The position numbers and the translations under genes are program-made. Source: Thiobacillus sp. 65-29 (lineage in GTDB: Bacteria; Pseudomonadota; Gammaproteobacteria; Burkholderiales; Thiobacillaceae). Taken from it: a stretch of 64,000 bases of DNA. The stretch is from assembly GCA_001899775.1 (NCBI GenBank), contig MKWN01000028.1, positions 15,612 through 79,611 on the forward strand. The letters run 5' to 3'. The notes beneath the pieces were generated by a model. That model was not told where the DNA came from, did no database searches, and saw nothing but the letters and a program-made list of their open reading frames with translations. Shown here one piece after another: positions 1 to 64,000 of this stretch (position 1 is the stretch's first letter; each line of letters starts with the position of its first letter).

Positions 1-508
1 CATCGGCGCGGACGCGTGCGTCCGCGTGCTGCGACAGCTCGCCCAGGCGCGGCAGCAGCGCGCGCAGCGCAGGGCTGCCGGCGAAATCCTCCAGCAGCAC
101 GCCGGCGCCCAGCCGCACATTGAGGCTCGCCTCGACGTTGCCGACGATTGGCAGCACCGCCGCGAGCAGCGCGGGATCGCCCTCGATCGCTGCGCGCGCG
201 TGCTCCAGCCGGCCTTCCTTCAACAGCAGATGGAACCAGTCGGCGAGCCCCGCCTCGCTGTCGGCCTTCGCCGCCCACGCCGCGAGTTCGGCCTTGCCGT
301 GCGCGCCGGCCAGTTCGATACGGCCGATGCGGATCCACGGTACCGAACGCACGCCGAGCGCCTGTCCGACCTCCGGACGCTGTTCAAGATTGACCGCTTC
401 CAGCCGGCCGATCACGCCCTGCTTCACCAGATCGGCGAGTGCGGCGAGCACGGCGGGACAGTGGGGACAATGCGTGGACAGCAGCAGCAGGGCGTCGGGT
501 GCGGACAT
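1..508 (-). CDS. Thioredoxin/glutaredoxin-like CxxC protein with a helical (HEAT-like) C-terminal region; partial, runs off the left edge
   Basis: Not in the ORF track; translated by hand from ATG at 508: MSAPDALLLLSTHCPHCPAVLAALADLVKQGVIGRLEAVNLEQRPEVGQALGVRSVPWIRIG... It has a CPHC motif and SVP (cis-Pro loop), followed by ...LLPRLGELSQHADARVRAD (HEAT-like). No stop before position 1. Confidence 0.75.
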   Translation of the reverse strand, partial: MSAPDALLLLSTHCPHCPAVLAALADLVKQGVIGRLEAVNLEQRPEVGQALGVRSVPWIRIGRIELAGAHGKAELAAWAAKADSEAGLADWFHLLLKEGRLEHARAAIEGDPALLAAVLPIVGNVEASLNVRLGAGVLLEDFAGSPALRALLPRLGELSQHADARVRAD

Positions 509-534
509 GAGGCGAATGAGTAGATAATGAATCG

Positions 535-1173
535 ATGGACTTTATCATTCTCCCCGTCACCCCGTACCAGCAGAACTGCTCGCTGGTATGGGACGCCGCC
601 GGCCGCGCCGCGCTGATCGATCCCGGTGGCGAGCCCGAGCGCCTGCGCGATGAAGTCGCGCGGCGCGGGCTCACCGTGGAAAAGTTGCTGCTCACCCACG
701 GCCATCTCGACCACGTCGGCGCCGCGGCGGTGCTGCGCGACGCGCTCGGCGTGCCCATTGTCGGCCCGCAGCGCGAGGAGGCGTTCTGGCTCGACAGCCT
801 GCCGCAGCAGGCCGAGCTGTTCGGTTTTCCGCCAACGCCGCCGCTCGTTCCCGATCAGTGGCTGGCCGATGGCGATACGGTCGATGTCGGTGCGATCCGC
901 TTCGAGGTGCTGCACTGCCCCGGCCACACCCCCGGGCACGTGGTGTTCTACCAGCGCACGGCGCGCCTCGCCTTCGTCGGCGACGTGCTGTTCAAGGGCT
1001 CGATCGGCCGCACCGACTTTCCACGTGGCGACCACGCGGCGCTGCTACGTGCCATCCGGGAAAAACTCTTCCCGCTGGGTGACGAAGTGCGTTTCGTGCC
1101 GGGCCACGGCGCCATGTCGACCTTCGGCCACGAGCGGCGCGACAATCCCTTCGTCGGCCCTGGCGCCGATTGA
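535..1173 (+). CDS. MBL-fold metallo-hydrolase (YcbL/GloC, glyoxalase II-like)
   Basis: THGHLDH, HCPGHTPGH, GDVLF and PGHG motifs; 212 aa. Confidence 0.9.
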   Translation: MDFIILPVTPYQQNCSLVWDAAGRAALIDPGGEPERLRDEVARRGLTVEKLLLTHGHLDHVGAAAVLRDALGVPIVGPQREEAFWLDSLPQQAELFGFPPTPPLVPDQWLADGDTVDVGAIRFEVLHCPGHTPGHVVFYQRTARLAFVGDVLFKGSIGRTDFPRGDHAALLRAIREKLFPLGDEVRFVPGHGAMSTFGHERRDNPFVGPGAD

Positions 1174-1176
1174 GCT

Positions 1177-2043
1177 TCACGCCGGCGGCGCGATGGCGTC
1201 GACCAGCGCGCTCACCACGTCTGCGGTGCGGTGATCGCGGTCACGGTGCGGGTCGTATTCGACGATCTCCATCGCCACGAAAGCGGGATCGTCGCGCAGG
1301 CGGGTCAGCGCCGTCGCCAGCTCCACGCGCCCGAGTCCGCCGGGTACCGGCAAACCCGTGCCGGGCGCCTCGGCAGGATCGAGTGCGTCGAGGTCGATGC
1401 TGACGCCGAACCCGGCGGTGCCGTGGCGCACGATCGCCAGCGCCTCGTCGAACACCGCCGCGAGCCCGCGCCGGCGCACTTCCGCCATGGCGAACACGCG
1501 CACACCGAGCCGGTGCAGCAGCGCCGCCTCGCCCGCTTCGAAGCTGCGCACGCCGATGAGGCAGACATGCTGCGGATACAGCGTCGGCGCCGGGCCGGTG
1601 AGCGCGGCGTCGCCCTCGCCGAGCAGCGCGGCCAGCGGCATGCCGTGAATCTGTCCGCTCGGCGTGGTGGCAAAGGTATGGCTGTCCATGTGCGCGTCGA
1701 TCCACACGAGGCCGAGCGGCCCGCGCGCCGCCAGCGCGCGGCGCACGCCGTTCCAGGTACCGATCGCGCAGGAGTGGTCACCGCCCACCACCAGCGGAAA
1801 CTTCCCCGCGCGCAGCACGCGCTCGACTTCCCGCGCCAGGCGCACGCCCAGCGCCGCAACCGTATCCAGCGGGCCGTCGCGGCGCGGCGCGCGCAGGATG
1901 GCGTTCCATTCGACCCGTTGCAGCGGGGTGGCGTGCAAGGCGCGGTGGCGGCGCAGCGCCGCCGGGCCCGCCGCGGTACCCGCATCGGGTGCCCCCGCTC
2001 CGCTGGCCGCACCGATGACGACGAGGGTGCGCGCAGTACTCAG
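1177..2043 (-). CDS. rocF: Arginase (ureohydrolase family); start probably CTG at 2043
   Basis: GGDHS, DAHMD, HGMP, SIDLDALDP and EIVEYDP motifs. The N-terminal IGAASGAG...GP segment begins right after the upstream stop. Start position is uncertain. Confidence 0.8.
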   Translation of the reverse strand: MSTARTLVVIGAASGAGAPDAGTAAGPAALRRHRALHATPLQRVEWNAILRAPRRDGPLDTVAALGVRLAREVERVLRAGKFPLVVGGDHSCAIGTWNGVRRALAARGPLGLVWIDAHMDSHTFATTPSGQIHGMPLAALLGEGDAALTGPAPTLYPQHVCLIGVRSFEAGEAALLHRLGVRVFAMAEVRRRGLAAVFDEALAIVRHGTAGFGVSIDLDALDPAEAPGTGLPVPGGLGRVELATALTRLRDDPAFVAMEIVEYDPHRDRDHRTADVVSALVDAIAPPA

Positions 2044-2918
2044 CGCACCTCGCCGGTCAGCCGTTCCAGCGCCCGCATGATCGCCGACGAATCGAGTTCG
2101 CTGTCGCCCGCCCCCATCAGCGCGTTCATCTGCTGTGCGATCAGCGCCGCGCCCGGCAGCGGCGTGGCGGTCTCCTGCGCGTTGTCCATAACGATCGCCA
2201 TATCCTTGTGGTGCAGTTTCACCTTGAAGCCGGGCTTGTAGTTGGCGTCGAGCATGCGCTGGCCGTGCACGTCGAGGATGCGGCTGCCGGCGAAGCCGCC
2301 CATCAGCGCCTCGCGCATCTTCAGCGGATCGACGCCGTTGCGCCGCGCCAGCAGGATGGCCTCGGCGACACCCTCGAAGGTCAGGCCGACGACGATCTGG
2401 TTGCAGCATTTCACCACCTGGCCCGCGCCATGCCCGCCGACGTGAACGACGCTCTTGCCAAGAATCTCGAACAGCGGACGCACCTTCTCGAAGATCGGTA
2501 CCTCGCCGCCCACCATGATCGACAGCGTGCCTTCACGCGCCCCCGTCTCGCCGCCCGACACCGGCGCGTCGAGCATGTGCACGCCGCGTTCGGCGAGTGC
2601 CGCGGCGATGCGCCGCGTGGCCGCCGGCGACACCGTGCTCATGTCGACGATGGTGTGGCCGGGGCGCGCGCCGTGGATGAGACCGCGGCTGCCGAGAATG
2701 ATCTCCTCGACGTCGGTGGTGTCGGAAACGACGGTGAAGGTGACGTCCGTTTCGGCGGCGACCTCCATCGGCGTGCCCTTGCCGAGCGCGCCCATCACCA
2801 GGATGGGCTCGATGCGGTCGAAGCGCCGGCCGTACACGGTCAATTGGTGCCCGGCACGTAGCAGGTTCTCCGCCATGGGGCGGCCCATGATGCCGCTGCC
2901 GATGAATCCGATCTTCAT
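2040..2918 (-). CDS. 2-hydroxy-3-oxopropionate reductase / 3-hydroxyisobutyrate dehydrogenase family NAD(P)-dependent oxidoreductase
   Basis: MKIGFIGSGIMGRPMA Rossmann motif, DAPVSGG, GQVVKCCNQ. Confidence 0.88.
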   Translation of the reverse strand: MKIGFIGSGIMGRPMAENLLRAGHQLTVYGRRFDRIEPILVMGALGKGTPMEVAAETDVTFTVVSDTTDVEEIILGSRGLIHGARPGHTIVDMSTVSPAATRRIAAALAERGVHMLDAPVSGGETGAREGTLSIMVGGEVPIFEKVRPLFEILGKSVVHVGGHGAGQVVKCCNQIVVGLTFEGVAEAILLARRNGVDPLKMREALMGGFAGSRILDVHGQRMLDANYKPGFKVKLHHKDMAIVMDNAQETATPLPGAALIAQQMNALMGAGDSELDSSAIMRALERLTGEVR

Positions 2919-3871
2919 GTCGTGAATCCTTTCAACGCCCATAGCCAGAATGGCAGCGTAAACAATCCGGCAAGCGTTGACCAGCCCATGATGAGGCCGG
3001 CCAGGCGCACGTCGAGACCGAAGCGGTCGGCCAGCGCGATCACCATCACCATGGTCGGCATGGCGGCTTCGAGGATCGCCGCCTCAGCGGGTTCGGACAG
3101 CGGACCGGGCCATGCCAGTGCGAGACCGAGGGCGAACAGCGGCATCAGCGCGAGCTTGATCGCCAGCGCCACCATCACCGCCCTTTGCGGGCGCAGGTCG
3201 TGCCAGGGGATCGTCAAGCCCAGCACGAACAGCATCAACGGGATGGTCGGACTGCCCGCCCAGCGCGCCGCCTCGACCAGCGGTTCGAGCCCGCTGCCGG
3301 ACAGATTCACCGCGATGCCGGCCGCGAAGCCCCATACCGGCGGCAGGCGCAGCCACATCGAAAGGAAGGACGCATGCTCGCTGTGGTTGCCGTAGCGGAA
3401 CGCGATCCACACCCCGAGCGACCACACCAGCGGCGTGGTCGCGAGCATATCGGCAAAGAAGGGATAGCGCGCGCCGGCCTCGCCGAACACCGTGGTGAGG
3501 AAAGGATAGCCGAAGAACAGCACGTTGCCGAAGCCTGCCGTCAGCAGCACCGCACCGCGCGCGGGCGCCGCAAGATCGCGTCCCAGCGGGGTTGCGAACA
3601 ACGCCAGCGCGGCGAGTCCGAGACCGAACAGGGTGGCCGCACCGAGGATCAGCGGCAGCTTCAGCAGATTCAGATCCACCGTGGCGGTTGCGCCGGCGGC
3701 GAAGAACAGCATGGGCGCGAAGAAATTCAGCACCAGGCGGTTGATCTCACCGCGCAGGCCGATGATCGAAATGCCGCTCTGCCAGCGCGGCCAGATGCCG
3801 CCGGCGGCGATCAGCAGCGACAGCGGCAGCAGGGTTTTCAGCAGCAGTTGCTGCGCGAGTTCGGGCGACAT
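2915..3871 (-). CDS. AEC (auxin efflux carrier/malate permease) family transporter
   Basis: About 10 hydrophobic segments, GNVLFFGYP, ILEAAMPT; ATG at 3871; ATGA overlap with the next gene. Confidence 0.85.
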   Translation of the reverse strand: MSPELAQQLLLKTLLPLSLLIAAGGIWPRWQSGISIIGLRGEINRLVLNFFAPMLFFAAGATATVDLNLLKLPLILGAATLFGLGLAALALFATPLGRDLAAPARGAVLLTAGFGNVLFFGYPFLTTVFGEAGARYPFFADMLATTPLVWSLGVWIAFRYGNHSEHASFLSMWLRLPPVWGFAAGIAVNLSGSGLEPLVEAARWAGSPTIPLMLFVLGLTIPWHDLRPQRAVMVALAIKLALMPLFALGLALAWPGPLSEPAEAAILEAAMPTMVMVIALADRFGLDVRLAGLIMGWSTLAGLFTLPFWLWALKGFTT

Positions 3872-4128
3872 GCCGGGATACGCGTGGACGACGGGACGTC
3901 CATCATACCGTCGCGCTACCCGCTGATTCAGCGCCGCTGGGTGGCGTGCGCCCCGCAAACGCTTTGACGCGGAACTCGCCGGGACCCCACACATCGTATT
4001 TGTTGCATTGGGGCGACCGCGTGTCGTCGAGTACGTGCGTGGCGCTGCACGCAAAGCGCAGCCGGGGCGCTCGGTTGGCAAAAAGCAACACCGCGGGCCG
4101 CACGTCATCGCGAGACCCCCAGGCGGCA

Positions 4129-4157
4129 TTGCCGTGTAGGTCACGCTGCAATAGAAT
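4129..4157 (+). promoter_or_regulatory. Putative sigma70 promoter of gltBD
   Basis: TTGCCG-N17-TAGAAT about 75 bp upstream of the gltB ATG. Confidence 0.55.
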
Positions 4158-4232
4158 GGCTCCCCCTTTTTTTCCAATTCTTGTGCGACCTGCCCGACGG
4201 ACCGGCCGCTCTTGCCCGAGCACAACGGAACC

Positions 4233-10165
<5,933 letters not shown>

Positions 10166-10235
10166 AGCCGGCGCGGGCGCCGGCGGGCCCGCCGAATCGC
10201 GGTATGCTGTGCGGTTTCCGTTCCGCACTGTGCGC

Positions 10236-11669
10236 ATGGCTGCCGGCCCCTACTATCCGCGCTCGTTCACCATCCTGGTCATCGTCGCCATGGGCGTGCT
10301 GATCGTGCCGCTCGCCAGTGGCCTCATCAACGTCGTACACGTGCTGCAGGGCGTGGTCGACACGCAGCGCCAGTTCGCCCGCGACAGCCTTGCGGTGACG
10401 CGTGACGTGCGCCAGGTGGGGGAATCGGTGAGCCAGTTGCAGCGCGCTGCGGGTCAGTATCACCTGCTGCGCGACGCCGAATTCGGCGAGGTCCTGGAGC
10501 GCGCCCATGCCACCCTGCACAGCCGCCTGGCGCAACTCGACACACCGCTCGGCGACGCCGCCGCGCGCGCGACACTGGCGCGCCTCGACCGCGCCAGCGC
10601 CGCGCTGTACCACACGGTGCGCCCCGGCGCCTTTCTCGACAGCGCGCGCTTTCATGCGCTGGAACCCGAATTCGCCACGCTGCATGGCGACGCACGCACG
10701 TTGCAGGAACAGGCCGACGCCGCCGTACAGCGCGACCAGCAGGCACTGGAAGCGACGGTGCAGTCCACCCGCCAGCGCCTGATCGGACTCGGCCTCGCGC
10801 TGGTGCCGCTGACGCTCCTGCTGGCGGCGGTGTTCTCCTGGCTCATCAACCGCCCCATCCGCCAGCTCAAGGCGGCGATCCAGCAGCTCGGCCAGGCCAA
10901 TCTCGCACCGCTGCCGGCGATCAGCGGACCGCAGGACATGGTCGAACTGGGGCGCGAAATCGACTGGCTGCGCCAGCGTCTGCAGGCGCTGGAAGCACAG
11001 AAAACACGCTTCCTGCGTCACGTCTCGCACGAACTGAAAACGCCGCTCGCCTCGCTGCGCGAAGGCGTCGCGCTTCTCAACGACGAGCTCGCCGGTCGCC
11101 TCAACGCGCGCCAGCGCGACATCGTCGCCATCATGGACCAGGGCAGCCGCGACCTGCAGCGACGCATCGAGGAACTCATCCGCTACGGCAGCATGGTGCG
11201 CGAACCGGTCCGTCCGGCGACCGCCGAGCAGCCCTTGGCGGACGTGGTGGACGGCGTGCTGGCGCGCCACCGGCTCGCCCTCGACGCGCGCCGCCTCACC
11301 GTCGACACGCAGCTCGACGCCGCCGCCGTGCGCGCGGATCGCGCGCAACTGGAAACCGCGCTGGACAATCTGTTGTCCAACGCGGTCCGCTTCAGCCCCG
11401 AGGGCGGGCGCATCCTGGTGAAGAGCGCGCCACAGGCGGGCACGGTCGCACTGTGGGTGTGCGACATGGGCCCGGGCATTCTTGTCGCCGAGCGCCATCG
11501 CGTGTTCGAGCCGTTTTTCCAGGGAAGCCACCAGCCTGCCAGCGCCGTCGAAGGCAGCGGCCTGGGGCTGTCGATCGTACGCGAAGCACAGCTCGCGGCC
11601 GGTGGCAGCGCCGAAGTCGTCGACTGCGCGCCGTGGTCGACCTGTTTTTGTTTAACCTGGCCCGTATAG
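10236..11669 (+). CDS. glrK: Sensor histidine kinase, GlrK/QseE-like
   Basis: Two TM segments, HAMP, FLRHVSHELKTPLASLREG H-box, NLLSNA, D-GPG and GSGLGL boxes. Confidence 0.8.
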   Translation: MAAGPYYPRSFTILVIVAMGVLIVPLASGLINVVHVLQGVVDTQRQFARDSLAVTRDVRQVGESVSQLQRAAGQYHLLRDAEFGEVLERAHATLHSRLAQLDTPLGDAAARATLARLDRASAALYHTVRPGAFLDSARFHALEPEFATLHGDARTLQEQADAAVQRDQQALEATVQSTRQRLIGLGLALVPLTLLLAAVFSWLINRPIRQLKAAIQQLGQANLAPLPAISGPQDMVELGREIDWLRQRLQALEAQKTRFLRHVSHELKTPLASLREGVALLNDELAGRLNARQRDIVAIMDQGSRDLQRRIEELIRYGSMVREPVRPATAEQPLADVVDGVLARHRLALDARRLTVDTQLDAAAVRADRAQLETALDNLLSNAVRFSPEGGRILVKSAPQAGTVALWVCDMGPGILVAERHRVFEPFFQGSHQPASAVEGSGLGLSIVREAQLAAGGSAEVVDCAPWSTCFCLTWPV

Positions 11670-11680
11670 CCGTTGTCCCG

Positions 11681-12151
11681 ATGAACCTGAAACCCGTCCT
11701 GCTTGCCGCCTGGCTGTCGATACTGGGCGCTTGCGCCCTGCCGCCGGACAAGCCGGTGCTGCCCGCGCTGGAGAGCGGGCTGGGGGTCTCTGCGGTATCC
11801 GCCGAGCTGGCGCGCGTCGCGGCGCTCACCCCCGAGCAGCGTCGGCGCGAACTCGCCGCGCTGGACGCCGAACGCCGTCTCGACGACGCCCGACGCTTCC
11901 AGCAGGCCGCCCTGCTCGAGCGCGAGGACGGCAGCGAGGCCCACGAACGCGCGCTGAAGAGCCTGGCCGCCATCGACGACGCAACCCCTCGCGCACGCGC
12001 GGTGATCGAGCTGATGAAGCGCACGCTGCGCGCGCGTATCGAGCTGCGCCAGCAGAGCGCGCAGGCACAGGTCTTGCAGGAGAAGCTCGATCAGATCAAG
12101 GCACTGGAAAAATCCCTGCAACAGCACAGCACACCGCCCCGTACACCATGA
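11681..12151 (+). CDS. Lipoprotein with coiled-coil C-terminus, QseG-like position between kinase and regulator
   Basis: Lipobox ILGAC; C-terminal LQEKLDQIKALEKSL; sits between the HK and RR genes. Confidence 0.72.
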   Translation: MNLKPVLLAAWLSILGACALPPDKPVLPALESGLGVSAVSAELARVAALTPEQRRRELAALDAERRLDDARRFQQAALLEREDGSEAHERALKSLAAIDDATPRARAVIELMKRTLRARIELRQQSAQAQVLQEKLDQIKALEKSLQQHSTPPRTP

Positions 12152-12170
12152 TCTCCCACCCACCTGCCGC

Positions 12171-13523
12171 ATGAAGAAACCGTCCATCCTGGTCGTCGAC
12201 GACGACGCGGCGCTGCGCGCGCTCATCACCCTGCGCCTGGAGGCGAACGGCTTTCGCGTCGACGCCGTCGACAGTGGCGAGGCGGCGCTCACGCAGCTCG
12301 CGCTCGCCCGTCCTGACGCGGTGCTGACCGACATGCAGATGCAGGGCATGGACGGCATGGCGCTGTTCCGCGCCATCCATGCGCGCGATCCGGCGCTGCC
12401 GGTGATCGTGCTGACCGCGCACGGCACCATTCCCGACGCGGTCGCAGCCACGCAGCAGGGCCTGTTCGGCTACCTCACCAAGCCCTACGACGCGCCCACC
12501 CTCGTCGACCTGCTGCGGCGCGCCACGCGCCTCGCCGGCAGCGCCCCCGACGCGGTCGACGACCAATGGCGCAGCGAGATCGTCACCGCCAGTCCGGCGA
12601 TGGAGACGCTGCTCGCCGAGGCGCGCCTGGCCGCGCAAAGCGGCGCTGCGCTCCTCATCCAGGGCGAGTCGGGTACCGGCAAGGAGCTGCTCGCGCGCGC
12701 CATCCACCGCGCCAGTCCGCGCTACGCGCACCCCTTCGTCGCGATCAACTGCGGCGCGATTCCGGCCGAGCTGCTCGAGTCCGAGCTGTTCGGCCACGTC
12801 AAGGGCGCCTTCACCGGCGCCGGACGCGACCACCCGGGCCTGTTCCAGAGCGCCGACGGCGGCACCGTGTTTCTCGACGAGGTCGGCGACATGCCGCTGC
12901 CGCTCCAGGTCAAGCTGCTGCGCGTGCTGCAGGAAGGCGAGGTGCGTCCGGTCGGCGCTACCGAGGCGCGCAGGGTGGACGTGCGCATCCTCTCCGCCAC
13001 CCACCGCGACCTCGACGAGGCGATCGCCGAAGGCCGCTTCCGCGAAGACCTGTATTACCGTCTCAACGTCGTCAACCTCACGCTGCCGCCGCTGCGCGCG
13101 CGACGCGAGGATATCCCGCTGCTGGCGCAACACTTCCTCGCCACGCTCGCCGCCCGCTACCAGCGGCGCATCCACGGTTTCGCCCCCGACGCCCTCGACA
13201 TGCTCGCCGCGGCGGACTGGCCGGGCAACATCCGTCAACTGCACAACGTGCTGGAGCAATGCGTCGCGCTGTGCCCGACCTCGACCATCCCCGCCGCGCT
13301 GGTGGCGCGCGCGCTGCGCGACAAGCCGGCGGAAATCCAGCCACTCGCCGAAGCGCGCGCCGCCTTCGAGCGCGACTATCTCGTCAGCCTGCTCAAGCTC
13401 ACCCGCGGCCAGGCCAGTGAAGTCGCCCGCCTCGCCGGGCGCAACCGCACCGAGGTCTATCGCCTGCTGCAGCGCCACGGGCTCGACCCCGCGCTGTTCC
13501 GCAGCCGCGACGACGCCGGCTGA
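12171..13523 (+). CDS. glrR: Sigma54-dependent response regulator, GlrR/QseF-like
   Basis: Receiver (VVDDD, LTDMQM), [32 protein letters not shown]-terminal [18 protein letters not shown] typical of GlrR. Confidence 0.85.
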
Positions 13524-13543
13524 GCGACACCGGCCGGGGTGGC

Positions 13544-13561
13544 TGTCGCCGACGGGCGACA
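13544..13561. promoter_or_regulatory. GlrR-type enhancer box 1 (TGTC-N10-GACA)
   Basis: TGTCgccgacgggcGACA, a perfect match to the known GlrR site consensus. Confidence 0.75.
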
Positions 13562-13575
13562 ATTTGTTTGCGATA

Positions 13576-13588
13576 AACCAATGACTTG
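13576..13588 (+). promoter_or_regulatory. IHF-like site between the enhancer boxes
   Basis: AACCAATGACTTG vs WATCAA-N4-TTR (1 mismatch), in an AT-rich patch. Confidence 0.5.
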
Positions 13589-13605
13589 CACGACGCCGGC
13601 GTATC

Positions 13606-13623
13606 TGTCGCCGGCGCGCGACA
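13606..13623. promoter_or_regulatory. GlrR-type enhancer box 2 (TGTC-N10-GACA)
   Basis: TGTCgccggcgcgcGACA, perfect match. Confidence 0.75.
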
Positions 13624-13676
13624 GAAATCCCCTACAGCCGGCCCCCACACCTGTCACCGCAACGACGGGGCCGCCG

Positions 13677-13689
13677 TAACTTGTTGTTT
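13677..13689 (-). promoter_or_regulatory. IHF-like site between enhancer and promoter
   Basis: Reverse strand AAACAACAAGTTA vs WATCAA-N4-TTR (1 mismatch). Confidence 0.5.
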
Positions 13690-13707
13690 GAATTAAACAA
13701 TACAAAG

Positions 13708-13724
13708 CTGGCACGGTTGTCGCT
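13708..13724 (+). promoter_or_regulatory. Sigma54 (-24/-12) promoter
   Basis: CTGGCACGGTTGTCGCT: TGGCACG with exact GG-N10-GC spacing, 57 bp before an ATG that has an AGGAG RBS. Confidence 0.8.
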
Positions 13725-13781
13725 CCATGCACTCCGGATGCCCACGCATCCGACTTCACTTGTCACAGGAGATACACCGAG

Positions 13782-14069
13782 ATGAAACCCGTTTCCCATC
13801 ACATCCGCAATCTGGCCCTGTTGTACGCGCTGGGCGCGTTTGCCGCCCCGGCAGCGCTTGCCGGTTCGCCCATGGCCGACTTCAAGGCCACCGACGTCAA
13901 CGGTGACGGCCGCATCAGCCTCGAGGAATTCCGGGCCGCCGGCGGGGCCGAGGCGGCCTTCGCGGAAGGCGACGCCAACGGCGACAAGGTGTTGAGCCGC
14001 GAGGAATTCATCCGCGCCGCCCTCGGCAGCGATCGCATGCAGGCCGGCGGCCCGAAGAAAGGTGAATGA
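13782..14069 (+). CDS. Secreted EF-hand calcium-binding protein
   Basis: Sec signal peptide (...AAPAALA); two EF-hand loops DVNGDGRISLEE and DANGDKVLSREE. Confidence 0.85.
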   Translation: MKPVSHHIRNLALLYALGAFAAPAALAGSPMADFKATDVNGDGRISLEEFRAAGGAEAAFAEGDANGDKVLSREEFIRAALGSDRMQAGGPKKGE

Positions 14070-14070
14070 G

Positions 14071-14334
14071 ATGCGCGAAAGGAATGATGCCGATGCGTTC
14101 ACCGCATCGCGGCGCGCCACCCTGGGCACGCTCGCGGTGCTCGCCGGCCTGCTGACGCTTTACGGCTGCGACAACGCCGGGCCCGTCGACCAGGCGGCGG
14201 AACAGGCCGCGCAGCAGGTACAGGACAACGCCGTCGAGCGGGTCGACGGCACGGCAGCCGGGCCGGATCCGGCGGCAAACCAGCCGGAATCGGCTCCAGT
14301 CGGGACGGAGAAGGAGGATCCGCAAAAGCCGTAA
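14071..14334 (+). CDS. Small putative lipoprotein with low-complexity A/Q/P/E-rich tail
   Basis: SRRATLGTLAVLAGLLTLYGC lipobox; start at ATG 14071 or GTG 14062, coupled to the EF-hand gene stop. Confidence 0.65.
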   Translation: MRERNDADAFTASRRATLGTLAVLAGLLTLYGCDNAGPVDQAAEQAAQQVQDNAVERVDGTAAGPDPAANQPESAPVGTEKEDPQKP

Positions 14335-14345
14335 CCGGACGCAGG

Positions 14346-14377
14346 AGGCCGGGCCCCCATCCTCCCCCGGTCTTTTG
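14346..14377 (+). terminator. Probable intrinsic terminator after the EF-hand/lipoprotein operon
   Basis: Stem AGGCCGGG/CCCGGTCT followed by a short T run; between convergent genes. Confidence 0.45.
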
Positions 14378-14389
14378 CGTGCCGTCCGC

Positions 14390-15547
14390 TCAGAAGCGGT
14401 GGCTGACCATCAACTGCCAGTTGAGCTGGCTGTGGTCGATGACCATGCCGCCATTCATCGCTCCCGTCCCCGTCACCGAGTTCTCCGGCGCGTAGCTGAG
14501 CGCGAAGTTGACTTGCGAGCGCCCGCCGAAGGTGTAGCCAAAACCCGCCGTATAGTGATGTTCGACCGTTGCCGGCCACAGATAATTGACGAATTCGTCC
14601 GGAATCGGATTCTTGCCGTAGTTGTAGCCGATGCGCCCGGTAAGCGCGCCAGTGAATTTCCACGCAAGGCCGGCGGACACGACGACCTGGTTGTCCCAGT
14701 CCTGCTGGAATGGCGCCAGCGTCATGCCGTTCTGCAGAATGGTCACGGTGTTCATGCTGTCGCCCCACAGCACATCCTTCAGATCGGCGGCGACCAGCAA
14801 GCGCTCGCTCGCCTGCCAGGCGAAGCCGAGTCCGACCATGGCGGGCATGTCGAAGCCGGTCACCTTGTAGCCGGCGCCCTTGAGATCGGGCAGGTTGCCG
14901 GCGCTCTGGTAGACGCCGCCGAGGGTGAGCGCGTCGTTGAGCCGGTAGGTGAAGCCGAGCTTGGCGGCAAGGCTGTAGCCCTTGGCACGGCCGGTGAAAT
15001 CGCTGTCGTCCTTGAAGTCGATGTCCTTGCTGCCATTGCCATCGAGATCGGCGACCAGGTCCATGCCCGCCCACACGAGGTCGACGCTGCCGCCGATCGT
15101 GAGGCGCGCATTGGCGCGCCAGGCGAGCGGGAAGATGACGCGGCCGACGCCGACCTGGGCCATGTCGCCGCTGGCGTACTCGGTGCCCATGCCGCCCTGG
15201 CCGTAGATGCCGGCGCCCCAGGCGAAGTCACCCTGTTTCGCCACGTAGCCGAACGCCGGCATGTAGAACGCGTCCGCGCTGGAGTCGCCGAAGGTGCCGG
15301 GCGCCGACACGTCGGGCCCGACGTAGCCCAGCATCACGTCGACGCGGTGGCCGTCGGCCATCAGCCCGAGCGTGGCGGGGTTGTTCGCCAGCGCGGCACT
15401 GCCGTTGTCGTACGCCAGCGCCGCGCCGCCCATGCCGGTGGCAATGGGGCCGTAGCCTTCCATGATCATGCCGTTGGTGGCGGCGGCAAGGCCGGGCAGA
15501 CAGGCGCCCACCGCAATCAGGGCGGCGGCGAGTTTCATGGTGCGCAT
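14390..15547 (-). CDS. OmpP1/FadL-family outer-membrane channel for hydrophobic substrates
   Basis: Signal peptide; N-terminal plug NGMIMEGYGPIATGMGGA...NNPATL; C-terminal aromatic F (VSHRF). Confidence 0.85.
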   Translation of the reverse strand: MRTMKLAAALIAVGACLPGLAAATNGMIMEGYGPIATGMGGAALAYDNGSAALANNPATLGLMADGHRVDVMLGYVGPDVSAPGTFGDSSADAFYMPAFGYVAKQGDFAWGAGIYGQGGMGTEYASGDMAQVGVGRVIFPLAWRANARLTIGGSVDLVWAGMDLVADLDGNGSKDIDFKDDSDFTGRAKGYSLAAKLGFTYRLNDALTLGGVYQSAGNLPDLKGAGYKVTGFDMPAMVGLGFAWQASERLLVAADLKDVLWGDSMNTVTILQNGMTLAPFQQDWDNQVVVSAGLAWKFTGALTGRIGYNYGKNPIPDEFVNYLWPATVEHHYTAGFGYTFGGRSQVNFALSYAPENSVTGTGAMNGGMVIDHSQLNWQLMVSHRF

Positions 15548-15675
15548 CGGGTTCTCCGGGGGGACGGCAAAAAGAAAAGGCCGCCGATTCTAGCCGAAGT
15601 CGGGTTCGAATCGCGGCGCGGCGGCATGAATGATCGGCGATTTTCGGCGAAACCTTGGGCCTGCCCGGCAGGCCC

Positions 15676-15715
15676 CTGTTACACACTGTTACACGCTGTT
15701 GCACAGGCTACACAT
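15676..15715 (+). promoter_or_regulatory. Four phased 10-bp direct repeats, candidate OmpR/PhoB-family binding array
   Basis: CTGTTACACA CTGTTACACG CTGTTGCACA GGCTACACAT. Confidence 0.55.
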
Positions 15716-15796
15716 CCCGCTCACACGGCGTCGCTACATTACAACCGTCGCCAGCGCACCACGTGTCCGACCCTCCGGCAAGAAAAGGAACAACCC

Positions 15797-16216
15797 ATGC
15801 AAGCCAGATCGATCAAGCAGACCCTGATCCACATCGCCGCCGCCGTCGGCCTCGCCGCGACCGGCGCGCAGGCCGACTGGTACCGTGGCGACGGCAACGC
15901 CTTCGCGCCGGCGCAGGCGCTGAAGCAGAGCCAGCAATTCAGCCAGCAGATCGACGCCCGCCAGGCTTGGCAGCAGGCCCGCATCGAAGCGGGCCTGCGC
16001 AGCGGCGAACTCACCCTGCAAGAATTCCATGCCCTCGCGCGCCAGCAGCACGGCATCGCCGCGATGAAACGCCAATTCCTTGCCGACGGCCGCCTCGACG
16101 TCCACGAATTCCGCCACCTCGACGCAACGCTGGATGCGGCCAGCCGCGCCATCCGCGCCGAAAAGTATGACGCGCAGGCACGCGGGTACCGCGACTACCA
16201 TCCGCGCTACAACTGA
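15797..16216 (+). CDS. Secreted helical hypothetical protein
   Basis: AAAGGAA RBS; signal peptide ending GAQA; motif IEAGLRSGELT..E...L....ADGRL. Confidence 0.75.
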   Translation: MQARSIKQTLIHIAAAVGLAATGAQADWYRGDGNAFAPAQALKQSQQFSQQIDARQAWQQARIEAGLRSGELTLQEFHALARQQHGIAAMKRQFLADGRLDVHEFRHLDATLDAASRAIRAEKYDAQARGYRDYHPRYN

Positions 16217-16301
16217 ACTGCGCGAAACGCTACAGTTGCGGCGGGTGCAGCCGTTACTTGATTGATTATTCAATTGGTTATTCACCCGGGAACTCTACGA
16301 C

Positions 16302-16847
16302 ATGAAACACGCCCTCGCCCTTGCCCTCGCCGCAGGCCTCGCCGCGCCGGTCTTCGCCGACCCGCCGCAGCATGCACCGGCGCACGGGTATTACAAGGAA
16401 AAGAACAAGGCGAAGCACCGCCACCACGGCCGCAGCGGCGCGGTGTACGTGGCCGACTACGGCGTTTCGTCCGGGCGCTGCAACCGCGACGAAATCGGCG
16501 CGGTGATCGGCGGTGTCACGGGCGCAGTGATCGGCGGACAGGTGGCCGGACGCGAGGACCGCGTGGTCGGCATGGTGGTCGGCGGCGTGCTCGGCGCAGT
16601 GCTCGGTCACGCCGTCGGCGACAGCATGGACGACCGCGACCGTGCCTGCATGGGCCATGCGCTCGAACTCGGCCGGCCCGGCGTGCCGGTGGTGTGGAAC
16701 GGCGGTGGCCACCGCTACGACTTCACCCCGCGCGGCGACGCCCGCGACGGCTGCCGCTATGCCACGCTGGCGGTCGACGGCCGCAAGCCCAGGGAGGTGC
16801 TGGCCTGCCCGAGCGGGCGCGGCGAATGGAGTTTCCGCCGCATGTGA
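16302..16847 (+). CDS. Glycine-zipper (17 kDa surface antigen-like) secreted protein with His/Lys-rich N-terminus
   Basis: Signal peptide, [24 protein letters not shown] / GGVLGAVLG glycine zippers, MDDRDRAC. Confidence 0.78.
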
Positions 16848-16929
16848 ATCCGGGACGGCACGGGGCGGGCAGGCGCCAGGCCTGCTAGAATCGGGGCTTT
16901 GCATCCGCGCCCCGCAAGGGCTCCGTGCC

Positions 16930-17994
16930 ATGTCCACCCTGAAAAACGACACCTTCCTGCGCGCCCTGCTGCGCCAGCCGACCGATTACACGCCGCTGTG
17001 GCTGATGCGCCAGGCGGGACGCTACCTGCCGGAGTACAACGCCACGCGTGCGCGCGCCGGCGACTTTCTCACCCTGTGCAAGACCCCCGACCTCGCCACC
17101 GAGGTCACGCTGCAACCGCTCGCCCGCTATCCGCTCGACGCCGCGATCCTGTTTTCCGACATTCTCACCGTGCCCGACGCGATGGGTCTGGGGCTGTATT
17201 TCTCGCAGGGCGAGGGGCCGCGCTTCGAGCGCCCGCTGCGCGACGAATGGGAAATCCGCGACCTCACGGCGCCCGATCCCACCGACAAGCTCGGCTACGT
17301 GATGGACGCGGTGCGCTCGATCCGCCGCGCGCTCGACGGCGCGGTGCCGCTCATCGGCTTCGCCGGCAGCCCCTACACCCTGGCGTGCTACATGATCGAA
17401 GGCGGCAGCTCGGACGATTACCGCCATATCAAGACCATGCTGTACGGTCGCCCCGATCTGCTGCACCGCATCCTCGACGTCACCGCGCACGCGGTGACCG
17501 ATTACCTCAACGCGCAGATCGAGGCGGGCGCGCAGGCGGTGATGATTTTCGACTCCTGGGGCGGCAGCCTCACGCCCCACGCCTACCGCGAGTTCTCGCT
17601 CGCCTACATGGAAAGAATCGTCGCCGGCCTCATCCGCGAGCGCGAAGGCCGCGTCGTGCCGAGCATCATCTTCACCAAGGGCGGCGGCAACTGGCTGGAG
17701 GCCATGGCGGGTATCGGCGCGGACGCCGTCGGTCTGGACTGGACCGTCGACATCGGTGAGGCGCGCCGTCGCGTCGGCGACCGCGTCGCCCTGCAGGGCA
17801 ACCTCGATCCCTGCACCCTGCACGGCACGCCGGAGATCATCCGCGCCGAGGCCGAGCGCATCATCGACAGCTATGGCAACCACCCCGGCCACGTCTTCAA
17901 TCTCGGCCACGGCATTTCGCAGTTCACCGACCCCGACAAGGTCACCGTGCTGGTGGACACCGTTCACCGTCACAGCCGGGCGCTGCGCGCCTGA
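16930..17994 (+). CDS. hemE: Uroporphyrinogen decarboxylase
   Basis: [30 protein letters not shown]. Confidence 0.97.
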
Positions 17995-18334
17995 CGGGCA
18001 GAGCCGGACTATTGAGGCGGCACGAAGAAGTTTGAAACCGTATCGGTTTGCAAGCGCTTCAGGGGTGGACAGATTCGTTGAGCCGCCTCAATAGAGCGCT
18101 GTTTTAATTGATTATTGCTTCGGCCCATTCACCTTCCCGACCTTGCAATATCGAATCGGATTACCCCGCCACTTCAAACTTCAGATGGCCGAATCAATAA
18201 CATCGAAAATTTCGAGTGTTTCACGTATAAAAATCGACTTTTCACGAGGTGGGGCAAGGCCCCACCATGTCCGTGCCTGCCGCAGCGATGCCCGGCAGAC
18301 CATCCCGCATGAACCCGAACCAAGGAGTCCCCCT

Positions 18335-19162
18335 GTGAAAACCTTCCTCATCAGCCTCTTCGCCGTTTTCCTCGGTTTCGGCCTCGTCGCGCACGATGCC
18401 GAAGCCAAGCGCCTCGGCGGCGGCAAGTCCTTCGGCATGCAGCGCAGCGCACCCGCGAAGAAAGAGGCTGCCCCCGCGCCGCAGCGCCAGCAGACCGCCG
18501 GCGCTCCCGCGCAGGCCGCGCCGCAGAAGCGCAGCTGGATGGGGCCGATCGCCGGTCTGGCGGCCGGTCTGGGCCTCGCCGCCCTGGCGTCTCACCTCGG
18601 CCTCGGCGAAGAAATGGCCAACGTCCTCATGCTGGCGCTGCTGGCCATGGGCGCCTTCCTGTTGTTCCGCCTGGCCATGCGCCGCAACGCGCCGCAACCG
18701 GCGATGCAATATGCCGGCCTGCCGCCGCAGGCGCCGGCAGCCTTCGACGCCACACCGGCCGCAGGCGGCAGTCCCCACGCCACGCGCAGCTTCCCGCCCG
18801 GCTTCGACGCCGCCGCCTTCGCACGCGAGGCACAGGTCAACTTCATCCGCCTGCAGGCCGCCTTCGACGCCGGCAACCTGGACGACCTGCGCGCGTTCAC
18901 CTCGCCCGAGGTGTTCGCCGAGCTGTCGATGCAGATCGCCGAGCGCGGCACGGACGCGCAGACCACCGACGTGCTGAACGTCAGCGCCGAGGTGCTGGAA
19001 GCGCTCGACGAGGACCAGCGCCATGTGGTGAGCGTTCGCTTCACCGGCAGCGCCCGCGAGGCCGCCAACCAGCCCGCCGAACCCTTCGACGAAGTGTGGC
19101 ACCTCAGCAAGCCGGCCGACGGCCCCGGCGGCTGGGTCATCACCGGCATCCAGCAGGTTTAA
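18335..19162 (+). CDS. Tim44-like domain membrane protein
   Basis: GTG start after AAGGAG; AKRLGGGKSFGMQR; FIRLQAA...LRAFT.PE; EVWHL...GW.ITGIQQ. Confidence 0.88.
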   Translation: MKTFLISLFAVFLGFGLVAHDAEAKRLGGGKSFGMQRSAPAKKEAAPAPQRQQTAGAPAQAAPQKRSWMGPIAGLAAGLGLAALASHLGLGEEMANVLMLALLAMGAFLLFRLAMRRNAPQPAMQYAGLPPQAPAAFDATPAAGGSPHATRSFPPGFDAAAFAREAQVNFIRLQAAFDAGNLDDLRAFTSPEVFAELSMQIAERGTDAQTTDVLNVSAEVLEALDEDQRHVVSVRFTGSAREAANQPAEPFDEVWHLSKPADGPGGWVITGIQQV

Positions 19163-19237
19163 GTCTTTGTTTCAATTGGCTTTCGCGCCCCATTCCGGGG
19201 GTGCGGGCGGCCTCGTACCGGTCATAGAAGCATCGAC

Positions 19238-19435
19238 TTATACACAGTCTGAATTGAACCGGAACTTTTTTTGTGTCAAGGGCTTGACAGCGGCAGTGTC
19301 TTTATAAGTCCATGATTTATATCGAAAAGTCATTTTGCCCGGTTTTTGGTCGTTGACGGACCGTCACGCAACGACGGGCTTTGCCGCATCTTGCGCCCAA
19401 TAACCCACAAAATTATCCACAGATTTCGTGGACAA
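19238..19435. promoter_or_regulatory. DnaA-box cluster with IHF-like site
   Basis: TTATACACA 19238-19246 and TTATCCACA 19413-19421 (both perfect); 2-mismatch boxes at 19401-19409 and, inverted, 19427-19435; IHF-like TAAGTCCATGATT near 19305-19317. Confidence 0.65.
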
Positions 19436-19578
19436 GCGGCGATTTCGCTTGTCGAACAGTAGTTTGTACCATGTTCCGCGACAAGCCTTGAGCACTCGGC
19501 ACTAAACGGCCCTGTCCGGGAACCCGGACGGATTGGGCATAATGCCCGGTCACGCCTCGCCAGGTCCGATCCCGCCAC

Positions 19579-21729
19579 ATGTCCGTCATTCTCCAGGTCG
19601 CCCTCGACACGCCGCTTCACCGGCTGTTCGACTATCGCCTGGCGACAGACACTCCGCTGGCAGCGGGCACGCTGGTCGAAGTGCCCTTCGGACGCACCCG
19701 CCAGGTCGGGGTCGTGCTCGGCGAAACCACCGCCAGCCCGCACGCCACCAAACTGCGCGACGTGCTGCGCGTGCTCGACGACCGGCCCGCGCTGCCGGCG
19801 GAACTGCTGCGCCTGGCACAGTTCTGCGCCGGGTATTACCACCACCCGCTCGGCGCCGTGCTGCTCGCCGCGCTGCCGCCGCGCCTGAAGAACGCCACCC
19901 CCTTCGCGGCGGATACGCCCTGGCTCGTGCTGACCGAAGCCGGGCGCGACGCCGAAGCGCCGGCGCGCGCACGCACCCGGCGCGCCCTGCTCGACGCCTT
20001 GCGCGCCGCGCCAGTCGCGCGCGCGACGCTGCGCGCGCAGGGGCAGATGCGCCACGCCGCCGCGCTGGTGGCAGCCGGCTGGGCCGCCTGGACCGCCGAC
20101 GCACCTGCGGTGGCCCCGCAACCCGACGCACCGGCGCCCGTCCCCACCGCCGAGCAGCAGGCCGCGCTGGAGTGCCTGCTGCCCGCGCTCGGTGGCTTCG
20201 GCGTGCACCTGGTCCACGGCGTCACTGGCTGCGGCAAGAGCGAGCTCTACCTGCGGCTGATCGCCGCCGCGCTGCAACAGGGGCGGCAGGCGCTGGTGCT
20301 GGTGCCGGAGATCGCGCTCACCCCGCAACTGGAACAGCATTTCCGCACGCGCTTTCCGGGCCGGCGCATCGTCGCCTTGCACAGCGGTCTGGCTGACAAG
20401 GTCCGCGCCGAAAACTGGCTCGCCGCGCCGGCGGCCGACGTGCTGCTCGGCACGCGGCTGGCGGTGTTCACGCCGCTGCCACGGCTCGGCGTCGTCGTCG
20501 TCGACGAGGAGCATGACGTTTCCTTCAAGCAGCAGGACGGCCTGCGCTATTCGGCGCGCGACGTCGCCATCGCGCGCGCCAAGCAGCGCGCGGTGCCGGT
20601 GGTGCTCGGCTCGGCCACGCCTTCGCTGGAGAGTTACGCACAGGCGCTGTCCGGCCGCTACCAGTTGATCGAGTTGAAAACACGCGCGGTCGCGCACGCA
20701 CGCCTGCCCGAGATCGAACTGCTCGACCTGCGTCACCTGCCGCAGGAGGACGGCCTCACCCGCCCCGCCCGCGACGCGCTCGCCGCCACCCTGGCGCGCG
20801 GCGAGCAAAGCCTGGTGTTCCTCAACCGCCGCGGTTATGCGCCCGCACTGTACTGTCCGGGTTGCGGCTGGGTCGCGCCGTGCCCGCACTGCTCGGCGCG
20901 GCTGGTGCTGCACCGCGCCGCGCACCGCCTCAAATGCCACCATTGCGGATTCGACGCACGCATCCCCGTGGCCTGTCCCGACTGCGGCAACCCGGACCTG
21001 AAGCCCCTCGGGCAGGGCACGCAGCGGCTGGAGGAAACACTCGCGGCACTGCTGCCCGCTGCGCGCATCCGCCGCATCGATCGGGATTCCATGCAGCCGC
21101 GCGCCTGGGCGGAACTGGGCGAGGCGATGCGCGCGCGCGAGGTCGACGTGCTGGTCGGCACGCAGATGCTGGCCAAGGGCCACGACTTTCCCGACATGAC
21201 GCTGGCGCTCATCCTCGACACCGACGGCGCGCTGTACAGCCCGGATTTTCGCGCCACCGAACGCCTGTTCGCGCAACTGATGCAGGTGGCCGGGCGTGCC
21301 GGCCGCGCGGAGAAACCCGGCCGCGTGCTGATCCAGACCGCATTCCCCGACCATCCGCTGTTCCGCTTTCTGCAACAACACGACTACGCCGGCTACGCGC
21401 GCACCCTGCTCGCCGAGCGCCGCCGCCTCGACCTGCCGCCTTTCACGCGCCAGGTGCTGCTGCGCGCCGAAGCACCGGCGATGGACGCCGCGCTCGCCTT
21501 CCTGCGCCGTGCTGCCGCCGACGCGCCCGATGCGGCACGCATCCGCGTGTTCACCCCCACCCCGGCGCCGATGGCGCGGGTCGCCAATCTCGAGCGCGCG
21601 CAACTGCTGGTGCAATCGGCCTCGCGCACCGCGCTGCAGGCCTTCGTGCGCGACTGGCGCGCGCGCCTGGACACGATCCGCCCGCGCGTGGCGCGCTGGT
21701 CGCTCGATGTCGATCCGCTGGTATTTTGA
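19579..21729 (+). CDS. priA: Primosomal protein N' (replication restart helicase)
   Basis: LFDY, GVTGCGKSE Walker A, DEEH, LNRRGY, two CxxC pairs, GTQMLAKGHDF, QVAGRAGR. Confidence 0.96.
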   Translation: MSVILQVALDTPLHRLFDYRLATDTPLAAGTLVEVPFGRTRQVGVVLGETTASPHATKLRDVLRVLDDRPALPAELLRLAQFCAGYYHHPLGAVLLAALPPRLKNATPFAADTPWLVLTEAGRDAEAPARARTRRALLDALRAAPVARATLRAQGQMRHAAALVAAGWAAWTADAPAVAPQPDAPAPVPTAEQQAALECLLPALGGFGVHLVHGVTGCGKSELYLRLIAAALQQGRQALVLVPEIALTPQLEQHFRTRFPGRRIVALHSGLADKVRAENWLAAPAADVLLGTRLAVFTPLPRLGVVVVDEEHDVSFKQQDGLRYSARDVAIARAKQRAVPVVLGSATPSLESYAQALSGRYQLIELKTRAVAHARLPEIELLDLRHLPQEDGLTRPARDALAATLARGEQSLVFLNRRGYAPALYCPGCGWVAPCPHCSARLVLHRAAHRLKCHHCGFDARIPVACPDCGNPDLKPLGQGTQRLEETLAALLPAARIRRIDRDSMQPRAWAELGEAMRAREVDVLVGTQMLAKGHDFPDMTLALILDTDGALYSPDFRATERLFAQLMQVAGRAGRAEKPGRVLIQTAFPDHPLFRFLQQHDYAGYARTLLAERRRLDLPPFTRQVLLRAEAPAMDAALAFLRRAAADAPDAARIRVFTPTPAPMARVANLERAQLLVQSASRTALQAFVRDWRARLDTIRPRVARWSLDVDPLVF

Positions 21730-21753
21730 TGCCCCACGCGCGGCGCTTATAAT
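21726..21753 (+). promoter_or_regulatory. Putative sigma70 promoter of argS overlapping the priA stop
   Basis: TTGATG-N16-TATAAT. Confidence 0.55.
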
Positions 21754-21801
21754 CGCCTGCTTCCGTTCGACACCGGAGACGGCGACGTCTTCCTGTCCCC
21801 C

Positions 21802-23475
21802 ATGTCCAGTATTCATCCGCTCAAGGAACAGCTCGCCCTGCTGGTCGGCGCCGCACTCGAAGCCATCGCGCCCGACGCGCCGGTGAGCCTGGAAATCGAG
21901 CGTCCGAAGAATCCGACGCACGGCGATTTTTCCAGCAACGCCGCCATGCAACTGGCGCGCCCGCTGAAGAAGAATCCGCGCGAGCTGGCGCAGGCGCTGC
22001 TCCTCGAACTGCCGAAATCACCGCTCGTCGCGAAGGCGGAGATCGCCGGCGCCGGCTTCATCAATTTCCACCTCACGCCGGCCGCATGGCATGGCATCGT
22101 GCAGCGCGTGCGCAGCGAGGGCGCAGCCTTCGGGCGCGGCAACGCCGGCGCAGGGCAACGCGTGCTGGTCGAATTCGTCTCCGCCAATCCGACCGGCCCG
22201 CTGCACGTCGGTCACGGCCGCCAGGCCGCGCTCGGCGACGCGATCTGCAATCTGTATGCGGCGCAGGGCTGGGAGGTCTACCGCGAGTTCTACTACAACG
22301 ACGCCGGCGTGCAGATCGCCACACTCGCCGCCAGCGTGCAGGCGCGCGCGCGCGGCCTGCAACCGGGCGACGCCGGGTGGCCGGAAGCCGCCTACAACGG
22401 CGACTACATCGCCGACATCGCGGCCGATTTCCTGGCGCGAAAGACGGTGCAGGCGGACGACCGCGCGTTCTCCGCTTCGGGCGATGCGAACGATCTGGAG
22501 TCGATTCGCCAGTTCGCCGTCGCCTACCTGCGCCACGAGCAGGATCTCGACTTGCAGGCGTTCGCGGTGCGCTTCGACAACTACTACCTGGAGTCGAGCC
22601 TGTACACCGACGGTCGCGTCGAGGCGACGGTGGCGAAGCTCGTCGCCGCCGGCAAGACCTACACGCAGGACGGCGCACTGTGGCTGCGCACCACGGAGTA
22701 CGGCGACGACAAGGACCGCGTGATGCGGAAGTCCGACGGCAGCTACACCTATTTCGTGCCGGACGTCGCCTACCACATCGCCAAATGGGAGCGCGGCTTC
22801 ACACGGGCGATCAACATCCAGGGCACCGACCACCACGGCACCATTGCCCGGGTCAGGGCGGGCCTGCAGGCGGCGGGGCTGGGCATCGCGGACGGCTATC
22901 CCGACTATCTGCTGCATACCATGGTGCGCGTCATGCGCGGCGGCGAGGAGGTGAAGATCTCGAAGCGCGCCGGCAGCTACGTGACGCTGCGCGACCTCAT
23001 CGAGTGGACCAGCAAGGACGCGGTGCGCTTCTTCCTCCTGTCGCGCAAGCCGGACACCGAATACATCTTCGACGTCGATCTCGCGCTGGCGAAGAACAAC
23101 GACAACCCGGTGTATTACGTGCAATACGCGCACGCGCGCATCTGCCGCGTGTTCGAGGAATGGGGCGGCGACGCCGCCACGCTCGACGCCGCCGACCTCG
23201 CACCGCTCATCGCGCCGCACGAACTCGCGCTGATGCAGCGCATCGCCGAATATCCGGAAGTCGTCGCCACTGCGGCGAAGGACCTCGCGCCGCACGGCGT
23301 CGTGCATTATCTGCAAGGACTGGCCGGCGATTTCCACGCCTGGTACAACGCCGAGAAATTCCTGGTCGACGATGTGGCGACGCGGCTTGCGCGCCTCGCG
23401 CTGGCCGACGCCACGCGCATCACGATCGTCAATGGCCTCGCCTTGCTTGGCGTGTCGGCGCCGGAGAAAATGTAG
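21802..23475 (+). CDS. argS: Arginine--tRNA ligase
   Basis: [22 protein letters not shown] (HIGH), [15 protein letters not shown]. Confidence 0.97.
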
Positions 23476-23480
23476 GCGAC

Positions 23481-24011
23481 ATGGCGAAACCCGCATCCCG
23501 TTCCAGCAAGCGCAGCGGCAGCCCGGTTTTCACCGGCGTGCTGATCGGCCTGATCGTCGGCGCCCTGCTCGCCGTGGGCGTCGCGCTGTGGGCGACCGGC
23601 AACAACCCGTTCCAGTCGACGAAATCGGCCACACCCAGCGTTTCGGCACCCGTGACCGCGACCACCCCAGAACCGGCACCCAGCTTCGATTTCTACAAGG
23701 TGCTGCCCGGCGGCACGCCGGCCGAACCGCCCACGGGCCCCGCCGTGAAGCCCGCCCCGCGCCTCTACCTGCAGGCCGGCGCCTTCCTCAATCCGAACGA
23801 CGCCGACAACCTCAAGGCGCAGCTCGCGATGCTGGGTATCGAAGCCGCCATCCAGACCGCCGAAGTGCCGGACAAGGGCGTGCTGCACCGCGTGCGCATC
23901 GGTCCGTTCGCGAGCGCGCACGACGTCGACAGCATCCGCGCGCGCCTCGCGCAGAACAATATCGCGGTCACGCTGGTCAGAGAAGAACCCATTTCACAGG
24001 AGACACCTTGA
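23481..24011 (+). CDS. SPOR domain cell-division protein (FtsN-like)
   Basis: N-terminal TM, FDFYKVLP, LQAGAF...A..LKAQL, HRVRIGPF; conserved argS-SPOR-dsbA order. Confidence 0.88.
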   Translation: MAKPASRSSKRSGSPVFTGVLIGLIVGALLAVGVALWATGNNPFQSTKSATPSVSAPVTATTPEPAPSFDFYKVLPGGTPAEPPTGPAVKPAPRLYLQAGAFLNPNDADNLKAQLAMLGIEAAIQTAEVPDKGVLHRVRIGPFASAHDVDSIRARLAQNNIAVTLVREEPISQETP

Positions 24012-24664
24012 TGCTCGCTCGCGCCTGGGCCTTTCTGGCCGCCGCCCTGCTTTCCCTGTCCGTGCTCGCCGCCCCGCCCGACGAGCCCTTCGAGGGTCAT
24101 GACTACGTGCGTGTCGCCACGCCCAAGCCGGTGGCGACCGGCAACCGGATCGAGGTGCTGGAGTTCTTCTGGTACCGCTGTCCGCACTGCAACCAGCTCG
24201 AACCCGGCCTGCAGGCCTGGCTGAAGACCCTGCCGAAGGACGCGCAGATCCGCCGCCTGCCTGCGGTATTCCGCGACGACTGGATGGCCGGCGCCAAGCT
24301 CTATCACACCCTCGCCCAGATGGGCCTGATCGATCGCCTGCACGAAAAAGTGTTCAATGCCTACCATGTGCAGAACCTCAATCTCGACAACCCCGCGGTG
24401 CTCGGCGACTGGATCGCCAAGCAGGGCGTCGACCGCAAGAAATTCGAGAGCCTCTACAACTCATTCACCACCCAGTCGCTCGCGCGCCAGGGCGGGCAGC
24501 TCGCCACCGCCTACGAGCTGCGCGGCGTGCCCGCCTTCATCATCGACGGCAAGTATCACACCTCGGTATCGATGACCGGCAGCGAGGCGCGCCTGTTCAC
24601 GGTGCTCGACCAGCTCATCGCCAAGGCGCGCGCCGAGCGCGCCGGCCGGAAACCGGCGAAATAA
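24011..24664 (+). CDS. dsbA: Thiol:disulfide interchange protein DsbA
   Basis: Signal peptide, EFFWYRCPHC, GVPAF cis-Pro loop. Confidence 0.92.
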   Translation: MLARAWAFLAAALLSLSVLAAPPDEPFEGHDYVRVATPKPVATGNRIEVLEFFWYRCPHCNQLEPGLQAWLKTLPKDAQIRRLPAVFRDDWMAGAKLYHTLAQMGLIDRLHEKVFNAYHVQNLNLDNPAVLGDWIAKQGVDRKKFESLYNSFTTQSLARQGGQLATAYELRGVPAFIIDGKYHTSVSMTGSEARLFTVLDQLIAKARAERAGRKPAK

Positions 24665-24668
24665 ATCC

Positions 24669-25430
24669 TTGGCCGCGTTCCGGCGCGTCTTCATCACCGG
24701 CGCGAGTTCCGGGCTGGGCGCGGCGTTGGCGCGCCATTACGGCGCCAGCGGTGCCACGCTCGGCCTGCTCGGACGCCGCCGCGACGCCCTCGAAGCCACC
24801 GCCAACGGGCTCGACGCCCGCCTCTACCTCGCCGACGTGCGCAACGCCTCCGCCATGCAGGCGGCAGCGGCGGCCTTCGTCACCGAGTGCGGCCCGCCCG
24901 ACTTGGTCATTGCCGCCGCCGGCATCAGCGTCGGCACGCTCACCGAAAATTCCGCAGACGCCGCGGTCTTCCGCGCCGTGATGGACGCCAACGTGCTCGG
25001 CCTGGTGCACACCTTCCAGCCCTTCATCCCTGTCCTCACTCGCGACAGCGTGCTGTGCGGCATTTCCAGCGTCGCAGGGGTGCGCGGCCTGCCCGGTGGC
25101 GGCGCGTATTCGGCGTCGAAGGCCGCCGCCACCGTCTACCTCGAAGCGCTGCGCCTGGAAATGAAGGCGCGCGGCATCGCCGTGGTCACCGTCGCCCCCG
25201 GCTACATCGACACGCCGATGACGCGCGTGAACCCCTATCCCATGCCGTTTCGCCTTGCCGCCGACGATGCCGCCCGGCGCGTCGCGCGCTGCATCGCCCG
25301 CCGCCGCAGCTACGCCGTTATCCCGTGGCAGATGGCCTGGGTGGCGCGTGCAATGAAATGGCTGCCAAATCCCGCGTTTGATTTATTATTCGAGAAGGCG
25401 CCGCGCAAACCGCGCGGTCTGCCGACGTGA
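24669..25430 (+). CDS. SDR family oxidoreductase
   Basis: TGASSGLG, YSASK; TTG start. Confidence 0.9.
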   Translation: MAAFRRVFITGASSGLGAALARHYGASGATLGLLGRRRDALEATANGLDARLYLADVRNASAMQAAAAAFVTECGPPDLVIAAAGISVGTLTENSADAAVFRAVMDANVLGLVHTFQPFIPVLTRDSVLCGISSVAGVRGLPGGGAYSASKAAATVYLEALRLEMKARGIAVVTVAPGYIDTPMTRVNPYPMPFRLAADDAARRVARCIARRRSYAVIPWQMAWVARAMKWLPNPAFDLLFEKAPRKPRGLPT

Positions 25431-25461
25431 CGACGAAAACAAGACGACCGGAGGAGTCCCC

Positions 25462-26094
25462 ATGCCTGCGCCCCTGAACATCATCCTGATCGACGATCAC
25501 CCGCTGCTGCGCATGGGCGTCGCCGGCTACATCCAGCAGGAACCCGATCTGCGCCTCACCGCACAGCACGCCAACGCCGCCGAATTGCGCGCCTGGCTCG
25601 CCGCCGGCCACCGGGCGGACGCCGCCCTGCTCGACCGTTCGCTGCCCGACGCCGACGGCCTCGATCTCGTTTCCGAGCTGCGCGACCTCGGCATCAAGGT
25701 GATCATGCTCACCATCGCCGATTCCGACGAGGAAATCTCCGAAGCGATCTCCTCCGGCGTCGACGGCTACGTCATCAAGTCGAGCGACCCCGAGCAGGTG
25801 CTCGCCGCCATCCGCAGCGTGTGCGACGGCCAGAGCAGCTTTCCGCTCAACGTCATGCAGAAGATGGCGCGCGGCGAACTCGCCAACAGCGCGCTCGCCT
25901 CGCTCACCGCACGCGAGATGGAAATCGTCGACCACGTCAAGGAAGGCCTGTCCAACAAGGCCATCGCCTACAAGATGACGCTGTCGGAAAACACCGTGCG
26001 CAACCACCTGCGCAACATCATGGAGAAGCTTGGCCTCAGAAACCGCGTGCAGGTCGCCACGCTCGCGCTGAAGGAAGACCGCAAGCGGCACTGA
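25462..26094 (+). CDS. NarL/LuxR-family response regulator (no adjacent kinase)
   Basis: GGAGGAG RBS; IDDH receiver, LLD, LTAREMEIV..G.SNKAIA HTH. Confidence 0.92.
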   Translation: MPAPLNIILIDDHPLLRMGVAGYIQQEPDLRLTAQHANAAELRAWLAAGHRADAALLDRSLPDADGLDLVSELRDLGIKVIMLTIADSDEEISEAISSGVDGYVIKSSDPEQVLAAIRSVCDGQSSFPLNVMQKMARGELANSALASLTAREMEIVDHVKEGLSNKAIAYKMTLSENTVRNHLRNIMEKLGLRNRVQVATLALKEDRKRH

Positions 26095-26110
26095 GCCGCC
26101 GACATCGCCG

Positions 26111-26524
26111 TCAGGCGTCGAGCTTCACCTTGCACAGCGGCGTCTCGTGGGGATCGAGCGCATGGCGCGCCACCGTGGCGAACAGCGCGTGGATTTCCTC
26201 GAAGCTGAAGCAGGCCATCAGGCGCTGCGCGACGTCCGGCGCCACCGGTACCGTGGTGGACCGACCGTCCGGCAGGTCCAGGCGAAAACCCGCCACATGC
26301 TTCGCCGCCTCTCCGTCGGACGCATCCACCTGGCGCGCCTCCTCGTCCTGCAGCGCGTCGTAGCAGGCTTCCAGCTCGGCTTCCGTGTCCGCCGGCAGGT
26401 CCTCCGGCACCGCCGCCACCAGCCCCAGGCTGTCGTCGCTGAGCGCACAGGCAACACCCAGCTCGCGCGCCCGCGCAACGAAGCGCTCGCGCAGTGCGGC
26501 ATCGAAAAACATGTATTCGAGCAT
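26111..26524 (-). CDS. Hypothetical acidic cytoplasmic protein
   Basis: MLEYMFFD... 137 aa, natural composition; CATAAT -10-like element upstream. Confidence 0.7.
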   Translation of the reverse strand: MLEYMFFDAALRERFVARARELGVACALSDDSLGLVAAVPEDLPADTEAELEACYDALQDEEARQVDASDGEAAKHVAGFRLDLPDGRSTTVPVAPDVAQRLMACFSFEEIHALFATVARHALDPHETPLCKVKLDA

Positions 26525-26556
26525 GATCAGGATCCGTGGGTCGAGACAAAAGATCA

Positions 26557-29142
26557 TTATGCGCGCATCACCTTGTAGAAGGAGCGCTTGAGGATTTCGG
26601 CCGCACCGATATAGCCCGCCACGATCAACCCCATCAGCGCCAGGAACAGCCACGGCAGCGGGGGAAAACCGAACACCGCGCCGAGCGGTGTGTAAGGCAG
26701 CACGACCGCGGCGATCACCACACCGAGCGTCGCCAGGGCCAGCGCCCGGGATGGCGGGCTTTGCCAGAAGGGGCTGCGCGTGCGGACGACCAGCACCACG
26801 AGGGCGGCGGAAACCACCGACTCGACGAACCAGCCGATGCGAAACAGCTCCGGTGACGCCTGCAGGACGCAGTACAGCAGCGCGAACGTCAGGTAGTCGA
26901 AGACGGAACTGAGCAGGCCGAAACGGATCATGAAACGGCGAATGAAGCGGAGGTCCCAGCGCAGCGGCCGTTCCACGGCCTGTGCGTCCACGCGGTCGGT
27001 GGCGATGGTCATTTCCGGCAGATCCGTCAGCAGGTTGGTGAGCAGGATCTGCTTGGGGAGCAGCGGCAGGAAGGGCAGGAGGAGCGACGCTCCGGCCATG
27101 CTGAACATGTTGCCGAAATTGGCGCTGGTGGCCATGAAGACGTATTTCTGCGTGTTGGCGAACGTCACACGGCCTTCCCGCACGCCGTCGGCCAGCACCG
27201 CCAGGTCCGGCTCCAGCAGGACGATGTCGGCGGCCTGTTTGGCAACATCGGCCGCGCCCTGCACCGAGAGGCCGACATCCGCGGCATGCAGGGCCGGCGC
27301 GTCGTTGATGCCGTCGCCCATGTAGCCCACGACCTGTCCCGCCTTGCGCAGGGCGCGGATGATGCGTTCCTTCTGGTTCGGTTCGACCTCGGCGAAGATA
27401 TCGGTGTCGCGCGCCCGTTGCGGCAGCGCATCGTCGCTCACCTGGCGCAGGGCCTGGCCGCTGAGGATTTTCGCACCGGACAGGCCGACCTGGGCGGCGA
27501 CCGCCTGCGCCACCAGCGGGTTGTCGCCGGTGATGATTTTCAACGCGACGCCGAGGCCGCGCAGTTCCTCGATGGTGTGTGCAATCCCGCTTTTCGGCGG
27601 ATCGGCGAACAGCAGGAACCCCACGAAGCGCATGCCGGCCTCGTCCTCGCGCGCGATGGTGGTGCGGCCCGGCAGATTCCTGATCGCCAGGCCGAGCGTG
27701 CGCACCCCGCGGGCGCTGAACGCCGCGTACTGCGCAAGAAGCGCCTCGTGTCGCGGCGCGTCGATCGGGACGGCGTCACCGTTGGGCAGTTCCAGCGCGG
27801 TACACGCGGCCAACACCTGGGTCAGCGCACCCTTGGTGAGCATGACGGGCTGCGCCTCCATTTCCACCAGTACGCTCAGGCGCTTGCGGGTGAAGTCGTA
27901 AGGAATTTCATCCAGGCGGCGGATGTCCGTCGCAGGCTGCCCGGCCGCCGCCAGGATGGCCGCGTCGATGGGGCTGTTGAATCCCGTCTGGAAGGCCGCA
28001 TTGAGTCCAGCAAGCCGCAGCACCCGCGCACTCGCCCCGCCTTCCGTGTCCAGCGCGGCATCCAGCCGCACCGTGCCTTCGGTGAGTGTGCCCGTCTTGT
28101 CCGAGCACAGCACGTTCATGCTGCCGAAATTCTCGATCGAGGCCAGCCGTTTGACGATCACCTTGCGCGCCGCCATGCGCTGGGCGCCACGCGCCAGATT
28201 CACGCTGATGATGGCCGGCAGGAGCTCGGGCGTGAGGCCAACCGCGAGCGCCAGCGCGAACAGGAAGGAATCGAGCACCGGACGATGCAGGTACACGTTG
28301 AACCCGAAGATGAGGATCACCATGATCAGCGTCACGCGGATCAGCAGCATGCCGAACCGGCGTACGCCGCGCTCGAAATCCGTCTCTTCCGGACGCAGCT
28401 GCAGCCGGTCGGCGATGGCGCCGAACTGGGTGTCGCGTCCGCTGCGCACCACCAGCATACGGCCGACGCCGCTGACCACATGCGTACCCTGAAACAGCGC
28501 ATTCACGCGACGTGCCAGCGGCGTGTCCGCCGGCACCGCGCCGGGCATCTTCTCGACCGGAAACGTCTCGCCGGTGAGCGTCGCTTCGTTGACGAACAGA
28601 TCGCGGGCTTCGAGCAGGCGGCCATCGGCGGGGACGCTGGATCCCGCCGACAGCATGACCACGTCGCCCGGCACCACCTCGGTGAGCGCAACCCGCGCGA
28701 TCACGCCGTCACGCAGGACATCGGTCTGTACCGCCACCAGCTTCTTCAGGCTGGCCACGGCGGTCGCGGCACGGAACTCCTGCCAGAATCCCAGCAAGGC
28801 GCTGATCAGCACGATGATGAGGATGATGATGCCGTCGGTGGCGTCGCGCAGGGCGAAGGAAAGGCAGGCCGCGGCGATCAGGATCAGCACCACCGGCGAG
28901 CTGATCTGGCGCCACAGCAGCGGCACGACGTGTGCGGCGCCTTCTTCCCTGAGCGCGTTTCTGCCGTGGCGTCGCAGGCGCGCGGCGGCTTCCGCACCGG
29001 TCAGCCCGTCGCTGCCGGAGCCCGTTTCCCGCAGGAGTTCGCCAAGATCGGTCGCCCACCAGGAACCGTTGTCCGCCGGCCGCTCATTCATGCGCGAGGC
29101 ATCTCCCGCAGTTGGCGCACCTTCCAGCCGGGGGGTCTTCAT
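26557..29142 (-). CDS. mgtA: Magnesium-translocating P-type ATPase
   Basis: LTGET, GLTPELLP, CSDKTGTLT, GDGINDAP, TSANFGNMFS; ATGA overlap with acvB. Confidence 0.92.
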   Translation of the reverse strand: MKTPRLEGAPTAGDASRMNERPADNGSWWATDLGELLRETGSGSDGLTGAEAAARLRRHGRNALREEGAAHVVPLLWRQISSPVVLILIAAACLSFALRDATDGIIILIIVLISALLGFWQEFRAATAVASLKKLVAVQTDVLRDGVIARVALTEVVPGDVVMLSAGSSVPADGRLLEARDLFVNEATLTGETFPVEKMPGAVPADTPLARRVNALFQGTHVVSGVGRMLVVRSGRDTQFGAIADRLQLRPEETDFERGVRRFGMLLIRVTLIMVILIFGFNVYLHRPVLDSFLFALALAVGLTPELLPAIISVNLARGAQRMAARKVIVKRLASIENFGSMNVLCSDKTGTLTEGTVRLDAALDTEGGASARVLRLAGLNAAFQTGFNSPIDAAILAAAGQPATDIRRLDEIPYDFTRKRLSVLVEMEAQPVMLTKGALTQVLAACTALELPNGDAVPIDAPRHEALLAQYAAFSARGVRTLGLAIRNLPGRTTIAREDEAGMRFVGFLLFADPPKSGIAHTIEELRGLGVALKIITGDNPLVAQAVAAQVGLSGAKILSGQALRQVSDDALPQRARDTDIFAEVEPNQKERIIRALRKAGQVVGYMGDGINDAPALHAADVGLSVQGAADVAKQAADIVLLEPDLAVLADGVREGRVTFANTQKYVFMATSANFGNMFSMAGASLLLPFLPLLPKQILLTNLLTDLPEMTIATDRVDAQAVERPLRWDLRFIRRFMIRFGLLSSVFDYLTFALLYCVLQASPELFRIGWFVESVVSAALVVLVVRTRSPFWQSPPSRALALATLGVVIAAVVLPYTPLGAVFGFPPLPWLFLALMGLIVAGYIGAAEILKRSFYKVMRA

Positions 29143-30605
29143 CGCGTGGCGTACTCCAGGATCGATCGCACGATCGCCGCGTAGTCCCCGCCGAAGTGAT
29201 GGCCGCCGCCGAGGGGAACGGCACGCAAACGGGGGCGCGCGAGGGCCGCGCAGAGGGAATCGCGCTCCTCGGCACCATAAAGACAGAGCGTCGATGCATC
29301 CGTCATGCGCTCGACCTCGTGCCTGACGGCAGGACCGGCACCCTCGACGCCCGGAATCCAGCCGGTGACGTGAATCTCGAAGCTTGCCCGGCTGCCGGGT
29401 CCGAGCAGGTTCACGCTGCGTACCGCGGCGCGCGTCGCTTCCGGCAGCCGCGTGTAGAGAAACGGCAGCACGTCCGCGCCGAAGGAGTAACCGATGAGCA
29501 GCACGTGCGGGCGCCGCCACACCCGGCTGTAGTTGGCGATGACGCGTTCGAGATCGCGCGCCGCGCCTTCCGGCGTGCGCGGACGCCAGAAATACCGGAG
29601 CGAATTCAAGCCGACCACGGGAATGCCGCGCGCGGCCAGCGCCCCTGCCACGTCCTGATCCAGCCCCGCCCAGCCGCCGTCACCGGTCAGCAGCACGGCG
29701 AAGAGGTCCTGCAGATCGGCGGCCGGCCCGGCTGTCGCAGGCACCGTGACGAGGGGAAGGTCGTCGAGCGCCGGCAACGACGCCACCGGTGCGGGTGCAG
29801 CCAGTTCGGCATACGCCGACCTGAACTCAGGCAACCAGTTGCGCTCCACCGAGAAGCCGTGGCCGACCTTCGGCAGCGCCACGAGCCTGGCGTTTCCCGT
29901 GCGGGCGACGAAACTTCGCGTCGTGTTCGCGTCGCACACCTGATCGATGTCGCCCTGGAAGGCGACCCAGGGCGTCGCATTCCGCGGCGCAGGTGCGAAC
30001 ACCACGCCTTTGAGCGTCTGCGGTGCGCCGCGCGTCGCGGATTCGGTCGCGTAGTCGAGGCCGCTGCCCCGGCACGGCTTGCGCGTGAGGGGAAGGTCCG
30101 GACAGAAGCCGAGACTCAGCGCCCCGGCGAAGGTGCCTTTCGGCGCTTGTACCGCAGTCGCGTAGACCAGGGTCGCTCCGGAGGAATAGCCGATCAGGAC
30201 CGGCGGCAGGTAGTCCCGCAGTTCGAGCCGTCGCTGCACGGCGTGCGCCAGGTTTTCGAAATCGACGGCGAAATCGTGGCAGGTCTCCGTCGCCGCGGCG
30301 ATGTTCCGCAGATAGTCGCGGATGTCGATGCCCACGACGATGGCGTCCATGTCCAGCAGATGGCGTGCCATGTCGACCACGCCGAGATTCCAGCCGCCGT
30401 CACCGGAAACGAACAGCGCGACACGGGTGGCGCGGGTGGCGGGCTGGTAGACGGTGACTTCGCCGAACGGCGCATGGCGAAACCTGATTTCGCCGGCGAG
30501 GGCGGGCGCGGGGGTGGCGATCGGAGAAAACGCCAGCAGCACGACGGCCGCCGCGGCCATCAGCGCGCTCCGTGCAAGCGTCGATCCGCCCGACCTGCCC
30601 CTCAT
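29139..30605 (-). CDS. acvB: AcvB/VirJ-family periplasmic hydrolase (two alpha/beta domains)
   Basis: Signal peptide; SGDGGW and TGDGGW; GYSSGA and GYSFGA; GGHHFGGDY; ATGA overlap with mprF. Confidence 0.88.
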   Translation of the reverse strand: MRGRSGGSTLARSALMAAAAVVLLAFSPIATPAPALAGEIRFRHAPFGEVTVYQPATRATRVALFVSGDGGWNLGVVDMARHLLDMDAIVVGIDIRDYLRNIAAATETCHDFAVDFENLAHAVQRRLELRDYLPPVLIGYSSGATLVYATAVQAPKGTFAGALSLGFCPDLPLTRKPCRGSGLDYATESATRGAPQTLKGVVFAPAPRNATPWVAFQGDIDQVCDANTTRSFVARTGNARLVALPKVGHGFSVERNWLPEFRSAYAELAAPAPVASLPALDDLPLVTVPATAGPAADLQDLFAVLLTGDGGWAGLDQDVAGALAARGIPVVGLNSLRYFWRPRTPEGAARDLERVIANYSRVWRRPHVLLIGYSFGADVLPFLYTRLPEATRAAVRSVNLLGPGSRASFEIHVTGWIPGVEGAGPAVRHEVERMTDASTLCLYGAEERDSLCAALARPRLRAVPLGGGHHFGGDYAAIVRSILEYATR

Positions 30606-33172
30606 CGGAAGATCCTCCAGTAGCCGCCCGCCGAGAGTGCGGCGACGTCCGCCAGCACGAGAAGCAGGGAGGCTTTCCCAGGATAGGCGATATAGCGCGG
30701 CTCCCACACCGGGTGGAACTTTTCCTTGTACGCGCGCAGGCCCTCGAAGTTGTAGAACGCCTCCCCGTGCCGGTAGATGACCTTGCCCAGGCGCAGCCAC
30801 GCGGAGGAGACCGGCGAGACTTCGAGGCCGGAAAGCGGCGCCATGCCCAGATTGAACCAGCGATAGCCGCGCTCGCGTCCCCACGCGAGCAGGTAGGCGA
30901 ACAGGCCATCCATCGTGCCGTTCGGCGCGCTCGACGCGAAACGCATCAGATCGATCGAGAGTTCCTCGCGCGACGCCCCGCACAGCAGGTTGGCAAAGGC
31001 GACGATGCGGCCCGCATATTCGATCACCGCGACCGGCTGGCGCACCAGATAGTCGGCGTCGAAAAAGCCCAGCGAGAAACCCTTTTCGCTCGCCGATTTC
31101 CGCAGCAGCCAGTCATCCGAAACCGCCTTGAGCTGCGGCAGGATCGCCGCCACCTCGTTGGCTTCCACGACGCGAAAGCGCGCGCCTTCCCGTTCCAGGC
31201 GGTTCACGGTTGCGCGCAGCCCCTTGTGACGGCTGCCCGTGAGCGAGAAATCCTGCAGCGGCACACGCGCTTCCTCGCCGAGCTTGGCGAAACTCAGGCC
31301 GAAGTCGGCGTACAGGGACAACTGCGCCGGCCTGACCTGATAGAACACGGGTACGCCGCCGTGGTCATCGGCACGCTCGACGAAGGCGCGGACGAGCCCC
31401 GGCGCTGCCGCAGGCGGCCCCACCGGATCACCCACGGCCGCCCAGGTACGCCCGTGTACGCCGTACATAAGGAAAGCGGTGCGCGTGCTGTCGAAGAGAA
31501 GCGCCTTGTCGCGCAGCCAGACCAGTTGCGGCAGGGTGTGGGGCTGGGCGTCGATGACGCGCGCCGCTGCGGCGAGCGCGTCGGCGCCGGGGGGTGCCGT
31601 ACCGGGGGCGAGGGGATGCAGCAGACGCCACAGCGCGAATCCCAGCAGGGCCACCGCCGCGCCCAGGCTCGCGCGCATGAAGCGCGGTGCATCGTGGTCC
31701 AGCGCCACCTGCCACCACAGCTCATGGGAATATTCGACGTGACGGAAGGCGAAAATGCCGAGCCACACGGCAGCCCCGAAGGCGGTGACGATGGCGACGA
31801 TCCAGCCCGGCGAAAACCGCGTATCGAACAAGGCGGCGCGGCGATCGAAAAAGCTGCGGCTCGGCACAAAGGCGGCCAGCAGCACCGCCAGCACGAGCGC
31901 TTCCTCCCAGTCGCCGGCCTTCAGCAGGGACGCCGCAATACCGGCCGCCAGTGCCGCCAGCACCAGATCGTAGGCCAGGCGAATACGGCGCGAGACCGCC
32001 TGCGCCAGCACCAGCAGCGCGACGCCAACCAGGCTGCCCAGAAAGTGCGAGGCCTCGAACACGGCAAGCGGCAGCATCTCTGCCAGCACACGCAGGCGGG
32101 CGTGTTCTGCCGGAGTCGCCCCCGATATCAGCAGGAGCACACCCGCCATGAAGGTGAAGAGCGCCAGCACCCTGGGTGCGAGATGCTGCGACACCCGCGC
32201 GAACGCCTGCCCCAGCTCGAACAGGCGGGCCTGGCGGCTGCGCAGTTCGTCAGCGAGCAAGGCCAGCAGGGCCAGCGTCAGCGGGATGACATAGTAGATC
32301 AGGCGAAACAGCAGCAGAGCCGCGACGATGCGATCCGCCGGCAGGTACGGCGCCAGCAGCACCAGCATCGTGCCTTCGAACACGCCGAGGCCGCCCGGCA
32401 CGTGACTGACGATCCCCAGCACCTGTGCCGCGAGAAAGGCGCCGAGCAGAACACCATAGGACGGCCCGCCTTGCGGCAGCAGGGTGTACAGCACCGCGGC
32501 CGCCAACGCCCAGTCCGCCATCGAGATGAGCAGTTGCGCGAGCGCAAGCGCCGGCCCCGGCACGTGCATCGCGAAGCCACGCACATGAAAAGGCGCACGC
32601 CGCAGCGTCGCCAGCAGGAAGTAGGTCGCGACCAGCGCCAGACATAGTCCACCGAGCCAAGCCAGGCCCGCGTGCGGGAAACCGCCATCGAGCGGGAGAT
32701 GGGGCGCGAACGCGAGGCTCCCACCGGCCAGCGCCAGCAGGCCAAGCCAATAGGTGGTGGAATTGAACACCACGATCCGCGCGAGGTCGGCCACGGACAC
32801 ACCCCAGCGTGAATAGAAGCGGTGGCGCACCGCGGTGCCCGACAGCACCGCGAAGCCGATGCTGTTGCTCAGGGCGTAGCTGAGCGACGCGGTCAGCCCG
32901 ATGCGCCAGGCCCCGACGCGCGACCCGACATGGCGAAATGCCAGCTGGTCGTACGCGCTCAGAACCAGATAGTTGGCCGCGGTGAAGACCAGCGCCCACA
33001 GGACGGCGTCGAGCGGCAGGGCCGCGAGCGCAGCGCGCACCTCGTGGTAATGAACCGCCTGGAGTTCGCGATGAAAAACGCCCACGGCGGCCGCAAACAG
33101 CAGCGCCGCGATCACCGGCGGCAGCCAGGCGCCGATGCGATCCTTGCCGAAGCCGGACGGTTGTACGCTCAT
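30602..33172 (-). CDS. mprF: Bifunctional aminoacyl-phosphatidylglycerol synthase/flippase MprF (LpiA)
   Basis: Polytopic N-terminal half (SHVPGGLGVFE); C-terminal KLGEEA, DLMR, NLGMAPLSG, FYNFEGLRAYKEKF. Start at 33172 or 33199. Confidence 0.92.
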   Translation of the reverse strand: MSVQPSGFGKDRIGAWLPPVIAALLFAAAVGVFHRELQAVHYHEVRAALAALPLDAVLWALVFTAANYLVLSAYDQLAFRHVGSRVGAWRIGLTASLSYALSNSIGFAVLSGTAVRHRFYSRWGVSVADLARIVVFNSTTYWLGLLALAGGSLAFAPHLPLDGGFPHAGLAWLGGLCLALVATYFLLATLRRAPFHVRGFAMHVPGPALALAQLLISMADWALAAAVLYTLLPQGGPSYGVLLGAFLAAQVLGIVSHVPGGLGVFEGTMLVLLAPYLPADRIVAALLLFRLIYYVIPLTLALLALLADELRSRQARLFELGQAFARVSQHLAPRVLALFTFMAGVLLLISGATPAEHARLRVLAEMLPLAVFEASHFLGSLVGVALLVLAQAVSRRIRLAYDLVLAALAAGIAASLLKAGDWEEALVLAVLLAAFVPSRSFFDRRAALFDTRFSPGWIVAIVTAFGAAVWLGIFAFRHVEYSHELWWQVALDHDAPRFMRASLGAAVALLGFALWRLLHPLAPGTAPPGADALAAAARVIDAQPHTLPQLVWLRDKALLFDSTRTAFLMYGVHGRTWAAVGDPVGPPAAAPGLVRAFVERADDHGGVPVFYQVRPAQLSLYADFGLSFAKLGEEARVPLQDFSLTGSRHKGLRATVNRLEREGARFRVVEANEVAAILPQLKAVSDDWLLRKSASEKGFSLGFFDADYLVRQPVAVIEYAGRIVAFANLLCGASREELSIDLMRFASSAPNGTMDGLFAYLLAWGRERGYRWFNLGMAPLSGLEVSPVSSAWLRLGKVIYRHGEAFYNFEGLRAYKEKFHPVWEPRYIAYPGKASLLLVLADVAALSAGGYWRIFR

Positions 33173-33499
33173 CTCGATGGAGGGCGGTTCGTCAATCATA
33201 GACAACGCTGCGGGCAGTCCTGTCATTCTACAAACCAGGACCGGGGTTGGCAGGCAACCCGCCGACAAACCGGCGCCCCGCGCACCGTCAATTCCACGGT
33301 AGCAAATGCCTGGACTTCGCGCACCCTCCGGGGCTCTCCGGACGTGACGTTGCTCGGCGCACACTCCCGGCTGCGTACACCGAACGACGTACAAAGCTCA
33401 GGGAAAGCCTGGACAGACTTGAGACGAGGCTTGCGCGCGACGCCGCGGAGGCGCCCGCTCTCGGGATGAACCCACTTTCAGGACACTCCGATGTTAAAG

Positions 33500-33515
33500 T
33501 GGCAGAACCCGTGCA
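33500..33515 (+). promoter_or_regulatory. Possible sigma54 promoter upstream of the heme protein gene
   Basis: TGGCAGAACCCGTGCA with exact GG-N10-GC spacing, 63 bp before the ATG. Confidence 0.45.
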
Positions 33516-33578
33516 GCGCGGCTCCATTCGCTGAAGGGCAGGCCCCGAATTTCGACAGGACGGAGAGGAAAATTGAAG

Positions 33579-34349
33579 ATGAAAATGAAAATTGCATTGT
33601 TTGCAGGTGCCATGGTGTGGGGCGTTTCGGCCGCAGCAGCCGACCCGGTGGGCGTGCGCGCGAAGGGCGGCTATCCCGAATATCTGTTTCTTGAAAAAGT
33701 CCCGCGTGCCGAGGCGAAGTCCACGGCCGAAAAGCTCGCCAAGGCCGTGATCGGCGGGCGCCTCATCATTTTTGCGTACAGCAAGAAATTGACCGATCCG
33801 GAGCTTGGCGACAAGGGTTTCACGGGTGAGTTCTTCGAGCAGCAGTGGCGCTCGGCACTGGAGGCCGACATGCTCGATGCCACCGCGAGCCAGAAACGGA
33901 TCGTTGAAAAACTCATCTGGGCCGGACGCCAGGTCATCGACAACAACCAGGACCGCCTCAACGTCAAGGGCGTGGCCTGGAAGCATTTCCTGCCGGCGAA
34001 ATGGGAACGCGAAATGGGGCAGGTGTTCACCGCACGCACCGGCATCATCATCAAACAGCCCGGCCGCAACTACCGCAGCCCGGTGAACGTGTCCGACGAG
34101 ATGGAGCTCGCAACCCTGCGCCATTTCGTCGATGCGCCCGTCACCGACAACGCACCGAAGACGGCCTTCTCCACCCTGGGCAAACAGGCCGTGTACCGGC
34201 ATATGGAGCCCATCCGGCTCGTGCCGCCCTGCCTCGCCTGCCACGGGAAACCAAAAGGCGAACCCGACATGCTGGGTTTCGAAAAAGACGGCCTTGAGGC
34301 CGGGGACGTCATCGGCCTCATGAGCGTGACCATCGCGGTCAGCGATTGA
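33579..34349 (+). CDS. Periplasmic DUF3365/Tll0287-like c-type heme protein, stand-alone
   Basis: Signal peptide; NYRSPVN..DE.E; YRHMEPI...CLACHG...G...GDVIG.MSV. Confidence 0.82.
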   Translation: MKMKIALFAGAMVWGVSAAAADPVGVRAKGGYPEYLFLEKVPRAEAKSTAEKLAKAVIGGRLIIFAYSKKLTDPELGDKGFTGEFFEQQWRSALEADMLDATASQKRIVEKLIWAGRQVIDNNQDRLNVKGVAWKHFLPAKWEREMGQVFTARTGIIIKQPGRNYRSPVNVSDEMELATLRHFVDAPVTDNAPKTAFSTLGKQAVYRHMEPIRLVPPCLACHGKPKGEPDMLGFEKDGLEAGDVIGLMSVTIAVSD

Positions 34350-34411
34350 GCCGTCACCGTGTCGACCTTACCAGGCCCCTGCCCGGCCGGGTCGACACGA
34401 ACCCCGTCGAA

Positions 34412-34432
34412 GCCGAACAGCATCTGTTCGGC
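34412..34432. terminator. Hairpin between convergent glmS and heme-protein genes
   Basis: GCCGAACAG-cat-CTGTTCGGC perfect 9-bp stem; no clear U-tract. Confidence 0.4.
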
Positions 34433-34445
34433 GCTTCGCGAAGAC

Positions 34446-36275
34446 TCACTCCACGGTAACCGACTTCGCCAGATTCCGCGGCTTGTCCACATCCGTGCCC
34501 TTCTGCAGCGCGGCGTGATACGACAGCAATTGCAGCGGCACGGTGTGGAGGATGGGCGACAGCGGACCGTTGTGGTCGCCGGGCAGGCGGATGACGTGGA
34601 CGACGGCGGATTCCTCGATGTGGACGTCGCCGTCGGCGAAGACGTACAGCTCACCGCCGCGCGCGCGCACTTCCTGCAGGTTGGATTTCAGCTTTTCGAT
34701 GAGCTGGTCGTTGGGGGCGATGGCGATGACGGGCATGCCCTCGTCGACCAGGGCGAGCGGGCCGTGCTTGAGTTCGCCGGCGGGATAGGCTTCGGCGTGG
34801 ATGTAGGAGATTTCCTTGAGCTTGAGCGCGCCTTCCAGGGCGATGGGGTAGTGCACGCCGCGGCCGAGAAAAAGAGCATGCTGCTTGTTGGCGAAGCGTT
34901 GCGCCCAGGCTTCGACCGCGGGTTCCAGCGCGAGCACCTGCTGCACCTTGCCGGGCAGGCCGCGCAGGGCGGCAAGATGGGCGAATTCCTGTTCGGGGGT
35001 AAGGCGGCCGCGCAGTTTCGCCAGCACCAGGGTCAGCAGGAACAGGGCGGCGAGCTGGGTGGTAAAGGCCTTGGTCGAGGCAACTCCGATTTCCGGGCCG
35101 GCGCGGGTCATGAATTTGAGACGCGAGACGCGAGTGAGCGCCGACTCCGGGACGTTGCAGATGGTCAGCGTGCGTTCCTGGCCAAGCGCTCTCGCGTGGT
35201 TCAGCGCCGCCAGGGTGTCGGCGGTTTCGCCCGACTGCGAGATGGTGACGATGAGAGCGTCGGGATTGGGTACGCTGGTGCGATAGCGGTACTCGCTGGC
35301 GATTTCGGCGCGCGCGGGAATACCCGCGATCTCTTCCAGCCAGTAAGTGGCCACTTTCGCTGCGTGGTAGCTGGTACCGCACGCCAAAAATGTCACGGCG
35401 TTGACGCTGCCCAGCACTTCGGCCGCGTCGAAGCCAAACCACTCGGGCAGCACATGGTCCTGCCCCGCGGCCGTGAGCAGGGTGTCGGTCAGCGCGCGCG
35501 GCTGTTCGTGGATTTCCTTCTGCATGAAGTGGCGGTAGGTGCCGAGCTCGGCCATGTCGGCGGACAGCTCCGACATGTGCACGGCGCGCTCGACCTTGCT
35601 GCCCGCCGCATCGTAGACGTCGACGTGCAGCAGCCGGATATCGGCGACGTCGCCTTCTTCCAGGTAGATCACGCGCTGGGTCACCGGCAGCAGCGCGGAG
35701 ACGTCGGAAGCGATGAAGTTTTCCTCGATGCCAAGGCCGATGAGCAGCGGGCTGCCCTTGCGCGCACACACGAGCTGATGTGCGGAGTGTGTGCTTACTA
35801 CGCCGATCGCGTAGGCGCCTTCCAGCTGCGCGACGGCGGCACGCGTCGCGGCCAGCAAATCGCGCGCCTGACGGAAATGGCGCTCGATGAGGTGAGCGAT
35901 CACTTCGGTGTCGGTCTCCGAGGTGAAGACGAAGCCCTCCTGCTGCAATTGCGCGCGCAAGGCCTCGTGGTTCTCGATGATGCCGTTGTGGACCACCGCG
36001 AGCCCCCCGCTGACGTGGGGATGGGCGTTGGCTTCCGAGGGCGCGCCGTGGGTCGCCCAGCGGGTGTGGGCGATGCCCAGATGGCCGGACACTTTTTCCG
36101 CCGCACAGGCTTCCGCGAGCGCGGCGACGCGCCCGGTGCTGCGCACCCGCTTGAGGCCATCGTCGACGATGACCAGGCCGGCGGAATCGTAGCCGCGGTA
36201 CTCCAGGCGCCGCAAACCTTCGAGGAGGATGGGAACGACGTTGCGCTGCGCGACCGCGCCGACGATGCCGCACAT
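34446..36275 (-). CDS. glmS: Glutamine--fructose-6-phosphate aminotransferase
   Basis: [32 protein letters not shown]-terminal [13 protein letters not shown]. Confidence 0.98.
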
Positions 36276-36277
36276 GG

Positions 36278-36367
36278 TCAGCGCTCCGCAGCGGGTACGG
36301 CGCGCGACGCGAGGCGCGAGGCGTCGAATCCCGCGCCACCGTCGCGTTGTCTGGTCAGTCTGGTCAT
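36278..36367 (-). CDS. Putative 29-aa leader/small ORF between glmU and glmS
   Basis: GGGAGGA 9 nt before ATG; [29 protein letters not shown]; stop 2 nt before the glmS ATG. Confidence 0.35.
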
Positions 36368-36410
36368 GATTGCGAATCCTCCCGTCACATTGCACAGGGC
36401 GCGGTGCGCC

Positions 36411-37775
36411 TCATTTCTTGCTCGGCCGCTTCCAGTCGCTGATCGTCACCTGCCTGGTCCGCGACAGCGTCAGTTCCCCGGGCGGTGCGTCGCGGGTGAG
36501 CGTGGTGCCGGCGCCCAGCGTCGCGCCGCGGCCGACGGTGACCGGCGCCACGAGTTGCGTGTCGGAGCCGACGAACACCTCGTCCTCGATCACCGTACGG
36601 TGCTTGTTCGCCCCGTCGTAGTTGCAGGTGATGGTGCCGGCGCCGATGTTGACCTTGCGGCCCATGGTCGTGTCGCCGATATACGAGAGGTGGTTGATCT
36701 TGGAGCCTTCGTCGATCTGGCTGTTCTTGATCTCGACGAAATTGCCGACGTGCACGTCGCGCGCCAGCCGCGTGCCCGGACGGATGCGCGAAAACGGCCC
36801 CAGCCGCCCCGCTGCGCCGATCTCCGCATCGTCGATGAGGGTGAAGGCATCGATTTTCGTGGCGGCGGCAATTTTCACGTTGCGCAACACGCAGTTAGCG
36901 CCCACTTGCACGGCATCGCCCAATTCCACGACACCTTCGAACACACAGTTGACATCGATGCTGACATCGCGGCCGCAGCGCAACACCCCGCGCACGTCGA
37001 GCCGCGCCGGGTCGGCGAGGGTGACGCCAGCCTCGAGCAGGGCACGCGCGACCTCGCCCTGGTGGATGCGTTCGAGCTGTGCCAGTTGCGCCTTGCTGTT
37101 GACCCCCAGCACTTCCCACTCGTGAGCCGGTTGGTGAGTCTCCACTTCCACGCCATCGCGTACTGCCATGGCGATAATATCCGTCAAATAGTATTCACCC
37201 TGGACATTGTCGTTGCCCAGCCCGGCGATCCAGCGCTTCAACGCCGCGCTCGGTGCGGCGAGGATGCCGGTGTTGACCTCGCGAATCGCGCGCTCGGCGG
37301 CGCTCGCGTCCTTGTCCTCGACGATGCGCACGACACGCCCGTTCTCGCGCACGATGCGGCCATAACCGGCCGGATCGGCGAGATTCACCGTCAGCAGACC
37401 CAGCCTGCCGGCCCGCGCCGCCACCACCAGTGGTTGCAGCGTCGCGGCGCGCGTGAGCGGCACATCGCCGTACAGCACCAGGGTCACGCCGCCGTCGGCG
37501 AGTTGCGGCAGCGCCTGCATCACCGCATGTCCGGTACCGTGCTGTTCGGCCTGCAACACAAACGTCAGGCGTTCGTCGGCCAGCGCCTGCGGCACCGCCT
37601 CGCCGCCGAAGCCGTAGACGACGCACACCTGTGCCGCGCCGAGCGTGTGCGCGGTGTCGACCACATGGCCCAGCAGCGGCCGGCCCGCCAGACGGTGCAA
37701 CACTTTGGGCAGGTCGGAACGCATGCGGGTGCCCTTGCCCGCGGCAAGGATGACGATTTCGAGTGTGGAAGCCAT
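36411..37775 (-). CDS. glmU: Bifunctional UDP-GlcNAc pyrophosphorylase/glucosamine-1-P acetyltransferase
   Basis: [24 protein letters not shown], hexapeptide repeats, NYDG. Confidence 0.98.
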
Positions 37776-37844
37776 GGCTGTTCGGATCAATGCGGCACTA
37801 CCGCAGGCGAGCAATTCGCGCGCCAAGTATAACCCCGGCGCGCG

Positions 37845-38666
37845 TCAGCGCATCGGTGCGGCGGGCACGAAGCCGGGCGGCCCGGGCAGCCGCACGGCCA
37901 CTTTCTGGTAGCCTGCGGGCAGGACGAACAGCTCGGGCTTGAGTGGTTCGGCGGAAAACTCGCGGAATTCCAGACTCACTTTCGAGGGCAGCTTGCGCGC
38001 GAGGTTCGCCATCGGCCCATTGCCGTCGTGGCGCCCGGCGACTTCGCCGCCGCACGGCAGCCCCTGCGGCGCGAGCTTGCGCAGGATCTCGCTCATCACC
38101 TGCGCATACGCCGGCGCGATGCGCGCGACGGCGGGTACCGCAAGGAAGAATCCCGGCCGCGCGGTTGCCTCGACCAGTTCGCGGACCGCCGCCTGCTCGG
38201 GCACCCCCTGCGCGAGCCAGATGCGGCCGCTCAGGTGAAACACCGTTTCCTCGTTGCCCAGGCGCGTCGGCACGCTGGCTTCGAGGACGTGCTCGCGGCA
38301 GGTCCATTTCTGCAGCGGCCGGGTCGCACCGGTCGGCTCGAAGCTCAACTTGAGGCGACCGGTCGGCGCGCTCGCCTCGGTGGCGGCGTCGAGTGCGGCG
38401 AGATCGTGAACTTCGGCGGTGCGCGTGAAATGGTCGACGATCATGGCCTGGCGCGTGGCGAGGTCGAACAGGTGGGTGATGGCGCGCCCGCGGTCGGTGA
38501 AGTCGCGCCGCACCGTGGTGCCGCGCACCCAGATGCGCTCCTGGCTGGACAGCGGGGTGCCGAAGGCGTCGATCACGCTATAGCCGGCGAGCGCGAGATC
38601 GGCGCGCGCCGGCACGGCAGCGAAAGTCAGGATGGCGGCAAGCGCGAGTCCGCGAACAGAGGTCAT
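37845..38666 (-). CDS. Periplasmic hypothetical protein, DUF4412-like beta-rich
   Basis: Signal peptide ending VPARA; C-terminal ELFVLPAGYQKV; ATGA overlap with the MMPL gene. Confidence 0.7.
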   Translation of the reverse strand: MTSVRGLALAAILTFAAVPARADLALAGYSVIDAFGTPLSSQERIWVRGTTVRRDFTDRGRAITHLFDLATRQAMIVDHFTRTAEVHDLAALDAATEASAPTGRLKLSFEPTGATRPLQKWTCREHVLEASVPTRLGNEETVFHLSGRIWLAQGVPEQAAVRELVEATARPGFFLAVPAVARIAPAYAQVMSEILRKLAPQGLPCGGEVAGRHDGNGPMANLARKLPSKVSLEFREFSAEPLKPELFVLPAGYQKVAVRLPGPPGFVPAAPMR

Positions 38667-40927
38667 GTCTTGCCTTCGTGTCGTGTTTCGTCGAGGCCCA
38701 GGCGCTGGTAGACCCGCATCAGCGGCTTCGGCGCCCACCAGTTGAGCCAGCCCATCAGCCGCAGGGTGGAAGGCACCAGCAGCATGCGCACCAGTGTCGC
38801 ATCGACCACCACCGAGAGCAACAGGCCTAGACCGATGGCCTTGATGAACACCACCTCACCGAGCGCGAAGGCGCCGAGCACCACACCGATCAGCAGCGCG
38901 GCGTTGGTGATGATCGGCCCACTGCGCTGCATGCCGGTGGACACCGACTTCAGGCTGTCGCCGCGCGTGGCGTCGCACATTTCCTTGACCCGCGACAACA
39001 GGAACACTTCGTAGTCGATGGACAGGCCGAAGGCGGCGGCGAAGATCAGCACCAGGATCGTGCCGTCGAGCGCGCCCTGCGGGGTGAACCCGAGCCAGGC
39101 GGACAGGTTGCCCTCCTGGATGATCCACACCAGCGCACCGAAGGTGGCCGACAGCGACAGCAGATTGGTGAGCACGACCTTCACCGGCACGAGGATGCTG
39201 CCCAGCATGAGGAACAGCAGCACGAAAATGACGACGATGATCGCCGTCATCACCTTGGGCACGCCGGCGCGCAGTGCGTCGAGATAGTCGAGATGGAAGG
39301 CCGGGAAGCCACCCACCACCACGTCGCGCAAGCCCGCGTCGACGGGCAGCGCACGAATGCGCTCGACCAGCGCGCGTGCCGCCGGTGACGCCGGATCGGC
39401 GCGGTACTGGACGTGGATCAGCGTGGTGTCGCCGCGGCTGTAGGCCTCCAGCGCGGCCTGCGCCGGCGGAAAGGCCTCGGGGTGCTGGTAGAGCATCTGG
39501 TAGTCGGCGAGCGCGAGCGTCGCATCCAGGCTCATCAGGCCGGTGACGCGCGTCACGCCGGGTAGCGCAGCGAGCGTCCCGTGCAGGCGGTGGAGCGCGG
39601 CCAGACTGGCGGGATCGGTGAGCGGGGCGCGCGTGGTGACGACGACGAGGATGGGGCTCAACTCGCTGACCGCGAAGTCGCTGGCGAGCAGGTCCTGCAC
39701 CTGCCGGCTTTCCGCCGAGGGCGGCAGCGAGCGCGCGTCGGCCGGACCGATCTGCAGATTGCGCACCGGCCAGGCGAGCACCAGCAGGATGGCCAGCGAG
39801 GCGAGCAGCACCAGTCGTGCATGGCGCATGACGAAATGGCTGAAGCGGTACCAGCGGCCGCTCTCACCCGTATCCGGGGCGTGAGGCTTGAGGAACGGGG
39901 GTGCCCAGCGGTTGACACGGTGACCGAGCAGCGCCAGCAGCGCCGGCAGCAGGAGAATCGTGGCCATCATCGCCGTGGCGACGGAGATGCCGCCGGCAAG
40001 CCCCATGTTGTGGAAGAAGCGCTGCGGCAGCAGGAACAGACAGAACAGGCTGCTCGCCACCGTCAGCCCGCTGAACATGAGGGTGCGCCCCGCAGTGGCG
40101 AGCGTGATGCGCAGCGCGACGTCCACCGGCTTGCCGAGCGCGAGTTCCTCGCGGAAGCGCGACACCATGAAAAGGCTGTAGTCGACGGCAAGGCCCAACC
40201 CCAGCATCGACACCACGTTGGGCGCGTACACGCTGATCTCCGTGCCCCAGGTGGCCAGCTTCATCCAGGCCATACTGCTGGCGATGGTTGCCGCACCGAC
40301 GACGAGTGGCAACAGCGCCGCCACCGCGGAACGGAACACCAGCACCAGCAACGCCGCCAGCAGCACGAAGCTCGCGCTCTCGGCGATGCGCAGGTCGCGG
40401 TCGAGCTGCTCGCGCACGTCGACGTAGACCGCCAGTTCGCCGCCCAGGCGCAGCGCGAGCGCCTCGCTCGCCAGCACGTCGCGCAGTTGCCGATAGGCGG
40501 CGACGCCCTCGTCGTGGCCGCGTGCGAGATGCACCAGCGCATAGGTGTGGCGCCCGTCGCGCGATTTCAGGCGCGCATCGCCCGTGGTGTAGTAGGTGTG
40601 CGCCGCGCGCACCGCGTCGAGGCCGACCAGCGGCGCCAGCGCCGCTTCCACCGCCGCGCGGTAGTCCGGACTGTCGACCCGCTGTGGCCCGCCGGCACCG
40701 CGCGGACTGAACATCACCACCACCGGCGCCTCGTCGTGGCCCAACTGCTCGCGCAGGATCGCATCGACCCGTGCGGAACCCGACGCCGGCGCGTGCCAGC
40801 CCGGATCGAGCGTCAGCCGCGCGGTGATGTCATGGCCGAAACCGACGGCAAAGACCGTCCATGCGACGGCCACCGCGACGAACACCCACGGCATGCGTAC
40901 CACCCAGCGCGCCAGCGTCGTGAACAT
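38663..40927 (-). CDS. MMPL-family (RND superfamily) transporter, MmpL3/MmpL11-type signatures
   Basis: Two repeats with GLAVDYSLF.VSRFREE and GLSIDYEVF.LSRVKE; TAGRTLMFSG; VDATLVRMLLVP. Confidence 0.9.
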   Translation of the reverse strand: MFTTLARWVVRMPWVFVAVAVAWTVFAVGFGHDITARLTLDPGWHAPASGSARVDAILREQLGHDEAPVVVMFSPRGAGGPQRVDSPDYRAAVEAALAPLVGLDAVRAAHTYYTTGDARLKSRDGRHTYALVHLARGHDEGVAAYRQLRDVLASEALALRLGGELAVYVDVREQLDRDLRIAESASFVLLAALLVLVFRSAVAALLPLVVGAATIASSMAWMKLATWGTEISVYAPNVVSMLGLGLAVDYSLFMVSRFREELALGKPVDVALRITLATAGRTLMFSGLTVASSLFCLFLLPQRFFHNMGLAGGISVATAMMATILLLPALLALLGHRVNRWAPPFLKPHAPDTGESGRWYRFSHFVMRHARLVLLASLAILLVLAWPVRNLQIGPADARSLPPSAESRQVQDLLASDFAVSELSPILVVVTTRAPLTDPASLAALHRLHGTLAALPGVTRVTGLMSLDATLALADYQMLYQHPEAFPPAQAALEAYSRGDTTLIHVQYRADPASPAARALVERIRALPVDAGLRDVVVGGFPAFHLDYLDALRAGVPKVMTAIIVVIFVLLFLMLGSILVPVKVVLTNLLSLSATFGALVWIIQEGNLSAWLGFTPQGALDGTILVLIFAAAFGLSIDYEVFLLSRVKEMCDATRGDSLKSVSTGMQRSGPIITNAALLIGVVLGAFALGEVVFIKAIGLGLLLSVVVDATLVRMLLVPSTLRLMGWLNWWAPKPLMRVYQRLGLDETRHEGKT

Positions 40928-40940
40928 GCGCCGGCCCTCC

Positions 40941-41483
40941 TCAGCGGACCGCCATGCGGCGTTCTGCCTCACGCGCCACCGCGTCAAGGCGCAGGCGGAC
41001 CTCGTCCTGCACATAGGCGTCGGTCAGCGCCGGCGGCGGCGGCAACAGCGGCACCACGTGCGCCCGGTAAACCAGACGCACCGGACGCCGGCTGCCCTCG
41101 ATGCGCCACTCGCCGCGCATCGAGGCGACCCACCCCGACACCGAGCGGAAGCCGATCCACACGGGGGGACGCTCGTCCATCGCGAGCACCACATGATCCG
41201 GCAGCACCAGCGAAAGCAGGCCGCCCTCGCCCTTCTGCTCGACCAGGCGTGGCCGCACCTGGGGCGGCGACACCTGGCGCGACAGCGTCATCCCCGGCAC
41301 GAAGCTCGCCAGGCGGTTGTAGTCGGTGAGCGTGGCCCACAGTACGTCCGCATCGGCATCGACCTGCGCCACCGCCTGGATACGCACCCCGGCAAGGCCG
41401 ATATCGGTGACCACATTGGCGCGCGCCAGCACCATGGCTGGCAGGCACGCCAGAACACCCAGCAGGATTCTGTATCGGTTCAC
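40941..41483 (-). CDS. SRPBCC/START-fold (polyketide cyclase/dehydrase-like) protein with N-terminal signal
   Basis: GTG at 41483 after GGAGG; LWATLTDYNRLASFVPGM; SMRGEWRI. Confidence 0.75.
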   Translation of the reverse strand: MNRYRILLGVLACLPAMVLARANVVTDIGLAGVRIQAVAQVDADADVLWATLTDYNRLASFVPGMTLSRQVSPPQVRPRLVEQKGEGGLLSLVLPDHVVLAMDERPPVWIGFRSVSGWVASMRGEWRIEGSRRPVRLVYRAHVVPLLPPPPALTDAYVQDEVRLRLDAVAREAERRMAVR

Positions 41484-41666
41484 GCCACGCCTCCGCATCT
41501 CCGGCAGGTTTTTCTTTCAGTTTCCTCCATCCGGGGCAAAAGGCAACCCGCGCAGCGTGCGGCACGCGATCGGCGCTGCATCCCCGCTGCGCGAAAGTGC
41601 CAATGTCGCTATCCGCATCCCGAATTCCTAGAATGGGCTCACAACAATACCCAGGAGAGGACACGC

Positions 41667-42086
41667 ATGGACATGAAACGCTTCGAAACCCAGCATGAAG
41701 CCATCCAGCGTGGCATCGACGACCTGCGCACGCTCTCCAGGCGGGGCGTAAGTGAGAACGCTGCCGAAATCGCACGGCTGGTGGTGAACATCAGTTCCAC
41801 CATCAAGCTGCACCTGGCCGGTGAGGATCGCATGCTCTATCCTGCCGCGTTGCGCGCGGGCGATGCCGCGGTGGCACGGCTGGCGCAACGGTATCAGGAC
41901 GACATGGGCCCGCTTGCCGCGGAATTCGAAGCATTCGTGCGCCGCTGGAACACTGCGCAGCCCCTGCGCGAACAGGCGGAGACCTTCCGCCGCGAAGCGA
42001 ACACGGTGCTTCGCCTGCTGTGGGAGCGCATGCAGCGCGAAAACACCGAGTTCTATCCGCGCATGAAAGAACTGAAGGTCGACTGA
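41667..42086 (+). CDS. Hemerythrin/HHE-domain protein
   Basis: AGGAGAGG RBS; QH..., KLHLAGEDRMLYP, RENTEFYP. Confidence 0.8.
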   Translation: MDMKRFETQHEAIQRGIDDLRTLSRRGVSENAAEIARLVVNISSTIKLHLAGEDRMLYPAALRAGDAAVARLAQRYQDDMGPLAAEFEAFVRRWNTAQPLREQAETFRREANTVLRLLWERMQRENTEFYPRMKELKVD

Positions 42087-42141
42087 CCCCCGCGCGACAA
42101 CGAGCCCAAGGTACCGGCCGACGGGGTTCGGCCCGCGAACA

Positions 42142-42585
42142 CTAGCGCGGCACGCAGTACGAGGGATAAGCCAGGCGCGCCGCCTCGGGCCGCTCCAGCG
42201 CCCGGTACCGGCCCCCGGAGAACCGTGGACAGTCGCGCGCAAGGCCTGCCGCGATCACGGCCGCGCCGATGTCCTCGCCACCCGCCTCGCCAACGAAGCA
42301 GGTGCCGACCACGCGGTCCTTCGATCGCGTGCCATCCAGCTCGCATCTGACCTCGCGGCCCTGTGCCAGCCGCTCGACGAAGCGGGTGGCCTCGGCGCCG
42401 CCACGCTGGTCACGCTCCGGTGCGGCCACGCCCTGCAGGCGAACCTTGACGATTGTGCCGGCGCGTTTGAGATGGAGCGTGTCGCCATCGACCACGTGGG
42501 CGATGCCCGTGACGTGTCCACCGCCGCGGGCAAAAACCGGGGTGACAGCAAGGGCTGCAACGAGCAGCCCGGCGATCAGGCGCAT
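42142..42585 (-). CDS. Secreted thermonuclease (SNase-like) family protein
   Basis: Signal peptide, VVDGDTL, VRLQGVAAPE, GLARDCPRFSGGRY. Confidence 0.85.
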   Translation of the reverse strand: MRLIAGLLVAALAVTPVFARGGGHVTGIAHVVDGDTLHLKRAGTIVKVRLQGVAAPERDQRGGAEATRFVERLAQGREVRCELDGTRSKDRVVGTCFVGEAGGEDIGAAVIAAGLARDCPRFSGGRYRALERPEAARLAYPSYCVPR

Positions 42586-42693
42586 GGGGTGGTTTCCTTT
42601 GTTGTTCAACCCTGATTTTCCATTAGCACCCTGCGATCCGCTTGCCGGCCGAAACGGGCATTTGGAGCCAGATTCGGCCCGCACGCCGGCCTC

Positions 42694-44136
42694 CTACCGG
42701 GGGGACGCCGATTCCCCCACGCGCAGGATGCGCATGGCGTTGGTGCCACCGTGCACGCCGGCGAGATCGCCCTCGGTGATGATGACCAGATCGCCCTCGC
42801 GCACCGCACCGTACCGCATGAGCCGGTCGAGCGCTTCGCGGTTCACCTCGGCATGGCCGGCGGCGGTCACGTCGAAGTCGACCGGGTAGACGCCGCGATA
42901 AAGCGTCACCTTCGCACGGGTGTCGGCATGGCGCGTCAGGGCGTAGATCGGGATGCCGGAACTGATGCGCGACATCCACAGTGGCGTTGCGCCCGACTCG
43001 GTGAGTGCCGCGATGGCCTTCACGTTCAGATGGTTGGCGGTGTACATCGCGGCCTTGGCGATGGCCTCGTCGATGCGGTGGAAACGCATCGTCTGGCGGC
43101 GCGCGGACAGGGTGGTCAGGCGCTGGCGCTCCGCGGCCTTGCAGATGCGATCCATCGCCTGCACCACGCGTGCCGGGTATTTGCCGATGGCGGTCTCGGC
43201 GGACAGCATGACGGCGTCGGTCCCGTCGAGCACGGCGTTGGCGACGTCGAACACCTCGGCGCGCGTCGGAATGGGATTCTCGACCATCGACTGCATCATC
43301 TGCGTGGCGGTGATGACGACGCGGTCGAGGCTGCGCGCCGCCTGGATGATGCGCTTCTGCACCGCGGGCAGTTCGGCGTCGCCGATCTCCACGCCGAGGT
43401 CGCCACGCGCGATCATCACCACATCGGCGGCCTGCATGATGTCCTCGAGGCTGGCGACCGCCTCGGCGCGCTCGATCTTGGCGACGATGCCGGCACGGCC
43501 ACCGGCCGCATGCAGCAGCGCGCGCGCCTCGTGAATGTCGTCGGCCGAACGCGGGAAGGAGACGGCGAGATAATCGGCGCGCATCGCGGCGGCGACCGCG
43601 ATGTCGGCGCGGTCCTTGTCGGTGAGGGCCTGGGCCGACAACCCGCCACCCTGGCGGTTGATACCCTTGTTGTCCGCGAGCGCGCCACCGACCACCACGC
43701 GGCATTCGATCTGCGTGCCCCGAACGTCCTCGACCTCGAGGACGATCGCGCCGTCGTCCAGCAGCAGGGTGTCGCCGCGAACAACGTCTGCGGGCAGCGC
43801 GGCGTAGCTGATGCCGACCCGCTCCCGCGTACCGTCCCCGGCCGGCAGCGCGGCATCCAGCACGAAGCGCGCACCGTCCGCGAGATGCACCGGCCCCTCG
43901 CGGAAACGCTGGATGCGGATTTTCGGCCCCTGCAGATCGGCCAGCACGCCGACTTCGCGCCCAAGGGTGCCGGCTCGCTCACGCACCCTGCGCGCACGCT
44001 CGATGTGCTCCGGCTGGCTGCCGTGGGAGAAATTCAGCCGCACGACGTCGACGCCGGCGTGGATGAGTTCGTCCAGGACGCGGGCATCGTCGGTCGCCGG
44101 GCCGAGGGTTGCAACGATCTTGGTTCTGCGTTTCAT
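42694..44136 (-). CDS. pyk: Pyruvate kinase
   Basis: RTKIVATLGPA, RLNFSHG, DLQGPKIR, KIERAEA, MIARGDLGVE, DAVMLSAET. Confidence 0.96.
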   Translation of the reverse strand: MKRRTKIVATLGPATDDARVLDELIHAGVDVVRLNFSHGSQPEHIERARRVRERAGTLGREVGVLADLQGPKIRIQRFREGPVHLADGARFVLDAALPAGDGTRERVGISYAALPADVVRGDTLLLDDGAIVLEVEDVRGTQIECRVVVGGALADNKGINRQGGGLSAQALTDKDRADIAVAAAMRADYLAVSFPRSADDIHEARALLHAAGGRAGIVAKIERAEAVASLEDIMQAADVVMIARGDLGVEIGDAELPAVQKRIIQAARSLDRVVITATQMMQSMVENPIPTRAEVFDVANAVLDGTDAVMLSAETAIGKYPARVVQAMDRICKAAERQRLTTLSARRQTMRFHRIDEAIAKAAMYTANHLNVKAIAALTESGATPLWMSRISSGIPIYALTRHADTRAKVTLYRGVYPVDFDVTAAGHAEVNREALDRLMRYGAVREGDLVIITEGDLAGVHGGTNAMRILRVGESASPR

Positions 44137-44243
44137 GGCGCGCCGCTCTCCTGCAGGGGATGACACACGGACGCGAGGCGCCCGGGGGCTCGGGGTCGAC
44201 ACCCGAAGTGGCCGGCCGGGTGAGGGGGCTGCGCCCGCGGCGA

Positions 44244-44666
44244 TCAGATCTTCCGGCGCAGCTTCTCGATCGTCGCCAGCTGGGCGATGGCTTCGGCGAG
44301 TTCCGCCTGCGCCTTGGCGTAGTCGAGGCTGGCCTCGCGATTCTTCATCGCATCCTCGGCGGCGCGCTTGGCTTCGAGTGCTTTCGCCTCGTCGAGGTCA
44401 TTGCCGCGGATCGCCGTGTCGGACAGAATGGTGACGACGTGCGGCTGCACTTCGAGGATGCCGCCCGACACGTAGATCATCACCTCCTCCGCCTGGTCCG
44501 GCAGCTTCATGCGCACCGTCCCCGGCTTGAGGGTGGTGAGCAGCGGCGTGTGGCGCGGGTGGATGCCGAGCTCGCCGCGCTGGCCGGGCGCAATCACCAC
44601 TTCGGCCGAGCCGGAGTAGAGCGCCTTTTCTGCGCTGACGATATCGACGTGGATGGTCATGGCCAT
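44244..44666 (-). CDS. atpC: ATP synthase F1 epsilon subunit
   Basis: [30 protein letters not shown]. Confidence 0.96.
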
Positions 44667-44678
44667 AGTTAAAACCTC

Positions 44679-44867
44679 GTGAGCGGTGAGCGGTGAGCGG
44701 TGAGCGGTGAGCGGTGAGCGGTGAGCGGTGAGCGGTGAGCGGTAAGCGGTGAGCGGTAAGCGGTGAGCGGTGAGCGGTGAGCGGTGAGCGGTGAGCGGTG
44801 AGCGGTGAGCGGTGAGCGGTGAGCGGTGAGCGGTAAGCGGTAAGCGGCAAGCGGCAAGCGGTGAGCG
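44679..44867. repeat. Tandem array of 27 heptamers G(T/C)(G/A)AGCG
   Basis: 189 bp: 21 x GTGAGCG, 4 x GTAAGCG, 2 x GCAAGCG, counted in phase from 44679. Confidence 0.97.
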
Positions 44868-44879
44868 ATGAGGCTACCT

Positions 44880-44907
44880 GCTCACCGCTTGCCGCTTACC
44901 GCTTACC
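44880..44907. repeat. Four inverted heptamer units able to pair with the array
   Basis: GCTCACC GCTTGCC GCTTACC GCTTACC is the reverse complement of the array units; about 12-nt loop; 2 nt from the atpD stop. Confidence 0.9.
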
Positions 44908-44909
44908 CT

Positions 44910-46343
<1,434 letters not shown>

Positions 46344-47216
46344 TCAGACCGCCGCCGCGCCGGCGACGATCTCCGAGAGCTCCTTGGTGATCGCGGCCTG
46401 GCGCGTCTTGTTGTAGATGAGCTTCAATTCGCCGATGACGTTCTTGGCGTTGTCGGACGCCGCCTTCATCGCCACCATGCGCGCCGACTGTTCGCACGCG
46501 ATGTTCTCGGCGACGGCCTGGTACACCAGTGACTCGATGTAGCGCTTCAGCATGGCGTCGACCACCGGCTGCGCGTCGGGCTCGTAGATGTAGTCCCAGT
46601 GCGTCCTCAGGCTGGCCTCGTCCTCGCTTGCGAGCTTCGCCAGCGGCAGCAGCTGCGTCAGCGTCGGCTCCTGCTTCATGGTGTTCACGAAACGGTTGTA
46701 GACGATGAAGAGCGCGTCGATGCGGCCCTCCATGTAGGCGTCGAGCATGATCTTGACCGGGCCGATCAGCGTCTCGAGGCGCGGCGTGTCGCCAATGCCG
46801 GTGAGCTGCGACACCACGTTGGCGCCGAGTCGCTGCATGAAGCCCAGGCCCTTGTTGCCGATGGCCGTGACGTCCACTTCGACACCGGCGGCCTTCCACT
46901 GCTTCAACTGGGTCATCACCAGACGCAGCGCGTTGGTGTTGAGGCCGCCGCACAGGCCCTTGTCCGAGGTGACGATAATGAGGCCCACACGACGCACGTT
47001 CTCGCGTGCAATCACGAAGGGGTGTTTGTACTCCGTGTGCGCATACGCCAGGTGCGTCGCCACGTTGGCGATCTTCTCGGCATAGGGGCGTGCCGCCTTC
47101 ATGCGCTCCTGCGCGCGGCGCATCTTGGACGCCGCGACCATTTCCATGGCCTTGGTGATCTTGCGCGTGTTTTCCACGCTCTTGATCTGGGTCCGTATCT
47201 CTTTTCCGGCTGCCAT
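46344..47216 (-). CDS. atpG: ATP synthase F1 gamma subunit
   Basis: [29 protein letters not shown]. Confidence 0.98.
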
Positions 47217-47235
47217 GCTGGCTCCTCGGGGCGCC

Positions 47236-48777
<1,542 letters not shown>

Positions 48778-48835
48778 GTCTGTTCTCCGAACCGTGAGGT
48801 TCCGATAAATATGGGTTGGGTGCGCCCGACGCCGT

Positions 48836-49372
48836 TCAGCCCTGCAGGGCGAAAGCCATGCGCTGCAGCCGCCCTTTCACCGAGCCGTCCATCACCTGGT
48901 CGCCGATGGCGATCACGACACCGCCGATCAGTTCGGCGTCGACCGCCACCCGGGCGTTGACCACGCGCTGAAATTTCGCCTTGAGCGCACCGACCAGCTC
49001 GTCGACCTGTTGCGGCGTGAGCGGCTGCGCGCTGGTGATCGTGGCTTCGAGCGTGCCTTCGGCCTCCGCCCGCAGCGCCTCGAAGCGGGCCGCGATTTCC
49101 GGCAGCAGCGCGAGGCGGTCGTTGTCCGCCAGCACCTGCACGAAGTTGGCGCCGCGCTCGCCGAGATCGCTGCCGGCCACCTCGACGATGAGCGCGGCAG
49201 CACGCGCCGCATCCACCGCCGGATCGGCGATCAGGCGCGCCATCTGCGGGTCGGCCGCGATGGCGGCAAGCGCCGCCAGCCGCTGCGACCAGCCTGCCAG
49301 GTCGCCGTCGCCCTGCGCCAGGCGGAACACCGCCTCGGCATAGGGGCGCGCGAGGGTAGACAGTTCGCTCAT
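48836..49372 (-). CDS. atpH: ATP synthase delta subunit
   Basis: [22 protein letters not shown]. Confidence 0.96.
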
Positions 49373-49375
49373 GGC

Positions 49376-49846
49376 TTACAGCTCGGCTTTCAGCTGACTC
49401 AGCAGGTCGGCATGGGTCTTCGCATCGACCTCGCGGCGCAGGATCTTTTCCGCGCCGGCCACCGCCAGTGCAGCCACCTGTTCGCGCAGCGCCTCGCGCG
49501 CGCGGTTGGTTTCCTGCACGATGTTGCCCTGGGCCGCCGCGAGTTGCCGGTCGCCTTCTTCCCTGGCAGCCTGCTTGGCTTCCTCGATGATCTGCGCAGC
49601 GCGTTTCTCGGCCTGCCCGATCACCTCGGCGGCCTGCGCCTTGGCGTCGCGCAGATGGTCGCCGGCCTTGCGCGAGGCCAGTTCCAGTTCGTTGCGGCCA
49701 CGATCGGCCATCGCCAGGCCGTCGGCAATCTGTTTCCTGCGCGCTTCCAGCGCGTTCACGATCGGCGGCCACACGAACTTCATGCAGAACCACACGAAGA
49801 TCACGAAGGTGATGGACTGGCCGATCAAAGTTGCGTTGAAGTTCAT
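49376..49846 (-). CDS. atpF: ATP synthase F0 b subunit
   Basis: [17 protein letters not shown], coiled coil. Confidence 0.97.
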
Positions 49847-49899
49847 TTCCGCACCTTTACGTATCGGGGGTTAGAGGGCATTCCACAACAACCCGCGAC

Positions 49900-51089
<1,190 letters not shown>

Positions 51090-51155
51090 TCAGAAGTAGG
51101 TTTTGAATGGATACCCCGACACCCATTCAGAACCGACCTGTCATCATCCTGCACA

Positions 51156-51524
51156 TCACCTGCGACCCATCGCCGTGAGCCAGCCGAACTGCGCCAGCAC
51201 AAGACCCAGCAGCACCGGCAGCGGCGGCAAGGCCAGCAACGCGAGCCCTGCGTACAACAGCACGCCCAGCAGCAGCAGGCGCTCGACGCCTGCGCGAATG
51301 AAAAGCCGCAACAGGCGATGCTGATCCCATTCCGGGTGGCGCAACGACTGCCGTTCGCGCCACACCAGCACCAGCGTCACCGCCAGGGCTGCCAGGGCGC
51401 CATACAGCACGCCCGCGCCGACCCCCGCACCCGCGCTGACGCCGCCGATCGCCGCCGCGACAGGCGCAAGCGCCGCTTGCGCGCGCGCCACCCGACGCAC
51501 AGCGGTGGGAGGGCCAAAAAACAT
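51156..51524 (-). CDS. atpI: ATP synthase protein I
   Basis: Small hydrophobic protein, first gene before atpB. Confidence 0.75.
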   Translation of the reverse strand: MFFGPPTAVRRVARAQAALAPVAAAIGGVSAGAGVGAGVLYGALAALAVTLVLVWRERQSLRHPEWDQHRLLRLFIRAGVERLLLLGVLLYAGLALLALPPLPVLLGLVLAQFGWLTAMGRR

Positions 51525-51533
51525 TAGCCTTGG

Positions 51534-51563
51534 ATTATATAAAAATTAGAACGATCTATGCAA
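51534..51563 (-). promoter_or_regulatory. Putative sigma70 promoter of the atp operon
   Basis: Minus strand TTGCAT-N18-TATAAT in an AT-rich patch; palindrome CATCAAG-N3-CTTGATG at 51565-51581 just upstream. Confidence 0.6.
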
Positions 51564-51638
51564 TCATCAAGTTGCTTGATGGTGAATTTCAGCATGTACT
51601 GATGTTGCGCGGCGCAGACGGTGCACCGACGCCGCCGT

Positions 51639-52490
51639 TCAAAGACGGATGTCGAGGCGCGACAACAGGCCTTCGAGTTCCTCCGCGCTGGCGAAGTTCA
51701 GGGTGAGACGGCCGCCGCCGGTACGCGTGGTCGTCAAGTGCGCAGTCATGCCGAGCGCGTCGGAGAGGGCTTCCTCCAGGCGCAGGATGTCGCGCGACAC
51801 CGGCTTCTTCTTCGCCGCCGCCGCGGGGTCCTTCAGCCGCGCGACGCGGCGTTCGACCTCGCGCACCGACAGGCCACGCGTTTCGACCTCGTGCGCGAGT
51901 TCGCGCTGCTGCGCGGCCGCAAGCGGCAACAGCGCGCGCGCATGGCCCATTTCGATGAGGCCGGCGGTGAGCATGTCCTGCACCGGGCGCGACAGGTTCA
52001 GCAGGCGCAACAGGTTGGACACCGCCGCGCGCGACTTGCCGACCGCCTGCGCCACCGCATCGTGGGTCATGCCGAATTCGTGAATCAGGCGTTGCAGGCC
52101 GTGCGCCTCGTCGATGGCGTTCAAATCCTCGCGCTGGATGTTCTCGATGAGCGCCATCGCCGCCACCGCGTCGTCGGCGACTTCGCGCAGCAGCACCGGC
52201 ACTTCGCCAAGCCCCGCCAGTTGCGCCGCGCGCCAGCGCCGTTCGCCGGCGATGATCTCGTAGCCGCCGGCGACCTCGCGTGCGAGAATCGGCTGCATCA
52301 GCCCCTGCGCGCGGATCGAGTCGGCGAGTTCCTGCAGCGATTCGCTGTCCATCTGGGTGCGCGGCTGGTACTTGCCGGGCGCCAGTTGCGACACCGCCAT
52401 CATGCGCAGCTCGCCCTGCGGCGGCGCGGCGCTGTCCTCGCCGGACAGCAGCGCATCGAGCCCGCGTCCAAGTCCCTTAGGTTTGGCCAT
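51639..52490 (-). CDS. parB: Chromosome partitioning protein ParB
   Basis: GLGRGLDALL, YQPR, IIAGERRWRA, ENIQREDLN, HTH. Confidence 0.97.
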   Translation of the reverse strand: MAKPKGLGRGLDALLSGEDSAAPPQGELRMMAVSQLAPGKYQPRTQMDSESLQELADSIRAQGLMQPILAREVAGGYEIIAGERRWRAAQLAGLGEVPVLLREVADDAVAAMALIENIQREDLNAIDEAHGLQRLIHEFGMTHDAVAQAVGKSRAAVSNLLRLLNLSRPVQDMLTAGLIEMGHARALLPLAAAQQRELAHEVETRGLSVREVERRVARLKDPAAAAKKKPVSRDILRLEEALSDALGMTAHLTTTRTGGGRLTLNFASAEELEGLLSRLDIRL

Positions 52491-53274
52491 GTCGTGTCTC
52501 CCTTGCAGTGAGGCCGGCGCGTTTCAGCGTTTCCTCGGCCAGATCCAGATAGGCTTTCGCGCCCTTGCACTGGCGGTCGTAGGCCAGCACCGGCAGGCCG
52601 TGGCTGGGCGCCTCGGCGAGCCGCACGTTGCGCGGAATCACCGTGTCGTACACCTTGTCGCCGAAATGCGTCTTCAATTCGTCCGACACCTGCTGCGCCA
52701 GCGTGCTGCGCGGGTCGAACATCACGCGCAGCAGGCCCTCGATCTGGATATTGGGATTGAGCCGCTGCTTGACCTTCCTGATGGTGGCGACGAGGTCGGT
52801 TAGCCCTTCCAGCGCGTAATACTCGCACTGCATGGGGATCAGTACCGATTGCGCCGCGGCGAAGGCGTTGACGGTCAAAAGATTGAGCGTCGGCGGGCAG
52901 TCCATGAGAATGAAATCGTATTCGTCCGCCACCTGCGCGAGCGCCACCTTCAGGCGCAGGTCGCGCTGCTCCAGGTTGACGAGGTCGATTTCCGCACCGG
53001 CGAGCTCGCGGTTGGCGGGAATGACGTCGAAATGCCCCGGCGCCGAACGCATGCGCGCATCGCGCACGCTCACCTGGTTGAGCAGGATCTGGTACACCGT
53101 CGGCAGCGCGGTGCGCTTCTGGATGCCCGCGCCCATGGTCGCGTTGCCCTGCGGATCGAGATCGGCGAGCAGCACGCGCTGGCCCAGTTCGGCAAGCGAA
53201 GCAGCCAGGTTCACCGCGGTGGTCGTCTTGCCGACGCCGCCCTTTTGGTTGGCGATAGCGATGATTTTCGTCAT
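52477..53274 (-). CDS. parA: Chromosome partitioning ATPase ParA/Soj
   Basis: [36 protein letters not shown]. Confidence 0.97.
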
Positions 53275-53897
53275 GCAGCGGGCTCCAGAACGATCAGGTG
53301 ACGGTGCGCTTCGAGCCCCGGCACGACGAGCGCGTGGTCAGCGCTCACTTTCACGCCGGGCGGCAGCAGAGCGACCTCTTCGTGCGGATACAGACCCTTC
53401 ATTGCCAGCCATCGGCCGCCCGGCTTCAGCAGATGGCGGGTCAGCGTGACGAATTCCCTGAGGTCGGCAAACGCGCGCGAGGTGATGAGGTCGAACGGGG
53501 CTTCCGGCTTATGGTCCTCGACACGCCCTGTCACTACGCTCACATTGGCGAGCCCCAATTCCGCCTTGGCCTGAAGGAGAAAAGCGGTCTTCTTGGCGAT
53601 GCTGTCGATCAGCGTCACCTGCAGGGCGGGGCGCGCGATGGCAAGGGGAATTCCCGGCAGGCCGCCGCCGCTGCCGACATCAAGCAGGGTTTCACCCTGA
53701 AGATAGGGCAGCACCGCCAGCGAATCGAGCAGATGATGGCTTACCATGCGCTCGACGTCGCGCACCGCGGTGAGGTTGTACACGCGGTTCCATTTGTCGA
53801 GCAGCACGAGATAGGCGAGGAGCTTCTCCTCGGCGCCCGCGGGCAAGGCGAGGTCCAGGGCGGCGATCCCCGCCGCGAGTTGCGGGTCGGGATTCAT
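53271..53897 (-). CDS. rsmG: 16S rRNA m7G527 methyltransferase
   Basis: [28 protein letters not shown]. Confidence 0.96.
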
Positions 53898-55792
53898 GCG
53901 CTGCGCTTTTCCTGTTCCGGGTTGAAGCCGCGTCGCGCGTAGATCGACAGCACCGCAATCGCCGCCGGGGTGATGCCCTGCATGCGCGCGGCCTGGCCGA
54001 GGGTTTCCGGGCGCGCTTTCTGCAGGCGCTGGCGCACTTCCATCGACAGTGCGCTCAACTGCATGTAGTCGAGATCGGGCGGCAGGCGCAGGGTTTCCTG
54101 TTCGCGCTGCCGCTCGATCTCCTCATTCTGGCGCTCGATATAGCCCTGATATTTCGCGGCGATTTCCACCTGTTCGGCGACCTGCGCATCGGCAACGCCA
54201 ACCCCGCCTCCGGGCAGCGCGAGAATCCGTGCATAATCCAGATGCGGCCGGCGCAGCAGATCGAACAGGCTGTACTCGCGCTCGATCGGCTGGCCGATGA
54301 GACGCGTGGCCTCGGCAGCCGGCAGGATGGCCGGGTTGACCCAGGTCGACTTCAGGCGTTCGGTTTCACGTGAAACCGCGTCGCGCTTGCGGTTGAATGC
54401 CTCCCAGCGCGTGTCGTCGACCACACCGAGCGTGCGCCCGGCTTCGGTCAGGCGCATGTCGGCGTTGTCCTCGCGCAGTTGCAGGCGGTATTCGGCGCGG
54501 CTGGTGAACATGCGGTAGGGTTCCGACACGCCGCGCGTGACGAGGTCGTCGACCAGCACGCCGAGATACGCTTCATGGCGCCCGGGGCTCCAGGCGTCGC
54601 GCTCCTGTACCTGCAAGGCGGCGTTGATGCCGGCGAGCAGCCCTTGCGCGGCGGCCTCTTCGTAGCCGGTGGTGCCGTTGATCTGGCCGGCGAAGAACAA
54701 TCCGGCGATCGACTTGGTTTCCAGCGAAGCCTTCAGGTTGCGCGGGTCGTAGTAGTCGTATTCGATGGCGTAGCCGGGGCGCAGGATGTAGGCGCGCTCC
54801 AGCCCCGGAATCGAGCGTACCACGGCGAGCTGCACGTCGAAGGGCAGCGAGGTCGAGATGCCGTTGGGGTAGATCTCGTGGGTATCCAGTCCCTCGGGTT
54901 CGAGGAAGATCTGATGCGAGGCCTTGTCGGCGAAGCGCACGACCTTGTCCTCGATCGACGGACAATAGCGCGGCCCGACGCCCTCGATGACTCCGGTGTA
55001 CATGGGCGAGCGGTCCAGCCCCGCGCGGATGAGCGCATGCGTCTCGGCCGTGGTGTGGGTGATCCAGCACGGACGCTGCGCGGGGTGCAACGCCGCGTCA
55101 CCCATGAAGGAAAACACCGGCGCGGGGTCGTCGCCCGGCTGCGCCTGGGTGCGCCCGTAGTCGATGCTGCGCCCGTCGATGCGCGGCGGGGTGCCGGTCT
55201 TCAGCCGCCCGACGGGCAGGTTCAGTTCGCGCAGGCGCGCGGCGAGCGACACCGCGGGCGGATCGCCCATGCGCCCGGCCTGGAAGTTTTCCAGCCCGAC
55301 GTGCACCCGGCCGGCGAGGAAGGTGCCCGCGGTCAGCACCACCGCGCGCGCGGAAAACACGATGCCGAGTTGCGTCCTCACCCCGACGACGCGCTCGCCT
55401 TGCAGCAGCAGGTCGTCGACCGCCTGCTGGAAGATCGTGAGGTGTTGCTGGTTTTCCAGGCGGTGGCGGATCGCCGCCTTGTACAGCGCGCGGTCGGCCT
55501 GGGCGCGGGTGGCGCGCACCGCCGGACCCTTGGACGAATTGAGCGTGCGGAACTGGATGCCGGCTTCGTCCGTCACCAGCGCCATCGCCCCGCCCAGCGC
55601 ATCGACCTCCTTCACCAGATGCCCCTTGCCGATGCCGCCGATCGACGGATTGCACGACATCGCGCCGAGCGTGTCGATGTTGTGCGTCAGCAGCAGCGTG
55701 CGCGCACCCATGCGCGCGGCGGCGAGCGCGGCTTCGGTGCCGGCGTGGCCGCCACCGACGACGATGACATCGAAGGACTCGGGGAAATTCAT
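53894..55792 (-). CDS. mnmG: tRNA uridine-5-carboxymethylaminomethyl modification enzyme (GidA)
   Basis: [41 protein letters not shown]. Confidence 0.98.
54362..54377. other. parS site (inside mnmG)
   Basis: GGTTTCACGTGAAACC palindrome. Confidence 0.85.
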
Positions 55793-55819
55793 GGCGGCAT
55801 TCTACCCGCTCGTGCGCGG

Positions 55820-55835
55820 TGTTTCACGTGAAACG
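55820..55835. other. parS site (mnmG promoter region)
   Basis: TGTTTCACGTGAAACG. Confidence 0.88.
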
Positions 55836-55837
55836 GC

Positions 55838-57739
55838 TCAGGCCCCCGCCGCCTGCCGGGTTTCCAGCGTCTCCCAGCGCGCCAGCGCGTCGAGGAGTTC
55901 AGCCTCGATGGCTTCCGTGCGAGCGTGCAGCGCCGTCGCCGCCTGCGGGTCGCGCTGGTACAAGGCGGGGTCGGCGAGCTGTTCCGCGATCTGCGCCTGC
56001 TCGGCCTCCAGTGCCTCGATGCGTACCGGCAGCGCCTCCAGTTCGCGTGCCTCCTTGTAGCTCAGGCCCGCCTTCGGCGTCGACGCCCGCGCGGGCGCCG
56101 GCTTCCCCGCCGTTTTCGCCGCGGGCGTCGCCGCTTCCGCCTCCCGTTGCGCGCGCCACGCCAGCCAGTCGGCATAACCGCCGACGACCTCGGTCAGCCG
56201 CCCCTCCCCCTCGAACACGATCGACTGGGTGACGACGTTGTCGAGAAAGGCGCGGTCGTGCGATACGAGGATCACCGTGCCGGGGTAGTCCTGCAGCAAC
56301 TGCTCCAGCAGTTCGAGCGTGTCGATGTCCAGATCGTTGGTCGGCTCGTCCAGCACCAGCAGGTTGGCGGGCCGCGCGAACAGGCGCGCGAGCAGCAGCC
56401 GGTTGCGCTCGCCCCCTGAGAGCGCCGCGACCTTGGCGCGCGCGCGTTCGGCGGGAAAAAGGAATTCTTCCAGATAGCTGATGACGTGCTTCTTCTGCCC
56501 GCCGATCTCGACGTAATCGGAGCCCGGCGCGATGGTGTCGATCAGCGTCGCGCTGTCGTCGAGCTGATTGCGGAGCTGGTCGAAATAGGCGACCTCGAGC
56601 CTGGTGCCCTGCTTGATCAAGCCCGCCCGCGGCTCGAGCTCGCCGAGGATGAGACGGATCAGCGTGGTCTTGCCGCAACCGTTGGGGCCCAGGAGGCCCA
56701 GCTTGTCGCCGCGCAGGATGGTGGTGGAAAAGTCGCGGATCAATACGCGATCGCCAAAACCGTAGCTGACATGATCCAGTTCGGCGACCACCTTGCCGGA
56801 ACGCTCGCCGGCGTCGAGCTGGAAACCGACCTGCCCCTGATGCGCGATACGCGCCTCGCGGGTACGGCGCAAGGCCTCCAGCCGGCGCACCCGGCCCTCG
56901 TTGCGCGTGCGGCGCGCCTCGACCCCCTTGCGGATCCACGCTTCCTCCTGGCGCCAGAACTTGTCGAACTTGCGTGCGTGCACCGCCTCGACTTCGAGCT
57001 GCTCGGCCTTCTTGCTTTGATAGGCGCTGAAGTTGCCCTGATATTCGCGCAACACGCCGCGATCGAGCTCGATGATGCGATTGGCGACATTATCGAGGAA
57101 GCGCCGGTCGTGGGTGATGAACACCAGCGCGCCGCGGTAATCATTGAGCAGCGCTTCCAGCCATTCGATGGCGGAAAAATCGAGATGGTTGGTCGGCTCG
57201 TCGAGCAGCAGCAGTTCCGGCTCGGCGACGAGCGCGCGCGCCAGCGCGACCCGCTTCTTCAGTCCGCCCGACAGGGTGTCGACCGCCCGGTCGGCGTCCA
57301 GGTTCAGGCGTTGCAGCGTTTCCTCGACGCGGCTGTTGAGGCGCCAGGCGTCGGCCGCTTCCAGCTCGTGCGACAGACGCTCCAGCTCGGCAAGCGCCGC
57401 GGTATCGCCCTCCGCCACCGCATGCGCCGCGGCATGGTAGTCGGCCAGCAGGCGCTGCGCCGCCCCGACCCCCTCGGCGACCGCCGCGAACACGCTGTGG
57501 CCCGGCTGGAACTGCGGTTCCTGCGGCACGTAGGCGAGCCGCAGGCCGGGCGCGCGCCATACCTCGCCGGCGTCCGGCTGCGCCACGCCGGCGATGATCT
57601 TCAGCAGGCTCGACTTGCCGGTGCCGTTGCGGCCGATCAGCCCGATGCGCTCGCCCGGCTCGATCACCAGGGAAGCGCCGTCGAGCAGCGGATGGTGGCC
57701 GTAGGCGAGTTCGAGACGGTCGAGGTTGAGGATCGGCAT
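55838..57739 (-). CDS. uup: ABC-F family ATPase (Uup-like)
   Basis: Two ABC cassettes (GRNGTGKS, LSGGLKK, LLDEPTNHLD; GPNGCGKT, LSGGERNR, LDEPTNDLD); no TM; C-terminal coiled coil. Confidence 0.85.
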   Translation of the reverse strand: MPILNLDRLELAYGHHPLLDGASLVIEPGERIGLIGRNGTGKSSLLKIIAGVAQPDAGEVWRAPGLRLAYVPQEPQFQPGHSVFAAVAEGVGAAQRLLADYHAAAHAVAEGDTAALAELERLSHELEAADAWRLNSRVEETLQRLNLDADRAVDTLSGGLKKRVALARALVAEPELLLLDEPTNHLDFSAIEWLEALLNDYRGALVFITHDRRFLDNVANRIIELDRGVLREYQGNFSAYQSKKAEQLEVEAVHARKFDKFWRQEEAWIRKGVEARRTRNEGRVRRLEALRRTREARIAHQGQVGFQLDAGERSGKVVAELDHVSYGFGDRVLIRDFSTTILRGDKLGLLGPNGCGKTTLIRLILGELEPRAGLIKQGTRLEVAYFDQLRNQLDDSATLIDTIAPGSDYVEIGGQKKHVISYLEEFLFPAERARAKVAALSGGERNRLLLARLFARPANLLVLDEPTNDLDIDTLELLEQLLQDYPGTVILVSHDRAFLDNVVTQSIVFEGEGRLTEVVGGYADWLAWRAQREAEAATPAAKTAGKPAPARASTPKAGLSYKEARELEALPVRIEALEAEQAQIAEQLADPALYQRDPQAATALHARTEAIEAELLDALARWETLETRQAAGA

Positions 57740-57745
57740 GGCGAG

Positions 57746-57794
57746 GCTAGGGGCTGGAGGTTAGCGGTAAGCGGTGAGCGGTGAGCGGTTAAGG
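57746..57794. repeat. Short degenerate copy of the same heptamer family
   Basis: GCTAGGG GCTGGAG GTTAGCG GTAAGCG GTGAGCG GTGAGCG GTTAAGG in 7-bp phase, between the pxpA stop and uup start. Confidence 0.8.
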
Positions 57795-57795
57795 G

Positions 57796-58515
57796 TCAAG
57801 GTAAGCATGCGGAGTTCAGCGCGGCGTGGACGGCGCGGGCGATGTGCAGCGCGCCGGCCGTGTCGCCGTGCAGGCACAGGGTGTCGGCGGCGATGCTCAC
57901 GCCACCGGCCGGCTGGGTGTCCACTGGCTGGCGCCTCGCGAGGCGCAGCGCCTGGGCCGCAGCCGCGGCGGGATCGGTGAGCACGGCACCCGGTGTTTCA
58001 CGTGAAACCAGCCGGCCGTCGGGTCGATAGCGCCGGTCGGCGAAGCCCTCCTCGAGCACGGCGAGGCCGGCGGCGCGCCCGGCCGCCGGCAGCTGCGAGC
58101 CGGCAAGGCCGATCAGGATCAGGCTGGCATCGACTGCGGCGACCGCGTGCGCGATCGCCTGCGCCACCTCACCGTCTGTCGCTGCGACATTGTACAGCGC
58201 CCCGTGCGGCTTCACATGGGCCAGGCGCATTCCCAGCCGCGCCGCCGCCTCGGCGAGCGCTTCGGTCTGTTGCCTCACCCAGCCGGCAATTTCGTCGGCA
58301 CTCGCCACCAGCGCGCGGCGGCCGAAATGCGCGCGGTCGGGATAAGCGGGGTGCGCGCCCGCCGCCACCCCATATTCGGCAGCCAGGCGCAGCGCTGCGG
58401 CCATGCTCGCGGCATCGCCGGTGTGACCCCCGCAGGCAATGGACACCCGCCCCAGATAGGGCATGAGCGCCGCATCGTCACAGCCTTCGCCGATGTCGGC
58501 GTTGAGTTCGATCAT
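57796..58515 (-). CDS. pxpA: 5-oxoprolinase subunit A (LamB/YcsF)
   Basis: LNADIGEG, IACGGHTGD, HVKPHGALYN, EGFADRRY, LCLHGD. Confidence 0.92.
   Translation of the reverse strand: MIELNADIGEGCDDAALMPYLGRVSIACGGHTGDAASMAAALRLAAEYGVAAGAHPAYPDRAHFGRRALVASADEIAGWVRQQTEALAEAAARLGMRLAHVKPHGALYNVAATDGEVAQAIAHAVAAVDASLILIGLAGSQLPAAGRAAGLAVLEEGFADRRYRPDGRLVSRETPGAVLTDPAAAAAQALRLARRQPVDTQPAGGVSIAADTLCLHGDTAGALHIARAVHAALNSACLP
57994..58009. other. parS site (inside pxpA)
   Basis: TGTTTCACGTGAAACC. Confidence 0.85.
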
Positions 58516-59423
58516 CCCAGCTCCCGAATGTCCCATTCTTCCAGTGCCAGCTCCCGCGCGCCCTCCACCCCGATGGTCGCGAAGCGCACGACATCTCCCG
58601 GCCGCAGTTGCGCCAACCTTGGCCAGTCGGCGCCGATCACCGTGGCGATCGCCGGATAGCCGCCGGTCACCGGACCGTCCCAGCCCAGAATGATCGGCTG
58701 GCCGTCGGGCGGCACCTGGATCGCACCAGGCAGCACGCCCTGCGACGGCAGCTCGCCCCGCACATGGCTCGCGGCCGGCCCGCCCAGGCGCACGCCCCGT
58801 CGGTCCGACGCCGCCTCGACGCGATAGGCGCCGCCAAAGAACGCCGCCAGCCCCGCGTCGTCGAATTGCCCGGCCTGGGGCCCCGCCACCACCCGCAAGG
58901 GCGCCGTCGCGTCCCGCAGCGGCGGGCGTCCACGGCGCAGCCGTACCTCCCGCGCCGCCACGTCGAGCACCAGGTGATCACCCGTCCGCAATGCCCGCCC
59001 TGCATACCCGCCGAACGCACCGGGCAAAAAAGTACTGCGGCTGCCCAGCACGAGCGCCACCGCGACGCCACCCCGCACGGCGAGCCAGCAGCGACAGCCG
59101 TGGCGTGCATGGTCGAGGTGCAGGGTTTCCCCCGCCGCCAATAGCAGCGTCTCGTTCCACGCCACCGGCGCGCCGCTGCTGCGCCGCGCGGCGAAGGACG
59201 CCCCGGTGAGCGCGACCACCGCACCGCGCGGAAAACGCAGAATGGGGCCGCGCTGCACGATTTCCAGCCCCGCCGCGCCGGCGTCGTTGCCGACGAGCAG
59301 GTTGGCGGCGGCGAGTGCCTCCGGGTCGGCCGCCCCGCCTGCGGGAACGCCGAGCGCGCCCTGCCCCGGACGCCCGCGATCCATCACCAGGTCGCACAAT
59401 CCCGCTTGCAGGACTTCGATCAT
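58512..59423 (-). CDS. pxpC: 5-oxoprolinase subunit C
   Basis: [35 protein letters not shown]...TGGYP. Confidence 0.9.
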
Positions 59424-60064
59424 CTCGGGACGAAGCGCACGTGGTCGCCCGGACGCAGCAATGCGGGCGCGTCGCGCGCCGCGTCGAACAACACGCTGTC
59501 GGTGTGGCCGATCAACTGCCAGCCGCCCGGGCCTGGGGCGGGATAGATCCCGGCGTAGACGCCGCCGACCGCCACGCTGCCGGCGGGCACGCGAACCCGC
59601 GGCGAGGCGCGCCGGCGCGCGTGCAACGCGGACGGCAGGCCCCGCAGGTAGGGAAAGCCCGGCTGAAAGCCGAGGAAGGCGACCGTGTAGATCGCCGCCG
59701 CGTGGCTGTCTATATAGTCATCCACCGCGAGCCGGGCTTGCCGCGCCAGCGCCGGCAGATCCGGCCCCGCCGCCCCACCGTACGCGACCGCGATCTCGTG
59801 CAGCGTGTCACCACGCGCCGCAGCCCCCGGCAGCGGGGCTTGCAGCGCCGCGCACAACCCCGGCGAGAGCGCCGCACCGCGCCGCAAGATCAGCAACAGG
59901 CTGCCATCTGCGGGGATAATGTCCTCTATTTCCGCAAATTCGCACGCCAGCAACGCATCGAAGCGCGCCAGCGTCGCCGCCCCGGTCGGCACCCGCAGGC
60001 CGCGCTCGCCGACCCAGCGCCAGTCGGGTGCGGCGGACGGTTGACCGGTGCTGTCCTTTGCCAT
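59420..60064 (-). CDS. pxpB: 5-oxoprolinase subunit B
   Basis: [36 protein letters not shown]. Confidence 0.9.
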
Positions 60065-60092
60065 AGGGTGAAGCCCCTTTCCGGAGTTTTGC

Positions 60093-60806
60093 ATGGTGCG
60101 CGTGTTCGTCGTTGCAGTGTGGTGGGCGGCAAGTGTCCTGGCAAGTCCGGCGCTGGCCGCCATGAGCGCCACCAACCCCGCCATGCAGCACAACCTCGAC
60201 AGCCGCCCGAAAAAAGTCGTGCTGCTGCCGCCACAGGTGTTCGTGTTCGAGCTGTCGGCGGGCGGCGTGCCAACCCGCATGGCGGACTGGGAAGCGCTTG
60301 CCCGCGACAACCTCGGCGGCGCCGCCCGGCGCATCGCAGAGACCGACGGGCTGTTCGAGCTGGTGCCCGTGCCGCCGCTCGCTGCCGATGAAGCCGAACA
60401 GCTCGAGGCCCACATCGGCCTGTATGACCGCGTCGCGCAATCGGTGTTCGTCTACGGTCGTGGCGAGCAGTCCGCCTGGGCGCACAAGAAAAACGAGTTC
60501 GATTACACGCTGGGCCCCGGTCTCGCCTTCCTGCGCGAACGCACCGGCGCGGACGCCGCGCTCATCGTGCTCGGCTCCGATTTCATCTCCTCGGGCGGGC
60601 GCAAGGCGGCGTTCATCGCCGGTCTCGCGCTCGGTCTCATCATGCCGCTGGGGCAATCCTTCATCACCGCAGGCATCGTCGACCTGCACACAGGCGACGT
60701 GCAGTGGATGAGCTTCGATTCGAGCAGCCGCATCGACACGCGCGACGCCGCCGACGTCGACGACCTGATGCACGCACTGTACCAGACCTGGCCGGGCCCC
60801 CGATGA
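60093..60806 (+). CDS. Secreted hypothetical protein with alpha/beta core and an internal glycine-rich hydrophobic segment
   Basis: GGAG RBS, signal peptide, [27 protein letters not shown]; ATGA overlap with the protease gene. Confidence 0.75.
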
Positions 60807-61945
60807 AACGCGCCACCATCCTGCTGCTGGCCGGTGTCCTCGCCTGTCCCGCGCACGCCGACGAGGTCGCGCCCTGGACCCACGTCGAGGACACCCGCGA
60901 GCTCGCCACCGCCGAGAAGAACCTGTGGCAGGAAGCCGACGAGTTCGACCGGGCGCTCGTGCGCGCCGGCAAGGTGAACACCGATCCGGCCCTCACGGCT
61001 TATTTTCAGGGCATCCTCGATCGCCTGTATCCGGAATTCCGTGGCCGCCTGACGGTGCGCCTCCTCAACGCCCCCCACATCAACGCCTTCGCCCTGCCCA
61101 ACGGCAGCCTCTACGTCAACGCCGGCCTGGTGGCGCGGTTCGAGAACGAGGCCCAGCTCGCCACCGTGCTGGCGCACGAGGGCGCGCATTTCACCCACCG
61201 CCATTCGCTGCAGCAGGCGGAACGTGTGCGCAACGCCGCCGCCTTCGCCATGGTGGTCGGCATGCTCGGCGTGCCGATGGTCGGCGACCTGCTCGCGCTG
61301 TCGTCGATGTTCGGCTATTCGCGCGAGCACGAACGCGAGGCCGACGCCGTCGGCTACCAGCGTCTGGTCGCCGCCGGCTACTCGGCGCGCGAATCCATCC
61401 GCACCTTCGAGCACCTGCAGGCCGAAGTCAAGGCCGGCGAGATCAAGGAACCCTTCTTCTTCGCCAGCCACCCGCGGCTGCAGGAACGCATCGACAACTT
61501 CAGCGAACTCGCCCGCGACGCCGCCAACGGCGAGGTGGCCCACGAGCGCTTCGTCGAGACCACGGCCGCGCTACGCCTGGCGGTGCTCGACACCGATCTC
61601 GCCGCCTACCGCTACAGGCAGGTCATCCTCGTCCTCGGCGACCCCGCGCGCCGCCGCGAATACCCTCCGCAAGCCGCCTACCATCTCGGCGAAGCCTACC
61701 GTCTGCGCGGCGAGGGCGGCGACATCGAGCGTGCCGAGCGGGAATACCTCGCCTGTGTCGAAACCGCGCCGCAGTTCGCGCCGGCGCATCGCGCCCTCGG
61801 CCTTCTGCACTACAAGCGCAACGAAGCGGCACTCGCCGTGATGCGCCTGCGCCGTTACCTCGAACTCGCCCCCGCCGCGGCCGACCGCGCCCACATCGAA
61901 ACCTACCTGACGGCGCTGGAGCATCCCGCCCCCGCCGCGCCATGA
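60803..61945 (+). CDS. M48 family metalloprotease with C-terminal TPR (BepA/YfgC-like)
   Basis: Signal peptide, INAFALPNG, LAHEGAH, YSREHEREAD, SHP; TPR-like helices. Confidence 0.9.
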   Translation: MKRATILLLAGVLACPAHADEVAPWTHVEDTRELATAEKNLWQEADEFDRALVRAGKVNTDPALTAYFQGILDRLYPEFRGRLTVRLLNAPHINAFALPNGSLYVNAGLVARFENEAQLATVLAHEGAHFTHRHSLQQAERVRNAAAFAMVVGMLGVPMVGDLLALSSMFGYSREHEREADAVGYQRLVAAGYSARESIRTFEHLQAEVKAGEIKEPFFFASHPRLQERIDNFSELARDAANGEVAHERFVETTAALRLAVLDTDLAAYRYRQVILVLGDPARRREYPPQAAYHLGEAYRLRGEGGDIERAEREYLACVETAPQFAPAHRALGLLHYKRNEAALAVMRLRRYLELAPAAADRAHIETYLTALEHPAPAAP

Positions 61946-62502
61946 CCCTGTCCCGCGTCCTTGTCGTCGCCTTCCTCGTCGCCGGCCTGGCTGCCTGCGC
62001 GCCGTGGCAGCGCATCGACCCTGCCGACCGCAGCGCGGCGAAGCGCGACGACTACACCCTCACGCTGCCCGCAGGCTGGGTCCGGCGCACCGCAGACAGC
62101 AACGATGTGTTCGTCACCCGCGACGGCCCCGCGCTCAATTACATCGTCGTCAACCGCCAGCCACACGACCGCAAGCTGCCGCGCACCCAGCGCACCACCA
62201 CGCCCGACATGCTGCCGCACGAACTGGGTGAGCTCGCCCTCGCCGAATGGCGCCGCAACGAAGCCACCGCCGACCTCCAGGTGCTGGCCAATGCACCGGC
62301 GCTGCTGGACGGCAAGCCGGCGGTGCGCGTGCACGTGCGCTACAGGAACGAGCGCGGCCTGCCGATCGAGCGGCTCATGGTCGCCCGGGTCGACGCGCGC
62401 GGACGCCTGTCGCTGCTGTACGAGGCCCCCGCCATCGTGTATTTCCAGCGCGGGCTGGCGGACTTCGAGGCCATGCTCGCGAGCCTGCGCTTCAAGCCGT
62501 AG
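61942..62502 (+). CDS. Hypothetical lipoprotein (possible PsbP/DcrB-like fold)
   Basis: Lipobox LAAC; YTLTLPAGW; LDGKPA; C-terminal F..ML.SLRF. Confidence 0.72.
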   Translation: MTLSRVLVVAFLVAGLAACAPWQRIDPADRSAAKRDDYTLTLPAGWVRRTADSNDVFVTRDGPALNYIVVNRQPHDRKLPRTQRTTTPDMLPHELGELALAEWRRNEATADLQVLANAPALLDGKPAVRVHVRYRNERGLPIERLMVARVDARGRLSLLYEAPAIVYFQRGLADFEAMLASLRFKP

Positions 62503-62512
62503 ACGCACCAGC

Positions 62513-62536
62513 AAAAAGCCCCCATCGCTTGGGGGC
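62513..62536 (-). terminator. Intrinsic terminator of the helicase gene
   Basis: Minus strand GCCCCCA-agcga-TGGGGGC-TTTTT. Confidence 0.7.
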
Positions 62537-62545
62537 CTGGCGCGA

Positions 62546-62561
62546 GGTTTCACGTGAAACA
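62546..62561. other. parS site (intergenic)
   Basis: GGTTTCACGTGAAACA. Confidence 0.88.
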
Positions 62562-62581
62562 TCAGGTGGGGTGATGGCGGA

Positions 62582-64000
62582 TCAGCCCTTGAAGCGGCCG
62601 CGCACCCCGCCCCGCGCGCCAGCGGGGCGGCCCTCGTTGCCATAGCTGCGCGCCTGACCGGCACGGGGGGCGGCGTGACCGCGGGGAGCGGAGTTGCGTG
62701 CCGCCTTGGCCTTCGCCTCGCGCTCGCGCTTTTCCCAGTATTCCACGCTGTTGCCGTTGATTTCGGCACCTCCGCGAAAACCCTCCGGGCGGTCCTCGGT
62801 CATGCGCGGCACGTCGGACGGACCGCGCATCGCCTGCTCGAAGCGCTTGCCGCGGGGAGCGTCGCCACGCGCGGGGCGGGCGTCGGCGCGATAGCCGCGG
62901 TCGCGATTGTCGCGCCCCTCGCCACGTGCCGGGCGGTCGCCATAGCTGCGCGGCTCGTTGTTCCAGCTGCGTTTTTCGCCGGAGCCCCCACGCGGGCCGC
63001 CATGGCCGCGCGGCCGGTTCGACGCCGGACGCGCCGAGGCCGGTTTCTGCGTCGGCTCCAGGCCTGGTAGCGTATGCACCTCGATGCGGTTGCCGGTGTA
63101 GCGCTCGATGGCGCGCACCAGGCCGCCTTCGCGCATGCCGACCAGGCTCACCGCGATGCCGGTGCGCCCGGCCCGGCCGGTGCGGCCGATGCGGTGGACG
63201 TAGTCCTCGGCCTGGCGCGGCAGGTCGAAGTTGATGACGTGGCTGATGCCGGCGACGTCGATGCCGCGCGCGGCGACGTCGGTCGCCACCAGCACGCGGG
63301 TGCGGCCGTCACGCAAGCGCTGCAGCGCACGATTGCGCTGCCCTTGCTGCATGTCGCCATGCAGCGAGTCGGCGGCGAAACCGCTGTCGGCCAGCAGGTC
63401 GGAAATCTCCTCCGCGCTCTTCTTGGTGGCAGCGAAGACGATGGCCTGGGTCAGCTCGACATCGCGCAGCAGCGCATCGAGCAGGCGCGTCTTGTGGTCC
63501 ATGTTGTCGGCGAACAGCAGGCGCTGTTCGATCTTGGCTTCCTGCTTCGGCGCGGCCTCGATTTCGATGCGCTCGGCGTCGCGCGTCAGTTCGCGCGCGA
63601 GATTGCCGACCACGCCATCGAGCGTGGCGGAGAACAGCAGGGTCTGGCGCTCGGCCGGGCAGCGCGCGGCAATGGCATGGATGTCGTCGACGAAGCCCAT
63701 GTCGAGCATGCGGTCGGCCTCGTCCAGCACCAACACTTCCAGGCGCGAGAAGTCGATCTTGCCGCGCTCCAGATGGTCGATGAGGCGGCCCGGCGTCGCC
63801 ACCACCACGTCGACCGGGGTCGACAGGCGCTTCAGCTGCAAGCCATAGGGCGCGCCGCCGACCAGGCAGGCGGTGCGGAAGCGGCGCAGCGCCTGGCCGT
63901 ATTTCATGGCGGACTTTTCCACCTGCAGCGCCAGTTCGCGCGTCGGCGTCAGCACCAGCACGCGCGGGCCGATGCTTTTCGCCTTCGGTTCAGCGAGCAG
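62582..64000 (-). CDS. DEAD-box RNA helicase with R/G-rich disordered tail; partial, start beyond the right edge
   Basis: PTRELA, TPGRL, DEADRMLDMGF, SAT, HRIGRTGRAG; frame open to 64000. Confidence 0.95.
   Translation of the reverse strand: MLAEPKAKSIGPRVLVLTPTRELALQVEKSAMKYGQALRRFRTACLVGGAPYGLQLKRLSTPVDVVVATPGRLIDHLERGKIDFSRLEVLVLDEADRMLDMGFVDDIHAIAARCPAERQTLLFSATLDGVVGNLARELTRDAERIEIEAAPKQEAKIEQRLLFADNMDHKTRLLDALLRDVELTQAIVFAATKKSAEEISDLLADSGFAADSLHGDMQQGQRNRALQRLRDGRTRVLVATDVAARGIDVAGISHVINFDLPRQAEDYVHRIGRTGRAGRTGIAVSLVGMREGGLVRAIERYTGNRIEVHTLPGLEPTQKPASARPASNRPRGHGGPRGGSGEKRSWNNEPRSYGDRPARGEGRDNRDRGYRADARPARGDAPRGKRFEQAMRGPSDVPRMTEDRPEGFRGGAEINGNSVEYWEKREREAKAKAARNSAPRGHAAPRAGQARSYGNEGRPAGARGGVRGRFKG

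Follow-up and report, generated by a model that had tools for sequence, protein, structure and literature searches.

The window, a 64,000-nt stretch of contig MKWN01000028.1 from Thiobacillus sp. 65-29, carries a kinase-lipoprotein-regulator operon that is followed by a regulatory region and a two-gene unit (Table 1). The kinase has the GlrK-like layout of two transmembrane segments, a periplasmic part and a HAMP-HisKA-HATPase module, and is 40% identical to Escherichia coli GlrK over 293 residues covering HAMP and the kinase core (E 2e-63). Its periplasmic part gave no alignment with E. coli GlrK when the sequences were compared and, as the two domains are unrelated in sequence, the signal may differ. 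The 156-residue lipoprotein encoded next had no match in a Pfam search and resembles E. coli QseG only marginally, below significance (E 0.026); at 42 of 67 class-level loci, a crude search found a lipobox in the ORF that runs up to the start of the regulator gene, at least four of these being glmS false matches.

Table 1. Features of the locus, in window coordinates.
Feature	Position	Strand	Details
GlrK/QseE-like sensor histidine kinase	10236..11669	+	Pfam HAMP, HisKA, HATPase_c
156-aa lipoprotein in the QseG position	11681..12151	+	Signal peptide and lipobox LGAC; helical C-terminal part
GlrR/QseF-like sigma-54-dependent response regulator	12171..13523	+	Pfam Response_reg, Sigma54_activat, AAA_lid
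Candidate GlrR box 1, TGTCGCCGACGGGCGACA (TGTCGCC-N4-GGCGACA)	13544..13561		PWM 22.7 bits
IHF-like site 1, AACCAATGACTTG	13576..13588		Between the boxes; one mismatch to WATCAANNNNTTR
Candidate GlrR box 2, TGTCGCCGGCGCGCGACA (TGTCGCC-N4-CGCGACA)	13606..13623		PWM 21.5 bits
AT-rich tract/IHF-like site 2	13677..13700		Just 5' of the promoter
Predicted sigma-54 promoter, TGGCACGgttgTCGCT (TGGCACG-N4-TCGCT)	13709..13724	+	PWM 18.9 bits
Inverted repeat/5' leader hairpin, CGGATGC-CCAC-GCATCCG	13735..13752	+	Folding
Secreted two-EF-hand protein, 95 aa	13782..14069	+	Pfam EF-hand_1/5/6/7; signal peptide ending ALA|G
Small lipoprotein, second gene of the target operon	14071..14334	+	Lipobox LYGC, Asp at +2
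Intrinsic terminator hairpin and U-tract	14336..14384		-30.2 kcal/mol, z -3.36

Over its full length the regulator shares 55% identity with E. coli GlrR, its recognition helix is near-identical to E. coli GlrR's RNRTEFYKLLSRH, and its best NCBIfam model is GlrR, followed by NtrC (433 bits); its GlrR score stays below the equivalog cut-off (582 bits against 763), which counts against it. This bears out its assignment as a GlrR/QseF orthologue in a kinase-lipoprotein-regulator operon, whose gene order is that of qseEGF. The genome further encodes rpoN and an IHF-alpha homologue.

The main elements that the original prediction had placed between and around these genes (both boxes, the IHF-like sites, the promoter, ribosome-binding site, ORFs and terminator) were all found at their positions. 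The boxes equal the experimentally defined GlrR site, TGTCN10GACA, which acts with IHF and sigma-54 at glmY (PMC3045617), and lie 165 and 103 nt upstream of T13709, with which the TGGCAC -24 element begins; the IHF consensus quoted in the same study is WATCARXXXXTTR. In the promoter, GG lies at 13710-13711 and GC at 13722-13723, placing the predicted +1 near 13735, while the -12 element reads TCGC rather than TTGC, which counts against it. The proposed glmY-type architecture thus holds for the boxes, the IHF-like sites and the sigma-54 promoter, but not for the number of three boxes: across 13 orthologous promoters, the stretch with the degenerate third one (13652-13667, N8 spacing) is the sole part of the spacer to lack conservation, and only two boxes are kept. 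The window holds four TGTC-N10-GACA sites where 0.77 are expected, and the 48 sites in the 2.9-Mb genome form close pairs at just two places, both upstream of strong -24/-12 promoters, so that chance is a poor explanation.

The predicted leader of the downstream operon, about 47 nt long, leads over a GGAG ribosome-binding site to the ATG at 13782 and contains a hairpin with a stem of seven pairs, which 13 leaders from the genus retain, two of the pairs having changed on both sides. The EF-hand protein has two loops, DVNGDGRISLEE and DANGDKVLSREE, 13 residues apart; its family aligns without gaps, with D38, G43, E49, D64 and E75 invariant, the core of its AlphaFold model has a pLDDT of 82-92, and a PDB structure search returned EF-hand folds only. 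Homologues of the small lipoprotein lie downstream of the EF-hand gene in four genus relatives (L002, with 51% identity, L004, L008 and L014), and in L002 the operon is followed by the same terminator hairpin, which in the window is common to the operon and a convergent FadL-like gene.

Evidence at the RNA level comes from assembled metatranscriptome contigs, not raw reads, of a strain about 98% identical; three of the informative runs belong to one study. Contigs covering just the two-gene unit (13769-14335 and 13776-14318) form a discrete RNA unit; 13608-13739 has no assembled coverage in either of the runs that gave them, and in X25 and X30 contigs stop at 14335-14339. At 13749, downstream of the -12 element, the depth jumps from 4.9 to 35.8. 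In X25, X33 and X37 a single contig spans glrR, the boxes and the operon, and read-through or DNA carry-over is therefore possible; strain polymorphisms at 13755 and 13758 could lie behind some of the contig breaks. With RNA contigs across both ORFs, a leader of this length and no GlmY in the genome, the predicted output, an exported EF-hand protein plus a lipoprotein instead of an sRNA, is supported.

The original prediction had named conservation of the boxes in orthologous loci as its own touchstone, and conserved they are. Among 14 genus promoters, the spacer shows islands of conservation at box 1 (-165/-166), the IHF core, box 2 (-102/-103), the AT tract and the promoter, and nowhere else: the IHF core CAA-N4-TTG is nearly invariant amid variable sequence, a TTGATTT...AAAA block is kept while the preceding 50 nt vary freely, and the promoter is invariant as CTGGCA.G....T.GC. 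The target gene follows the regulator as well. In the genus sample (G001-G015), all 11 regulator-bearing genomes have the EF-hand gene, with the best match on the same contig and within about 1 kb in the nine for which the place of the regulator is listed; the four genomes without the regulator gave no strong EF-hand match. Directly after glrR, most genus relatives encode a protein of the DUF1328 family and a fusion of EF-hand and BON; a search of the window's own genome found neither DUF1328 nor BON.

A genome scan for further TGTC-N10-GACA and sigma-54 pairs yielded a second locus of the same build on another contig (C53), upstream of a bactofilin gene, with boxes at -168 and -92 and the promoter at 47739. 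This locus and the EF-hand operon are the only two genome-wide where the boxes and the -24/-12 promoter are both strong, scoring 17-19 bits for the promoter and 14-23 for the boxes, against at most 12 and 13, respectively, elsewhere in the PWM scan, which found no rpoE-linked site in this genome. Of 16 orthologous loci, 13 keep the bactofilin promoter with its boxes at -170 and -92; bactofilin and regulator are both present in 12 cases in the genus, both absent in four and mixed in two, and in Thauera, Methyloversatilis and other Rhodocyclaceae bactofilin is the divergent neighbour of glrK. Contrary to what had been proposed, the circuit is thus not self-contained, nor is it unique.

Beyond the genus, boxes, promoter and regulator are linked in dozens of families, with such box and sigma-54 promoters at 83 of 148 GlrR loci from other families. 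Their outputs include opgGH (OPG, osmoregulated periplasmic glucan), EF-hand proteins, BON/OsmY-like proteins, bactofilins, DUF1328, glycine-zipper and Pal-like proteins, small membrane proteins and possible sRNAs, and the regulon is accordingly best read as a homeostasis response of the envelope, periplasm and outer membrane alike. At least 14 of 68 class-level loci combine the same wiring with a homologous EF-hand output, as do Ca. Thiodiazotropha and Methylophilaceae, and a one-motif relative is present in Wenzhouxiangella. EF-hand, BON, OPG and other envelope outputs represent the common state in non-enteric lineages, and GlmY was found in none of the sampled genomes, this one included. 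"Rewired" is therefore an overstatement, and it may be the sRNA output of enterobacteria that is derived. Given the wiring in many families and the second local target, the window locus represents a further instance of a widespread GlrKR envelope regulon, of which we found no description in the literature searched.

Other readings of the region have to be weighed. The palindromes could be purely structural, as a glrR terminator or REP-like hairpin, with the operon served by read-through or an unrecognised sigma-70-type promoter and the -24/-12 element unused. Box 1 with its T-rich tail does score as an intrinsic terminator, and may double as the glrR terminator stem, and the contigs continuous from glrR into the operon would fit as well. 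However, most genus relatives have about 400 nt between glrR and the boxes, including a DUF1328 gene with its own terminator, and still the distances to the promoter stay at -165 and -103; the half-sites TGTCGC/GCGACA are conserved and the centres of the boxes variable, as is typical of protein-binding sites rather than stems; the same pair is found again upstream of bactofilin, with no glrR nearby; a promoter scan of 13400-14500 found nothing sigma-70-like; and RNA depth goes up past the -12 element. We consider this reading very improbable.

We regard it as very improbable that one of the other enhancer-binding proteins activates the promoter and that the adjacency of glrR is coincidental. 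The genome does encode nine proteins with a Sigma54_activat domain, but the GlrR-type recognition helix is found only in the adjacent regulator, whose C-terminal 45 residues the other eight match at E 0.01 or worse; moreover, the boxes equal the proven GlrR site, their linkage to promoter and regulator is kept across families, and the target genes are lost together with the regulator. A similar consensus is cited for PpsR of Rhodobacter, and the sites could also be operators of a PpsR/CrtJ-type repressor, which recognises such a palindrome in purple bacteria; yet they stand at enhancer distance from a sigma-54 promoter without overlapping a sigma-70 promoter, and the genome has no PpsR/CrtJ (best match 39.6 bits, cut-off 275), which effectively refutes this reading.

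We therefore consider it highly likely that the locus encodes a three-component GlrK(QseE)-lipoprotein-GlrR(QseF) envelope sensor along with one of the two promoters that it targets locally. From the elements, their conservation, the gene co-occurrence and the RNA unit, all directly observed, we infer the following course. Once phosphorylated, the regulator would bind both boxes as dimers, IHF would bend the DNA at the CAA-N4-TTG site and the AT tract, and the AAA+ domain of the regulator would open the sigma-54 closed complex at TGGCACG-N4-TCGCT. The transcript would start near 13735 with the hairpin, encode both proteins and end at the 14336-14384 hairpin; the EF-hand protein would be exported via Sec, the lipoprotein is probably anchored in the inner membrane, and the same regulator most likely drives the bactofilin gene too. 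The EF-hand protein may serve as a periplasmic effector or co-sensor that binds divalent cations. That the circuit itself responds to calcium, as was suggested, finds no support, Ca2+-type binding loops being present in the output protein only. The operon points to what the poorly understood GlrK-type sensor controls outside gut bacteria.

The closest known systems are the glmY and, in Yersinia and Salmonella, glmZ promoters of Enterobacteriaceae, which are governed by GlrK(QseE)-QseG-GlrR(QseF), sigma-54 and IHF (PMC3045617, PMC6075780). Shared with these are the orthologous regulator with its recognition helix, TGTC-N10-GACA sites that stand over 100 bp upstream of a -24/-12 promoter, IHF-like sites in the intervening DNA, and the adjoining kinase-lipoprotein-regulator operon. 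In contrast to them, the window system yields a bicistronic mRNA for exported proteins instead of an sRNA, has two conserved boxes and not three, lies downstream of glrR and not upstream of glrK, has no overlapping sigma-70 promoter, and its kinase periplasmic domain and lipoprotein do not recognisably resemble those of GlrK and QseG. A sigma-54 promoter of rpoE in E. coli K-12, activated by QseF according to PMC6075780, shows that GlrR/QseF can drive protein-coding envelope-stress genes and not only sRNAs. Its target is a cytoplasmic sigma factor, in contrast to the periplasmic EF-hand protein, lipoprotein and bactofilin targeted in the window system.

The side-by-side BON and DUF1328 families after glrR in most genus relatives recall E. 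coli osmY-ytjA, where the gene for a BON-domain periplasmic protein precedes that for a DUF1328 membrane protein. E. coli osmY is osmotically induced and RpoS-dependent, and is not known as a GlrR target.

Compared by description, the EF-hand protein resembles Pseudomonas aeruginosa EfhP, with two EF hands, a predicted periplasmic location and a Kd of 13.7 uM for Ca2+ (PMC9132961), and CaBP, a periplasmic exported EF-hand protein of Caulobacter (PMC13171946), in being a small Sec-exported protein with canonical 12-residue EF loops. The available text of these two sources reports no GlrR or sigma-54 link, and the inter-loop spacing of the window family, fixed at 13 residues, is unusually short. 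A short spacing, together with small size and periplasmic location, is shared with lanmodulin (LanM; PDB 6MI5, 8FNS, 8DQ2), and by hit-table coordinates lanmodulins are the noted PDB matches that align over both loops without a long inter-loop insertion. The match to the NCBIfam LanM model is weak (E 7e-7, 29 bits against a cut-off of 135), and the window protein has two EF hands, not four. Lanmodulin loops often have Pro as their second residue, where those of the window protein have Val or Ala.

We found the kinase-lipoprotein-regulator operon and the promoter region behind it to be built as the original prediction described, with all main elements present in the 258-nt spacer 3' of glrR, but instead of the one-off rewiring that had been proposed they represent one instance of a widespread predicted envelope regulon of GlrKR orthologues. 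The gene order of kinase, lipobox ORF and regulator is that of the annotated glmY-glrK-qseG-glrR locus of E. coli K-12, which served for comparison. The regulator has the REC, sigma-54 AAA+ and C-terminal HTH architecture, is 55% identical to E. coli GlrR over its full length (443 aa, E 9e-169) and carries a recognition helix almost identical to that of E. coli GlrR, RNRTEFYKLLSRH. Against NCBIfam, GlrR is its top model with 582 bits and NtrC the second with 433; it misses the GlrR equivalog cut-off (582 vs 763 bits), and the sequences used to train that model are enterobacterial. The kinase is 40% identical to E. coli GlrK across HAMP and the kinase core, and its periplasmic part gave no alignment to the E. 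coli protein. For the 156-aa lipoprotein in the QseG position, a Pfam search at E 0.1 returned no match and the BLASTP match to E. coli QseG is marginal (E 0.026, 32% over 98 aa). The genome encodes one copy of rpoN and nine enhancer-binding proteins, only one of which has the GlrR-type DNA-binding helix, as well as an IHF-alpha homologue at 70% identity, found with a query that only approximated E. coli IhfA and shows the existence of a homologue alone.

Features of the regulatory operon, the EF-hand operon and the bactofilin locus. Positions are those of the window, except for C53, another contig of the same genome; distances are relative to the initial T of the TGGCAC -24 element (T13709 in the window).
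Feature	Position	Sequence	Distance	Remarks
Sensor kinase gene	10236-11669			Co-oriented with the next two genes, 3' of gltBD; HAMP, HisKA and HATPase domains
156-aa lipoprotein gene	11681-12151	LGAC		Co-oriented; lipobox at residues 15-18
Sigma-54-dependent response regulator gene	12171-13523			Pfam Response_reg, Sigma54_activat and AAA_lid_14, whole length
Box 1	13544-61	TGTCGCCGACGGGCGACA	-165	
IHF-like site	13576-88	AACCAATGACTTG		
Box 2	13606-23	TGTCGCCGGCGCGCGACA	-103	
AT-rich tract	13677-13700			
Sigma-54 promoter	13709-24	TGGCACGgttgTCGCT		
RBS		GGAG		Followed by ATG at 13782
Secreted EF-hand protein gene	13782-14069			First gene of the EF-hand operon
Small lipoprotein gene	14071-14334			Second gene; within the genus, the +2 position following the lipobox Cys is a conserved Asp
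Strong hairpin and U-tract	14336-84			End of the unit, directly 3' of the small lipoprotein gene's stop codon
Bactofilin locus	C53:47571-48397 (1241-2067 of locus L182)	Promoter TGGCACGgcggTTGCG	Boxes -168 and -92	

The spacer thus described combines a -24/-12 promoter with GlrR-type boxes more than 100 bp upstream and with a conserved IHF-like CAA-N4-TTG core and AT tract. For GlrR, the binding site established by experiment is TGTCN10GACA, which at glmY works together with IHF and sigma-54 (PMC3045617). From the presence and conservation of the sites, we predict that the regulator binds the TGTC-N10-GACA boxes and activates sigma-54 transcription. Four such sites occur in the window against 0.77 expected, and the 48 in the whole genome (2.9 Mb) include only two close pairs, each of them 5' of a strong -24/-12 promoter. 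From related loci we derived position weight matrices (PWMs) of the boxes and of the promoter. In a genome scan with these, only two of the seven matches were credible, those of the EF-hand and the bactofilin loci, with promoter scores of 17-19 bits and box scores of 14-23 bits; elsewhere in the genome the two scores never rise together above about 12 (promoter) and 13 (box) bits. The search for more pairs of boxes and sigma-54 promoters, which the original prediction had suggested, yielded one further copy in the genome, at the bactofilin gene, and weaker matches that look like noise. This second promoter of the same build, predicted to drive a gene on another contig, is at odds with the notion of a self-contained circuit.

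Orthologues of the regulator, 81-90% identical, are present in most of 24 genomes of the same genus, where the conservation of the boxes in orthologous loci, the lack of which would have refuted the original prediction by its own terms, is borne out. An alignment of 14 promoters shows conserved islands at box 1, the CAA-N4-TTG core, box 2, an AT/TTGATTT tract and the promoter; in the genus, the boxes of the EF-hand promoter lie at -165/-166 and -102/-103 and the promoter reads CTGGCACGGTCGTCGCT. The third box that had been proposed, at 13652-67 and with N8 spacing, falls into 50 nt that vary freely in this alignment, and we discarded it, leaving two of the three. In the majority layout, glrR is followed by a DUF1328 unit, a terminator, the two-box promoter and then the EF-hand gene. 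The DUF1328 unit (L002-L020 and L030, ~100-400 nt 3' of glrR) has its own sigma-54 promoter with a single box at -92 and encodes a 55-aa YtjA-like membrane protein. This gene is missing in the genome studied here and in three relatives, so that their EF-hand promoter adjoins glrR; in the genome of the window, tblastn at E 1e-3 detected neither DUF1328 nor BON genes, and no paralogues of the EF-hand gene were found. The secreted EF-hand protein of the genus often carries a C-terminal BON fusion and sometimes occurs in two tandem copies, and the small lipoprotein gene is kept 3' of it. In E. coli, osmY, which encodes a BON protein, adjoins ytjA, which encodes a DUF1328 protein.

The presence of the EF-hand gene follows that of the regulator. 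It was found in all 11 sampled genus genomes with a regulator (from the set G001-G015), and in the nine for which the place of the regulator is listed, the best EF-hand match always lies on the same contig, within ~1 kb of it; four genus genomes without the regulator gave no strong EF-hand match. The same holds for the bactofilin gene, with both genes present in 12 genomes, both absent in four and two mixed cases, one of which is an incomplete genome and the other a truncated gene. In the genome of the window this gene is monocistronic, between genes for a sugar-nucleotide epimerase and metK, and its product matches Pfam PF04519 (DUF583) over 97 of 98 profile positions (2.9e-17). In 13 of 16 orthologous bactofilin loci the promoter is likewise preceded by two boxes, at -170 and -92.

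Could the palindromes have another function, or the promoter another product? Box 1 together with the following ATTTGTTTG (13544-13570) also fits an intrinsic terminator of glrR, with a 7-bp stem and a 4-nt loop, and may have a dual role as box and terminator. Across related loci, the half-sites of the boxes are kept and their centres vary, as is typical of a site bound by a protein and not of an RNA stem. PpsR/CrtJ, considered as an alternative binder of these palindromes, was ruled out because its gene is not in the genome. As to the product, a GlmY/GlmZ-family sRNA does not come from this promoter: the leader had been judged too short for one, and indeed an RBS and an ORF follow after ~47 nt, no Rfam family is found at 9000-17000, and the best hit of the GlmY model in the whole genome scores 17.9 bits, below the cut-off of 33, with a positive E. 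coli control. The promoter also differs from the glmY type in having only two conserved boxes in place of three activator sites. What the leader does contain is an inverted repeat, GA(G/A)TGC-N4-GCATTC (13735-13752, ~+1 to +18 if transcription starts as predicted), which is kept in 13 genus promoters, shows modest covariation (two of seven pairs) and may act as an RNA hairpin at the 5' end or as an operator.

Assembled RNA contigs agree with a transcript of both genes, with its start a short way 3' of the -12 element (+1 predicted near 13735) and its end at the hairpin. The stretch is present in many sludge metatranscriptomes, and its habitat is activated sludge, bioreactors and biocathodes; the contigs come from a ~98%-identical strain, and three of the informative runs from one study. 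In run X30, a 567-nt contig covers exactly 13769-14335, and in run X31 another spans 13776-14318, with no assembled coverage across 13608-13739 in either; in run X29, a contig begins at 13749, right after adapter sequence, with the depth rising from 4.9 to 35.8; and in run X25, a contig ends at 14339. Polymorphisms at 13755/13758 may account for some of these breaks, and in other runs contigs are unbroken from glrR on. Contigs at the bactofilin promoter start 60-100 nt below the predicted start, with none over the enhancer, and are weakly informative. A convergent gene for a FadL/TodX-family outer-membrane channel (14390-15547, minus strand) shares the terminator region of the EF-hand operon and lies on the same contig as the operon in several runs.

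Beyond the genus, a sample of 300 genomes spread evenly over the GTDB class contained orthologues of the regulator (E < 1e-120) in 69, and none of the 65 genomes checked for GlmY had it, with E. coli again positive as a control. In addition, the pattern RNRT[ED]FY[KR]L matched more than 600 stretches in a collection of species representatives, from which 80 named loci were kept; by the C-terminal DNA-binding part of the regulator, the nearest named relatives are Thauera and Methyloversatilis. By a crude search, 42 of 67 loci have a lipobox in the ORF that ends where the regulator gene begins; at least four of these are false matches to glmS. The PWM scan detected box-plus-promoter modules beside the operon in 26 of 68 class-level and 57 of 80 named loci. 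Among the genes 3' of 87 such promoters, opgG/opgH, for periplasmic glucan synthesis, come up most often in this sample (22 cases), ahead of genes for EF-hand proteins (13, with a BON fusion in two), bactofilins (7) and BON proteins (6), the remainder being partly Pal/OmpA-like, glycine-zipper and small membrane proteins, with 30 unclassified; a direct search showed 14 of the 68 class-level loci to carry ORFs for homologous two-EF-hand proteins. The module 3' of glrR leads to opgG/opgH in Comamonadaceae-type genomes (Polaromonas, Hydrogenophaga, Variovorax, Aquabacterium and Alicycliphilus; opgG/opgH loci include L034, L052, L068, L119, L132, L143, L148, L151, L152, L160, L165, L176 and L179), and in named Thauera, Methyloversatilis and other Rhodocyclaceae a bactofilin gene divergent to glrK has the boxes and the sigma-54 promoter. 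At six loci (L039, L048, L057, L059, L061 and L081), the module lies 3' of glrR and is followed by 85-330 nt without an ORF, an intrinsic terminator and ybgC-tolQ; these stretches have no Rfam match and are possible candidates for GlrR-dependent sRNAs outside enterobacteria. In four gammaproteobacterial loci (L085, L086, L090 and L098), a GlrR-like gene lies directly 3' of glmS, without a kinase or lipoprotein gene between them, and no box-promoter module was detected near it.

The sRNA output of enterobacteria looks like the exception among GlrKR orthologues. QseE/QseF (GlrK/GlrR) has a role in envelope homeostasis and virulence of enterobacteria, and the physiological stimulus to which it responds in E. 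coli K-12 is, according to PMC6075780, still unknown. In a broader reading, which we offer as speculation and consider rather unlikely, GlrK-QseG-GlrR would be an ancient outer-envelope sensor of divalent-cation load or of osmotic or periplasmic integrity, with periplasmic effectors (short-spaced two-EF-hand and BON proteins, periplasmic glucans, small membrane proteins) and a bactofilin that adjusts wall growth as ancestral outputs; the EF-hand protein would be both an output and a metal-dependent co-sensor feeding back on kinase and lipoprotein, and GlmY/GlmZ a late replacement. If true, this would point to a candidate class of signal for QseE/QseF. Independently of it, a recognisable, conserved promoter module reveals predicted targets of the orthologous system in many environmental Beta- and Gammaproteobacteria, leads to concrete hypotheses on envelope or divalent-cation homeostasis and lends itself to simple reporters for the signal, for which E. 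coli K-12 is suited across species, as it shares both recognition helix and DNA site. It also assigns a regulatory context to small exported two-EF-hand proteins, to DUF1328 (YtjA-like) proteins and to the bactofilin clade of Rhodocyclaceae and relatives, all of them, to our knowledge, poorly understood. The direct targets of QseF/GlrR named in the literature that we examined are glmY, glmZ and rpoE, and full-text searches returned no paper tying GlrR/QseF to EF-hand, osmoregulated periplasmic glucan or bactofilin genes.

The products of the EF-hand operon can be compared with known proteins. The small lipoprotein has the Asp that, by the E. coli sorting rule, means retention in the inner membrane; the copy in the window alone also has a stretch, SRRATL, that resembles a Tat motif. 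The EF-hand protein (95 aa) has a Sec-type signal peptide ending ALA|G and matches Pfam EF-hand_1 in two stretches (7e-11), with canonical 12-residue loops DVNGDGRISLEE and DANGDKVLSREE of the pattern D-x-[DN]-x-[DN]-G-x-[ILV]-x-x-x-E, position 6 of the second being K, and a gap of merely 13 residues between them; it aligns gaplessly with 15 homologues from other loci. In its AlphaFold model, the core has pLDDT values of 82-92 and EF-hand-type helices; Foldseek returned EF-hand folds only, none reaching E 0.001 because the domain is small, and a profile search of PDB sequences returned ordinary EF-hand proteins. Calcium as the signal, which the original prediction had raised, finds no support in these data; the link to Ca2+ lies in the loop type of the output protein. 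Ca2+ binding is known from other exported EF-hand proteins, such as EfhP with a Kd of 13.7 uM (PMC9132961). Lanmodulin was considered as an identity and rejected, since the LanM model scores 29.3 bits against a cut-off of 135; judged by hit-table coordinates, both loops do align with those of lanmodulins without a long inter-loop insertion, but lanmodulin has four EF hands and the protein described here two.

What the first reader, a model, noticed from the sequence alone, without database searches (positions are those of the whole stretch)
19163..19500. DnaA-box/IHF cluster upstream of priA: datA/DARS-like element or cryptic origin
Seen: two perfect DnaA boxes (19238-46, 19413-21), two 2-mismatch boxes flanking the second (one inverted, TTATCCACAGATTTCGTGGACAA), an IHF-like site near 19305-17, a T-run, and palindromes TGTCAAG-GG-CTTGACA (19274-89) and ACAAGCG-N7-CGCTTGT. 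Knowledge: E. coli datA and DARS are DnaA-box clusters with IHF sites that tune DnaA-ATP levels. Inference: the atp and mnmG operons point leftwards and the parS sites cluster at 54-63 kb, so oriC probably lies to the right of the window. That makes this more likely a DnaA titration/recycling locus or DnaA control of the restart helicase priA than the origin itself.
Basis: partly seen in the sequence, partly recalled or inferred. Interest (0 to 1): 0.62.

Follow-up and report, generated by a model that had tools for sequence, protein, structure and literature searches.

The report
DARS/datA-like DnaA–IHF module before priA
The gap in front of the replication-restart gene priA is not the chromosome origin but one of two copies of a conserved set of DnaA and IHF binding sites, laid out like the E. 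coli sites that switch the replication initiator on or off and so far described only in E. coli's close relatives.

Summary
The organism is a Thiobacillus. The 416-bp gap lies between a Tim44-like gene (hemE just upstream) and priA.

It holds a rigid module:
- distal DnaA box, 19238-46
- IHF site on the opposite strand, 19305-17
- three-box core, 19401-35: TAACCCACA-3bp-TTATCCACA-5bp-CGTGGACAA

The core has exactly the E. coli DARS1/DARS2 geometry. The arm offsets (+67, +163, +175) nearly equal those of E. coli datA (+65, +162, +174).

All 20 Thiobacillus relatives keep the module with a 175-bp box spacing. A two-box pattern derived from it hits 180 of 301 betaproteobacterial genomes, against 0 for a reversed control. 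In 26 of the 30 loci fetched it sits directly upstream of priA.

It is not oriC. Strand skew switches near dnaA, 40-58 kb away, in two relatives. Skew shows no switch at the module in two complete genomes where the module is 0.3-1.85 Mb from dnaA. This genome also carries a second full copy, between xseA and an exbB-like gene.

Most likely it is a non-origin DnaA-IHF assembly site that tunes DnaA activity. Sequence cannot say whether it reactivates or inactivates DnaA. Control of priA transcription by DnaA is the main rival and may coexist.

The parts
16942..17994 (+). hemE (uroporphyrinogen decarboxylase). In most Betaproteobacteria it is the gene directly upstream of the module.
   Evidence: Pfam URO-D, E = 1e-137. 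hemE lies directly before the module in 24 of 30 order-wide loci.
18143..19162 (+). Tim44-like domain gene, inserted between hemE and the module in Thiobacillus.
   Evidence: Pfam Tim44, E = 9e-19. The 3' end of the gene aligns in all 20 relatives.
19183..19206 (+). GC-rich hairpin just after the upstream gene's stop codon. Probably a terminator or insulator at the left edge of the module (inferred).
   Evidence: All 21 Thiobacillus sequences fold into a strong stem at this position although the sequences differ, so the structure is kept by compensatory change. Most lack a clear U-tract, and the simple terminator scan did not call it.
19225..19246 (+). Conserved block TAGAAGCAT-CGAC followed by the distal DnaA box 1, TTATACACA (19238-46).
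   Evidence: The box reads TTATRCACA in 21 of 21 sequences. The 9-mer 3 bp upstream is not box-like, with 5 mismatches.
19266..19290 (+). T7 run, then TGTCAAG-GG-CTTGACAG. The CTTGACAG half is nearly invariant. Its binding partner is unknown.
   Evidence: Alignment of 21 sequences. TGTCAAG-like motifs occur at a similar place in other families. The second copy has CTATTGACGGC here. The spacing to TATAAG is 13 bp, so this is not a sigma-70 promoter, and the scan found none.
19305..19317 (-). IHF-binding-site consensus, AATCATGGACTTA, oriented opposite to the boxes.
   Evidence: One mismatch here. In the Thiobacillus set 8 sequences are perfect and 8 have one mismatch, out of 21. Order-wide 20 are perfect and 8 have one mismatch, out of 29. 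The site always starts 108-111 bp before box II. The same-strand control gives 0 perfect matches. IHF alpha and beta genes are present.
19310..19336 (.). AT-rich tract conserved in composition but not in sequence.
   Evidence: Alignment. The gap has GC 0.53, against about 0.65 for most contigs of the genome.
19337..19351 (+). Conserved 15-mer GCCCGGTTTTTGGTC, with G and C 15 bp apart around a T5 core. Weakly Fis-like.
   Evidence: Present at the same offset in 21 of 21 sequences. The second copy has GGTTAGTTTTTGGGCC. It matches G1, Y4, T11, R12 and C15 of the Fis consensus but not A5. This is inference only.
19401..19409 (+). Core box III, TAACCCACA (low affinity, 2 mismatches), 3 bp before box II.
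   Evidence: A direct box lies exactly 3 bp upstream of box II in 29 of 29 order-wide instances.
19413..19421 (+). Core box II, TTATCCACA (perfect consensus).
   Evidence: Invariant in all relatives.
19427..19435 (-). Core box I, the inverted box (plus strand CGTGGACAA, which reads TTGTCCACG), 5 bp after box II.
   Evidence: Conserved in all 20 relatives. Order-wide, an inverted box occurs at 5 bp in 11 of 29 instances, once at a 4-bp spacer, and at no other spacer from 0 to 10 bp. The geometry is identical to E. coli DARS1 and DARS2.
19579..21729 (+). priA (primosomal replication-restart helicase), the gene downstream of the core.
   Evidence: Six PriA-specific Pfam domains. priA follows the module, in the same orientation, in 26 of 30 order-wide loci.

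Best explanation
This is a self-contained, non-origin assembly site for DnaA and IHF, about 200 bp long (19238-19435). It belongs to the same functional class as the E. coli DnaA-control loci DARS2/DARS1 and datA.

Proposed working (inferred):
- DnaA binds the two consensus boxes, box 1 and box II.
- IHF bound at 19305-17 bends the DNA sharply. Box-1-bound DnaA, 67 bp to its left, then meets the DnaA bound at the three-box core, 96-122 bp to its right.
- Cooperative filling of the weak boxes III and I builds an oligomer. It contains a head-to-head DnaA pair on boxes II and I (5-bp spacer) and a head-to-tail pair on III and II (3-bp spacer).
- In E. coli such complexes change the nucleotide state of DnaA: ADP release at DARS, ATP hydrolysis at datA. 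They thereby set the timing of initiation at oriC.

The direction of the effect here cannot be read from sequence. The core is DARS-type, while the arm lengths and box orientations are datA-type.

Shown: the sites, their exact spacing, their conservation, the non-origin location, the second copy, and the presence of IHF and a Fis-like protein. Inferred: binding, bending, and any effect on DnaA-ATP or DnaA-ADP. The module's fixed position and orientation before priA may additionally couple priA transcription to DnaA occupancy.
For: 1. Geometry.
- Window core: TAACCCACA-3-TTATCCACA-5-CGTGGACAA.
- E. coli DARS1, read on the other strand: TAATACACA-3-TTATCCACA-5-AGTGGATAA.
- The DARS2 core has the same 5-bp and 3-bp spacers.
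- Of 99 spacer combinations scanned across the genome, only (3, 5) gives hits, and it gives two.

2. Arm offsets from the distal box.
- Window: IBS +67, box III +163, box II +175.
- E. coli datA: IBS +65, box 3 +162, box 4 +174, with the same IBS orientation.
- DARS2 differs by roughly whole helical turns.

3. Conservation.
- 20 of 20 Thiobacillus relatives keep all blocks, with a 175-bp spacing.
- The pattern TTATNCACA-N165-185-TTATCCACA hits 180 of 301 genomes of the order and 95 of 144 genera. The reversed control hits 0.
- The distance from IBS to box II is 108-111 bp in 29 of 29 instances. The distance from box 1 to IBS falls into two classes one helical turn apart, 67-69 or 76-79 bp.

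4. Not an origin.

5. A second complete copy lies at G000:C10:5690-5900, between xseA and an exbB-like gene. It has the same spacings (177 bp; IHF site 109 bp before box II) and is conserved in the genus. The unit therefore works independently of priA.

6. Trans factors are encoded in the genome: IHF alpha and beta and a Fis-like protein next to dusB.

7. The definitions of DARS and datA are taken from PMC5742627, PMC6868365 and PMC11724364.
Against: - There are no binding or functional data of any kind.
- E. coli DnaA Gln208, needed for head-to-head ADP release at DARS, is Asp in Thiobacillus DnaA.
- The inverted box I is present in only about 40% of order-wide instances (11 of 29). The DARS-type core is therefore not universal in the family.
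- No counterpart of the low-affinity datA box 7 lies beside box 1.
- The Fis-like 15-mer is weak. It lies between the IBS and the core, not beyond the IBS as in DARS2.
- The strict linkage and orientation with priA in 26 of 30 loci would also fit a purely transcriptional role.
Confidence: 0.55

Rival explanations
1. The module is a DnaA- and IHF-dependent promoter region. DnaA, acting as a transcription factor, tunes priA expression (and xseA or exbB at the second copy) according to initiator level. It has no effect on the DnaA nucleotide state.
For: - The core lies 77-392 bp before the priA start in Thiobacillus.
- It lies directly upstream of priA, in a fixed orientation, in 26 of 30 order-wide loci.
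- E. coli DARS1 itself lies in the gap upstream of uvrB. From memory, it overlaps the uvrB promoter region, so box clusters at promoters of repair or replication genes have precedent.
- The second copy also lies in a promoter-bearing divergent gap, next to the DNA-repair gene xseA.
Against: - The simple scan found no sigma-70-type promoter in or after the module.
- The distance from core to priA start varies fivefold within one genus, while the internal spacings are fixed to the base pair. A 200-bp, helically phased, IHF-centred architecture is more than a repressor site needs.
- The identical unit serves unrelated genes at the second copy.
- This reading is not exclusive of the best explanation.
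Confidence: 0.25
2. The module is a passive DnaA sink. Its high-affinity boxes merely bind and buffer free DnaA, as first proposed for datA and for the DnaA-box clusters of Bacillus subtilis. They do not catalyse nucleotide change.
For: - It is the top DnaA-box cluster of the genome.
- It holds one of only 4 perfect boxes.
- In Thiobacillus it lies only 39-58 kb from dnaA and the skew switch, so it is duplicated early.
Against: - Two strong boxes titrate very little protein.
- Titration does not explain base-pair-exact spacers, an oriented IHF site at 108-111 bp, or helical phasing.
- The distance to dnaA is 0.3-1.85 Mb in other genera.
Confidence: 0.1
3. The module is the chromosomal origin oriC, or a cryptic second origin. 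Box 1 and the core would flank an AT-rich unwinding element, with IHF acting as in E. coli oriC.
For: - It is the densest box cluster of the genome.
- It has an AT-rich tract, an IHF site and hemE as a neighbour, as at alphaproteobacterial origins.
- parS sites lie 35-43 kb away.
- Origin predictors that weight box density and hemE might pick it. The B. cenocepacia c1 origin is reported as uncertain between two box clusters (PMC4948915).
Against: GC3-skew change-point analysis, corrected for gene strand:
- G001: the element site scores about 10 log-likelihood units below the best position.
- G003: it scores about 13 units below. In both, the best interior position lies within about 15 kb of dnaA, 40-58 kb from the element.
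- G298: the no-switch model is better by 6.75 units.
- G150: the no-switch model is better by 22 units. In these two genomes the hemE-module-priA locus is 1.85 Mb and 335 kb from dnaA.
- Own contig: the fitted sign at the element is terminus-like, not origin-like.

Other points:
- The atp operon, parAB and mnmG would run head-on to the fork.
- There are two copies per genome.
- There are no repeated 13-mers or DnaA-trio array.
Confidence: 0.04

Closest known systems
E. coli DARS2 (DnaA-reactivating sequence 2, rppH/ygdT-mutH gap)
   Same: - A three-box core with box I inverted, a 5-bp I-II spacer and a 3-bp II-III spacer.
- An IHF site on the box-III side, in the same orientation relative to the core.
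- A further consensus DnaA box beyond the IHF site.
- A non-origin, intergenic location.
- IHF and a Fis-type protein are available in the cell.
   Different: - Arm lengths differ by about one to three helical turns. IBS to box II is 99 bp in DARS2 against 108 bp here. Distal box to IBS is 98 bp against 67 bp.
- The distal box is in the same direction as box II here and opposite in DARS2.
- Box II is perfect here and has one mismatch in DARS2.
- No convincing Fis sites lie between the IBS and the distal box.
- The genomic context is different (priA).
- DnaA has Asp at the Gln208 position.
- Activity is untested.
E. coli DARS1 (bioD-uvrB gap)
   Same: The core is nearly superimposable: TAATACACA-3-TTATCCACA-5-AGTGGATAA against TAACCCACA-3-TTATCCACA-5-CGTGGACAA. 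Box II is perfect in both. Both lie upstream of a DNA-repair or restart gene.
   Different: By its published description, DARS1 is about 100 bp and needs no IHF site or distal box. The module here is about 200 bp and always carries both.
E. coli datA (DDAH locus, glyVXY-queG gap)
   Same: - Same-direction consensus boxes flank a single IHF site on the opposite strand.
- The offsets almost coincide: +65, +162, +174 against +67, +163, +175.
- It is intergenic, just downstream of a transcription unit.
- It is close to the origin in Thiobacillus (PMC5742627).
   Different: - The box at +174 is inverted in datA and direct here.
- datA has no 5-bp head-to-head pair.
- The low-affinity box 7 next to the distal box has no counterpart here.
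- Proximity to the origin is not kept in other genera.
Bacterial oriC (E. coli type: DnaA boxes, IHF site, AT-rich DUE)
   Same: DnaA boxes of graded affinity, an IHF site between them, and a nearby AT-rich tract.
   Different: It is not at the strand-skew switch. It has two copies per genome, no 13-mer or DnaA-trio repeats, and flanking genes that are not divergent.

Membership tests
DARS (DnaA-reactivating sequence) | Cluster of three 9-mer DnaA boxes with box I oriented opposite to boxes II and III. | tested here: met
   19401-09 (+), 19413-21 (+), 19427-35 (-). Conserved in 20 of 20 relatives.
DARS (DnaA-reactivating sequence) | Conserved spacers: 5 bp between boxes I and II, 3 bp between II and III. 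| tested here: met
   Identical to E. coli DARS1 and DARS2 as read from NC_000913. It is the only one of 99 spacer combinations with hits in this genome.
DARS (DnaA-reactivating sequence) | DARS2 type: an essential IHF site and Fis sites in a flanking regulatory region. | tested here: inconclusive
   The IHF consensus is present, oriented and fixed in position. Only a weak Fis-like 15-mer is found, and in a different place.
DARS (DnaA-reactivating sequence) | Partner residue DnaA Gln208, used for the head-to-head interaction in E. coli. | tested here: not met
   Thiobacillus DnaA reads YVDDVV where E. coli reads FVQDMV, so the position is Asp. This is a feature of the protein, not of the DNA element.
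DARS (DnaA-reactivating sequence) | Promotes ADP release from ADP-DnaA in vitro and raises ATP-DnaA in vivo. | not testable with these tools
   This needs biochemistry and genetics.
datA (DDAH locus) | Same-direction high-affinity boxes flanking one IHF site at optimised distances. | tested here: met
   Offsets +67, +163, +175 here against +65, +162, +174 in E. coli datA, with the same IBS orientation.
datA (DDAH locus) | Low-affinity box 7 in tandem with the distal high-affinity box. | tested here: not met
   The 9-mer 3 bp upstream of box 1 (AGAAGCATC) has 5 mismatches.
datA (DDAH locus) | Stimulates hydrolysis of DnaA-bound ATP in an IHF-dependent way. | not testable with these tools
   This needs biochemistry.
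oriC | Coincides with the switch of strand compositional skew and of gene orientation. | tested here: not met
   and the gene map.
oriC | Single copy per chromosome, with a DNA-unwinding element of repeated AT-rich motifs next to the boxes. | tested here: not met
   There are two full copies. An AT-rich tract exists, but I saw no repeated 13-mers or trio array in the sequence or the alignment.
oriC | Supports autonomous replication, or is the marker-frequency peak. | not testable with these tools
DnaA-regulated promoter | Boxes overlap or adjoin a mapped promoter of the regulated gene. | tested here: inconclusive
   The scan finds no sigma-70 consensus promoter. No transcript data were available. 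Linkage to priA is strong.

The most novel reading that the evidence does not exclude
The module is a working switch of the DnaA nucleotide state. It represents an ancient family, shared by Beta- and Gammaproteobacteria, from which E. coli datA and DARS2 both derive. The evidence would be the hybrid layout (DARS core on datA-length arms), the helical-turn relationships, and the two or more copies per genome. Chromosomal cis-control of initiator activity would then be a general proteobacterial mechanism rather than an enterobacterial speciality. Some database oriC calls placed at hemE-priA in Betaproteobacteria would be wrong.
Probability: 0.4. Interest if true: 0.8.

Novelty: new variant of a known kind. 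Interest (0 to 1): 0.62.

Why it matters
According to the papers I could read, DARS and datA are studied only in E. coli and are conserved only among its gammaproteobacterial relatives (PMC4245941).

A module with the same core geometry and IHF phasing, kept across most Betaproteobacteria, would make initiator recycling or inactivation testable in a second bacterial class. That class includes Burkholderia, Bordetella and Neisseria relatives. It would also offer natural variants for dissecting what decides ADP release versus ATP hydrolysis: instances with or without box I, and arms that differ by one helical turn.

It also gives a practical warning. This gap is the densest DnaA-box cluster of the genome and lies next to hemE, so box-density origin predictors could mistake it for oriC.

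Finally, the persistent link to priA hints at coupling between initiation control and replication restart.

Tried and rejected
- oriC or cryptic origin: rejected on skew, gene orientation and copy number.
- Raw cumulative GC skew on the window and on C28+C53: misleading, because third-position coding-strand skew is strongly negative (t about -0.12). I replaced it with a gene-strand-corrected GC3 change-point model.
- G225: skew is too weak to decide.
- G104: the pattern hit there is not the priA module.
- Own genome: no origin-type switch appears on C28+C53 even at dnaA. The origin of this assembly is therefore not pinned. C53 carries low-GC islands.
- mnmG-upstream gap as an E. coli-type origin: GC-rich, with no boxes.
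- Known RNA family in the gap: none at E <= 1.
- Sigma-70 promoter or intrinsic terminator: none by simple scan. The only 'terminator' called is the box II/box I inverted repeat itself.
- TTGACA (19284-89) with TATAAG (19303-08) as a promoter: rejected because the spacer is 13 bp.
- Fis site: only a weak, misplaced candidate.
- Literature: I found no paper on DARS or datA outside Gammaproteobacteria, or on hemE-priA boxes. Fujimitsu 2009 (PMC2685538) is not held. The Du 2016 supplement gives no gene names.

Full report
**Observation**

The sequence at 19163-19578 is the 416-bp gap between a Tim44-like gene (18143-19162) and priA (19579-21729). hemE lies upstream and argS downstream. All listed features are there:
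- TTATACACA, 19238-46
- TTATCCACA, 19413-21
- TAACCCACA, 19401-09
- the inverted CGTGGACAA, 19427-35
- an IHF-type site, AATCATGGACTTA, on the minus strand at 19305-17
- a T7 run and the two palindromes

Only the second main box is strictly perfect. The first fits TTATNCACA.

The number of near-consensus boxes in the whole window is not unusual: 5 found against 2.5 expected. However, the genome has just four perfect boxes. A PWM occupancy scan of my own construction ranks this gap as the top cluster of all 2.9 Mb.

**Organism and conservation**

PriA is 73-90% identical to that of Thiobacillus genomes. In 20 of 20 such relatives both main boxes are present exactly 175 bp apart, although the distance to the priA start ranges from 77 to 392 bp.

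The alignment shows fixed blocks separated by variable sequence of constant length:
- TAGAAGCAT..TTATRCACA
- a T-run followed by CTTGACAG
- TTTATAAGTnnnTGAT, which is the IHF consensus read on the other strand
- an AT-rich tract conserved in composition only
- GCCYGnTTTTTGRYC
- ACGGGC
- CCCACAnAATTATCCACAGnnnnCGTGGAMAA

A GC-rich hairpin after the upstream stop codon is kept by compensatory change in all 21 sequences. No Rfam family and no sigma-70 promoter match the gap.

**Is it the origin?**

dnaA starts at the right end of the contig, 54 kb from the element, and continues on contig C53. The 31 kb from 26.5 to 57.8 kb, carrying the atp genes, parB, parA and mnmG, is transcribed leftwards. 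Four parS palindromes lie at 54.4-62.5 kb.

Raw GC skew is confounded because coding strands are C-rich at third positions. I therefore fitted GC3 skew per gene as t + r x strand x side, for every candidate switch point.
- G001 (822-kb contig of a relative): the best switch is at 302-330 kb, with dnaA at 321-322 kb. The element, at 263 kb, is about 10 log-likelihood units worse.
- G003: the best interior switch is about 315 kb, with dnaA at 307-308 kb. The element, at 268 kb, is about 13 units worse.
- Own contigs: no origin-type switch appears at the element, and none at dnaA either. The origin of this assembly is not pinned.
- The dnaA flanks hold one perfect box upstream and three conserved boxes in the short dnaA-dnaN gap.

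**Order-wide distribution**

The pattern TTATNCACA-N165-185-TTATCCACA occurs in 180 of 301 sampled genomes of the order (the former Betaproteobacteria) and in 95 of 144 genera. The reversed control occurs in none. Of the 30 loci fetched, 26 have priA immediately downstream in the same orientation and 24 have hemE immediately upstream.

The distance from this locus to dnaA ranges from 45 kb to more than 1 Mb in complete genomes.
- G298: the locus is 1.85 Mb from dnaA. A no-switch model beats a switch at the module by 6.75 log units.
- G150: the locus is 335 kb from dnaA and skew is strong (r = 0.078). The no-switch model wins by 22 log units, and raw skew rises monotonically through the locus.
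- G225 was too weakly skewed to decide, and the G104 hit is a different locus.

The module therefore travels with priA, not with the origin.

Du et al. 2016 report that the B. cenocepacia c1 origin is uncertain between an Ori-Finder call and a second box cluster at the skew minimum (PMC4948915). This module may be one of these two clusters, but I could not verify that.

**Comparison with E. coli control sites, read from NC_000913**

DARS1 in the bioD-uvrB gap is TTATCCACT-5-TGTGGATAA-3-TGTGTATTA. On the other strand this reads TAATACACA-3-TTATCCACA-5-AGTGGATAA. The window core is TAACCCACA-3-TTATCCACA-5-CGTGGACAA. Orientation and spacers are the same, and box II is perfect in both. The DARS2 core has the same spacers, an IHF site about 87-99 bp from boxes III and II, and the consensus box V beyond it.

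Offsets from the distal box compare as follows:

| Site | IBS | Next box | Following box |
|---|---|---|---|
| E. coli datA (from box 2) | +65, opposite strand | box 3, +162 | box 4, +174, inverted |
| This window (from box 1) | +67, opposite strand | box III, +163 | box II, +175, direct |

The module thus combines a DARS-type core with datA-length arms.

Across 29 order-wide instances:
- The IHF consensus on the opposite strand is perfect in 20 and one-off in 8. The same-strand control gives 0 perfect.
- The distance from IBS to box II is always 108-111 bp.
- The distance from box 1 to IBS is 67-69 or 76-79 bp, one helical turn apart.
- A direct box precedes box II at exactly 3 bp in 29 of 29.
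- An inverted box follows at exactly 5 bp in 11 of 29, once at 4 bp, and at no other spacer from 0 to 10 bp.

The definitions of the E. coli elements come from PMC5742627, PMC6868365 and PMC11724364. PMC4245941 states that the DARS2 core is conserved among gammaproteobacterial relatives of E. coli.

**Second copy**

A genome-wide scan for the III-3-II-5-I geometry finds only two sites. None of the 98 other spacer combinations gives a hit. The second site is on the minus strand of C10, about 5690-5900, between divergent xseA and an exbB/tolQ-like gene. It has the following parts:
- distal box TCATGCACA at 177 bp
- a CTATTGACGGC motif
- a perfect IHF site, AATCAAGAAGTTA, 109 bp before box II
- a T5 block
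- the core TTTCTCACA-3-TTATCCACA-5-TGTGGAGAA

It is kept with all its parts in two other species of the genus and is not next to priA or hemE. Requiring an IHF site at 105-113 bp finds no further copies.

**Trans factors**

IHF alpha and beta exceed their NCBIfam cut-offs. A small Fis-like HTH_8 protein follows dusB. E. coli DnaA Gln208, required for DARS-dependent ADP release, corresponds to Asp in Thiobacillus DnaA.

**Interpretation**

The best-supported reading is a self-contained, non-origin DnaA-IHF assembly module of the DARS/datA class. IHF bending would bring box-1-bound DnaA onto a three-box core containing a head-to-head pair. The resulting complex would alter DnaA activity. Whether it releases ADP, hydrolyses ATP or only buffers DnaA cannot be decided from sequence.

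The fixed position before priA leaves room for DnaA-dependent priA transcription, as a second or an alternative role. The second copy and the base-pair-exact, helically phased layout argue that transcription is not the whole story.

**Earlier notes of this scan**

I consulted these after I had derived the DARS and datA comparisons. They describe the same kind of module before priA in other genomes and reach similar readings. One note's claim of several copies per genome prompted the scan that found the C10 copy. They are unverified AI notes and I do not count them as support.

**Limits**

The founding DARS paper is not held, so earlier prediction of such sites outside Gammaproteobacteria cannot be fully excluded. 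The PWM and the gene caller are my own rough constructions.

Noticed in passing
G000:C10:5690-5900 (minus strand), outside the window: A second complete copy of the module lies between divergent xseA and an exbB/tolQ-like gene. It has a distal box, TTGAC motif, perfect IHF site, T5 block and III-3-II-5-I core. It is conserved in two other species of the genus.
   Followed up: yes
window 54362-54377, 55820-55835, 57994-58009, 62546-62561; also 18217-18232: Four palindromic parS-type sites (TGTTTCACGTGAAAC-like, 1-2 mismatches) surround parAB and mnmG. A fifth, non-palindromic 2-mismatch match lies inside the Tim44-like gene, 1 kb from the module.
   Followed up: partly
G000:C28:88820-89020 and C53:~780-980 (right of the window): The rpmH-dnaA gap has one perfect DnaA box before a TAGTAT -10-like hexamer. 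The 125-180-bp dnaA-dnaN gap has three conserved boxes. In relatives the skew switch falls here, but the region is poor in boxes and AT, and in this assembly skew does not switch on C28+C53. The real oriC remains unlocated.
   Followed up: partly
window 19183-19206: A GC-rich hairpin after the Tim44-like stop codon is kept by compensatory changes in all 21 Thiobacillus sequences, mostly without a U-tract.
   Followed up: partly
window 19535-19547: A 13-bp perfect palindrome, GGGCATAATGCCC, lies about 30 bp before the priA start. It occurs only in the window's subclade, which has about 70 extra bp between the core and priA.
   Followed up: no
L148 (E. coli NC_000913.3 2966000-2971500) 3452-3480: The E. 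coli rppH-mutH gap holds a second triplet with DARS spacers (TTATCCCAG-5-TGTGGATAA-3-GGTGTAAGA) about 100 bp beyond DARS2 box V. I did not check whether it has been described.
   Followed up: no
window 19413-19422 and order-wide loci L078-L106: Box II is followed by G (TTATCCACAG) in 31 of 38 instances. This creates CACAG, the adenine-methylation motif reported at the 3' end of DnaA boxes in B. cenocepacia origins (PMC7364216).
   Followed up: no
L090, L091; G279:C1:1431854, G208, G133: Pattern hits not linked to priA fall into two groups. Two loci have AGGTAGAA iteron-like repeats. One family has dense arrays of 4-6 boxes (TTATCCACAG, TCATGCACAG...), which look like true origins or plasmid-type replicators.
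   Followed up: no
G000: C43:26951, C42:41601, C10:32801, C16:150051: These are other DnaA-box clusters ranked high by the PWM scan. C43 holds the fourth perfect box. They lack the module geometry and I did not examine their context.
   Followed up: no
L030 (Gammaproteobacteria MAG), about 70-100 bp upstream of priA: A direct-direct-inverted box triplet (TGATCCACA, ATATCCACA, inverted TTTTCCACA) lies before priA, with the same 3- and 5-bp spacers. This suggests the core also occurs outside the betaproteobacterial order.
   Followed up: no

What the first reader, a model, noticed from the sequence alone, without database searches (positions are those of the whole stretch)
37845..41483. SRPBCC - MmpL3-like transporter - periplasmic protein operon: candidate novel lipid export system
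Seen: three co-oriented genes (13-bp gap and ATGA overlap): a signal-bearing START/SRPBCC-fold protein, an MMPL transporter with both DY proton-relay motifs in MmpL3/11-like context, and a beta-rich periplasmic protein. No membrane-fusion protein or TolC gene is adjacent. Knowledge: MmpL3-type proteins export lipids in Actinobacteria and START folds carry lipids. Inference: an MFP-independent route handing a hydrophobic molecule (hopanoid, quinone or glycolipid) from the inner membrane to periplasmic carriers in a diderm proteobacterium, possibly horizontally acquired.
Basis: partly seen in the sequence, partly recalled or inferred. Interest (0 to 1): 0.62.

Follow-up and report, generated by a model that had tools for sequence, protein, structure and literature searches.

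The report
MmpL3-type pump with periplasmic lipid carriers
A sulfur-bacterium genome carries a compact operon, found so far only in the family Thiobacillaceae, that joins a mycobacterial-type membrane lipid pump to two secreted greasy-molecule carrier proteins; it looks like an uncharacterised way of moving a lipid across the periplasm, but the cargo is unknown.

Summary
On the minus strand lie three tightly packed genes. A (41483-40941) is a secreted SRPBCC/START-fold protein. B (40927-38663) is an MMPL transporter with both Asp-Tyr relay pairs, and its best solved relative is MmpL3. C (38666-37845) is a secreted protein with no Pfam family; its confident AlphaFold model has a LolA/LolB fold.

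B and C are adjacent in all 23 related loci that extend upstream of C. Their start and stop codons overlap in the window and in loci of every clade, and their divergences track each other (r = 0.93). All C-linked transporters form one clade (support 100).

That clade sits among YdfJ/MmpL3-type transporters. The few named ones come from Actinomycetota and Chloroflexota, and four of the six outgroup contexts seen lie beside fatty-acid or polyketide synthesis genes. The type is rare in Pseudomonadota.

A is an accessory. It is adjacent in 15 loci. In other genomes it sits in a ClsB (cardiolipin synthase) operon, yet it co-occurs genome-wide with C.

No membrane-fusion, TolC-type or barrel gene is adjacent. 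Hopanoid cargo is unlikely, because the genome has no squalene-hopene cyclase and no HpnN.

Best reading: a proton-driven lipid extractor that hands cargo to soluble periplasmic carriers. Function and cargo are inferred, not shown. I rate it a new variant of a known kind, of moderate interest.

The parts
40941..41483 (-). Gene A: secreted SRPBCC/START-fold protein (180 aa from GTG 41483; an in-frame ATG at 41498 is the less likely start)
   Evidence: Pfam PF03364 at 37.9 bits. The signal peptide is conserved in 56 homologues. AF2 pLDDT is 91.9 and Foldseek gives TM 0.6-0.7 to SRPBCC structures, including a Xanthomonas START-related lipid transfer protein. It is the only copy in the genome.
38663..40927 (-). 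Gene B: MmpL3/YdfJ-type (HAE2-like) MMPL/RND inner-membrane transporter, 754 aa, with no C-terminal cytoplasmic domain
   Evidence: Pfam MMPL 241 bits. NCBIfam MmpL3 domain 361 bits, against HpnN 49. PDB MmpL3 E 1e-83 over the full length, with both Asp-Tyr pairs aligned. The hydropathy pattern fits TM1, loop, TM2-6, TM7, loop, TM8-12. It is the only true MMPL in the genome.
37845..38666 (-). Gene C: secreted LolA/LolB-fold protein of a new sequence family, 273 aa, translationally coupled to B by an ATGA overlap
   Evidence: No Pfam, NCBIfam or PDB sequence hit. AF2 pLDDT 89.9. Foldseek top hits are LolB and LolA (E 3.5e-6 to 1e-4, probability 1.0). Two invariant Cys and a conserved signal peptide. 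It lies directly downstream of the MMPL gene in all 23 related loci that extend upstream of C.
37776..44243 (.). About 6.5 kb between atpC and glmU that holds the module plus pyk, an SNase-like gene and a hemerythrin gene. Congeners without the module have a single OmpA-family gene here.
   Evidence: tblastn of the flanks against three same-genus genomes without the module gives atpD-atpC-[1.1 kb, OmpA-like]-glmU. Loci L003 and L004 have atpC-A-B-C-glmU.

Best explanation
This is a self-contained envelope transport module that has been found only in Thiobacillaceae and in a few MAGs carrying other betaproteobacterial labels.

Proposed mechanism:
- B is a proton-motive-force-driven MmpL3/YdfJ-type RND transporter. 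It takes an amphiphilic lipid-like molecule from the inner membrane into its periplasmic porter domains.
- It passes the cargo to its translationally coupled partner C, a soluble LolA-fold carrier.
- The secreted SRPBCC protein A acts as a second soluble carrier or acceptor.
- Cargo therefore crosses the periplasm on chaperones, not through an MFP/TolC channel.

What is shown: the fold and family assignments, the secretion signals, the conserved relay residues, the conserved B-C gene pairing and overlap, a single origin for the C-linked transporters, and lipid-synthesis contexts for their nearest relatives.

What is inferred: a physical B-C-A hand-off, the outward direction, and the lipid nature of the cargo. 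The cargo is unknown. A ClsB-related phospholipid is only a weak lead.
For: - Transporter type: full-length similarity to MmpL3 with both TM4/TM10 Asp-Tyr pairs.
- C has a LolA/LolB fold and A has an SRPBCC helix-grip fold. Both models are confident and both proteins carry conserved signal peptides.
- B-C adjacency in 23 of 23 loci while the outer flanks vary. 4-bp overlaps occur in the window and in loci of several clades.
- Pairwise identities of B and C correlate at r = 0.93, Mantel 0/2000.
- The C-linked MMPLs form one clade with SH-aLRT 100.
- A was recruited next to B-C in the crown clade. A and C co-occur across 151 family genomes: 71 both, 7 C only, 6 A only, 67 neither. Three congeners checked by protein search that lack the module have no A homologue.
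- Four of six outgroup contexts lie beside acyl or polyketide lipid genes: accA/accD, a type II FAS/APE-like set, a trans-AT PKS, and a fatty acyl-AMP ligase.
- No MFP, OMF or barrel gene is adjacent.
Against: - No experiment, expression data or complex model was available.
- No biosynthetic gene is linked, so the cargo is open.
- A is missing next to B-C in 8 loci. Seven C-positive genomes show no A homologue, five of them in one small-genome genus.
- The co-occurrence statistics are not corrected for phylogeny.
- LolA-fold and SRPBCC proteins can also be enzymes or sensors (VioE, polyketide cyclases, PYR/PYL appear among the fold hits).
- No outer-membrane acceptor was identified.
Confidence: 0.55

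Rival explanations
1. The module is an efflux or tolerance system for an exogenous or metabolic hydrophobic small molecule (solvent, terpene, sulfur species, siderophore) rather than for a structural membrane lipid. It would work like AmeABCD or MmpL4/5, with C and A as periplasmic adaptors.
For: AmeABCD pairs an RND pump with a LolA-superfamily periplasmic protein and confers monoterpene tolerance (PMC6394551). MmpL4/5 export siderophores (names). No lipid-synthesis gene is linked to the module. The carriers are chemolithotrophs that handle hydrophobic sulfur (my own background knowledge, not tested).
Against: The transporter is HAE2/MmpL3-like, not HAE3 or MmpL4/5-like. No outer-membrane exit protein is adjacent. 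Four of six outgroup contexts lie in acyl-lipid or polyketide clusters. No regulator of the TetR or AraC type is attached.
Confidence: 0.2
2. Only B and C form a functional unit. The SRPBCC protein belongs to a different pathway (the ClsB/YbhP phospholipid operon seen in other genera), and its position next to B here is incidental.
For: In genus g325 and in other betaproteobacteria the closest SRPBCC relatives (46-57% identity) head an operon of SRPBCC, lipoprotein, an EEP (endonuclease/exonuclease/phosphatase) protein and ClsB, away from MMPL-C. Basal MMPL-C clades lack an adjacent SRPBCC. One genus has C without any SRPBCC.
Against: A is kept directly upstream of B, a few tens of bases or fewer away, in 15 loci spanning 54-91% identity. 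A and C co-occur strongly within a genus where both are patchy. In the window genome A is the only copy and is not next to the EEP-ClsB pair on contig C51.
Confidence: 0.15
3. The module works inward or as a sensor. It would retrieve or monitor mislocalised lipid (as Mla does, or as the LolA-fold domain of RseB senses lipid) rather than export it.
For: LolA-fold proteins include lipid sensors, and SRPBCC proteins include receptors (PYR/PYL among the fold hits). Direction cannot be read from sequence.
Against: Characterised MMPL/RND pumps move substrates out of the inner membrane (established knowledge). No signalling domain or regulator is encoded in or beside the operon.
Confidence: 0.1

Closest known systems
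Mycobacterial MmpL3 (trehalose monomycolate exporter) and its MmpL3/11/YdfJ-type (HAE2, COG2409) relatives, which work with LolA-fold lipoproteins such as LppX and LprG
   Same: Full-length homology with a 12-TM, two-porter-domain architecture. Both Asp-Tyr proton-relay pairs are conserved. It is MFP-independent. Pairing an MMPL pump with a LolA-fold lipid carrier is the logic proposed for MmpL7-LppX (my background knowledge).
   Different: Roughly 30% identity, and 361 bits against the 1400-bit cut-off of the MmpL3 equivalog model. There is no C-terminal cytoplasmic domain. The host is a diderm proteobacterium without mycolic acids. The partner C is a soluble secreted protein, not a lipoprotein, and is translationally coupled. 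A secreted SRPBCC protein is added.
AmeABCD of Castellaniella defragrans and the wider cassettes of COG1033 RND pump, DUF1329 and DUF1302 (PMC6394551)
   Same: A betaproteobacterial RND pump encoded with a periplasmic LolA-superfamily protein instead of a classical MFP. Earlier scan notes report versions with an added START protein.
   Different: AmeD is HAE3. Here TIGR00921 (HAE3) scores 136 bits against a 352-bit cut-off, and the MmpL3-type model scores higher. C is not DUF1329 by sequence. There is no DUF1302 barrel and no COG4447 gene in the operon. The only DUF1302 gene in the genome sits in an unrelated ABC cluster on another contig.
Aryl-polyene cluster export genes: ApeM (RND) with the LolA-like ApeL and the LolB-like ApeN
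   Same: An RND/MMPL-type exporter teamed with LolA/LolB-fold proteins, proposed to carry a lipid to the outer membrane (bioRxiv 10.1101/2020.12.19.423268). One close outgroup of B sits in an APE-like type II FAS cluster.
   Different: No biosynthetic genes are linked here. There is one LolA-fold protein rather than a LolA/LolB pair, and an SRPBCC partner is present.
BstABC sterol transporters of Methylococcus capsulatus, and HpnN
   Same: An inner-membrane MMPL/RND protein plus periplasmic and outer-membrane-facing lipid-binding proteins encoded together, proposed to move a lipid from inner to outer membrane (PMC10942540, PMC11713862).
   Different: BstA and HpnN are HpnN-like. Here BstA scores 29.5 bits and HpnN 49 bits. 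BstB and BstC have different folds (a PhnD-like binding protein and a TatT/TPR protein). The genome has no squalene-hopene cyclase.

Membership tests
MMPL family / RND superfamily (Pfam PF03176) | MMPL domain match above the Pfam gathering score, in two halves | tested here: met
   241.4 bits against a 20.5 cut-off, in 2 stretches.
MMPL family / RND superfamily (Pfam PF03176) | 12 TM helices with large periplasmic loops after TM1 and TM7 | tested here: met
   Hydropathy peaks at 12-30, 188-334 (cluster), 370-388 and 549-719 (cluster), with loops at about 31-187 and 389-548. Colinear alignment to MmpL3 over residues 1-748. The crude predictor did not resolve every helix.
MmpL3-type (HAE2) proton relay | Asp-Tyr pairs in TM4 and TM10 | tested here: met
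   GLGLAVDYSLF (D249-Y250) and FGLSIDYEVF (D638-Y639) align to the MmpL3 motifs GLGIAIDYGLF and FGLSTDYEVF.
MmpL3 orthologue (trehalose monomycolate exporter, NCBIfam NF052608) | Score above the equivalog cut-off, and the C-terminal cytoplasmic domain | tested here: not met
   361.5 bits against a 1400 cut-off. The protein ends at residue 754, just after TM12, aligned to about residue 750 of MmpL3. It is a relative, not an orthologue.
HpnN / HAE3 hopanoid transporter | Match to TIGR03480 or NF052374 above cut-off, and a hopanoid pathway in the genome | tested here: not met
   48.8 bits against 751.85, and 20.2 against 1100. There is no squalene-hopene cyclase (TIGR01507) match in a 99.99% complete genome.
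Tripartite HAE1-type efflux pump (RND + MFP + OMF) | Adjacent membrane-fusion and TolC-family genes | tested here: not met
   Pfam identifies the neighbours as hemerythrin, SNase, pyruvate kinase, GlmU and GlmS. The flanks of 23 related loci vary and show no conserved MFP or OMF gene.
LolA/LolB superfamily (gene C) | Open half-barrel beta-sheet with helices closing a hydrophobic cavity (the fold) | tested here: met
   AF2 pLDDT 89.9. Foldseek top hits are LolB, LolA and EPDR1, at E 3.5e-6 to 1e-3 and probability 1.0. TM is 0.43-0.65 on the target length but only 0.30-0.42 on the query, because C is about 90 residues longer.
LolA/LolB superfamily (gene C) | Sequence membership in a described family (LolA, LolB, DUF4412, DUF1329) | tested here: not met
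   The window protein has no Pfam or NCBIfam hit at E <= 0.1. One of 58 homologues hits DUF4412, at E 0.04. A profile search of PDB sequences finds nothing. One UniRef record calls a homologue DUF4412-containing.
LolA (lipoprotein chaperone) function | Receives triacylated lipoproteins from LolCDE | not testable with these tools
   The gene is coupled to an MMPL gene, not to lolCDE. No binding data are available.
SRPBCC / START superfamily (gene A) | Pfam Polyketide_cyc match and a helix-grip fold | tested here: met
   PF03364 at 37.9 bits against 23.4. AF2 pLDDT 91.9. Foldseek gives TM 0.59-0.71 to ZhuI, WhiE-ORFVI, the Xanthomonas START-related protein 3qsz and PYR/PYL.
AmeABCD-type cassette (HAE3 RND + DUF1329 + COG4447 + DUF1302) | An HAE3 pump with DUF1329 and DUF1302 genes in the same operon | tested here: not met
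   TIGR00921 scores 135.9 against 351.9. C is not DUF1329. The only DUF1302 match is on contig C3, in an ABC/FtsX cluster.

The most novel reading that the evidence does not exclude
The module would be a Lol-like soluble-chaperone route for a non-protein membrane lipid in a diderm bacterium. An MmpL3-type extractor, acquired from Terrabacteria, would load an endogenous lipid onto a dedicated LolA-fold carrier and a START-fold carrier for delivery to the outer membrane. The cargo might be a ClsB-made phospholipid such as cardiolipin, given that the SRPBCC gene alternates between this operon and a ClsB operon. This would be an alternative to bridge-type (AsmA/Mce/Lpt) lipid transport.
Probability: 0.2. 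Interest if true: 0.75.

Novelty: new variant of a known kind. Interest (0 to 1): 0.5.

Why it matters
How lipids other than LPS and lipoproteins cross the periplasm is still only partly understood. Current models favour protein bridges. This module puts the best-studied mycobacterial lipid pump type into a classical diderm, together with two soluble carriers of folds known to hold lipids, and with no channel or bridge component.

If the inferred hand-off is real, it gives three things:
- a compact three-protein model for chaperone-mediated lipid shuttling;
- a new LolA-fold family with a defined partner;
- a natural case of an MmpL3-type pump transferred between phyla and rewired.

Its narrow distribution and unknown cargo limit how widely it matters for now.

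Tried and rejected
- **Hopanoid cargo.** Rejected. The genome has no squalene-hopene cyclase. The only other MMPL-Pfam hits are SecD-like and AcrB-like.
- **ClsB as a phyletic marker of the cargo.** Uninformative. ClsB is present in 143 of 151 family genomes whether or not they carry the module. The SRPBCC-ClsB operon link is kept only as a weak lead.
- **Sequence searches for C.** Pfam, NCBIfam and PDB sequences gave nothing, by single sequence or by profile.
- **Non-coding signals.** Rfam over the whole window found nothing. The sigma-70 promoter scan found nothing, and no convincing terminator lies between C and glmU.
- **A 273-aa ORF downstream of a distant betaproteobacterial MMPL (L042).** It is a spurious Arg-rich high-GC ORF. 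The contexts of G556 and G646 were not pursued, because those MMPLs fall far outside the clade.
- **Compositional anomaly as a sign of recent transfer.** None: GC is 0.68-0.69 in the region against 0.64-0.73 elsewhere.
- **Gene maps of loci.** My own gene caller for high-GC loci, based on third-position GC content, was crude. Those maps were used only alongside tblastn coordinates.
Full report
**1. What is there**

The region holds three co-oriented genes on the minus strand.

- Gene A most likely starts at GTG 41483. A GGAGG lies 6 nt upstream, and database relatives use the same 180-aa form. It ends at 40941.
- Gene B starts 13 bp later at ATG 40927, behind a GGAGG, and ends at 38663.
- Gene C starts at ATG 38666, inside the ATGA that ends B, and ends at 37845.

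Pfam on the neighbours shows:

- upstream and divergent, a hemerythrin-domain gene, then an SNase-like gene and pyruvate kinase;
- downstream and co-oriented, glmU and glmS.

No membrane-fusion or TolC-family gene is adjacent. No terminator-like site lies between C and glmU, so read-through into glmUS is possible but untested.

**2. The three proteins**

*Gene A*
- It matches Pfam Polyketide_cyc (SRPBCC) above threshold.
- The AlphaFold2 model (pLDDT 91.9) is a helix-grip fold. The best Foldseek matches are polyketide aromatase/cyclases, a Xanthomonas START-related lipid transfer protein and PYR/PYL receptors, at TM 0.6-0.7.
- It is therefore a soluble periplasmic protein of a generic hydrophobic-ligand-binding fold.

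*Gene B*
- It is an MMPL protein: 241 bits on Pfam.
- Among solved structures it matches MmpL3 best (E 1e-83). MmpL4/5 follow at 1e-37 and HpnN at 1e-6.
- On NCBIfam it scores 361 bits on the MmpL3 domain model, 212 on the actII MMPL subfamily, 136 on HAE3 and 49 on HpnN. All are below the curated cut-offs.
- The alignment to M. tuberculosis MmpL3 is colinear over residues 1-748. It places D249-Y250 and D638-Y639 on the two Asp-Tyr proton-relay pairs.
- The protein ends just after TM12, so the C-terminal cytoplasmic domain of MmpL3 is absent.
- It is the only true MMPL in the genome. The other weak Pfam hits are SecD-like and AcrB-like proteins.

*Gene C*
- It has no Pfam, NCBIfam or PDB sequence match, alone or as a profile.
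- It has a Sec-type signal peptide (AxA cleavage motif) and two invariant cysteines.
- The AlphaFold2 model is confident (pLDDT 89.9, pTM 0.82).
- Foldseek against the PDB returns LolB, LolA, ependymin-related proteins, VioE and a DUF1329 protein. The top E-values run from 3.5e-6 to 1e-4 at probability 1.0.
- TM-scores are moderate (0.43-0.65 on the target length). C is about 90 residues longer than LolA and carries extra helices.

**3. Is the gene set real? Conservation**

- A word-index search of 5.8 billion proteins found only 55 clusters related to C.
- A scan of one genome per species returned 24 loci. Their labels are Thiobacillus, Thiobacillaceae, Parasulfuritortus, and MAGs called Gallionellaceae, Hydrogenophilaceae or Burkholderiales.
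- In all 23 loci that extend upstream of C, an MMPL gene of 50-95% identity lies directly upstream. A 4-bp overlap is seen in loci of every clade.
- The SRPBCC gene lies directly upstream of the MMPL in 15 loci.
- Genes further out differ from clade to clade: atp genes and glmUS, a chromate transporter and a U32 peptidase, a ClC channel, an ABC-F protein. The two- or three-gene unit is therefore autonomous.
- Pairwise identities of B and C across loci correlate at r = 0.93 (Mantel 0/2000). This is what co-inheritance as a unit predicts, although any two vertically inherited genes would also correlate.

**4. Distribution**

| Sample | Query | Genomes with a match |
|---|---|---|
| Class, evenly drawn, 400 genomes | C | only the window's own genome, plus one marginal hit |
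| Family, 151 genomes | C | 78 genomes, in 12 of 15 genera |
| Order, 301 genomes | MmpL3-like transporter, E <= 1e-40 | 6 genomes, 4 of them in the family |
| Phylum, 401 genomes | MmpL3-like transporter, E <= 1e-40 | 1 genome |

In one search only two candidates per genome were scored, so that count is a floor. Within the window's own genus C is patchy: only 4 of the roughly 60 sampled genomes carry it.

- Three congeners without the module have atpD-atpC-[OmpA-family gene]-glmU. The window has atpC-pyk-SNase-(hemerythrin)-A-B-C-glmU. Close relatives have atpC-A-B-C-glmU.
- Two other congeners carry a divergent copy at a different site.
- GC content is not anomalous.

**5. Phylogeny of the transporter**

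- An exhaustive HMMER search of 1.84 billion cluster representatives found one representative at 69% identity. After that comes a large set at 34-45% identity (370-600 bits), which is much closer than MmpL3 itself.
- Named members of that set are "YdfJ with MMPL/SSD domain", a Dehalococcoidia MAG, Bailinhaonella and Streptosporangium.
- In a maximum-likelihood tree, all 24 C-linked transporters form one clade with SH-aLRT 100 on a long stem, together with the 69% representative. The clade is nested among these outgroups.
- The two other betaproteobacterial MMPLs found (30-33% identity) fall far outside.
- The tree fits a single acquisition of a Terrabacteria-type (HAE2-like) transporter followed by spread within Thiobacillaceae. 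Donor and date are not resolved.
- Four of the six outgroup contexts seen lie next to acyl-lipid or polyketide genes: accA/accD; KR-ACP-ACPS-FabA-KS-ApeI-like; a trans-AT PKS with HMG-CoA synthase and P450s; a fatty acyl-AMP ligase. None has a C-like neighbour.
- This supports a lipid-export role for the subfamily and shows that the C partner is specific to this clade.

**6. The SRPBCC partner is an accessory that moved**

- Loci without an adjacent SRPBCC form the basal clades (L020-L023, L019) and one inner clade (L008/L010/L012) of the tree.
- Genomes of those types do have SRPBCC homologues elsewhere, as tandem pairs.
- In genus g325 (3 of 3 genomes examined) and in other betaproteobacterial contigs, the pair heads an operon of SRPBCC, SRPBCC, a small lipoprotein, a YbhP-like EEP (endonuclease/exonuclease/phosphatase) protein and ClsB. 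ClsB scores 374 bits on NF008427, above the cut-off.
- In two other genomes the pair sits beside an ABC-2 / FG-GAP cluster.
- The window genome has a single SRPBCC gene, which is gene A. It also has an EEP-ClsB pair on another contig with no SRPBCC next to it.
- Across the 151 sampled family genomes, C and the SRPBCC family (E <= 1e-40) give 71 both, 7 C only, 6 SRPBCC only and 67 neither. This count is not corrected for phylogeny.
- Even so, in the window's genus, where both are rare, all four C-positive genomes have the SRPBCC family, and only one C-negative genome has a strong match.
- Five of the seven "C only" genomes belong to one small-genome genus, so A is not obligatory.
- ClsB is near-universal in the family (143 of 151). 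Its phyletic pattern therefore neither supports nor refutes a ClsB-product cargo.

**7. Mechanism proposed**

*Shown*
- An MmpL3-type transporter with an intact proton relay.
- A translationally coupled, secreted LolA-fold protein specific to this transporter clade.
- A secreted SRPBCC protein recruited to the operon.
- No channel-forming partners adjacent.
- Close relatives of the transporter embedded in lipid-synthesis clusters.

*Inferred*
- B uses the proton-motive force to lift an amphiphilic lipid from the inner membrane into its periplasmic domains and hands it to C.
- A acts as a second carrier or acceptor.
- Cargo crosses the periplasm on soluble chaperones.

*Cargo*
- Hopanoids are unlikely: there is no squalene-hopene cyclase and no HpnN.
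- A phospholipid linked to ClsB is a weak lead. MmpL3 itself has been reported to bind phosphatidylethanolamine (reference list of PMC11713862).
- I put about 0.55 on the general export-to-carriers model and about 0.15-0.2 on a ClsB-related phospholipid.

**8. Comparison with known systems**

- *Closest by homology:* MmpL3/YdfJ-type HAE2 transporters. B is not an MmpL3 orthologue.
- *Closest by logic in Proteobacteria:* AmeABCD and the cassettes of COG1033 RND pump, DUF1329 and DUF1302 (PMC6394551). Also the ApeM/ApeL/ApeN genes of aryl-polyene clusters and BstABC/HpnN.
- *Differences here:* the transporter subfamily is HAE2-like rather than HAE3. The LolA-fold protein belongs to no described family. 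No outer-membrane barrel is encoded alongside. The genome's only DUF1302 gene sits in an ABC/FtsX plus LolA-like cluster beside PEP-CTERM genes on another contig. No biosynthetic or regulatory gene is attached.
- Earlier notes of this scan describe gene sets of MMPL, LolA-like protein, barrel and START protein in other phyla. I did not check those notes. They suggest that the combination of folds recurs, and this lowers the novelty class from "categorically new" to "new variant".
- Four full-text searches found no paper describing this module.

**9. Verdict**

The architecture, the co-occurrence, the phylogenetic placement and a plausible foreign origin all hold.
- The core is B plus C, and A is a later recruit.
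- Function remains untested.

Noticed in passing
L033:7414-10989, L036:8001-10876, L060:6454-9838, L061:4808-8254, L062:4869-8389: Other betaproteobacteria, including Thiobacillaceae genus g325, carry a conserved operon of one or two secreted SRPBCC proteins, a small lipoprotein, a YbhP-like endonuclease/exonuclease/phosphatase protein and the cardiolipin synthase ClsB. A periplasmic START-fold protein encoded with ClsB is unexplained and may point to phospholipid trafficking.
   Followed up: partly
G000:C3:19486-25146 (own genome, outside the window): A cluster of two FtsX-type ABC permeases, a DUF1302-like outer-membrane barrel, an ABC ATPase and a probable LolA-like secreted protein, beside TPR and PEP-CTERM-type genes. 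It is a separate candidate envelope export system.
   Followed up: partly
window 37776-44243, compared with L044:2127-3239: The atpC-glmU junction is a variable slot in this genus. Congeners hold a Pro/Ala-rich OmpA-family gene there. This genome holds pyruvate kinase, an SNase-like gene, a hemerythrin gene and the transport module.
   Followed up: partly
L055:306-6707 and L056:266-6991: In two genomes whose MMPL-C pair lacks an adjacent SRPBCC, a tandem SRPBCC pair lies divergently next to a conserved set of an ABC ATPase, an ABC-2 permease, a 650-aa protein with FG-GAP/VCBS-like repeats (judged by eye) and a 307-aa membrane protein. That set is absent from the window genome.
   Followed up: partly
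L057:2040-5543, L065:4001-7294: Close outgroups of the transporter are fusion proteins. One is MMPL-TPR, next to accA/accD. The other is MMPL-Band_7, inside a trans-AT PKS/P450 cluster.
   Followed up: no
window 37776-37844: Only about 70 bp, with no terminator-like hairpin, separate gene C from glmU. The module may be co-transcribed with the UDP-GlcNAc genes glmU and glmS.
   Followed up: no
L020:4098-4616, L022:4072-4575 (minus strand): In the basal MMPL-C clade, a conserved gene for a secreted protein of about 170 aa with no Pfam match lies divergently upstream of the MMPL gene, in the position the SRPBCC gene occupies elsewhere.
   Followed up: no
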